Shown: positions 1 through 20,000 of the stretch, one piece after another | How positions within the stretch are numbered: position 1 is the stretch's first letter | How the letters are laid out: each line of letters opens with the position of its first letter | Source of the DNA: an uncultured virus (IMG/VR IMGVR_UViG_3300043105_000059) | Lineage: Duplodnaviria; Heunggongvirae; Uroviricota; Caudoviricetes | Direction: 5' to 3' (one strand) | Length of the DNA: 20,000 bases | IMG/VR virus record: IMGVR_UViG_3300043105_000059 | Notes under the pieces: model-generated | What the model was told of the DNA's origin: nothing | Seen by the model: only the letters and a program-made list of their open reading frames with translations | The model's database searches: none | Made by a program: the position numbers and the translations under genes

Positions 1-35
1 CGGAGTTGGGGTACACTCAAGTTTCCAACCATTCC

Positions 36-72
36 AATGGTGACGCTCTACTAAATAACGAGCGTCACCATT
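36..72. repeat. Perfect 13-bp inverted repeat (hairpin) just downstream of the RNA ligase gene; terminator or part of a structured RNA
   Basis: AATGGTGACGCTC (36-48) and GAGCGTCACCATT (60-72) with an 11-nt loop; no U-tract on the minus strand. Confidence 0.6.
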
Positions 73-100
73 ATCATTTACTTGTCTAAGTATTCTAAAT

Positions 101-1477
101 TTAAGCATTATCCTCAATATTTACAGAATTGTCAGCAAGTTCTTGTTTAACAAAAGCAAAACATTTTAACTTAAAAGCTTCAGAACGCATATTTTCTACC
201 TTAATAACTAGTCCTTCATGAGGAACTTTATTATTACAACTAGGTGAAGGTTCTTCCATATAAAAATCTTTGTTATTAGTGAGGAAATTTATAAAATTCT
301 CACAATAACTTAGATTATCATCATAGCCATTCATACCCCAAGTAAGCTTACCAGCTTCTCCGTAGTAATATTCAGTTACTGGAATTAAACCATTATTCTT
401 ACACCATTGTTGTACTTCTTTAGCAGAAAACTCATGTACTTTACCATCCTCATTAGTTAAAGTAATTCTATATACTCGTACTTTAAAGTTTATTTCTGGT
501 TCGAATGATACTTTACCATTTTCATCAGTTTTTGGAGGGCAACATCCATAATCATAATTCTTCTGAATGAAATTACCATTAGGTAAGTATCCAACTATCT
601 CGTAATATAAGGACATACCTTTCCAGAGTTTGTCTTTAACATACTCATGTGCATACTTCCATATATCACAAGTTTCTTCAACACCTTGATATCTATTCTT
701 AATTACATTCTTAGAAGAATATAAATATTCATAGCTTCTCCAGTTAATACACCAATCACCTATTGTATTAGATAACCAGTTTATTAGCTTATCTCGCCAA
801 GATAACTTGCTCTTACAAAGTAAATATGCTGACACTCCGCTAGTACCATGAATTTTCTCAGTAATACTAACTATATCATCATAATTTACTACATAAGGAC
901 ATTTTTTAATAAGGACTGTTTGATAGTGTAGTCTAAATTGTCCATCAAGGAGGAGGTCAAATCCTCCGGAATCCTTAACTTCTTTAAATTTAGATACTTG
1001 TACTTGGTTTCTTGCTTTCTTACATATCCAGATTGATCCTCCTTTAAATTCGATTGTGTCGAATTCTTTGTTTTCGTCTTTACTTGACTCATAATCACTT
1101 ATAGTTGTATAATTTTGTAACCATTCTAAGAGTATCTTATACTCTATTAAAAAGCCTTCTGAAACTAAACCCTTCAATTTAATAGCAGTTACTTTACCAT
1201 TATCCTCAAAGAATCCTTTCTTACTAGTATCTGCATTAAGATTAGAATGCCTATACAAGTTTGTAAATTTCAGAAAATCAGGATTAATAGTAGATAAAGT
1301 TGGAAAATATACATACAAACCAGTAGGAGAATCAACACTAACAATAACTCTATAACCATCAACAGTAGCAACCTTTAATTTAGTTACTTCGGGATTTGGA
1401 TGATTAGAAAATTCTGTAATGTTAATAATCTTAGCAAGATAGTTAATATCTGCATTAGTACTTTTTATTAATTCCAT
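101..1477 (-). CDS. RNA ligase, Rnl2-like/DraRnl (DRB0094)-type, with N-terminal OB-like domain
   Basis: Nucleotidyltransferase motifs TEKIHGTS (I), YEIVG (III), HEGLVIK (IV), AFKLK (V); N-terminal HPNPEVTKLKVATVDGYRVIV...YVYFP...LKGLVSEG resembles the DraRnl N-domain. Confidence 0.85.
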   Translation of the reverse strand: MELIKSTNADINYLAKIINITEFSNHPNPEVTKLKVATVDGYRVIVSVDSPTGLYVYFPTLSTINPDFLKFTNLYRHSNLNADTSKKGFFEDNGKVTAIKLKGLVSEGFLIEYKILLEWLQNYTTISDYESSKDENKEFDTIEFKGGSIWICKKARNQVQVSKFKEVKDSGGFDLLLDGQFRLHYQTVLIKKCPYVVNYDDIVSITEKIHGTSGVSAYLLCKSKLSWRDKLINWLSNTIGDWCINWRSYEYLYSSKNVIKNRYQGVEETCDIWKYAHEYVKDKLWKGMSLYYEIVGYLPNGNFIQKNYDYGCCPPKTDENGKVSFEPEINFKVRVYRITLTNEDGKVHEFSAKEVQQWCKNNGLIPVTEYYYGEAGKLTWGMNGYDDNLSYCENFINFLTNNKDFYMEEPSPSCNNKVPHEGLVIKVENMRSEAFKLKCFAFVKQELADNSVNIEDNA

Positions 1478-1479
1478 AT

Positions 1480-1794
1480 TTACCCTTTATTTTCAAAGCA
1501 AAGATTATCTAGATTATAAGACGCTAAAGTATTAAACCAAGCCATATAACTTTCATCTTCCAATTCTTCTGGAGTTAGTTTATTAACATTTATGTTAACC
1601 CAATAATCATCGTTACCTTCTAAATCCTCGTACATCCCATATTCATCATGTGCATCGTCTAAGAATTCGTCTGGATTAATATTTAACCTCTCAGTGTGTT
1701 CATCTTCTGTCATTTCAGATTCAGAATAACCTGCATAGTGTAAACTAAAACGATCATCACCGTTCAGTTCAGATGTAATAAGAAATTTATTCAT
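1480..1794 (-). CDS. Hypothetical, very acidic protein
   Basis: 104-aa ORF overlapping the DNA ligase stop and ending 2 nt before the RNA ligase start; about 27 D/E versus 5 K/R. Confidence 0.75.
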   Translation of the reverse strand: MNKFLITSELNGDDRFSLHYAGYSESEMTEDEHTERLNINPDEFLDDAHDEYGMYEDLEGNDDYWVNINVNKLTPEELEDESYMAWFNTLASYNLDNLCFENKG

Positions 1795-2986
1795 AATCTC
1801 TAATAGATTTTAATACTGGTTGTAATGGAGTACCAGCATCTGAGTAATAAAAATACTTTACAGTAGCCATTTTACCAATCAATTTATCTAAATTATCACG
1901 ATATTGTTGCTTAATTTCTCTAGAACCCATAGGTTTTGCTTTAAATGGGATTCCATCGGAAGTTATTAGCTCAAAACACATATCTTCATCACGAAGACCT
2001 TCAGATAATCCTACAATCTCGTATTCAGAATCAAAATAATGCTTGATTTTTATCATATCATTCGTGCGACCATTAGGTCTATACACTTTTTCAGGATCTC
2101 TGATAACAAGACCTTCCCAACCTTCACTTACGTATTGATCGTGTAGTTTATTCATATTATTCCAGCCAGTAACTTGTACATGAGGAACAAATTGAATAGG
2201 TAATTCACCTTCTTCAAAGTCGTAATCAGGTTGAAATTGTAAATTAAGTGTATCTCGGATTTCCATTAGAACTTTTAGACGCTCTTTAAATGTCTTAGTA
2301 GTATCTACAATATCATACAAATAATATTGTAACCAATCCATATCATAAGCATTCTTTTCCATTCTAGCGGCACCACTAATCTGCTGCAACGACTTGCCAT
2401 GTCTATATAATTCTCCGTCTAAAATTAAATTAGGATGTTCAGTAAACAATTTAACTAATCCAGGATTTTCTGTAATATGATGAGTAGAGTAATCGTAATG
2501 CTCTCCGCCTCTGGAAGCAGTATGTATAGCCCCATCTCGGAAGTACATGAGCATTCTAACACCATCAATCTTTCTTGAAGCATACCAAACTTTATTATAG
2601 ATTTTTTGATTAGTCACTTTATCAGCTTGCTTAGCAAGCATAGGTTTCATAACCCCAGCTTGATTAGTAGCTTGATCTCCAACAATTTCACGTAATTGAT
2701 CTGAAGTGTAAGTATCTGGATCATCATCTAGTTCTTTATAACCTTTATCCTTATACTCCTTGAGTTTAGAATTAAACTGAAGTCTGGCTTGTTCTGTAAC
2801 AGTTCTATTAGCTTTACCGCAAGTAATTGTAATAGGAGGTTGTTCTGTTAGTTTACCACCAAATATTCCCGTAGTTCTATTTAGAATAAATCCATGAACG
2901 TCGTCATCCCAATGAACTTCAAGTTGTACTTGTCTTATTTTATTCTTTGAGTCTATAGATACTAAATATTTATTAAGTTGATCCAT
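1787..2986 (-). CDS. lig: ATP-dependent DNA ligase with N-terminal WGR-like extension
   Basis: KPMLA, SRKIDGVR (motif I), LDGELY, YLYDI, EGLVIR, MIKIK, and C-terminal OB fold ATVKYF...PLQPVLKSIRDYE. Confidence 0.95.
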   Translation of the reverse strand: MDQLNKYLVSIDSKNKIRQVQLEVHWDDDVHGFILNRTTGIFGGKLTEQPPITITCGKANRTVTEQARLQFNSKLKEYKDKGYKELDDDPDTYTSDQLREIVGDQATNQAGVMKPMLAKQADKVTNQKIYNKVWYASRKIDGVRMLMYFRDGAIHTASRGGEHYDYSTHHITENPGLVKLFTEHPNLILDGELYRHGKSLQQISGAARMEKNAYDMDWLQYYLYDIVDTTKTFKERLKVLMEIRDTLNLQFQPDYDFEEGELPIQFVPHVQVTGWNNMNKLHDQYVSEGWEGLVIRDPEKVYRPNGRTNDMIKIKHYFDSEYEIVGLSEGLRDEDMCFELITSDGIPFKAKPMGSREIKQQYRDNLDKLIGKMATVKYFYYSDAGTPLQPVLKSIRDYE

Positions 2987-2997
2987 TATAAAATACT

Positions 2998-3306
2998 TTA
3001 TGATTCTGATTCTTTTGTATCTTGTTCGTATACAGACTTAGGTACTAGTTCTATGCCGTTACCTGTAAAATCTTTTGGCAAATAAGTAAAGAATACACCT
3101 ATCTTACCCTTTTGAGCAATATCAAGTATATTCTTCTTATTTTCATCAGATAAATAGCCTTCTACTAATATAGAATAAGCAGTACGTTCTTTAATAAAGC
3201 GTTCACCTACATAAGATGTTACAGCTTTAATACAATCTGGTATTAGATCAAAGGCGTCCGTAGCTCCCGCTACGAACACCACTTGAATAAATACTAAATC
3301 ACTCAT
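2998..3306 (-). CDS. Hypothetical protein (start revised to MSDLVFIQ)
   Basis: ATG at 3306 overlaps the upstream stop (ATGAGTGA); the track's start at 3444 would overlap the upstream gene by about 145 nt. Confidence 0.7.
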   Translation of the reverse strand: MSDLVFIQVVFVAGATDAFDLIPDCIKAVTSYVGERFIKERTAYSILVEGYLSDENKKNILDIAQKGKIGVFFTYLPKDFTGNGIELVPKSVYEQDTKESES

Positions 3307-3556
3307 CCAATTCGTCTTCATCATAATCACCCGGTGTACCACTTTCGTCACTATACCAATCATAATCGTAGAAAACTTTAGCATCATTGTTAAGCTCTTT
3401 ACAAGAAATCCAGATGTTAGGTTTTCCAGCGTTATTACTAACAAAATTATTAATTACTTGTTTCATTTCTCTTTCAGCATCATCCTTATCAGTGGTAATG
3501 TACAAGGGGTTAGGCTCCCCATGAAACATAATTTGAACTGTATATAAAGTCATCAT
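3299..3556 (-). CDS. Hypothetical protein with acidic C-terminal tail
   Basis: 85-aa ORF after an AT-rich spacer, coupled to the next gene. Confidence 0.7.
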   Translation of the reverse strand: MMTLYTVQIMFHGEPNPLYITTDKDDAEREMKQVINNFVSNNAGKPNIWISCKELNNDAKVFYDYDWYSDESGTPGDYDEDELDE

Positions 3557-3586
3557 AATTTTAAATTTTATTAAATTAATCTTTTA

Positions 3587-3790
3587 TTACCAATCATAAC
3601 TTTTAATATTTTTATTTACTTTATGGTACTTAAAATTATGGTTAGCAATTATACATTCTAATAAATAATTTTCAACATCTCCATCTCTAAGATAAAAATT
3701 AATAATATTAAATATATAATCTTTATTTTTAGAGTTGAAATGTTGACCTGTAGAATGTATAAATTGATAAAAGAAATCTTCTGCCGTCAT
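3587..3790 (-). CDS. Hypothetical protein
   Basis: 67 aa; ATGA overlap with the dut stop codon. Confidence 0.65.
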   Translation of the reverse strand: MTAEDFFYQFIHSTGQHFNSKNKDYIFNIINFYLRDGDVENYLLECIIANHNFKYHKVNKNIKSYDW

Positions 3791-3975
3791 TTATCCCCAG
3801 TATGTCCGAAACCTCCAGCACCTCTTGTAGTTTCATCAAGTGAATTTACAGGAACCCACTGAATCTTAGAAACTTGCTCTAAAGTAATTTGAGCTATACG
3901 ATCTCCATGACGTACTACAAAATTATTATCAGGATCAGTATTTATTAAAATAACTCCAATTTCACCGCGATAATC
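3787..3975 (-). CDS. dut: dUTPase exon 2
   Basis: DYRGEIGVIL (motif 3, second half), GDRIAQ (motif 4), RGAGGFGHTG (motif 5); joins exon 1 in frame to give GCIDA|DYRGE, 172 aa spliced. Confidence 0.95.
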   Translation of the reverse strand, partial: DYRGEIGVILINTDPDNNFVVRHGDRIAQITLEQVSKIQWVPVNSLDETTRGAGGFGHTGDK

Positions 3976-4232
3976 CATTTATGTTATCCTAAAGACTCTT
4001 TATTCTTTAGTTCTGCAGTTTCATTAGTTATATCTGCAGGTCGGACTATATCTTCTCCAACAATATTTATAATTTGTTGGAGCAGGGCACTCGTGGTAGC
4101 ATTACTATCCTCGCTAAGGACTCGGCTACTAGTCTCTGAACCTTCAAGAGTATTACTACTCAAGCTTGGCTGCTGATTGTCCACCTCTGGAGTTTCCAGC
4201 AATTCACCCTGTTTTAAGACGCCAATTATCGC
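3976..4232 (-). ncRNA. Group I ribozyme catalytic core (IGS, P3-P9)
   Basis: Canonical P/Q/R/S elements, extra helices between P7 and P3' (GTAGC/GCTAC, TCCT/AGGA), P9 CTGCAG...CTGCAG and CTAAAGA...TCTTTAG, terminal G. Confidence 0.9.
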
Positions 4233-4973
4233 TTTATATTTTTCAGATCGTTCATGTGCTTTAGTATTATGGTATGTAGTATGTTCAGAACGTGTTAGTA
4301 TTTGAAGATTTTCTAAACGATTGTCTGTTTTTATTTCATTTATATGATGCACATCATATTCATCTTTTAGAACAATCCATCCATTAACATTCTCAAAATA
4401 CTTAGGATCAAACTTATCATGATTTCTTTCAATTACTAATCTATGCTGTCTAACTCTAGATCCTTGAACACTTTTATCACAGGGTTTTGGATGTCCTGGA
4501 CAATACTCTAACACGTAACCTAAATTAGAAATTGTTTCTTTACCCTTAAAACTTGCATTTTTATCACCAGTAAGTCCATATTGATGATTATTTTCTCCTA
4601 AATATGTAGTTTCTCTTAATTTGTTACTACATTCTTTACTACAACAAATTTGCGTTTTAACTTTTTTTATTCTACTAGGTTTCGCATAGAATTGGTTACC
4701 GCAAATAGGGCAAGTACAATTTAACTCAGTCTTTTTTCTAAATAAAGCTGAGCAAGTAGTGCTACAACATTGATAGGTCTTTGCACGACTCGGAGTAACG
4801 TATTCTATTTTACCACAATAAGCACATATTACTTCTATTTTATCTACAGCATTCTTTTCATTCGGTTTTCCTTTACTGTGTTCATCCGAACATTGTTTAC
4901 AACAATATTTTCGATGAGCACTTTTCTTTCCTAAGAAAGTTTTTCCACAATTTAAACAAATATATTCTACCAT
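3984..4973 (-). CDS. Intron-encoded HNH homing endonuclease with three N-terminal Cys-rich zinc-finger repeats
   Basis: CxxC...CCxxxC three times; VRQHRLVIE...DVHHINEIKTDNRLENL HNH motif; ATG at 4973 (MVEYIC) preferred over the TTG at 5006. Confidence 0.9.
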   Translation of the reverse strand: MVEYICLNCGKTFLGKKSAHRKYCCKQCSDEHSKGKPNEKNAVDKIEVICAYCGKIEYVTPSRAKTYQCCSTTCSALFRKKTELNCTCPICGNQFYAKPSRIKKVKTQICCSKECSNKLRETTYLGENNHQYGLTGDKNASFKGKETISNLGYVLEYCPGHPKPCDKSVQGSRVRQHRLVIERNHDKFDPKYFENVNGWIVLKDEYDVHHINEIKTDNRLENLQILTRSEHTTYHNTKAHERSEKYKAIIGVLKQGELLETPEVDNQQPSLSSNTLEGSETSSRVLSEDSNATTSALLQQIINIVGEDIVRPADITNETAELKNKESLG

Positions 4974-5067
4974 ACTAATTTTTTTAATATGGTTAAATAT
5001 AGACAATTTTATTGGAATAACCTAATAAAAATAATAAATTGTGTAGTAACTGTTAATATATAATTTT

Positions 5068-5397
5068 AGCGTCTATACAACCTGGCGTGTTAAGAACAGT
5101 TATACCGTGTTTAAGAGCTAATCCGCTACGAGGTCTTACTTTTATTTCATAACCTTCTGGAATTGCAACGAATAAACCAGTAGGAATAAGTGCTCTACCT
5201 CCGGGACGGATAACCACAGCACCACCTTCTGTATAAAATTGATTATCTAAGATACAATCAACTCCTTTAACATTAAGTATTCCATGAATATCTGCTCGCA
5301 CATCCATACCAGCAGAACCATCGGTTTCATAACTAGGAAGTGGATTATTCCATTGTTCATCATAATATTGCTTTTGCTTTACTTTTACTTCTACCAT
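5068..5397 (-). CDS. dut: dUTPase exon 1
   Basis: GSAGMDVRA (motif 1), LIPTGL, RPRSGLA (motif 2), NTPGCIDA (motif 3, first half); the unspliced frame stops 4 codons into the intron. Confidence 0.95.
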
Positions 5398-5402
5398 TTT
5401 AT

Positions 5403-5654
5403 TTAAGCATTAAAAGTCCATAAATACAAACCTAACCACACAAAAAGACACCCGATTAATACAGTTAGCACTTTAAAAGTTTGTACAAACCAAGACATCT
5501 CTTCTGGATTACGTTTTATATATTCCCAAATTTCCGGATATTTGTTGTCCGTATCTAATTTCGCTATATCATCAATACTCATGTTACATACATTAACAGT
5601 CATACGTACATACCAGAATATTATAAACAAACCTAAGATTCGTATAACTAACAT
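5403..5654 (-). CDS. Small membrane protein (two predicted TM helices)
   Basis: Hydrophobic stretches [11 protein letters not shown] and [18 protein letters not shown]. Confidence 0.7.
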
Positions 5655-5905
5655 TTATTACGATAATAATTAATTATATCATAAATCAATTGTTCTGGAT
5701 CATTAGCAACATATACTGTTGTATACATTCTACTTATATCACAAGCTAACCCAGATAAAGGAGCATAATTCTCTTCGTAATCATCAACATGATCTTCAAA
5801 GAAATCATCGTCTACAAAATAAGGCTCGCGTGTACTCTCAAGTACTTCACCTATATTTGGAGTTTGTGTATATTGTACACTACCTAAACTTTTAAAATTA
5901 ATCAT
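5648..5905 (-). CDS. Hypothetical protein
   Basis: 85 aa, overlaps both neighbours; C-terminal IYDIINYYRN motif shared with the upstream gene. Confidence 0.7.
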   Translation of the reverse strand: MINFKSLGSVQYTQTPNIGEVLESTREPYFVDDDFFEDHVDDYEENYAPLSGLACDISRMYTTVYVANDPEQLIYDIINYYRNKC

Positions 5906-6144
5906 AGAAAACCAACATTTAAATTAGAAATTTCTGTAGTTTTAGACACCTCATGATTATTTCTGTAATAATCAATCACATCTCTTAATGGATTGTAATA
6001 ATCACTAATATACAGTAATGAATAATGTTGTGCATCACCTGCCCAAAAAATACCACTTTGCCATTCCTCACCTTTTTCCTGTTCAAAAATATCTACGTTA
6101 CCATATATATGATTTCTAATCCACTTTTTATTCACAGCAAACAT
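5902..6144 (-). CDS. Hypothetical protein (start probably MFAVNKK at 6144; alternative 6183)
   Basis: ATG at 6144 lies 2 nt after the stop of a small upstream ORF; contains LRDVIDYYRN. Confidence 0.65.
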   Translation of the reverse strand: MFAVNKKWIRNHIYGNVDIFEQEKGEEWQSGIFWAGDAQHYSLLYISDYYNPLRDVIDYYRNNHEVSKTTEISNLNVGFL

Positions 6145-6146
6145 GG

Positions 6147-6242
6147 TTATAGCTCCTTTAATATTTCTGGAGTTATTTTCCATTTAGGTTTTACTTTTTG
6201 CAACTCTTTACAGAATTGTTCTTCAAGTTCTTCACAAGTCAT
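6147..6242 (-). CDS. Small 31-aa ORF not in the track (MTCEELEEQFCKELQKVKPKWKITPEILKEL)
   Basis: ATG overlaps the end of the upstream gene; TAA is followed after 2 nt by the next ATG; fills the gap between genes. Confidence 0.5.
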   Translation of the reverse strand: MTCEELEEQFCKELQKVKPKWKITPEILKEL

Positions 6243-6624
6243 TTTGCACTTCGATTGAGGCTTTAGCCCATTCATCTAAGTCAATATGCAAACAATTATC
6301 CAATTTAAAGTAATATTTAGAATTCTGAGTAGTAAAATACTCAGAATTCCAATTAATAGACTCTATATTAGAAGTTCTATACCACTCACTTCCAGCATCT
6401 ATGTAAAGAGATACACCTTCGGCAAAGATAGCACACCAACCTTCAAACCTAAAACCATCATCTTTCCATATAATTATATAACCACAAGAGCTATGCTGAA
6501 TATTATAGATTTGTTCTGTAGACAAACCCTTTTCAGCTAATTCAATGGAATTACAATGCCATAGATTATTAAGAGGTATTAAATTAGATATTGCTATTAA
6601 ATCCGTAAATTTAAGTTCTCGCAT
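6232..6624 (-). CDS. Hypothetical protein
   Basis: 130-aa ORF within the operon, overlapping its neighbours. Confidence 0.7.
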   Translation of the reverse strand: MRELKFTDLIAISNLIPLNNLWHCNSIELAEKGLSTEQIYNIQHSSCGYIIIWKDDGFRFEGWCAIFAEGVSLYIDAGSEWYRTSNIESINWNSEYFTTQNSKYYFKLDNCLHIDLDEWAKASIEVQNDL

Positions 6625-6898
6625 CCTTTAAGTAATTAATTAAATCTTCTATAGGGTCTTCACAAGCTTCTTTGTAAAAGAGTTTATTTAAGTCACCATT
6701 CTTCATAACTATAATAAATGGATTTAATCTAGCCCCATACTCACTTTTTAATTTATAAGCACTAGTTTTATCCGAGTGATATTCCGTATTTAAAATAGTG
6801 AAATAAATAGACTCTTTCTCTTTATTTACAGGTATGATAGCATCTGTAAACTTTTTTGATTCTTTAGAATTATTGACTACTATAGTTATGTTTAACAT
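6611..6898 (-). CDS. Thioredoxin-fold-like protein lacking CxxC
   Basis: KSEYGARLNPFIIVMKNG resembles the Trx cis-Pro segment (kygvrsiPtlilfknG); 95 aa; no CxxC. Confidence 0.45.
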   Translation of the reverse strand: MLNITIVVNNSKESKKFTDAIIPVNKEKESIYFTILNTEYHSDKTSAYKLKSEYGARLNPFIIVMKNGDLNKLFYKEACEDPIEDLINYLKDART

Positions 6899-6899
6899 T

Positions 6900-7331
6900 T
6901 TAGTCCAAGGGTGTTAAGTAGAAATGATTATAATCTATATTTAAATGATAAGCACCATTAAGAACATGATCCAGCTCAAAATCACTAAAATAACTAACCC
7001 AATCCACCTTAATATAAGGTCTTAAATTAGCAGGTTCTATAACCATAGAGTCTTCATACTCTTCCTTAAGTTGCTGAATACAATTAAATACTAATTTATC
7101 AGCATCTTTACTATCAAGAACTTGAAAGCTTCTAGTTAAGTGCCCATCATTTATAGTTACCATATTAGGAAGAATTTCCTCTGTAACTTTTAATGCGTCG
7201 AGATTTTCAGTATCAGCATCTATAAATAACAAAGCAGCTACAACTTTATAAGGTTTTTCAAATTCCTGCTTTTTAGCAAATTCCATGTAAACTTTAGCTG
7301 CTGCCTCATCAACAAAATAGTCTGTAATCAT
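6900..7331 (-). CDS. Acidic hypothetical protein, paralog of 7328-7768
   Basis: Shared VAAL and (L/I)RxYI..DW..Y motifs. Confidence 0.75.
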   Translation of the reverse strand: MITDYFVDEAAAKVYMEFAKKQEFEKPYKVVAALLFIDADTENLDALKVTEEILPNMVTINDGHLTRSFQVLDSKDADKLVFNCIQQLKEEYEDSMVIEPANLRPYIKVDWVSYFSDFELDHVLNGAYHLNIDYNHFYLTPLD

Positions 7332-7768
7332 TTTTGTTTATACTTAGAATCGTTATCAACATTTAAAATATACATAGTTTCATAAGTTTCATGAAGCATA
7401 ACTGCATCATCGCAAAAATCATAAATATCAGGAGAGTTTCTATCCCAGTAATAATCCCAGTCAATATATTCTCTTATTTCTGCAGGGGTTTTCTCCATTA
7501 TAGATTCTACAAATTCTTCCTGATATGCAGTTATTTTTTCATCTAGTGCCTCTTCATTAAATACTCTGTAAATATGATCACCATATTCAATATCTTTAGA
7601 ATTTATATTTAACTCACGAATTTCAAATTTATCATTTTCTTCTAAATCTAAATCGTAAGTTAAAATTAAAGCAGCGACACATTTATCATAACCGTGTTCA
7701 TCACACCAATCTAGAATCTCTGTTTCATGCTTTTTCTCTGCTTCTAAATCAATAAGTTCATCAATCAT
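7328..7768 (-). CDS. Very acidic hypothetical protein, possibly ArdA-like
   Basis: About 40 D/E in 146 aa; TPAEIREYIDWDYYWD resembles the ArdA C-terminal YxDyeay motif. Confidence 0.75.
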   Translation of the reverse strand: MIDELIDLEAEKKHETEILDWCDEHGYDKCVAALILTYDLDLEENDKFEIRELNINSKDIEYGDHIYRVFNEEALDEKITAYQEEFVESIMEKTPAEIREYIDWDYYWDRNSPDIYDFCDDAVMLHETYETMYILNVDNDSKYKQK

Positions 7769-8085
7769 AAGCTAAGTATTATATTGTTTAAATATTCTCT
7801 AGTTCCTTTGACGCAAGCTTCTTTTAAATCTTCAATTAAATTTATTATATGTGAAGCTTCATCTTCACTCATTTGAATATCTATAGGTTGTAGATGCTCT
7901 GGTTCAATTTTTAGATTCCATTTATCTAGTGTTGTAGAAAGCATTCGTAAAACTATTTTTATTTTAATGGGATAATTGAATCGAACTTCTTTAACACCTA
8001 GAGTTGGAACTTCTGTAACACTTGTCCAATATTTAGTTGGATTCTTAGTAAGCTTTTTAATAATAGTTTCTACTGTCTGCAACAT
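7765..8085 (-). CDS. Hypothetical protein
   Basis: 106-aa ORF starting 2 nt after the helicase stop. Confidence 0.7.
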   Translation of the reverse strand: MLQTVETIIKKLTKNPTKYWTSVTEVPTLGVKEVRFNYPIKIKIVLRMLSTTLDKWNLKIEPEHLQPIDIQMSEDEASHIINLIEDLKEACVKGTREYLNNIILSL

Positions 8086-8087
8086 AC

Positions 8088-9467
8088 CTATTGATAAATT
8101 AAAACATTCTTTTTAGTTCTAGATAAAGCTACATATTGAAGTTGCCTTCTTACAGCTTCATCATTACAACTATTTATATTACGAATATCTACAAATACAC
8201 TATCAAAGGTACTACCTTGGGATTTATGTGTACTTATAGCATAACTATAGTCAAAAGATTTCTTTCGGATTAATCTACCATCCACGTATAAATCAATTGG
8301 TGTAGTAAAGCTTCCCATCATTTCAAAATATTTTTTCCAATAATAGTTAGCTTTTTGCCTTTCACCTAGTTGTTTTAGTTGAATTGCTTGTTGTCTGTAA
8401 CCTTCAATTTTTAAAGATAAAGACTCAAGATAATCTTTAGAAATATCTTTAGATAAAATAGATATATTTTCACTACTTTTTGTTAATGAATCATAAAGTT
8501 CCATACTAATCCCAGGCAAAGAGCCAAAATTTGGAATATGAATTTCTGTTTTAAAAGGTTCATTTACAATAATATAATCCATAGAATTATAAAATTTGAA
8601 CCCATTAAACTCAAGATTCTCACAACCAATAAGGAATTCACCCTTATGATACTGACAATCTTTACCAAAGAATGCTTGGTGTATCGCTTGATTGTAAGCC
8701 TTAACTCTATCATTCGTATAACATAAAATCTTAGTACTTAATATATCTCCTTTTTTCATAGCTTTCGCTAATGCAATTTTTGCTTCTTTCAAAAATTCCT
8801 TCATATCAGACGTTACAAGAAGACTTCCTTCCTCTCCGATGCAATTATCAAAGTGCTTCATTGAATGCGTTCTGAGTGTCTGTAACACGTCAATAAAACC
8901 ATTTTTATCGGACTGTCTGTATATCTTTTGAAGTTCTACACAGGGTTGTGTATGAATAACTTTTGAAAGAAAATCTTGTTTTACAGGCTGTAATTGTGCA
9001 AAATCTCCAGTAAATATAATCTGTGATTCTTGTTCTTGCACTTGTGCAATTAAACAGGAATACAAATCATTATTTATCATCGAAGATTCATCACAAATCA
9101 CAATACCACGCTTAGGAATAGATGTAACATTACCACTACATTTAAACATAAGATTACGAAAATCAAGAGCAAAAATGTCGAGATTAGGAGAAAGCGAGAG
9201 TAATTTGTGCAATGTAACTGCTTCTCTTTCTGTATATCTTTCAAGCACCAATGCCGCTTTATGAGTTGGGGCACATAGTGCGTATTGAATACGATTGCGT
9301 TCACACCAATCAATTATATAATTTACTAATACACTTTTACCAGTACCAGCACTACCGTAGTAGAGACAGGCAGGTTCTTTATGATCATTAATAAATTTTA
9401 TGACCATATTAAGAGCCTTTTCCTGATCTTCTCCTAAGATAATGCTGGTATCATGTTTATTTATCAT
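8088..9467 (-). CDS. SF1B Dda/RecD-like DNA helicase
   Basis: Walker A GSAGTGKS, APTHKAA, TLHKLL, CDESSM (Walker B), GDFAQLQPV, IYRQ, YAISTHKSQGSTF, YVALSR. Confidence 0.93.
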   Translation of the reverse strand: MINKHDTSIILGEDQEKALNMVIKFINDHKEPACLYYGSAGTGKSVLVNYIIDWCERNRIQYALCAPTHKAALVLERYTEREAVTLHKLLSLSPNLDIFALDFRNLMFKCSGNVTSIPKRGIVICDESSMINNDLYSCLIAQVQEQESQIIFTGDFAQLQPVKQDFLSKVIHTQPCVELQKIYRQSDKNGFIDVLQTLRTHSMKHFDNCIGEEGSLLVTSDMKEFLKEAKIALAKAMKKGDILSTKILCYTNDRVKAYNQAIHQAFFGKDCQYHKGEFLIGCENLEFNGFKFYNSMDYIIVNEPFKTEIHIPNFGSLPGISMELYDSLTKSSENISILSKDISKDYLESLSLKIEGYRQQAIQLKQLGERQKANYYWKKYFEMMGSFTTPIDLYVDGRLIRKKSFDYSYAISTHKSQGSTFDSVFVDIRNINSCNDEAVRRQLQYVALSRTKKNVLIYQ

Positions 9468-9802
9468 TTCTTAAATATTGCCGTAATTACGTATTTACCT
9501 GATTTAAAAGCCTCAGGGTATCTACCTTCAATTACTTTAGCAGCTTCATCCTTAGAGGCTGCTTCGCACCATTCACTAAAATCATCCTCAACTTCATGAG
9601 TTTCTAAGTTAACAGAATTGACATACACTGTAAACTTAATATTACTCATACTAAGCTTAGTAGCATCAAACTCTTTTCTCGGAACTTCTTTCTTTTCAGG
9701 AATAATATCAGTTTTCTTTAAATAGTATTTCTTACCATTTAAGACATAGTACTTACCACCTTTAGGGCCTGTAAGAATTTCTACATTTTCTGGAATTTTC
9801 AT
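9464..9802 (-). CDS. Hypothetical protein with N-terminal GPKGGKYY basic-adaptor-like motif
   Basis: TGPKGGKYYVLNGKKYYL resembles the PBCV-type basic adaptor motif. Confidence 0.7.
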   Translation of the reverse strand: MKIPENVEILTGPKGGKYYVLNGKKYYLKKTDIIPEKKEVPRKEFDATKLSMSNIKFTVYVNSVNLETHEVEDDFSEWCEAASKDEAAKVIEGRYPEAFKSGKYVITAIFKK

Positions 9803-10305
9803 TATACTTTACTTTTAAAATCCGTACAAATAACTCCCCACTTAACATTTGAGCAGGAGTTCATTATGATAGTAAGTTTATCACAATCAATACCATCACA
9901 TCTTTCTAAATAGGGATACTTAGTTTTAATATAAGCATCTAGATTATTTACATTTAGAGTAAATGAATCCTTTTCGTAATCGTAACTAATCAGTTTATAA
10001 GCTTCGATTATTACTTTATTTAATTTTACAATATCAGAAGGTAACTCTTCTCCTTTACACAGATACAAATAATCAATGGCTGTTGGAATAAACAATTCTC
10101 CGATAAACTTTGTGTAATATGAGTCTAATAATGCGGGTCTGGAAGGGAAATTTCCAAATAAATTATAATTATTGTCTATTAACTCTATTTCATTACCAGA
10201 TAATCTCCTAACAAAATCCTTTATATACACATAATTATCGTAACCCAAGTAGTGCCCTATCAGATTATCTAATATATCAACATGATTCATCATTGTATTA
10301 ACCAT
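9802..10305 (-). CDS. Hypothetical protein, probable paralog of 10290-10745
   Basis: 167 aa; C-terminal FTLNVNNLDAYI...IDCDKL...N...KW pattern. Confidence 0.7.
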   Translation of the reverse strand: MVNTMMNHVDILDNLIGHYLGYDNYVYIKDFVRRLSGNEIELIDNNYNLFGNFPSRPALLDSYYTKFIGELFIPTAIDYLYLCKGEELPSDIVKLNKVIIEAYKLISYDYEKDSFTLNVNNLDAYIKTKYPYLERCDGIDCDKLTIIMNSCSNVKWGVICTDFKSKV

Positions 10306-10745
10306 TTAAATGTACTATTTGCATTCAGATGATAAGATAACTTATACATATCTACATTAGAAGTATCTACTTTATAAGAAAGATTACATTCAGTATAAAG
10401 TTCATTTATATAAGATAGTAGATCCTCTAAATTAAATAAATACACATTAGTATCTTCTCTCCGTACAAATACACTATTAGGTAAAGAATCTATGAAAGCA
10501 CCTTCTAGTTCACCATAAACAACAAAAGAGTTTGATGGTTCATACATAAAATCAAAGAATAATTTTACAAGTTCATAATTTACTTGTTCGTTAAGCTTGA
10601 TTCTAAAAGTATCCAAAGTATCTGCATCTATTTTTACGTAATCCAGAAGATTTAATTCATCCTTGGACAACGAATCATAGAAGTAAGCAATGTCTGAATA
10701 ATCCTCAATAAAGTAATCCAGAAATTGATCCTTAGTTAGTTGCAT
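10290..10745 (-). CDS. Hypothetical protein
   Basis: 151 aa; C-terminal YLFNLEDLLSYI...VDMYKL...N...KW pattern. Confidence 0.7.
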   Translation of the reverse strand: MQLTKDQFLDYFIEDYSDIAYFYDSLSKDELNLLDYVKIDADTLDTFRIKLNEQVNYELVKLFFDFMYEPSNSFVVYGELEGAFIDSLPNSVFVRREDTNVYLFNLEDLLSYINELYTECNLSYKVDTSNVDMYKLSYHLNANSTFKWLIQ

Positions 10746-10902
10746 TTTTCAAAACGTGTTTAGCTTGAAACTTAGATTCTGGAGTAGCTTTCTTAGCTAC
10801 TTTTGCCTTAGCTTCTTTACCTTTTACATAATGTTTCTTACCATTCTCATCCAACCAGTAATAACCACCTCTTGGGCCTTTAATCATTTTGTGAGTAATC
10901 AT
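10732..10902 (-). CDS. Small basic protein not in the track (56 aa, MITHKMIKGPRGGYYWLDENGKKHYVKGKEAKAKVAKKATPESKFQAKHVLKNATN)
   Basis: Open frame from ATG 10902 to TAA 10732 filling the gap after nrdG; GPRGGYY...GKKHY motif and K/A-rich tail. Confidence 0.75.
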   Translation of the reverse strand: MITHKMIKGPRGGYYWLDENGKKHYVKGKEAKAKVAKKATPESKFQAKHVLKNATN

Positions 10903-10908
10903 AATATT

Positions 10909-11421
10909 TTAACATTTAAATTCAACAATTTCTCCACTTTCTAAAGTTGCAGGTACATCTATCAGCCTTTGATTACTTGAACCTCTAAAAGGGAGTGATA
11001 CATCTCTACTATTTAATTCAAATTCCCCATCCACTAGAACATCTATATTGCATAATATTATATGCCAATTAGACATTTTAAATATATGCTCAAATGTAAA
11101 TCCTGTATATACCCAAATATCTTTATTAGGAAATCTTTTTTTAAGTTCTACTAAAAGATCTTCTAATTCTTGCTGATATTGAGAATTATATAACTTAATA
11201 GGCTCTCCTCCAGATAATGTTATACCTTTAATATAAGGTAATTCCAGAATTCTAAATAATTGTTCTTTAGTTTCTTCTGTAAAAGGTTTTCCATTATCTT
11301 CAATCCACGATTCTGGATTATGACACCCTATACAATGATGCGGACACCCAGCAACCCAAAGAGTTACTCGGCATCCGCATCCGTTATTAATATCAGGATA
11401 AGTTATTTTAAGATAGTTCAT
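10909..11421 (-). CDS. nrdG: Anaerobic ribonucleotide reductase activating enzyme (radical SAM)
   Basis: NGCGCRVTLWVAGCPHHCIGCHNP (CxxxCxxC), GITLSGGEP, DVLVDGEF, FRGSSNQR. Confidence 0.97.
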   Translation of the reverse strand: MNYLKITYPDINNGCGCRVTLWVAGCPHHCIGCHNPESWIEDNGKPFTEETKEQLFRILELPYIKGITLSGGEPIKLYNSQYQQELEDLLVELKKRFPNKDIWVYTGFTFEHIFKMSNWHIILCNIDVLVDGEFELNSRDVSLPFRGSSNQRLIDVPATLESGEIVEFKC

Positions 11422-11608
11422 AGTCGTGCTCTTCTACGTATTCTTTCATACCTTGTATAACAGTTTCTGACATAAAAGTTTGCCCTACTAACAAGCCATG
11501 TAAAGCTTCTAGTATATCAGTAACTGAACAATCTTCGTAAGCACTTTCCCATGAAAACTTATTACTACCTATTTCTAGTGTTAATTTAGTCTTTCTATCC
11601 TCGTTCAT
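11408..11608 (-). CDS. Hypothetical protein between nrdD and nrdG
   Basis: 66 aa; ATGA overlap with the nrdD stop and overlap with the nrdG start. Confidence 0.7.
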   Translation of the reverse strand: MNEDRKTKLTLEIGSNKFSWESAYEDCSVTDILEALHGLLVGQTFMSETVIQGMKEYVEEHDYELS

Positions 11609-14600
11609 AGTTCTTTTATATGTTTAACTCGTTGTTCGACCTCCTGTTGCTTACCAACGTTAAATGACGTCTTGTAGTCTCCGGTTAAATAACCTGTTAC
11701 ACGGCGTAATCGCTTGATATTTTTACTACCACACATAGGACAAGTATCATTCAATTCATCAATATAACCACAGTCTTGACAAGAATCATTTGGTACATTA
11801 ATGGCAAAGTATGGAATATCATGATCCATTGCATAATTAACAATCTCTTCAATAGCTTCTGGATTATGCTTAGTAGAAGCAGGTAATTCAACATAAGTTA
11901 TACAACCTGCACTACTGAAACCAGTAAGTTGTGATTCAATTTCAATTTTCTCAAATGGAGTACATTCATGCCATACAGGTACGTGCATACTATTAGTAAA
12001 GAAATCACGTTCTGTAATTCCTGGAACTTCACCAAATTGCTTCTTAAATTTCTGCATTGCTGTGTAACACAAATTTTCAGCAGGAGTATAATAAACACCA
12101 AAATTAAGTTTATAAGCTTCTTTGAATTCACTGCACCTCTTCTTAAAGAGAGCTTCTAATTCTTTAGCTTTATCCATAATTTCTGAATCAGTATGGTCTT
12201 TACCGAAAATAATTCTCAAAGCTTCTGATAATCCTAATTGACCAATAGCTAAAGTACCATGTTTTAATGCTGAACGAATACCTTCTTCAGGTTTATATCC
12301 ATACATTACATTATTTTGATACATAAACTTAGCTGATGCAGCATCTTGACTACATATCCAATCAAATCGTTCAATTAGCATATCTTTTGCTTCATGAATC
12401 TTAGTATCCAACAATTCAATAAATTTATTCCATACTAAATCCTTGATATTTATATCTGCATTATCCATATTAGATATAGCTTGCAGTTTAGAATTCATTG
12501 CAAGTGTAGGAAGTATGATTGTAACAGGACAGATATTACCTCTACCATCTTTAAGTTGACCAAAACCATTAATATCCCAGCCATTCGCTGTCCTGCATCC
12601 CATTGTACTAAAATAAGTGCGAGGATCGTTTATATCATACCCTTCATTACCAGACCAATCTACATTGGCATAATTAGGGTATAACCTAAGACTCGTAACC
12701 TTAGTAGCTTCTTGGAATATATCATAATTCGGATCTCCAGGTTTTCGATTAACACCTTTCATTAATTGAACGATACAGCACGGAAAAATCGGAGTGCTAT
12801 GATGGCTACCAATACCATTCTTACTTACTTCAAGTAAAGCTAGACTAATAAGACGTCCTTCAGGTTGTGTACAAGTACCATAATTAATAGAAGTGAATGG
12901 TAATTGATTACCACTTCTACTTTGTAAAGTATTTAAATTATGATACATACCTTCAACAGCTTGATGAATTTCTCGTTTAGTCATATCCAAAGCATATTCA
13001 TAAGAATTGGGATGCTCTTTATACAAACTATCCTCTATAGACAAATCTGTTTGATCATACTTCTCATTACGAATATGGTCAATATACTTCAATCCAGTTC
13101 TGTAGTGCTTATTAAAAGATAGTCTTACATAAGGAACCATAGTCCAATCTAGATGAGTTGCAGACACACCACCAAATTGTTGTAAACTTTGTACTTGGAA
13201 TATTACAGCTAATAATTGAAATGCTGTATTAACACTCTTAGCAGGTCTAACATCAGTTTGCTTTAGCTTAAACCCGTTAGTAAGTAAGTCGTCTACTGGT
13301 ATGCTCAAACAGTTTCCTGTTACCATACATCCAGCCAAAGTAAAACTGTGAGTTTCTGGAGCTTCAACACACCAAGTTACTTGTACAGATCCAGCCGTTA
13401 TTTTATCTAACCGCCATGGTTTATTTTCTTGCTGTTTAACACATAGTTGAAAATCATAATAAGTAACATCTTCTTTGTAATTAGTAGATTTTACATGCTC
13501 TCTTTTCGACCAAACATGAAACCCTGCAAGAGGTGCGGCAAATTCAATAAATTCTGCTAATCTACTATCAGTTGTAGAAATAGTATTATTTGCTTTACAC
13601 CCATCTGCTGAAAAATAGCCTAAGAAAATACTAGCAATAGCATTTTTATCTAGAATATTCCAAAATTTACCTTCAAGAAAATTTTGTTTATAAGATCCAT
13701 TACCTCTAGTATGAAGAGTAATATCTCCATTACTATGATGTTGTCGAATACTATAACCAGCTTTTAAGAAATTACCCAAGTATTCTACTTTATCGGAACA
13801 TAGTCTTACATTCATTCCACTGTTTGTAATTCTACTTTTATCTTTAGAATACATAAAGTAATCACAACCATCGCCTAATACAAATCCAAAACACCATAAA
13901 GTATTGTCTAATATAAAATCAGTTGTACTTACAGGCGTTAATATTAGTTTATCACCAACTTGTATATTATCAGTAATATCCCCATTACTTAAAATCCATC
14001 TATGATTTCTAGTACAGGTGACAGTTTTCTTAGTAATTCCAGCACTAAACTCTAAAGTGTACATTTTTTGTTTCTCATATTGATGTACCGTAGCAAATTC
14101 CCAATCTCCATTTTTATTTAGAATTTCTACAGGTTGACCGTCTGTAAAACTGTCAAAAGTTCTTACACCTCTAGAAGTTACAAACTTAGTATCATGGCTA
14201 TAACAGTTGTGCATCCCCACAGCGTAAGAATCCAAATCATGAATGTATATTTCATTATTTTCATGATTATGCTTAGCCATTTCAGACATACAATAATTAA
14301 GAGCATAATCTTTAGTTACAACTCTACCTGCTTCACCAATACGTCCACCAAATGAATGCTCGTCAATATTAGCATTTTGATTTTTTACATTAGAAGCTTC
14401 AAGTTTAGATTTAATGCCTTTAATGAGTTTATCTTTTTCAGCACGAAGCATCTTACGTTCTTCTCTATAAAGAATATAAGCTTTAGCTACATCTGGAAAA
14501 TCATAATCCATTAAAAGCTCTTCAACCTGATCTTGTATATCCTCAATATTAATCTCATCCCAAGTTTGTACTTCATTAGTTATTTCACTAATAACTTTAG

Positions 14601-14703
14601 AAGCATCTTCGTATCCACACTCTTTAAATGCTGCTGAAATCGCATTTATAATTTTACTCTTATCAAATTCAGCTAATGTACCGTCTCTTTTTGTTACTTT
14701 CAT
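11605..14703 (-). CDS. nrdD: Class III anaerobic ribonucleoside-triphosphate reductase with ATP cone, interrupted by an intein
   Basis: ATP cone VTKRDG..FDKSKI; IHDLD; MHN|CLSIP; QSRSGNQLPFTS; MGCRT; TPAENL; CxxC...CxxC; glycyl-radical motif RRVTGYL. Confidence 0.97.
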   Translation of the reverse strand: MKVTKRDGTLAEFDKSKIINAISAAFKECGYEDASKVISEITNEVQTWDEINIEDIQDQVEELLMDYDFPDVAKAYILYREERKMLRAEKDKLIKGIKSKLEASNVKNQNANIDEHSFGGRIGEAGRVVTKDYALNYCMSEMAKHNHENNEIYIHDLDSYAVGMHNCYSHDTKFVTSRGVRTFDSFTDGQPVEILNKNGDWEFATVHQYEKQKMYTLEFSAGITKKTVTCTRNHRWILSNGDITDNIQVGDKLILTPVSTTDFILDNTLWCFGFVLGDGCDYFMYSKDKSRITNSGMNVRLCSDKVEYLGNFLKAGYSIRQHHSNGDITLHTRGNGSYKQNFLEGKFWNILDKNAIASIFLGYFSADGCKANNTISTTDSRLAEFIEFAAPLAGFHVWSKREHVKSTNYKEDVTYYDFQLCVKQQENKPWRLDKITAGSVQVTWCVEAPETHSFTLAGCMVTGNCLSIPVDDLLTNGFKLKQTDVRPAKSVNTAFQLLAVIFQVQSLQQFGGVSATHLDWTMVPYVRLSFNKHYRTGLKYIDHIRNEKYDQTDLSIEDSLYKEHPNSYEYALDMTKREIHQAVEGMYHNLNTLQSRSGNQLPFTSINYGTCTQPEGRLISLALLEVSKNGIGSHHSTPIFPCCIVQLMKGVNRKPGDPNYDIFQEATKVTSLRLYPNYANVDWSGNEGYDINDPRTYFSTMGCRTANGWDINGFGQLKDGRGNICPVTIILPTLAMNSKLQAISNMDNADINIKDLVWNKFIELLDTKIHEAKDMLIERFDWICSQDAASAKFMYQNNVMYGYKPEEGIRSALKHGTLAIGQLGLSEALRIIFGKDHTDSEIMDKAKELEALFKKRCSEFKEAYKLNFGVYYTPAENLCYTAMQKFKKQFGEVPGITERDFFTNSMHVPVWHECTPFEKIEIESQLTGFSSAGCITYVELPASTKHNPEAIEEIVNYAMDHDIPYFAINVPNDSCQDCGYIDELNDTCPMCGSKNIKRLRRVTGYLTGDYKTSFNVGKQQEVEQRVKHIKEL
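13312..14205 (-). mobile_element. Intein (298 aa) with LAGLIDADG homing endonuclease domain in NrdD
   Basis: Starts CYSHDTKFV; block B TCTRNHRW; LAGLIDADG-like FGFVLGDG and FLGYFSADG; ends CMVTGN followed by C+1; removal restores GMHNCLSIP. Confidence 0.93.
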
Positions 14704-14806
14704 AAGTTTATTGTAGTTTATTAATTATTTCGAGCAAATAGAATTAAAATTAACCATTTAAAGGTTAACTTCAAAACTATTCATAGCTCTTAAATTAGTA
14801 TTCTAC

Positions 14807-15595
14807 TTATACACCTAGGATTCGTCCAACAAGAAGAGTCTTTTCATAACGAGTAAAGCAATCTTTACTCCAGTTATCGGTTATTTGCTGAGTAAAGGCA
14901 TTGTACACATTCAGCATACTACAGTCATGATTACCTGTAAAATAATCACTATCCTCATTTACAAATAACTCCTTATAAGCACTTAATACCATAGTTGTAG
15001 CAACCTTCACTTTACCATAACCAGAGGTATAATCCATACCCATAGAGTTACGAATCCAACGTCCCAAACTTTCATTTATATTTAAATCTGAAGCTTCAAA
15101 CGTAGTGTCATTAAGCATTCTTAGTGTATTACTGATTGTCTCAGTACGTTCTAGCAATCGCTTAATAGGTGTAAAATCAAGAGCTGTTTCAGGTTCAATT
15201 TCTTGAATATCCAAACCACTAGGAGAGAATACACACAAATTAGTACAAGCAGAGCGTTCTGCACCACTGTACAGTTTACAAATAGGCTTACGTACATCCA
15301 ATCCATATACCATACCAACTACTTGTGTATGACCTTCAAAAGCATACTCATTAGGGAGAACAGCTTCTATATTAACACGATTAAATGTTAAATCGTCAGT
15401 GACTACATTACCAGAATCAGTAAGAGTTATTTGTTCTGGAGTTTTTACTTTAACGGTAAAATTATTGGTATACTTAGAAAGTCTATCAATAAAAGGCTCC
15501 AAGTAATCAGCAGTCTTAAAATAGTCTTTCTCCTTAATTCTAGTTGCCTTACCTTGAAGAATTTCCTCTAAGGTAAATACATGTTCGTTTGTCAT
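14807..15595 (-). CDS. DUF932-like phage protein
   Basis: LYSGAERSACTNLCVF resembles the R.xC.NG signature; SMLNVYNAFTQ resembles the w.lyNAvT motif of this family. Confidence 0.55.
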   Translation of the reverse strand: MTNEHVFTLEEILQGKATRIKEKDYFKTADYLEPFIDRLSKYTNNFTVKVKTPEQITLTDSGNVVTDDLTFNRVNIEAVLPNEYAFEGHTQVVGMVYGLDVRKPICKLYSGAERSACTNLCVFSPSGLDIQEIEPETALDFTPIKRLLERTETISNTLRMLNDTTFEASDLNINESLGRWIRNSMGMDYTSGYGKVKVATTMVLSAYKELFVNEDSDYFTGNHDCSMLNVYNAFTQQITDNWSKDCFTRYEKTLLVGRILGV

Positions 15596-15601
15596 AATTC
15601 T

Positions 15602-17164
15602 TTAAAAGTTTTGAAATTCACCACGTAAAATGTTATCTCCTTGAATAATATCATAAGACACTCCATAAGAGTTTCTAGAGAAATTAAATGCACTGTAATC
15701 ACTTGCACCATACAAACTCAATACATTTCTATAATCGAATTTAAAGCAAGAAGAGTAAGCACTTGAATGTAAGTCGCCTTTAATAATGTGAACATTCTTA
15801 CTTTGTTCATTATTATTATCAAGAACTTCATACAAGAAGCCTCTAGACTTATCATCCAAATTAAGAGGAAGACCTCTTTTCATAAATTTCTGATCTTTGC
15901 CATGAGTTAAATAGAAACTATGAACTCCTTCTTCAAATTTACCTAAGAAAGTATCAAACAGTACAGTTTCATACCCAAGAGAATTTAAAGCAGCAAACAA
16001 TGCTTTAGTAGCAACATATTCAAATGCGCCAGTATGATTACCACATCTTACTGAATAAAAGCGAATACATGGAGCTACTTCAAGCTTCTTTAATTGCTCT
16101 ACAAACTTCATCATTACTGAAATATAGACATTAGCTTGTTCAAAACCATCCATATTCTCAGGCATGTAATGATCAAGTCTATTAGTCATATTAGCAGGCC
16201 CACAACAATCCATCATATCACCCATTAAGCAAACATTTAATCTGTCTACTTTACCAAGTGTTTCAAGTCTTGCTGCAACTTGATGAAGTCTGCGATAAAC
16301 TTCATTCATTCCATAATTCTTATTTTCATCATATAATGTACCAGATTCTACTGCTGCACCTACGTGCATATCAGCTAAGTAAAGATTGAGACTTCTACCA
16401 TAAGAAGTTTCTTTCTCAACTGCAGGGCAATCTGGAATATTAAGAACTTTGAATGAAAGATTCTCTTGTTTAGTAAGTTGCTTCTTTAATTCTATATTCT
16501 CTTTAGCATACTTCTTACAAAGATTACTTGTATCTCGTATAGCATCCTCTTCTGCTTTACGCATAAAGTCATTCTCCTTCTCACGACTTTGCATAGCGCG
16601 TAATTCATCAATGCTTAATTCCTCAATCATATGAGGAGGGAATGGAGAACTTGCTTTATAAATACCAAAAGCAGAAAGAATTCTTTTAAAATCAACTAAA
16701 GATAAATCAGGGAAGTGTCGTACAATTTCACGTTGTGTTAGTGATACTCCGTAATATGAATATAATCTATATACAGTAAACATCTCCTCTCTACTAAGTT
16801 TACCAATAAGAGGAGTTTTGTTCTTACGATATATCTTATAAGTATAATACACTATTTTACCATCGGAGTTACGTTCATAACCAACTTCGGTGGCATTTAG
16901 TGATTCTACTTCTTCTACAGAGACCGGTTCTTCTGACTCAATCTTATCATATTGTTCATTCTTATTAACTATAGAATTATATAAGTTAACTACTTCGTTA
17001 TAAGATTCTGTAGAGTGATCCATAGTCCTGCGGTATTCGTGCATACGATCATAGATTGACTGTTTCTTAATATCGTTAGCAGAGCAATATGCAGAAATAG
17101 ACAGACCACTATCTTTAATAGCTTTAAGAGTTTCAATAAATGATAAAATTGTTTTTTCTTTCAT
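15602..17164 (-). CDS. Calcineurin-like metallophosphoesterase with N-terminal HTH-like regions and coiled coil
   Basis: ADMHVG, GDMMD, GNH, THG, GDLH metal-binding motifs; N-terminal GLSISAYC...KQSIYDRM and LTQREIVRHF. Confidence 0.85.
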   Translation of the reverse strand: MKEKTILSFIETLKAIKDSGLSISAYCSANDIKKQSIYDRMHEYRRTMDHSTESYNEVVNLYNSIVNKNEQYDKIESEEPVSVEEVESLNATEVGYERNSDGKIVYYTYKIYRKNKTPLIGKLSREEMFTVYRLYSYYGVSLTQREIVRHFPDLSLVDFKRILSAFGIYKASSPFPPHMIEELSIDELRAMQSREKENDFMRKAEEDAIRDTSNLCKKYAKENIELKKQLTKQENLSFKVLNIPDCPAVEKETSYGRSLNLYLADMHVGAAVESGTLYDENKNYGMNEVYRRLHQVAARLETLGKVDRLNVCLMGDMMDCCGPANMTNRLDHYMPENMDGFEQANVYISVMMKFVEQLKKLEVAPCIRFYSVRCGNHTGAFEYVATKALFAALNSLGYETVLFDTFLGKFEEGVHSFYLTHGKDQKFMKRGLPLNLDDKSRGFLYEVLDNNNEQSKNVHIIKGDLHSSAYSSCFKFDYRNVLSLYGASDYSAFNFSRNSYGVSYDIIQGDNILRGEFQNF

Positions 17165-17238
17165 ATAGTTTATTTATAATTAGGTAGCATTTACGCCGTT
17201 ATAGTATTTCATCTTTTTATTTAGTTTATCTATATACG

Positions 17239-17270
17239 AAAATAGGGCGGAATCTCACGACTCCACCCTA
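17239..17270 (-). terminator. Rho-independent terminator
   Basis: Minus strand TAGGGTGGAGTC-GTGA-GATTCCGCCCTA-TTTT: 12-bp stem with G-U pairs, GNRA loop, about 25 nt after the stop codon. Confidence 0.85.
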
Positions 17271-17295
17271 CTTTATGATTCAATTTACTTTATAA

Positions 17296-17853
17296 TTAGT
17301 TCTCGTTACCAAATACAATCCAACGACCAGACTTAGCTGACTTAGACGGAGTGTACTCGATAGTAAATGCAAGAGGCTCACCCTCAGCTACAACCTTACC
17401 CTTAGTACAAACGAGCTTGCCATGGAAGCCATTAGAAATCAACTCCTTAGCCTTCTGCTTTGCATCAGCCTTAGTAGTATCAACTACTGCAAGAGTCTTA
17501 CCACTTGCGGGGTCGATAATGTTATAAACACTCTTCCACTTACGCTTACCCTGCTCATTCTTAACATCGGTAACAGTCCAAGGACGCTCACGAGTATCCT
17601 TAACAGCAGAATCGAGAGTAATGATATAACCCAAACCCGGAGCACACTTGCCCTTAGCCTGCATATAATCAAGCATAAACTGCTTAACATCCTTCTCGGT
17701 TACTGCACCAGTGAGCTTAGACAAATACTTGCGATATGCCTGAGTAGCATCACCATTAATAATAAACTTCAAATCGGCTGCATTGATTGCCTCTTCCTTA
17801 GTTGCACCTACGATTTCCAATTTCTTAAAAGACATTACTGAATTTGTTGCCAT
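17296..17853 (-). CDS. Unknown basic protein, probably highly expressed (start revised to MATNSV)
   Basis: Distinct codon usage (AAG/GAG/CGT/GGT-rich, higher GC); own promoter and terminator; ATG at 17853 preceded by an AT-rich leader. Confidence 0.8.
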   Translation of the reverse strand: MATNSVMSFKKLEIVGATKEEAINAADLKFIINGDATQAYRKYLSKLTGAVTEKDVKQFMLDYMQAKGKCAPGLGYIITLDSAVKDTRERPWTVTDVKNEQGKRKWKSVYNIIDPASGKTLAVVDTTKADAKQKAKELISNGFHGKLVCTKGKVVAEGEPLAFTIEYTPSKSAKSGRWIVFGNEN

Positions 17854-17933
17854 AATAGTAAATAAATTTAAAACATTAACATTAATCATTCCCATCACTC
17901 ATTGACAGGTTTTGTATCTGATTATTTAACCAG

Positions 17934-17970
17934 CGTGATACAATAATACCCATTATCACGAATTTTCAAA
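17934..17970 (-). promoter_or_regulatory. Putative Bacteroidota sigma-A promoter overlapped by an inverted repeat
   Basis: Minus strand TTTG-N18-TATTATTG (one mismatch to TAnnTTTG); CGTGATA...TATCACG inverted repeat at 17934-17960. Confidence 0.5.
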
Positions 17971-17991
17971 ATCTACTTATGTAAAAATTTG

Positions 17992-18330
17992 TTAAAATGG
18001 TAGCTGGTCACGAAGTAGTTTTGTAATTTGTGCAGGCATGTCTTTTGCTTTCATACCCAAGTCTGGAAACTTTTTACACCCATCAGAAAACCACTCACAA
18101 ACTAAAGAAAGAACCTCTATTAGATTGTCATCAATAGGTTCTCCCTTAGTACACATGCGAATCACTTCGTAATGTGTTATTCCAGGTTTTTTCTGCTTAA
18201 GAGCATTTGTAAGATAACAAATAGTACTAATAAGTCCTATTTTATCTCCTAAATCTTCAGAAGCAGGAATTCCAAAGAATAATTCATGTTTTAGGCGATA
18301 TTGCCAATCTTTATATCTATTCGTATCCAT
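17992..18330 (-). CDS. Hypothetical protein
   Basis: 112-aa ORF overlapping the exonuclease stop. Confidence 0.75.
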   Translation of the reverse strand: MDTNRYKDWQYRLKHELFFGIPASEDLGDKIGLISTICYLTNALKQKKPGITHYEVIRMCTKGEPIDDNLIEVLSLVCEWFSDGCKKFPDLGMKAKDMPAQITKLLRDQLPF

Positions 18331-19360
18331 AAGCTTTATACCAAGCGATTAATTTAAGTAACCAGATAAATTCAACTACCCCAGCTTTATACCAGTGCTT
18401 TTTCATAGAAACAACACTACTATTAAACTTGTCTGTAGTTTCAACTACTAAAAAATTACCACTAACAGAAGGATTTTTCAAATCATACTTATCAGCACCA
18501 AGCTGTAATAACCAAGTATAGAAAGCAATCTCTCTATAATAATGGAAATTCTTAACGGCATAATTAAATCCATCTAAAGGCTTTCCAGTAGTTTTAACAT
18601 CATTAATCACAATAGAATTATTTAATTGATCAATGGTGTAATTATCCAGTTTAGCTTTTAACTTCATAATGAAAGGTTCTACATCAGGTAGATTTACTTC
18701 TACATCTAATAGTATAGTAGTTTCATTATAGCTAGGAAGCTCATTATCTAGAATGTCTTTAGGATGTAACAATTTCTGTATAGCTTTATTAGCTTCTATA
18801 GAACTCATTACATTCTGCAATCTATCTAATGAATTAGCATCCAAATAAATTGGCTTACGAGTATCAGTAGAAGATTGCTCAAATTTAAACCTTTCTTTAA
18901 AATAAGGCTTGATAGTTGCTTTAACTTTGCTTAATTGATTTGCTGTTAAGAAACCATGATAATAATCAACTGTACTAGCAGCATCTCTAATTTTTTCATC
19001 GTCAGGCAATTCTCCAGTTTTACTTGCATATCCCCAAAGTAAATCAGCCATCATTCCTACCTTAGCGGAAGGAGCTTTAACGTCTTCACAAAGGAAAAAG
19101 GTGTCAGGTTGCAAGCTGAGTTCATGCACTGCCGAACCAAAAGCTAAACTAGATGAAAACTTGTTATGTTTTGATAGCCCTTCAAAGAAATCTTTAGGAC
19201 AACCTCCTTGCATTGGGTTAATTAAACCCATTCTTGAGTTACTAATGTAATCTGCATACTCTTTACCAAAATATACAGAATCATCAATATCAGTTATCTT
19301 TAAAGTTTCTACTAAAGGCTTAATAGTTACTTTAGATAACATTTGCTTATTTGGAATCAT
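18317..19360 (-). CDS. PD-(D/E)XK exonuclease (RecE/ExoVIII-like)
   Basis: YISNS, FGSAVH, E...KAKLD...INDVKTT, YYREIAFY motifs. Confidence 0.8.
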   Translation of the reverse strand: MIPNKQMLSKVTIKPLVETLKITDIDDSVYFGKEYADYISNSRMGLINPMQGGCPKDFFEGLSKHNKFSSSLAFGSAVHELSLQPDTFFLCEDVKAPSAKVGMMADLLWGYASKTGELPDDEKIRDAASTVDYYHGFLTANQLSKVKATIKPYFKERFKFEQSSTDTRKPIYLDANSLDRLQNVMSSIEANKAIQKLLHPKDILDNELPSYNETTILLDVEVNLPDVEPFIMKLKAKLDNYTIDQLNNSIVINDVKTTGKPLDGFNYAVKNFHYYREIAFYTWLLQLGADKYDLKNPSVSGNFLVVETTDKFNSSVVSMKKHWYKAGVVEFIWLLKLIAWYKAYGYE

Positions 19361-19875
19361 ATTAACGCTCTAAAGTTAGGTAGTATATCTGCCTTGAATA
19401 ACTCATAGGCATCTTCTATCTCATACTTATCAAGTGAATACACCCTTCCAATAGGCCCCCAATCTTCATTAGATTCAGAATCCATAAGAAGACAGGGAAC
19501 TCCAGCTAAATTCATAGCTATGAAATTAGATACAGAATCGTCTACAAAGACATCAACTCTACCTTTAATTACATCAGCTTTGTTTTTTCGCTGGCTACAT
19601 ATTTGATATACAGGAGCTTCTGGGTAAGAATGCTCTTGTAACCATTGCTTTGTCCACGGTTTCGGATTAACTCGCTTACTGCAATACAAAGCTACATCAA
19701 AATTAGGTTTATGTTTTTCTGGCAAACCTAACCAAAAATCTTTGTCTTTAATCAAAACTCTTTGTACGTGTTTTGTAATTACACTATCACTAGCAGGCAT
19801 ACCAAATCTTTCGATATAGCATCTCCACCAGTAATTACATGTATCATCACAATCTAATCCAATGCGTAACTTCAT
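19357..19875 (-). CDS. HAD-superfamily 5'(3')-deoxyribonucleotidase-like phosphatase
   Basis: IGLDCDDT (DxD motif I), K...VDVFVDDS (motif IV). Confidence 0.75.
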   Translation of the reverse strand: MKLRIGLDCDDTCNYWWRCYIERFGMPASDSVITKHVQRVLIKDKDFWLGLPEKHKPNFDVALYCSKRVNPKPWTKQWLQEHSYPEAPVYQICSQRKNKADVIKGRVDVFVDDSVSNFIAMNLAGVPCLLMDSESNEDWGPIGRVYSLDKYEIEDAYELFKADILPNFRALI

Positions 19876-19892
19876 AATTTCGTCTACAATGG

Positions 19893-20000
19893 CTAATTAA
19901 CTTCTATAACTTTAAAATTCTTATTAATATCAGTTTCTACTTCTTTATCGTATGGATATACGTAAAAAGCGTGCTGCAAATCTTCCCAACAGGATTCATA
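19893..20000 (-). CDS. 3' end of a truncated upstream gene (...YESCWEDLQHAFYVYPYDKEVETDINKNFKVIEVN)
   Basis: Open frame from the window edge to TAG at 19893. Confidence 0.55.
   Translation of the reverse strand, partial: YESCWEDLQHAFYVYPYDKEVETDINKNFKVIEVN

Follow-up and report, generated by a model that had tools for sequence, protein, structure and literature searches.

Known dut introns and models of homing

The closest described system to the locus analysed here is the dUTPase gene (dut) of crAssphage (Carjivirus communis, BK010471.1), which we found by a search with the HNH protein. In this record dut is joined from two pieces, with KP06_gp34 annotated as 'putative Dut dUTPase, contains intron insertion' and KP06_gp35 as 'putative intron-encoded HNH endonuclease'. 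Two of nine crAssphage records have the intron and the other seven lack it at the same site. The available part of PMC7551546 describes the split of crAssphage dut, calls it recent and places it in nine contigs of one family; that part holds neither RNA structure nor splicing data on the insertion, whereas we describe 17 non-redundant loci at the site. Our literature searches found no paper showing splicing of the crAssphage dut intron. The term 'dUTP' is absent from the main text, as far as it was available, of PMC11878797, PMC12350094, PMC12880540, PMC11835236 and PMC3984707, while the accessible sections of PMC4299906 and PMC6145125 mention dUTPase and introns separately. The available text of PMC12880540 shows that gut-phage introns are by now routinely supported with metatranscriptomes. 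Two phages of the Suoliviridae, cr50_1 and cr1_1 (MT774375.1 and MT774380.1), have an insertion at the same site, and LMMB shows the same split-dut arrangement, annotated as fragments.

Two models of intron mobility are also relevant. The 'core creep' model is presented in PMC3073962, where the five examples in Table 1, which are not a census, have overlaps of 0-81 nt, with 20 nt for I-TevI, in the part of the paper available. Collaborative homing, in which free-standing endonucleases target the intron insertion site, is the subject of PMC3984707 (available part).

Here we analyse a stretch of 20,000 nucleotides (the window) from an uncultured virus, which sits in a 62.5-kb partial contig; all window features named below lie on the minus strand. 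Motif 3 of the dUTPase encoded in the window is interrupted by a group I intron (3976..5067; 1092 nt, last base G), which is identified by an Rfam match, a splice-pair scan, guide pairing and an RNA joint. We are highly confident that this is a mobile, splicing-competent intron of a crAss-like phage, and we propose homing by its HNH protein and regulation by a hairpin at the AUG of the HNH ORF. The intron type is already known from crAssphage, and the window provides a further well-supported example. As in crAssphage, the intron interrupts the same dut codon boundary, has a related core, carries a related HNH ORF in loop L1 and has its guide about 250 nt from the 3' end. However, crAssphage is a distant phage; the cores are 71-75% identical and the HNH proteins 40% identical, and its ORF extends 61 codons past the guide, compared with 79 in the window. 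The closest named cores are those of cr50_1 and cr1_1 (77-82%), with HNH proteins 48-52% identical. These two phages differ in that their ORFs end in P8 and that they are annotated without an intron feature. T4 td with I-TevI resembles the window in having a nucleotide-metabolism gene as host, an in-frame stop past the 5' splice site, a hairpin at the ORF start, an ORF 3' end that overlaps the core and a variable, apparently dispensable tail; the stop, the hairpin and the variable overlap also agree with patterns set out in PMC3073962. It differs in the nuclease type (GIY-YIG versus HNH in the window), in the location of the ORF (P6 versus L1) and in the overlap (20 nt versus about 249 nt).

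Indirect signs of the kind of phage come from its genome content. The first 19 kb of the contig is 16% coding with table 11 and about 100% coding with TAG as sense. It holds late-type genes outside the window (G000:C1:1219-19000, plus strand) that are open only when TAG is read as sense, one ORF having 3922 codons. ARAGORN found no tRNA in the contig. The weak named matches of the PD-(D/E)XK nuclease are to cr-phages (24-29%). Together, the TAG-open late genes and these matches point to a crAss-like phage that probably has recoded late genes. Crass-like phages of this kind are described in the available part of PMC7886860. In addition, nrdD (window 11605-14703) is interrupted in frame by a probable intein of about 298 aa: its first residue is Cys, it ends with Gly-Asn before a Cys, and it has two LAGLIDADG-like motifs.

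A split dUTPase gene and the anatomy of its intron

The upstream ORF (5397-5053) matches positions 24-70 of the Pfam dUTPase model and the ORF at 3978-3787 matches positions 71-129; the two exons together span the model (PF00692) free of gaps. Exon 1 (5068..5397) has 110 codons and ends with Asp109-Ala110 of motif 3, its last base being U. Exon 2 (3787..3975) has 62 codons, starts with Asp111-Tyr112 and carries motifs 4 and 5. Both exons are placed by the splice-pair scan, Pfam and the RNA joint at 5068 and 3975. The reading frame of exon 1 runs into a TAA stop (5053..5055) four codons inside the intron. The splice-pair script combined exon-1 ends from 5085 to 5056 with exon-2 starts from 4010 to 3956, requiring U before the intron, G at its end and an open frame. 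Fifteen in-frame pairs were found, and 5068 with 3975 is the only one that restores motif 3 exactly, with neither extra nor missing residues; the 14 alternatives were rejected, as they lose or add motif-3 residues. Removal of the 1092 nt gives a dut frame of 172 aa. The motifs are numbered in the conventional way, and the first Asp of motif 3 is catalytic. After splicing, the five motifs of the trimeric dUTPase (PF00692) lie in one frame, motif 1 of exon 1 being aligned to PDB 3mbq, and the predicted product is a trimeric-type dUTPase of 172 aa.

The first-pass annotation had proposed that the two dut ORFs join exactly when 3976-5067 is removed, that the intron lies inside motif 3 and follows the rule of U before and G at the end, and that it contains the P, Q, R and S elements with a core range of 3976-4232. 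All of this agrees with our results, with U5068 and G3976 as the boundary bases and coordinates that are exact. It had also suggested alignment to intronless relatives. The codon boundary is uninterrupted in 76 of 80 dut relatives from viral contigs and, among the matches listed, in 78 of 80 from metagenome contigs, where the other two loci gave no exon-2 match. Four of the 80 viral dut loci have the intron, two of these being copies of this phage. Thus, dut is an infrequent intron host, as had been claimed, but the novelty was overstated, since the intron is annotated in BK010471.1 and described in the available part of PMC7551546. The expectation that such genes are miscalled as fragments is borne out by cr50_1 and cr1_1, which each list two 'dUTPase' CDSs, and by LMMB, where exon 1 is called 'endonuclease'.

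The Rfam group I model RF00028 matches 4298-4013 with 70.3 bits (E 2.6e-16; gathering score 50). The internal guide sequence (4217..4232) pairs over 4232-4224 with exon 2 (P10, 9 bp) and over 4223-4217 with exon 1 (P1, 7 bp), which places a U.G pair (U5068.G4223) at the 5' splice site, while G3976 is the terminal base. This guide lies 845 nt into the intron. Its 7 + 9 = 16 bp with the exons compare with 7 for the second-best site, and none of 1000 shuffles reaches 16. Close to the 5' splice site no guide was found, the best local pairing there being 5 bp. The ribozyme core (4083..4211) comprises P3 (4211-4206 with 4088-4083), P4 (4201-4196 with 4176-4171), P5, P6-P6a, the R element (4141-4130) and P7.1 (4129-4096). 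It is followed by P8, the S element and P7 (4043..4082), with P7 formed by 4136 and 4134-4130 with 4048-4043, and then by P9, P9.1 and the terminal G (3976..4038; from the fold and the core alignment). The intron thus has the P3-P7 pseudoknot, P4-P6, P8, P9 and a G-C pair at the guanosine site, and the P, Q, R and S elements are all present. From established knowledge of group I cores, G4134-C4044 occupies the guanosine-binding position. P3 begins only five bases 3' of the guide, so P2 is lacking and loop L1 houses the long insert.

The structure is supported by an alignment of eight related cores, on which it was mostly derived with RNAalifold; P7 was placed by hand and P8 comes from a single-sequence fold. 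P3, P4, P6, P7 and P9 are 100% paired in this alignment, 96% of cells are paired overall, and both sides have changed at 29 of 52 pairs, including one in P7. Shifting the pairing partners lowers pairing to 28-45%. P7.1, the extra helix between P7 and P3, is present and covaries. This helix is a feature of subgroup IA (IA1/IA2/IA3). The anatomy of the dut intron, which lacks P2, is probably IA-type. We found no second intron of this core type elsewhere in the 62.5-kb contig.

We suggest the following sequence of events. The guide (4232-4217) pairs first with the 3' end of exon 1, where the U.G pair marks the cut, and next with the first bases of exon 2; the catalytic core follows directly. By the known chemistry of group I introns, with its two transesterifications, guanosine would attack at 5068|5067 and the exons would then be ligated at G3976. 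Ribosomes translating exon 1 of the unspliced RNA would halt at the TAA four codons into the intron.

The same arrangement is found across the 17 non-redundant introns at the dut site, including that of the window. U before the intron and G at its end are seen in 17/17, an in-frame stop occurs 2-16 codons in (17/17), and the guide lies 213-264 nt from the 3' end in all. Six exon hexamers occur, each with a matching guide: GACGCT/GGCGTC, GACTCT/GGAGTC, GACTAT/GTAGTC, GACTGT/GCAGTC, GACAGT/GCTGTC and GATGCT/GGCATC. The cores fall into three groups that are 46-60% alike between groups. A related core lies apparently at a different position in dut in L195:1412-2350, 7 nt upstream of the main site and inside an Ile codon, with a matching guide (by eye). 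The intronless crAssphage allele in L275:237-905 has a Trp codon, with G as its last base, at the position of the U-ending Tyr codon of the intron-bearing allele. It would therefore not provide the splice-site U, unless homing co-converts it.

RF00028 at E 0.01 missed 11 of 12 intron-bearing loci (L180, L181, L188, L267, L268 and six more), even those with cores 65-82% identical to that of the window; in another set of 17 scanned it matched 4 of 7 intron-bearing loci. The window core also has partial matches in L200:658-1085, Flavobacterium Fpv phages, PhiCrAssBcn14-18 and S-PM2 psbA, and most of those in the Flavobacterium and Bcn phages have no annotated feature beneath.

Probable splicing in RNA libraries

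Nine RNA runs from nine studies, from animal gut according to their records, contain part of the stretch. We compared the four with the largest shares (X1-X4), leaving out X5-X9 (shares 0.07-0.12). The RNA evidence consists of assembled contigs from RNA runs only, with a depth of 3-7, strandless and with no matched DNA run. Contigs in X1, X2 and X3, which come from separate studies, contain a single joint, 3975^5068, that skips the 1092 nt with no ambiguity. X4 has no coverage of the junction, and uncovered parts count neither way. The spliced GCT|GAT product that the first-pass annotation had called for is thus present in three of the four runs compared, in contigs whose joint could also come from an intronless DNA allele. 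Contigs in X1 also cross both unspliced boundaries (3946-4107 and 5013-5097), and intron-interior contigs are found in X1, X2 and X3. We conclude that the intron is very probably spliced in vivo. As a separate observation, a 151-nt RNA contig in X4 matches only the P9.1 region (window 3982-4014) and continues into other sequence; it is possibly a related intron in another gene.

Alternatively, the intron is real and the joined contigs are DNA or RNA of an intronless sister phage. RNA libraries may contain DNA, our comparison covered RNA runs only, and crAssphage populations have both intron-plus and intron-minus alleles. Against this, no differing letters are listed for the joined contigs, of 311 nt in X2 and 188 nt in X3, whereas 7 of the 60 bases immediately upstream of the site differ between the intronless and intron-bearing crAssphage alleles. 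The intron-interior contigs come from the same three runs as the joint, and both identical viral contigs carry the intron. A close intronless allele of this phage was not found among 80 viral and, for the matches listed, 80 metagenome dut loci. We consider this explanation improbable.

The RNA joint also bears on two readings in which dut is not rejoined by splicing. If the gene were split, its halves would be translated separately and assemble as proteins, exon 2 being read from an ATG formed by the last three intron bases just past the HNH stop. Both halves are indeed ORFs, the second has an ATG at 3978, and in the relative P0135 an HNH domain is fused to the second half of dut. But the break falls inside motif 3, an intact ribozyme core and guide covary with the exons, and the last three intron bases are TTG or AAG, not ATG, in 10 of 17 introns. 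With joined RNA contigs in hand, we regard a split gene as very unlikely. That dut is a pseudogene disrupted by an inserted nuclease gene is less probable still, to the point of being negligible. The split look of the dut ORFs is all that speaks for it, and it is contradicted by the joint in the RNA contigs, by two open exons that span the Pfam model without a gap and by the conserved ribozyme core.

The HNH ORF and its family at dut

The first-pass annotation had not included the ORF of 329 aa that fills the intron, a putative homing endonuclease gene (3984..4973). Its start is most likely ATG 4973. In the longer reading (340 aa from TTG 5006) this ATG is residue 12, and it is there that the alignment with the closest library protein (331 aa, 77%) begins. 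The ORF begins in loop L1, crosses the guide and the entire core and ends 8 nt before the 3' splice site. It encodes Cys-rich repeats, an HNH domain (HNH_3 match at 4281..4370, E 3.1e-08) and a core-derived tail. Residues H209, H210, N218, N222, H231 and H235 are invariant in 14/14 aligned relatives and are all intact in the window ORF. A search of solved structures gave no match for the nuclease family (best E 0.025). By analogy with its family, the protein may nick or cut intronless dut alleles, with the intron then copied in during mixed infection.

The ORF and the ribozyme overlap by about 249 nt, from P10 to P9.1, and the stop lies 79 codons past the guide. Two predictions of core creep, from the available part of PMC3073962, hold here: the length of the tail is variable, with stops 7-83 codons beyond the guide among the introns at the dut site, and the tail shows no sign of constraint at the protein level. 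The core-derived tail has a pN/pS of 0.77; the value is 0.50 in the nuclease domain, and the two remaining frames give 0.76-1.0. The idea that the core is dual-coding and under selection as protein was thus not supported. The ORF may have crept through the whole core, so that translation and ribozyme folding would compete on one RNA. A ribosome passing through the core should prevent that RNA molecule from splicing, so a hairpin at the start of the ORF has a likely role. Such a hairpin (4961..5001) has the AUG (4973) in its 3' arm and is a candidate translational brake (-14.2 kcal/mol, z -4.5, 1/200 shuffles, for a stretch picked after seeing the fold). It probably holds HNH translation low on the dut pre-mRNA, as for T4 I-TevI. 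The hairpin is not general: 3 of 9 relatives reach a z of -2.4 or below. A search for an internal promoter of the HNH ORF with the Bacteroidetes-type -7 motif was uninformative: the contig has 51 copies of the motif on its minus strand and 40 on its plus strand, with no exact copy in the part of L1 that precedes the AUG.

Potentially, the intron splices while its HNH protein has lost homing endonuclease activity, being in decay or a splicing helper, and the core-derived tail is functional. Loss of the ORF is known in the family: the ribozymes of L045:3280-3547 and L265:1370-2327 are 99% identical, without and with the HNH ORF, respectively. L045 looks like an ORF-less deletion derivative of an L265-like intron, with about 690 nt lost and the last ORF codons kept. 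In L195 the HNH ORF is broken, and 4 of 11 type-A introns have an ORF that remains open across the entire core. However, the window ORF is intact with all invariant HNH residues present, the ORF-less L045 indicates that a core of that type can do without the protein in cis, and both the relaxed pN/pS of the tail and its variable length argue against a functional tail. We find this alternative unlikely, and favor an active homing endonuclease.

The nuclease family is closely associated with dut. We collected 32 non-redundant HNH loci with at least 150 bits to the nuclease profile, dropping nine duplicates and using flanks of 1.5-3 kb; 14 rows are the profile's own seeds. The family is linked to dut in 27 of these 32 close loci: 16 are in dut introns, seven are fused to a nearly complete dUTPase and four are beside an intact dut, while five have no dut nearby. 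In the fused forms (L089:2486-3514, L090:2489-3484, L091:2468-3496, L094:2441-3451, L187, L190 and L272, as well as the library protein P0028 and 14 more), the HNH protein is joined in frame to the N-terminus of the nearly complete dUTPase. Among the best 150 library proteins, 48 of which were compared with Pfam, 15 have a nearly complete dUTPase domain, 4 have part of one and 27 have a core-derived tail. P0051 has the arrangement dut-HNH-dut, and P0135 the HNH fusion to the second half of dut already mentioned. Free-standing HNH genes over the 3' end of an intact dut (L095:2438-3235, L096:2378-3154 and L189:1477-2220) carry at their ends what is left of dUTPase motif 5, or of motifs 4-5 in the case of L189, as though an insertion there had duplicated the dut end.

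According to AU tests, neither the intron-borne nucleases (p 5e-18) nor the fusions (p 6e-6) form a single clade. For these tests six rows with no dut were excluded, and the grouping was fixed before we saw the tree, which is unrooted and gives no order of events. The nuclease of the window clusters (98/95) with three from another core group and one from its own. Since the groups of the nuclease tree cross the core groups, the ORF and the ribozyme appear to have been reassorted. Our title-level literature search found no paper on HNH-dUTPase fusions. We tentatively propose, with somewhat less than even confidence, that this is an undescribed HNH family specialised on the dUTPase gene that has switched repeatedly between introns with three divergent cores at the one motif-3 site, in-frame fusions to the N-terminus of an intact dUTPase, and free-standing genes beside dut that keep a residual dut C-terminus. 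As in collaborative homing (PMC3984707, available part), the family occurs in dut introns as well as beside and fused to intact dut, and an ORF-less intron occupies the site. The dut case is different in that the ORF-less L045 seems to have arisen by loss and is not a precursor, and in that the link of the HNH family to dut is known from sequence alone.

These findings have several implications for crAss-like phages and their introns. In databases, dut of crAss-like and other phages is found in pieces, and the Rfam model overlooks many such introns. The crAssphage dut intron represents an old, widely shared site and is not an oddity of one family. If the HNH proteins cut dut, they would form a natural series for the merging of free endonucleases with ORF-less introns, in which the window, with its whole-ribozyme overlap, is an extreme. 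The fused, adjacent and intron-borne forms of the nuclease, together with the 249-nt overlap, make core creep and collaborative homing testable at one locus.

Follow-up and report, generated by a model that had tools for sequence, protein, structure and literature searches.

On the minus strand of the 20,000-nucleotide stretch analysed here (the window; IMG/VR record IMGVR_UViG_3300043105_000059), a dUTPase gene is split by a 1092-nt group I intron (5067..3976; identified by sequence and Rfam) that contains an open reading frame (ORF) for an HNH endonuclease. The source is a gut phage related to crAssphage, with crAss-like phages as its nearest named relatives. Megablast of the intron region against named phages returned nothing beyond a 148-nt match to cr1_1, which leaves the phage with no closer relative among those named. 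The locus comprises:

5068..5397, minus strand: dUTPase exon 1, 110 codons (ORF list), matching positions 24-69 of the Pfam dUTPase profile (PF00692)
3976..5067, minus strand: group I intron (Rfam RF00028; contigs of runs X1-X3 skip exactly these 1092 nt; core covariation in 19 relatives)
5053..5055, minus strand: UAA stop in frame with exon 1, 4 codons inside the intron, at the end of ORF 5053..5397
3984..4973, minus strand: HNH homing-endonuclease ORF, 329 amino acids plus stop (translation, Pfam)
3976, minus strand: terminal G (omega G), invariant in a 19-sequence alignment (A1)
3787..3975, minus strand: dUTPase exon 2, matching PF00692 profile positions 71-129 (E=8.9e-13)

The intron matches Rfam RF00028 with a score of 70.3 bits (gathering score 50; E=2.6e-16; model positions 1-253, window 4298-4013), and this is the only match to RF00028 in the 62-kb record. 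On the dUTPase profile, the matches of the two exons adjoin each other. When ligated, they give an unbroken dUTPase reading frame in which the junction restores the motif IDADYRGE, with the intron lying between IDA and DYRGE.

A 16-nt guide sequence on the minus strand (4232-4217) pairs at 16/16 positions with the ligated exons (5074-5068 joined to 3975-3967). The duplex consists of 14 Watson–Crick and 2 G-U pairs, which form a 7-bp P1 and a 9-bp P10. This pairing, first described in a sequence-only reading of the locus, was reproduced from the letters, as was the distance of about 835 nt between guide and 5' splice site (5067 to 4233 is 835 nt). The guide occupies the canonical position, separated from P3 by 5 nt (UAAAA), without a P2:

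5074-5068, minus strand: P1 5' strand, the last 7 nt of exon 1, with U5068 as the splice-site U
4233..5067, minus strand: P1 loop region, 835 nt, occupied by a 94-nt leader followed by HNH codons 1-247
4224..4232, minus strand: P10 guide, the 5' part of the internal guide sequence, pairing with 3975-3967 at the start of exon 2
4217..4223, minus strand: P1 guide, the 3' part of the internal guide sequence, with G4223 opposite U5068 (U-G wobble)
4212..4216, minus strand: J1/3 (UAAAA; alignment A1), P2 being absent
3975-3967, minus strand: P10 3'-exon strand, the first 9 nt of exon 2

The second-best 16-mer within the intron pairs at 12/16 positions. Another guide near the 5' splice site, which the same reading had named as a result that would overturn it, was not found when all Gs of the intron were scanned against the 5' exon: G4223 alone gives more than 4 contiguous pairs, and the second-best P1 candidate with a G facing the splice-site U reaches 4 bp. 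Dinucleotide-preserving shuffles of the intron (n=5000) produced a P1 of at least 7 bp in 446 cases and a P1 plus P10 of at least 16 in 1; a 7-bp P1 by itself is therefore unremarkable, and it is the combined 16 bp that is remarkable. The guide is itself coding sequence, corresponding to codons 248-253 of the HNH ORF.

Downstream of the guide, the helices expected of a group I intron could be placed as follows:

4044..4211, minus strand: catalytic core (Rfam alignment, RNAalifold and pair counts)
4211-4205/4089-4083, minus strand: core helix P3
4201-4196/4176-4171, minus strand: core helix P4
4191-4188/4183-4180, minus strand: core helix P5
4170-4168/4142-4140, minus strand: core helix P6
4161-4157/4152-4148, minus strand: core helix P6a
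4134-4130/4048-4044, minus strand: core helix P7
4128-4125/4100-4097, minus strand: core helix P7.1
4121-4118/4110-4107, minus strand: core helix P7.2
4082-4074/4063-4055, minus strand: core helix P8
3989..4039, minus strand: P9 and P9.1 region (P9, 4039-4034/4018-4013; P9.1, 4010-4004/3995-3989)

On these predicted helices the intron is of subgroup-IA type, with P7.1 and P7.2 present and P2 absent. Over the 64 core pairs in 19 sequences, 91.3% of cells are paired and 34/64 pairs changed on both sides; none of 500 shuffles was equally high, and slid controls reached 32-42%. P3, P4, P6 and P7 show no two-sided changes and are uninformative on covariation. P9.1 is 100% paired, with both partners changed in 7/7 pairs. 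For P9 the figure is 69% in alignment A1, lowered by a variable loop that leaves some rows misaligned.

We compared P1 and P10 with the guide position fixed and the dUTPase motif required, the splice sites of L125 and L152 being set by hand. An initial automatic search over 117 loci was discarded; many of its top picks were G-U-rich false helices, and L125, L152 and L156 were mis-picked. Among related dUTPase introns, 24 have the guide at this place, where it covaries with both exons. These 24 loci comprise 12 distinct exon/guide combinations, in which 96.4% of P1 cells are paired versus 81.4% after shuffling (0/10000 shuffles as high), a difference whose significance the shuffle controls overstate because the relatives share ancestry. 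The splice-site U-G occurs in 12/12 combinations. Elsewhere in P1 the pairs are exchanged: position -2 is C-G in 10, A-U in 1 and G-C in 1; position -3 is G-C in 5, U-A in 5 and G-U in 2; and position -7 is A-U in 5, U-A in 2, C-G in 1, U-G in 1 and unpaired in 3.

P10 behaves similarly in the 19 aligned sequences. Its pairs 1-5 are 89-100% paired, and RNAalifold predicts these first 5 pairs unaided. Pair 1 is G-U in 17/19, and pair 2 (exon-guide) is G-C in 12, A-U in 6 and G-U in 1 (alignment pair 13-309: CG 12, UA 6, UG 1). Pairs 7-9 form in only 3 to 7 of the 19 sequences, the P10 of the relatives being 4-7 bp long. A sister lineage inserted 7 nt upstream in the same motif is organised alike, and its P1 and P10 covary in their own right. 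Other introns with the same P3-P4 motif (for example, L018 and L037) have a short P1 hairpin at the place of the guide. Taken together, the pairing and its covariation support 4232-4217 as the functional guide, with P1 predicted to close over a loop of ~835 nt that holds the HNH gene.

The sequence-only reading had suggested a search for ORF-less versions of the intron in related phages, and such forms exist. The distance from 5' splice site to guide is 12 nt in L140, 45 nt in L148 and 51 nt in L216, all ORF-less; it is 147 nt in L128 and 194 nt in L162, which hold ORF remnants, and 496-845 nt in the remaining 19 loci, among which L120 has only a shortened ORF of 129 aa. The minimum-free-energy fold of the ORF-less intron L140 (251 nt) is a compact P1 hairpin followed by P3-P9.1. 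In paired comparisons the natural deletions all fall inside the region equivalent to the P1 loop, and the dUTPase frame is open across the exon junction in all ORF-less and remnant forms. The ORF-less forms derive from ORF-bearing introns by deletion and retain the final codons of the ORF; an intron preceding invasion, one that had never borne an ORF, was not seen among the related introns compared. The HNH genes and cores of the dUTPase introns are all homologous (35-59% identity). Where related introns interrupt other genes, LAGLIDADG or GIY-YIG genes occupy the corresponding position, directly upstream of the guide. An Rfam search of the cr1_1 locus at E<=0.01 gave no match, though the cr1_1 intron is homologous; sequence motifs served in its place.

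The HNH motif (Pfam HNH_3) lies at amino acids 202-231 (4370-4281; E=2.9e-8, 33.6 bits against a cut-off of 24.8) and follows an N terminus with Cys-rich repeats. H209, H210, N218, N222, H231 and H235 are invariant in 13 relatives. The ORF has no stop before the guide; its frame crosses the guide and P3-P9.1, and the ORF comes to an end 8 nt short of the 3' splice site. The earlier placement of the endonuclease inside the P1 loop thus holds for codons 1-247, and codons 248-329 run beyond the loop, through guide and core. All 15 of the 15 family members with an ORF of at least 200 aa share this arrangement, the ORF being in the frame of the guide with its stop 33-237 nt past the guide G. From its position in the sequence, the UAA at 5053..5055 is predicted to halt upstream translation ahead of the ORF in the P1 loop. 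An in-frame stop soon past the 5' splice site is given as a known trait of bacterial group I introns in a section of PMC3984707.

The guide and ribozyme core encode 82 residues of the protein (248-329). AlphaFold2 assigns pLDDT <50 to residues 239-329, and in 26 homologue records from outside the crAss-like phages the alignment ends at aa 235-259. The frame through the core remains open for 105-219 nt in the ORF-less relatives, so its openness is evidence neither that the tail is selected as protein nor that it is useless. Protein-level selection on the ribozyme-encoded tail was considered and rejected, given that the ORF-less relatives keep the frame open and that the tail is predicted to be disordered. 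The additional 82 residues most probably arise as a by-product that lacks structure.

Contigs from 3/4 RNA libraries (X1, X2 and X3), three runs under three studies, join 3975 to 5068 with an exact skip of 3976-5067, and they are identical to the exons of the window at every base. Intron sequence is present in these libraries as well, and unspliced contigs crossing both intron-exon junctions occur in run X1. Run X4 has no joint, and its exon cover is too thin for this to carry weight; nor do gaps in contig cover elsewhere in the window count as evidence. Contigs of this kind cannot show strand or level.

We propose that this is a mobile group I intron in a phage dUTPase gene, in which P1 is formed with a distant guide and the HNH gene occupies the P1 loop and reads on through guide and core; we consider this reading about 90% probable. 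The gene is placed in the P1 loop on account of the guide pairing, the covariation, the ORF-less forms and the 3975/5068 joint. The 5' splice site would be chosen by the 7-bp P1, in which 5074-5068 pairs with the guide at 4223-4217 and the U5068-G4223 wobble lies at the cut. After the first step, the guide at 4232-4224 would hold the 3' exon in the 9-bp P10, with G3976 acting as the terminal guanosine. The strands of P1 are 835 nt apart because its loop carries the HNH gene, which starts at 4973; P1 would thus have to form across this loop during folding. The intron is probably self-splicing. A ribosome on the endonuclease gene would be expected to unwind P1, P10 and the core, and splicing and endonuclease synthesis would therefore be mutually exclusive on any one RNA molecule. 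The HNH protein may be the homing nuclease for the intron-less dUTPase allele; its ORF lies within the intron, and versions of the same intron exist with and without the ORF.

The origin of the endonuclease gene allows other views. The sequence-only reading had proposed that the gene invaded the intron at the guide, whose DNA it correctly described as a 14/16 inverted copy of the intron-less site, and that the two mismatches prevent self-cleavage. Set out fully, the endonuclease or a free-standing ancestor would have cut this look-alike, the gene would have been copied in during repair, and the mismatches would now protect the intron. We regard this history as unlikely, even though the ORF lies directly 5' of the look-alike and a published model of endonuclease-gene invasion, outlined in a section of PMC3984707, was built on a like resemblance in T4 sunY. 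The resemblance is an automatic by-product of contiguous P1 and P10 guides and is expected in any group I intron in which they adjoin. The two mismatches are G-U pairs whose conservation is explained by RNA function (the splice-site U-G, 12/12 combinations; the first P10 pair, 17/19 sequences). Neither inference drawn from the copy finds support. The look-alike is also shorter in the relatives, with their P10 of 4-7 bp and with pairs 7-9 in a minority. It lies intact and wholly on the 3' side within the ORF, which reads through it and does not split it, and natural ORF deletions leave it unchanged. Fused ORF flanks resembling the homing site, the sign sought under a Loizos-type criterion, were not found. 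The ORF-less relatives, as deletion derivatives, do not represent a state before invasion. Because the HNH genes and cores are homologous in all dUTPase introns, one old invasion suffices, and the present guide may differ from the guide at the time of that invasion.

The LAGLIDADG and GIY-YIG genes directly upstream of the guide in related introns could mean that the look-alike attracts endonuclease genes repeatedly. In a broader version, the guide would be a landing pad in a P2-less phage clade, repeatedly drawing HNH, LAGLIDADG and GIY-YIG genes into the P1 loop, with read-through making synthesis and splicing exclusive; this, too, seems doubtful to us. Endonucleases of these three families cut at different distances from their sites, so their presence at a single spot fits a permissive loop better than cleavage of a look-alike. 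The P1 loop may simply be an insertion-tolerant loop of a compact scaffold.

It is also conceivable that the intron no longer splices and the dUTPase is dead. RNA libraries may contain DNA, so the joined form could stem from an allele that has the same exons but no intron and is present alongside, as intron-less phage DNA in the same samples, and the contigs carry neither strand nor level. Such alleles are common in general, 76/80 related dUTPase loci being uninterrupted between IDA and DYRGE. However, none of these 80 loci is an intron-less relative more than 60% identical to exon 1, and the joined contigs, from three runs in which the intron is present as well, do not differ from the exons at any base. 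The dUTPase frame is intact with Pfam matches in both exons, no core helix is disrupted, and the guide pairs with the exons along its full length. We consider a dead intron very improbable.

We give almost no credence to a P1 formed with a different guide nearer the 5' splice site (4232-4217 then serving P10 only or pairing fortuitously, and the ORF lying in a P2-like extension): although the distance from guide to 5' splice site is no more than a few tens of nucleotides in most group I introns described and the Rfam alignment forces a 'P1' at about 4294-4254, that forced helix leaves out the exon and carries non-canonical pairs, no intron G except G4223 extends beyond 4 contiguous pairs with the 5' exon, exon and guide covary in the 12 combinations, and the 4232-4217 guide has its counterpart in a compact hairpin of the ORF-less relatives.

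An endonuclease gene between the 5' splice site and the guide, as in the intron described here, is an uncommon layout, but it has precedents. The endonuclease gene of the Physarum intron Ppo.L1925 (I-PpoI) lies in P1. Homing-endonuclease genes of nuclear rDNA group I introns sit in P1, P2, P6, P8 or P9, according to the relevant part of PMC3679873. These introns share with the window intron an endonuclease gene in a peripheral P1 extension, but they interrupt eukaryotic rRNA genes and encode His-Cys box enzymes, whereas here a phage protein gene holds an HNH enzyme. Our literature searches found neither a phage intron with an endonuclease gene in P1 (the matches concerned P10, fungal mitochondria and nuclear introns) nor a paper describing P1-loop placement of the endonuclease of the crAss-like dUTPase intron.

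In the invasion model for T4 sunY and I-TevII (Loizos, Tillier and Belfort 1994, PMC45360, as summarised in part of PMC3984707), the intron sequence that flanks the ORF resembles the targeted exon junction. That summary places the resemblance in both ORF flanks combined and reports that the fused flanks are cleaved (PMC3984707). There, two flanks are fused; here, an intact guide lies on one side of the ORF and is known from sequence alone. Bacterial and phage group I introns with an ORF extending into core sequences have been described (PMC3984707, figure 2b legend and text), and those treated there share the core overlap and the early in-frame stop with the window intron. In the window intron the ORF takes in the guide together with nearly the entire core, from P3 to P9.1, a trait common to the whole dUTPase-intron family; at the level of reviews, we found no description of so extensive an overlap.

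The closest known counterpart is in reference crAssphage (Carjivirus communis, BK010471), in which the dUTPase gp34 is annotated 'contains intron insertion' and gp35 'putative intron-encoded HNH endonuclease'. The split gene also receives mention in a passage of PMC7551546. In crAssphage, as well as in cr1_1 (MT774380) and cr50_1, the insertion is in the same gene at the same point, after the codon following ID of motif III. The crAssphage HNH protein is homologous (40.5% identity over aa 46-329), and its intron shares the core motif, places the guide at the same distance of 5 nt from P3, and has an ORF whose frame crosses the guide and enters the core. The P1 letters differ, AGACUAU with GUAGUCU in crAssphage and AGACGCU with GGCGUCU in the window intron; P10 has 4-5 bp in crAssphage versus 9 here; and the ORF ends in J8/7 in crAssphage and 8 nt before the 3' splice site here. 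Records of the crAssphage group annotate a split gene and do not give the RNA structure. Our results leave the understanding of how group I introns work unchanged. They provide an RNA-level model (splice sites, guide, helices and ORF position) for the intron in the dUTPase of crAssphage and many relatives, so far annotated in those genomes as a split gene only. They also provide a rule for joining exons in annotation, by which the guide is sought 5 nt before P3 and its exon partner up to about 850 nt upstream. The natural pairs of ORF-bearing and ORF-less introns, together with a guide that is itself coding, offer handy material on the interference between splicing and translation.

The dUTPase gene of the window lies on the minus strand, which is the coding strand of all genes around its intron in the ORF list, and its parts are as follows.

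5397..5053, minus strand: dUTPase exon-1 ORF (Pfam PF00692 profile positions 24-69)
5067..3976, minus strand: group I intron, 1092 nt (Rfam RF00028, 70.3 bits over 4298-4013; gathering score 50)
5055-5053, minus strand: UAA stop in the exon-1 frame, four codons into the intron, which ends exon-1 translation
4973..3984, minus strand: HNH ORF of 329 codons within the intron (HNH_3 motif at residues 202-231)
3978..3787, minus strand: dUTPase exon-2 ORF (Pfam PF00692 profile positions 71-129)

The dUTPase catalytic motif is restored when 5068 is joined to 3975, and an Rfam scan of the 62-kb virus record containing the window returned a single RF00028 match. An in-frame stop soon after the 5' splice site is described for many bacterial group I introns in an excerpt of PMC3984707. 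The 62-kb record has a CheckV completeness of 34%, which suggests a large genome. Minus-strand neighbours (101-2986, 8088-9467, 11605-14703 and 18317-19360) form a replication and nucleotide-metabolism block, whose members include an RNA-ligase-like protein, an ATP-dependent DNA ligase, an SF1 helicase, a PDDEXK-like protein and a 1032-aa anaerobic ribonucleotide reductase bearing an ATP cone. An intron region identical to that of the window also occurs in two further viral contigs, of 34.9 kb and 109.4 kb (loci L137, L149, L172, L173, L083 and L115), which may be assemblies of one and the same phage from different samples.

The internal guide sequence (4232-4217; P1 part 4223-4217, P10 part 4232-4224) pairs with the ligated exon junction at 16/16 positions through 14 Watson–Crick and 2 G-U pairs, one of the latter being the splice-site wobble U5068-G4223; the second-best 16-mer of the intron pairs at 12/16. 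When every intron G was tried against the splice-site U, the second-best 5'-exon helix was 4 bp, and the scan of all Gs gave no usable P1 partner in the AT-rich first 100 nt of the intron. A P1 of at least 7 bp arose in 446 of 5000 dinucleotide-preserving shuffles, and a contiguous P1 plus P10 of at least 16 in 1 of 5000. Both the pairing and the distance of about 835 nt from the 5' splice site to the guide (5067 to 4233) are as the sequence-only reading had them. On the 3' side of the guide come UAAAA and then the 5' strand of P3 (4211-4205), which leaves no space for a P2. The 16-nt P3-P4 motif of the window was found in more than 117 viral contigs, many of which have short ordinary P1 hairpins directly 5' of (U)AAAA-P3 (for example, L018 and L037). 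Because these relatives place P1 there, the guide of the window occupies the canonical position for this intron type, and only its exon partner is distant.

The splice sites were also examined independently of the pairing. Among 80 viral-contig loci encoding exon-1 relatives, 76 are uninterrupted at the insertion point (between IDA and DYRGE in the dUTPase protein motif); the four exceptions are L216, L236 and two twins of the window. We compared contigs of four metatranscriptome-type runs (X1-X4, with X1-X3 filed under three studies) with the window over 3700-5500. A contig in which 3975 adjoins 5068 is present in each of X1, X2 and X3; these contigs lack exactly 1092 nt and are otherwise identical, and no such joint was seen among the X4 contigs over this span. 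The intron sequence is also present in X1, X2 and X3, and X1 has unspliced contigs over both intron–exon junctions. The joined contigs match the prediction of splicing, though RNA-library contigs can include DNA, and an intron-less allele with identical exons could therefore also account for them. Exon 1 of all intron-bearing alleles ends in GAC-NNU, as the U-G pair requires (loci L174-L251 compared); in the 76 listed intron-less alleles the Asp codon is mostly GAU and the next codon has any of A, C, G and U as its last base. These codon differences may influence which alleles are open to invasion.

We compared 24 introns at the dUTPase site of the window, among them that of cr1_1 (L001), a named crAss-like phage, and those of L216 and L236, which form a more diverged pair. 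Each of the 24 has a 6-7-bp helix between the end of exon 1 and the 7 nt located 5 nt before P3, and 12 different exon/guide combinations occur. All 12 share the splice-site U-G; position -2 of P1 is C-G in 10, A-U in 1 and G-C in 1, position -3 is G-C in 5, U-A in 5 and G-U in 2, and position -7 is A-U in 5, U-A in 2, C-G in 1, U-G in 1 and unpaired in 3. For P10, RNAalifold found the first five pairs unprompted in an alignment of 19 sequences covering guide to 3' exon, in which the second pair is G-C in 12, A-U in 6 and G-U in 1. P1 cells are paired in 96.4% of cases versus 81.4% with guides randomly dealt (0/10000 shuffles as high), and a hand-written full structure on the alignment has 91.3% of cells paired and 34 of 64 pairs changed on both sides (0/500 shuffles as high; slid partners 32-42% paired); these shuffle figures overstate independence because the sequences are related, and the variety of compensatory pair types carries more weight. 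Pairs 7-9 of P10 are present in just 3 to 7 of the 19 sequences, and the 9-bp P10 is a peculiarity of the lineage of the window. The cr1_1 intron was missed by Rfam at E<=0.01, though 148 core nt are 85% identical to the window, and covariance-model scans will undercount this intron family.

A sister lineage (L134, L009, L124, L163, L167 and L138) with a homologous core and HNH gene is inserted 7 nt upstream in the same dUTPase motif (between ACGAU and A GAC GCA). Its P1 guide is new (GUCGUG and variants), and GCGUC, the P1 guide letters of the window lineage, forms P10 there with the 3' exon. The insertion site seems to have shifted by way of a changed guide.

ORF-less versions of the intron, for which the sequence-only reading had proposed a search, were found in L140, L148 and L216, with 12, 45 and 51 nt, respectively, between the 5' splice site and the guide G. 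The distance is 147 and 194 nt in the ORF-remnant forms L128 and L162, and 496-845 nt in the remaining 19 loci, of which L120 has only a shortened 129-aa ORF. The minimum-free-energy fold of the 251-nt L140 intron is a compact P1 hairpin plus P3-P9.1. Paired comparisons (L128/L154, L148/L156 and L140/L156) show that each short form has lost an inner part of the loop relative to the long form and retains the first 3-27 intron nt and all sequence from the guide onward, and the dUTPase frame is open across the junction in all short-form loci. The last ORF codons before the guide persist in L148 and L216; these are deletion derivatives and not pre-invasion ancestors. Covariation with the exons, the ORF-less forms and the canonical place of the guide bear out the proposal that P1 closes over a large loop bearing the HNH ORF.

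The loop does hold most of that ORF, but the ORF is not confined there and reads through the guide (codons 248-253) and core. Its last 82 codons (3984-4232, minus strand) consist of the guide and almost all of the ribozyme core, and the frame, after running through P3 to P9.1, stops 8 nt short of the 3' splice site. In all 15 family members with ORFs of at least 200 aa, the ORF is in the frame of the guide and ends at differing points 33-237 nt beyond the guide G; in most sequences the two alternative frames meet a stop within 1-17 nt. This frame is open for 105-219 nt in ORF-less relatives too, so the lack of stops belongs to the conserved RNA sequence and does not prove selection on the protein. 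AlphaFold2 (13-sequence alignment) gave pLDDT values of 71-95 for residue blocks 141-240 and <50 for residues 239-329. In tblastn against named phages, alignments end at residues 235-259 in 26 records outside crAss-like phages and extend to residues 297-329 in six crAss-like records. We read the core-encoded tail as a by-product predicted to be disordered and unstructured. A ribosome on the HNH ORF would have to unwind the guide and core, so that any one RNA molecule should be open to translation or to splicing but not to both. For ORFs that extend into the core, the excerpt of PMC3984707 states that expression is tightly controlled.

The same excerpt summarises the endonuclease-gene invasion model. 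The proposal for the window was that the gene entered at the guide, as a look-alike of the homing site, and that two mismatches protect it from self-cleavage. This is not supported: the resemblance already follows from P1 plus P10, both mismatches are conserved G-U pairs kept for RNA reasons, and the look-alike is left unsplit by the ORF. Moreover, the HNH genes and cores of all these dUTPase introns are homologous, so a single ancient event would be enough, and the guide at that time may have differed from today's. Related P2-less introns of other genes hold other endonuclease families at the guide: LAGLIDADG genes lie just upstream of it and read through in L123, L019 (DNA polymerase A), L024 and L158, as do GIY-YIG genes at the same place in L135, L161 and L005, with P1 at these loci given by automatic prediction only. 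The host genes of these introns, which share the P3-P4-P6 motif, include DNA polymerase A, AAA ATPases and a UDG-like gene, and the ORFs end 3 nt before P3 (L158) or extend up to 233 nt into the core. HNH, LAGLIDADG and GIY-YIG families cut at different distances from their sites, and their common position therefore points to a P1 loop that is simply permissive to endonuclease genes; that the guide repeatedly attracted them is improbable.

The analysis thus confirms the observed pairing and supports the structural inference, whereas it gives the evolutionary one no support and a low probability. Neither an RNA structure for the dUTPase intron of crAss-like phages nor a phage endonuclease gene placed in P1 turned up in the literature searched, which included few subscription journals. 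Excerpts of published work place endonuclease genes in P1 of nuclear rDNA introns (PMC3679873), describe ORFs overlapping the core in bacterial introns (PMC3984707) and mention the split crAssphage dUTPase gene (PMC7551546). The reference crAssphage record annotates gp34 dUTPase as a joined gene (‘contains intron insertion’) and gp35 as a ‘putative intron-encoded HNH endonuclease’. The crAssphage sequence has the layout of the window with letters of its own (exon end AGACUAU, guide GUAGUCU), and the intron of the window is a well-documented further case of a known intron type.

What the first reader, a model, noticed from the sequence alone, without database searches (positions are those of the whole stretch)
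3984..4232. Dual-coding sequence: the endonuclease ORF reads through the IGS and entire ribozyme core
Seen: after the HNH domain the ORF does not stop. Its last about 82 codons (AIIGVLKQGELLET...GEDIVRPAD...ESLG) are the IGS, P, Q, R, S and P9 elements, and the stop lies 8 nt before the 3' end of the intron. Known: overlap of endonuclease ORFs with intron cores ('core creep') is described for phage introns. Inference: this is an extreme case where ribosomes translating the nuclease would unfold the ribozyme, making nuclease synthesis and dUTPase splicing competing fates of one RNA, a possible built-in switch.
Basis: partly seen in the sequence, partly recalled or inferred. Interest (0 to 1): 0.7.

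Follow-up and report, generated by a model that had tools for sequence, protein, structure and literature searches.

The report
Nuclease gene overlapping whole phage ribozyme
In a crAss-like gut phage, the gene for a DNA-cutting homing enzyme sits inside a self-splicing intron and is read on through the whole catalytic RNA; this is the far end of a known kind of overlap, and the extra protein tail looks like a by-product, not a working part.

Summary
On the minus strand a 1092-nt group I intron (5067..3976) splits a crAss-like phage dUTPase gene. RNA-library contigs from 3 of 4 runs join 5068 to 3975 exactly.

The HNH_3 nuclease ORF (4973..3984) lies in the P1 loop. It has no stop before the guide sequence (IGS), so it runs through IGS and P3-P9.1 to a UAA 8 nt before the 3' splice site.

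Chance does not explain the open frame. Only 10 of 20000 shuffles keep it open, and the other two frames hold 13 and 8 stops.

The 82-codon tail behaves as RNA, not protein:
- The paired regions covary: 24 of 39 pairs show compensatory changes.
- It has no codon-position signature, whereas the nuclease body does.
- AlphaFold gives pLDDT below 50 from residue 239.
- The 11 closest intron relatives stop at six different places; only 3 reach the end.

Reading into the core in this same frame is common: 27 of 115 related phage intron cores, carrying several nuclease families.

Best reading: maximal "core creep", a passive run-on. A ribosome on the ORF must unfold the ribozyme, but a selected switch is not shown.

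The parts
5068..5397 (-). dUTPase exon 1 (ends ...GAC GCU; protein ...GCIDA)
   Evidence: Pfam PF00692 on the ORF 5053..5397. Exon end fixed by the joint 3975|5068 in RNA-library contigs and by the sequence.
3976..5067 (-). Group I intron, 1092 nt. Starts AAAAUU and ends ...AAAUG (terminal G at 3976).
   Evidence: Rfam RF00028, 70.3 bits. Exactly this stretch is skipped in contigs of 3 of 4 RNA libraries. The joined exons are in frame.
5053..5055 (-). UAA that closes the exon 1 reading frame 15 nt inside the intron
   Evidence: Sequence, (the ORF 5053..5397 ends ...KIIY stop).
4961..5001 (-). Predicted hairpin that holds the nuclease start codon (AUG 4973..4971) in its 3' arm
   Evidence: strand folding on 80 nt: -16.3 kcal/mol, z -2.39, 5 of 200 shuffles fold as well. 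Only 3 of 11 family members reach z -1.76 or lower, so it is not a conserved feature.
3984..4973 (-). Homing-endonuclease ORF, 329 aa from the ATG (340 aa from the TTG at 5006). It has Cys-rich repeats and an HNH_3 domain (nt about 4370..4281), then the run-on tail.
   Evidence: the ORF listing. Pfam HNH_3 at 33.6 bits against a cut-off of 24.8. His and Asn columns are invariant in the 12-sequence alignment. AlphaFold is confident for most of residues 1-238.
3984..4232 (-). The finding itself: the last 82 codons plus the stop, which are also IGS, J1/3, P3-P9.1 and the GAUAAC motif
4218..4232 (-). Internal guide sequence. 4223..4218 pairs with the exon 1 end (P1). 4232..4224 pairs with the exon 2 start (P10).
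   Evidence: Read. The exon-end and IGS pairing is 6 of 6 in all 8 relatives where my motif search found the exon end, with GCU/GGC against UCU/GGA covariation.
4170..4211 (-). P3 5' strand, P4, P5 and P4'. This is the invariant part, read as ..GELLE..NQQP..
   Evidence: Alignment of 33 family cores with invariant columns. P3 and P5 show covariation.
4096..4134 (-). P7 5' strand (4134..4130) and the P7.1 hairpin (4129..4096)
   Evidence: the P7.1 pairs show compensatory changes.
4044..4087 (-). P3 3' strand, P8, J8/7 and the P7 3' strand. The codon after P7' is CGA here and UGA in most relatives.
3989..4039 (-). P9 (4039..4034 / 4018..4013) and P9.1 (4010..4004 / 3995..3989), whose loop AUAAAGAG is conserved
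   Evidence: both helices covary.
3983..3988 (-). Family-conserved GAUAAC, whose UAA (3986..3984) is the nuclease stop codon
   Evidence: The motif column is conserved in most of the 33 family cores, whatever their ORF.
3787..3975 (-). dUTPase exon 2 (starts GAU UAU CGC; protein DYRGE...)
   Evidence: Pfam PF00692, joint, alignment to an uninterrupted dUTPase.

Best explanation
Window 3984..4232(-) is the 3' quarter of a 1092-nt mobile group I intron in the dUTPase gene of a crAss-like phage.

Why the frame runs on. The HNH_3 homing-endonuclease gene sits in the loop of P1, between the 5' splice site and the internal guide sequence (IGS). The conserved part of the protein ends right at the IGS, and there is no stop there. 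The frame therefore continues in the only frame that the invariant P3-P6 core leaves open. In this phage it meets no stop until the UAA inside the conserved GAUAAC, 8 nt before the 3' splice site.

What the tail is. The 82-codon tail is a by-product. Its sequence is set by the ribozyme, it evolves as RNA, and it is probably a disordered appendage that the nuclease can do without. This is core creep taken to its maximum.

Inferred consequence. A ribosome translating the nuclease gene must melt P1/IGS and the whole core. On one RNA molecule, at one moment, translation and ribozyme folding therefore exclude each other.

Inferred resolution. Order and kinetics most plausibly settle this, rather than a dedicated switch. 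Initiation may be weak, since the start codon lies in a predicted hairpin. Splicing may come first, after which the excised intron still carries the complete ORF and can act as its mRNA.
For: Shown:
- Intron ends and junction.
- The ORF lies in the P1 loop. ORF-less copies of the same dUTPase intron have only about 55 nt (L032) or about 115 nt (L087) between the splice site and the same IGS.
- RNA constraint on the tail. RNAalifold on 33 family cores gives 39 pairs, 24 with compensatory changes, in P3, P5, P7.1, P9 and P9.1.
- No protein signature in the tail. Across 4 read-through introns the variable columns by codon position are 27/29/31 of 77 each. The synonymous fraction is 0.25, against 0.21 and 0.16 in the two untranslated frames.
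- Positive control. In W, L007 and L011 the HNH body gives 111/84/134 of 197, while the tail gives 20/21/27 of 78.
- AlphaFold pLDDT is below 50 for residues 239-329 and high for most of 1-238. Pfam finds nothing in the tail.
- Variable stops in the 11 closest relatives: P6a loop (L008, L016), P8 loop (L001, L002), J8/7 (L049), the UGA after P7' (L003, L063), P9.1 loop (L090), GAUAAC (window, L007, L011).
- The window's nearest HNH body is L008, which has the shortest tail.
- Relatives L012 and L017, in loci without an Rfam intron hit, end 3-10 residues after the shared GR(I/F) motif.
- After GUC-CGA the last 23 codons stay open in 4 of 7 introns whose ORF reaches them, and in 5 of 11 whose ORF does not.

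This matches the core-creep predictions of variable length and a dispensable extension (PMC3073962, passages).
Against: - The frame is much more open than composition predicts (10 of 20000 shuffles). It is also more open than in 14 untranslated family members, which hold 2-10 stops in this frame.
- Family cores with a nuclease ORF in this frame stay open longer than those without: median 47 against 19 codons, Mann-Whitney p 0.039, n 19 and 14, not corrected for relatedness. This could mean selection against early stops.
- All indels among the four full read-through introns are multiples of three. Those four were chosen for being open, so this test is circular.
- ORFs of several nuclease families enter the core in this one frame far more often than in the other two. 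A purely passive model explains this only through shared ancestry of the ORF 3' end.
- No data on translation, protein or splicing kinetics were available.
Confidence: 0.65

Rival explanations
1. Selected coupling. Read-through of the core is kept by selection because ribosome passage unfolds the ribozyme. Nuclease synthesis and splicing then exclude each other on precursor RNA and are timed against each other, as in T4 td/I-TevI but with the whole core involved.
For: - The physical overlap is complete.
- The frame is open beyond chance.
- Open stretches are longer where a nuclease ORF feeds into the frame (p 0.039).
- 27 of 115 related cores have a long ORF entering in the same frame, with HNH_3, HNH, GIY-YIG, LAGLIDADG and NUMOD/HTH proteins.
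- The start codon lies in a predicted hairpin in the window (z -2.39), recalling the I-TevI ribosome-site hairpin (passage).
Against: - Stops fall at six places among the 11 closest relatives, and early stops exist in complete phage genomes.
- At least 5 nuclease ORFs 5' of such cores end before the IGS, and 5 end at J1/3-P3, so read-through is not required.
- The start hairpin is not conserved (3 of 11).
- The excised intron keeps the whole ORF, so the two fates need not compete.
- RNA-library contigs show the joined exons, so splicing proceeds.
Confidence: 0.2
2. The tail is a working part of the protein, for example a flexible acidic C-terminal arm that binds DNA, the intron RNA (maturase-like) or a host factor.
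For: - The tail peptide is similar in L007, L011 and L067.
- It is rich in acidic, Ser and Thr residues, as flexible arms often are.
Against: - The similarity follows RNA conservation, and compensatory helix changes alter residues freely.
- There is no third-position excess.
- pLDDT is below 50.
- The tail is truncated in 8 of 11 close relatives.
- Pfam finds no family in the tail and the PDB sequence search finds no relative of the whole protein.
Confidence: 0.07
3. The nuclease gene is a decaying relic that is no longer translated, so the overlap has no consequence at all.
For: - Homing-endonuclease genes often decay after fixation (general knowledge; abstract of PMC13405050 seen in the listing).
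- A crAssphage-like variant (L046) has the ORF in two pieces.
- ORF-less copies exist.
Against: - The window's ORF is intact over 329 codons.
- The HNH His and Asn columns are invariant.
- The body shows a coding signature of 111/84/134.
- The fold is confident in the body.
Confidence: 0.08

Closest known systems
Phage T4 td intron with I-TevI (as described in PMC3073962; passages seen; the primary paper by Gibb and Edgell 2010 was not read)
   Same: A phage group I intron in a nucleotide-metabolism gene. The nuclease ORF's 3' end supplies core nucleotides. Ribosomes on the ORF disturb splicing. The translation start is held in a hairpin.
   Different: I-TevI is a GIY-YIG enzyme in the P6 loop and overlaps 20 nt (P6a to P7). 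Here an HNH_3 gene in the P1 loop overlaps about 250 nt, that is IGS plus every core helix. The start hairpin here is only predicted and is not conserved among relatives.
'Core creep' (Edgell, Chalamcharla and Belfort 2011, PMC3073962)
   Same: Extension of an intron ORF to the next in-frame stop inside the ribozyme. Both predictions fit: variable length, and an extension that is not needed by the protein.
   Different: Table 1 of that review lists 9-81 nt for bacterial and phage cases. Here the extension is as long as the intron allows. The open stretch is too long to be reached easily by single stop losses in sequence with background stop density. A long-tailed ancestor with repeated later truncation fits the relatives about as well as stepwise creep.
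dUTPase intron of the prototype crAssphage (Carjivirus communis BK010471, KP06_gp34/gp35) and of cr1_1 and cr50_1
   Same: Same gene, same insertion site before (D/G)YRGE, same nuclease family and same ribozyme family. The annotated nuclease CDS also covers much of the core.
   Different: Their ORFs stop earlier: at the UGA after P7' in crAssphage and in the P8 loop in cr1_1 and cr50_1. Rfam does not reach its gathering score on these three loci.
P1-inserted ORFs in the review's Table 1 (Synechocystis tRNA-fMet intron, 61 nt over P1/P2; Physarum I-PpoI, no overlap)
   Same: The nuclease gene lies in P1.
   Different: Their overlap is at the 5' side or absent, not a 3' run through the whole core.
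[quoted passage not shown]
   Same: Long stretches of intron RNA serve as both coding and structural sequence.
   Different: There the extension runs 5'-wards, to borrow the exon's translation signals. Here the exon frame is closed 15 nt into the intron, and the extension runs 3'-wards.
Cyanophage S-PM2 psbA intron
   Same: The P3-P6 core is 76% identical over 90 nt. A psbA-borne member (L092) appeared in my pattern scan.
   Different: No nuclease ORF feeds into the core there: in L092 the long ORF that ends near the core is the psbA exon itself (Photo_RC).

Membership tests
Group I intron (Rfam RF00028) | Covariance-model score at or above the curated gathering score | tested here: met
   70.3 bits against 50, E 2.6e-16, model positions 1-253.
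Group I intron (Rfam RF00028) | P1 formed by the exon 1 end and an internal guide sequence, with U.G at the splice site; P10 with exon 2; terminal G | tested here: met
   GACGCU pairs with GGCGUC, there is a 9-bp P10, and the terminal G is at 3976. Pairing is 6 of 6 in all 8 relatives whose exon end my search found. Of the 13 searched, 3 gave no hit and 2 gave a wrong site.
Group I intron (Rfam RF00028) | Core helices supported by compensatory changes | tested here: met
   24 of 39 RNAalifold pairs have double changes across 33 sequences. P4 and P7 are invariant. P6 and P8 were not recovered by the automatic fold, and one small invariant hairpin was drawn in place of P7.
Group I intron (Rfam RF00028) | Exons joined at the predicted sites in RNA | tested here: met
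   Contigs of RNA libraries X1, X2 and X3 skip exactly 3976..5067; X4 shows none. Caveat: these are contigs, and an intron-less DNA allele carried in the library would look the same.
Group I intron (Rfam RF00028) | Autocatalytic, guanosine-dependent splicing | not testable with these tools
   Needs in vitro transcription and a splicing assay.
HNH_3 homing endonuclease (Pfam PF13392, I-HmuI-like) | Domain match above the curated cut-off, with conserved His/Asn/His | tested here: met
   33.6 bits against 24.8. H209, H210, N218, N222, H231 and H235 are invariant in 12 sequences. No solved structure was found by sequence search.
HNH_3 homing endonuclease (Pfam PF13392, I-HmuI-like) | Cuts or nicks the intron-less allele near the insertion site and drives homing | not testable with these tools
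   Indirect evidence only. The same site is occupied with ORF-bearing, ORF-less and uninterrupted dUTPase forms among relatives.
Core creep (PMC3073962) | The length of the extension varies between related cases | tested here: met
   Six stop positions among the 11 closest relatives. Tails run 5-91 codons past the P4 anchor among 27 ORF-bearing cores.
Core creep (PMC3073962) | The extension is not needed by the protein | tested here: inconclusive
   Supported indirectly by the lack of a codon signature, pLDDT below 50 and truncation in relatives. No activity test was possible.
I-TevI-type translational control | The translation start is sequestered in RNA structure | tested here: inconclusive
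   Window hairpin z -2.39 (5 of 200 shuffles). Only 3 of 11 family members reach z -1.76 or lower.
I-TevI-type translational control | A separate (late) promoter inside the intron | not tested
   The promoter tool covers sigma-70-type sites only, and Bacteroidota and crAss-phage promoters differ (recalled).

The most novel reading that the evidence does not exclude
Read-through of the ribozyme by nuclease genes in the P1 loop may be a selected, family-wide device rather than an accident. In at least 23 phage introns, ORFs with HNH_3, HNH, GIY-YIG, LAGLIDADG or NUMOD/HTH domains (or, for three GenBank records, annotated as HNH) enter the core in the one frame it leaves open. Ribosome passage through IGS and P3-P9 would then make nuclease synthesis and splicing mutually exclusive on the precursor. 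That would confine nuclease production to excised introns or non-splicing transcripts and protect dUTPase expression. The window would be the fullest form of this.
Probability: 0.15. Interest if true: 0.7.

Novelty: new variant of a known kind. Interest (0 to 1): 0.45.

Why it matters
Overlap between an intron's nuclease gene and its ribozyme is the textbook place where a selfish gene and its carrier RNA must compromise. The best-studied case overlaps by 20 nt.

Here every catalytic helix of a ribozyme that apparently works is also read as codons. A set of natural relatives differ only in where the reading stops. That gives a ready-made series for asking how much ribosome traffic a ribozyme tolerates, and whether such tails are neutral.

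There are practical points too:
- The intron sits in crAss-like phages, the most abundant human gut viruses. There the split dUTPase and the over-long nuclease CDS are easily mis-annotated.
- Rfam misses the crAssphage, cr1_1 and cr50_1 copies at its gathering threshold.

The difference from known cases is one of degree. My four literature searches found no description of a whole-core overlap in a phage intron, or of the single-frame pattern. The library lacks most subscription journals.

Tried and rejected
1. Test on the four full read-through introns: 0 polymorphic stop columns in the translated frame against 9 and 16 in the others, and all indels multiples of 3. Rejected as evidence, because the four were picked for being open. 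The test is circular.

2. Does CGA rather than UGA after P7' go with an ORF that reaches it? It is 5 of 9 against 6 of 24 (my count), which is not convincing. After CGA the last 23 codons are open in 4 of 7 reached and 5 of 11 unreached introns. There is no signal.

3. A metagenome scan for close variants of the window's 3' core gave one contig, the same one as L011. A population-level count of nonsense or frameshift variants was therefore not possible.

4. The HNH tree is mostly unresolved: 9 of 12 inner branches are open, and L067 sits on a very long branch. Only the window+L008 and L001+L002 pairs are usable.

5. The Rfam alignment draws an extra 5' helix at 4298..4245, inside the HNH coding part. 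Relatives' hits start at varying distances from P4, so I do not count it as part of the core. It was not examined further.

6. I first read all 27 long ORFs entering the core as nuclease genes. Pfam shows nuclease-type or NUMOD/HTH domains for 20, and GenBank annotation covers 3 more. Four have no family (L054, L086, L107, L108) and could be host exons. Long ORFs ending just before P3 are mostly host exons: capsid, DNA polymerase A, ribonucleotide reductase, psbA.

7. The search of earlier findings returned nothing for this place.

8. PDB sequence search: no hit.

9. PMC11835236 (intron database paper): the passages seen hold nothing on overlap between ORF and core.

10. In run X4, and in some bins of X1-X3, no contig covers parts of the stretch. 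I draw no conclusion from those gaps.

Full report
**What is there**

The window is from a crAss-like phage. The stretch is 100% identical to two IMG/VR contigs (L005, L006). Its nearest named relatives are uncultured phages cr1_1 and cr50_1 (Crassvirales) and the prototype crAssphage.

On the minus strand a dUTPase gene is split:
- Exon 1 is 5397..5068 and ends ...GCIDA.
- Exon 2 is 3975..3787 and starts DYRGE... Pfam PF00692 matches both pieces.
- Between them lie 1092 nt that Rfam recognises as a group I intron: RF00028 at 4298..4013, 70.3 bits against a gathering score of 50.

I read the splice sites from the sequence. Exon 1 ends GACGCU, with the U at the splice site. The intron ends in G at 3976.

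The splice sites were confirmed independently. Contigs assembled from three metatranscriptome libraries (X1, X2, X3; coded as three studies) join 5068 directly to 3975, skipping exactly 3976..5067. A fourth run shows no joint. X1 also holds pieces that cross both intron borders unspliced. These are contigs from RNA libraries, so an intron-less DNA allele in the sample cannot be excluded. The joined exons are in frame (172 aa) and align without a gap across the junction to an uninterrupted dUTPase.

**The observation**

The ORF 3984..5006 has its probable start at the ATG 4973, giving 329 aa. It encodes Cys-rich repeats and an HNH_3 nuclease domain (Pfam 33.6 bits against a cut-off of 24.8).

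It lies between the 5' splice site and the internal guide sequence (IGS), that is in the loop of P1:
- 4223..4218 (GGCGUC) pairs with the exon 1 end.
- 4232..4224 pairs with the first nine bases of exon 2.
- Two ORF-less copies of the same dUTPase intron (L032, L087) have only about 55 and 115 nt in that loop, followed by the same IGS.

From the IGS onward the ORF's last 82 codons are also J1/3, P3, P4, P5, P6, P7, P7.1, P8, P9 and P9.1. The stop UAA (3986..3984) lies in a GAUAAC motif, 8 nt before the intron's last base.

Chance does not explain the open frame:
- Only 10 of 20000 dinucleotide-preserving shuffles keep it open.
- The other two frames hold 13 and 8 stops.
- Fourteen family members that are not translated in this frame hold 2-10 stops in it.

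**The RNA is real and constrained**

I aligned 33 cores of this ribozyme family. They came from a pattern scan of viral contigs and from the relatives named above. RNAalifold predicts 39 pairs, 24 of them with compensatory double changes, in P3, P5, P7.1, P9 and P9.1. P4 and P7 are invariant. P6 and P8 were lost to alignment gaps, and one small invariant hairpin was drawn in place of P7.

The exon-end and IGS pairing is 6 of 6 in all eight relatives where my motif search found the exon end. It covaries: exon GCU with IGS GGC, exon UCU with IGS GGA. Of the 13 searched, three gave no hit and two gave a wrong site.

**The tail is not conserved as protein**

Among the 11 introns with the same nuclease family and IGS type, the ORF always runs through IGS, P3, P4, P5 and into P6 in the same frame. 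It then stops at six different places:
- P6a loop: L008, L016.
- P8 loop: cr1_1, cr50_1.
- J8/7: L049.
- The UGA directly after P7': crAssphage, L063.
- P9.1 loop: L090.
- GAUAAC: the window, L007, L011.

A fourth full read-through, L067, carries a different HNH gene; the sequence after its 3' splice site does not read as the dUTPase motif, but I did not identify its host gene.

On the HNH tree the window's closest relative is L008, which has the shortest tail (support 92/92; most other branches are unresolved). The ribozyme and tail are therefore inherited apart from the nuclease body.

Codon-level tests point the same way:
- In the four read-through introns, variable columns fall evenly on codon positions (27, 29, 31 of 77 each).
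- The fraction of synonymous codon differences is 0.25. It is 0.21 and 0.16 when the same bases are read in the two untranslated frames.
- In W, L007 and L011 the nuclease body shows the usual coding pattern (111/84/134 of 197 codon columns). The tail does not (20/21/27 of 78).
- Helix changes that keep pairing change residues freely. The P6a arms, for example, read SSNTL in the window and DGNIS in L011.

AlphaFold, run with a 12-sequence alignment, is confident for most of residues 1-238. It gives pLDDT below 50 for 239-329. The alignment is shallow, and the mean pLDDT is 68.9. Relatives in loci without an Rfam intron hit (L012, L017) end 3-10 residues after the shared GR(I/F) motif, which in the intron copies sits right on the IGS.

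**Why the frame runs on**

The nuclease's conserved C-terminus abuts the IGS, and there is no spacer for a stop of its own. In the invariant P3-P6 block the other two frames are closed, by the UAA in J1/3 and by the UGA in GGUGAAUU. The third frame, read as ..GELLE..NQQP.., has no stop. After that block, stops can appear only in variable loops or at the C/U after P7'.

**The pattern is not special to this phage**

Of 115 distinct cores carrying the P4-P6 pattern, 27 have a long ORF (90 or more open codons upstream) entering the core in that frame. Their tails run 5-91 codons past the P4 anchor.
- Pfam shows HNH_3, HNH, GIY-YIG, LAGLIDADG_2, LAGLIDADG_3 or NUMOD/HTH domains for 20 of them.
- GenBank annotation covers 3 more.
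- 4 have no family and may be host exons.

Five nuclease ORFs end between -19 and -2 of the P4 anchor (L036, L040, L043, L097, L098). At least five end upstream of the IGS (L026, L028, L034, L060, L096). Reading into the core is therefore common but not obligatory.

**Is the long open frame selected?**

The evidence is mixed.

In favour:
- The shuffle result and the stop density in untranslated relatives.
- Within the 33-member family, cores fed by a nuclease ORF stay open longer than the others: median 47 against 19 codons, Mann-Whitney p 0.039, n 19 and 14, with no correction for relatedness.

Against:
- Early stops have arisen at least five times among 11 close relatives.
- The ORF-less L032 and L087 keep 89 and 117 open codons without a nuclease. 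L087 still shows what looks like a remnant of the HNH C-terminus.
- After GUC-CGA the last 23 codons are open in 4 of 7 introns whose ORF reaches them, and in 5 of 11 whose ORF does not.

My test on the four read-through introns (no polymorphic stops in the frame, all indels multiples of three) is circular, and I do not use it. A long-tailed ancestor followed by repeated truncation fits as well as stepwise creep.

**How it most likely works**

Shown:
- An intron with intact guide pairings.
- A covarying core.
- Joined exons in RNA libraries.
- An intact nuclease gene with a coding signature.

Inferred:
- A ribosome on the nuclease ORF must open P1/IGS and every core helix, so a molecule being translated there cannot be splicing at that moment.
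- Ribosomes from exon 1 stop 15 nt into the intron, at the UAA 5055..5053.
- The nuclease start codon lies in the 3' arm of a predicted hairpin (4961..5001; z -2.39; 5 of 200 shuffles fold as well). Only 3 of 11 family members reach z -1.76 or lower, so this is a weak lead.
- The stop precedes the 3' splice site, so the excised intron keeps the entire ORF. Splicing first and translation afterwards would remove any conflict.

Nothing here shows a switch.

**Comparison with what is known**

The overlap of nuclease ORFs with intron cores, the name core creep and its two predictions are in Edgell, Chalamcharla and Belfort 2011 (PMC3073962; passages seen). So is the finding that ribosomes on I-TevI sequences impair td splicing. 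Hausner and co-authors 2014 state that expression of such ORFs is tightly controlled (PMC3984707; passage). Table 1 of the 2011 review lists overlaps of 9-81 nt for bacterial and phage introns.

Fungal mitochondrial ORFs fused to the upstream exon are the long 5'-ward counterpart (PMC8393795; passage).

The crAss-phage genomics paper mentions group I introns and dUTPase, but in the passages I saw it does not mention this overlap (PMC7886860). The GenBank record of crAssphage annotates the split dUTPase and an intron-encoded HNH CDS that covers part of the core.

Four full-text searches found no description of a whole-core overlap in a phage intron, or of the single-frame pattern. Subscription journals are largely outside that library.

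**Verdict**

This is a real case of a known kind of overlap at its maximum. It is best explained as an RNA-dictated run-on of the nuclease frame, with confidence 0.65. A selected coupling of translation and splicing remains possible, at about 0.2, and can be tested with the natural series of stop variants.

Noticed in passing
L013:1486-2517, L014:1489-2487, L015:1468-2499, L018:1441-2454; also L020 and L021:1378-2157: In these relatives the HNH nuclease ORF continues in frame into dUTPase sequence, with no group I hit at the Rfam gathering score. In L013-L015 and L018 a nearly whole, uninterrupted dUTPase follows the HNH part. In L020 and L021 only the C-terminal dUTPase motif follows. These could be fusions, in-frame insertions or another kind of intervening element.
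   Followed up: no
L032:1060-1377(-) and L087, about 1100-1560: These are ORF-less copies of the same dUTPase intron, with a short P1 loop. L087 keeps what looks like the last ~25 codons of the HNH gene and an open frame of 117 codons to within about 10 nt of the 3' splice site.
   Followed up: partly
L007:1470-1495, L090:645-676, L001:2370-2398, L011:1448-1483, L049:640-670: A shared (U/G)(A)CGUUAU-like motif, often the 5' arm of a small hairpin, lies 20-30 nt upstream of the nuclease start codon in several relatives. It may be a promoter or a regulatory element inside the intron. The window itself has a different hairpin there.
   Followed up: no
L024-L140, 33 aligned: One ribozyme family is spread over many phage genes: capsid genes, DNA polymerase A, ribonucleotide reductase, psbA and dUTPase. 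It is marked by the P9.1 loop AUAAAGAG and the 3' motif GAUAAC. Its members carry HNH, GIY-YIG, LAGLIDADG or NUMOD/HTH ORFs, or none.
   Followed up: partly
L001, L002, L003 (cr1_1, cr50_1, crAssphage): Rfam RF00028 does not reach its gathering score on these three dUTPase introns, although they align well to the window's core. Automatic annotation will miss them.
   Followed up: no
L046:1177-1813(-): This contig has the crAssphage-type core but its nuclease ORF is in two pieces in different frames (143 and 98 codons). It is either a decaying gene or an assembly error.
   Followed up: no
window 4218..4223 against the HNH body: Mosaic ancestry. The window's nuclease body is closest to L008 (56% identity). 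By eye, its P7.1 and P9 regions look closest to L090 and L007.
   Followed up: partly
L004 (Bacteroides phage PhiCrAssBcn14, locus 2501-2575): A 75-nt match to the 3' part of the window's core lies between two CDS that are both annotated as replicative DNA helicase. A hypothetical protein sits upstream and a GIY-YIG gene is nearby. This is probably an unannotated intron of the same family in the helicase gene.
   Followed up: no
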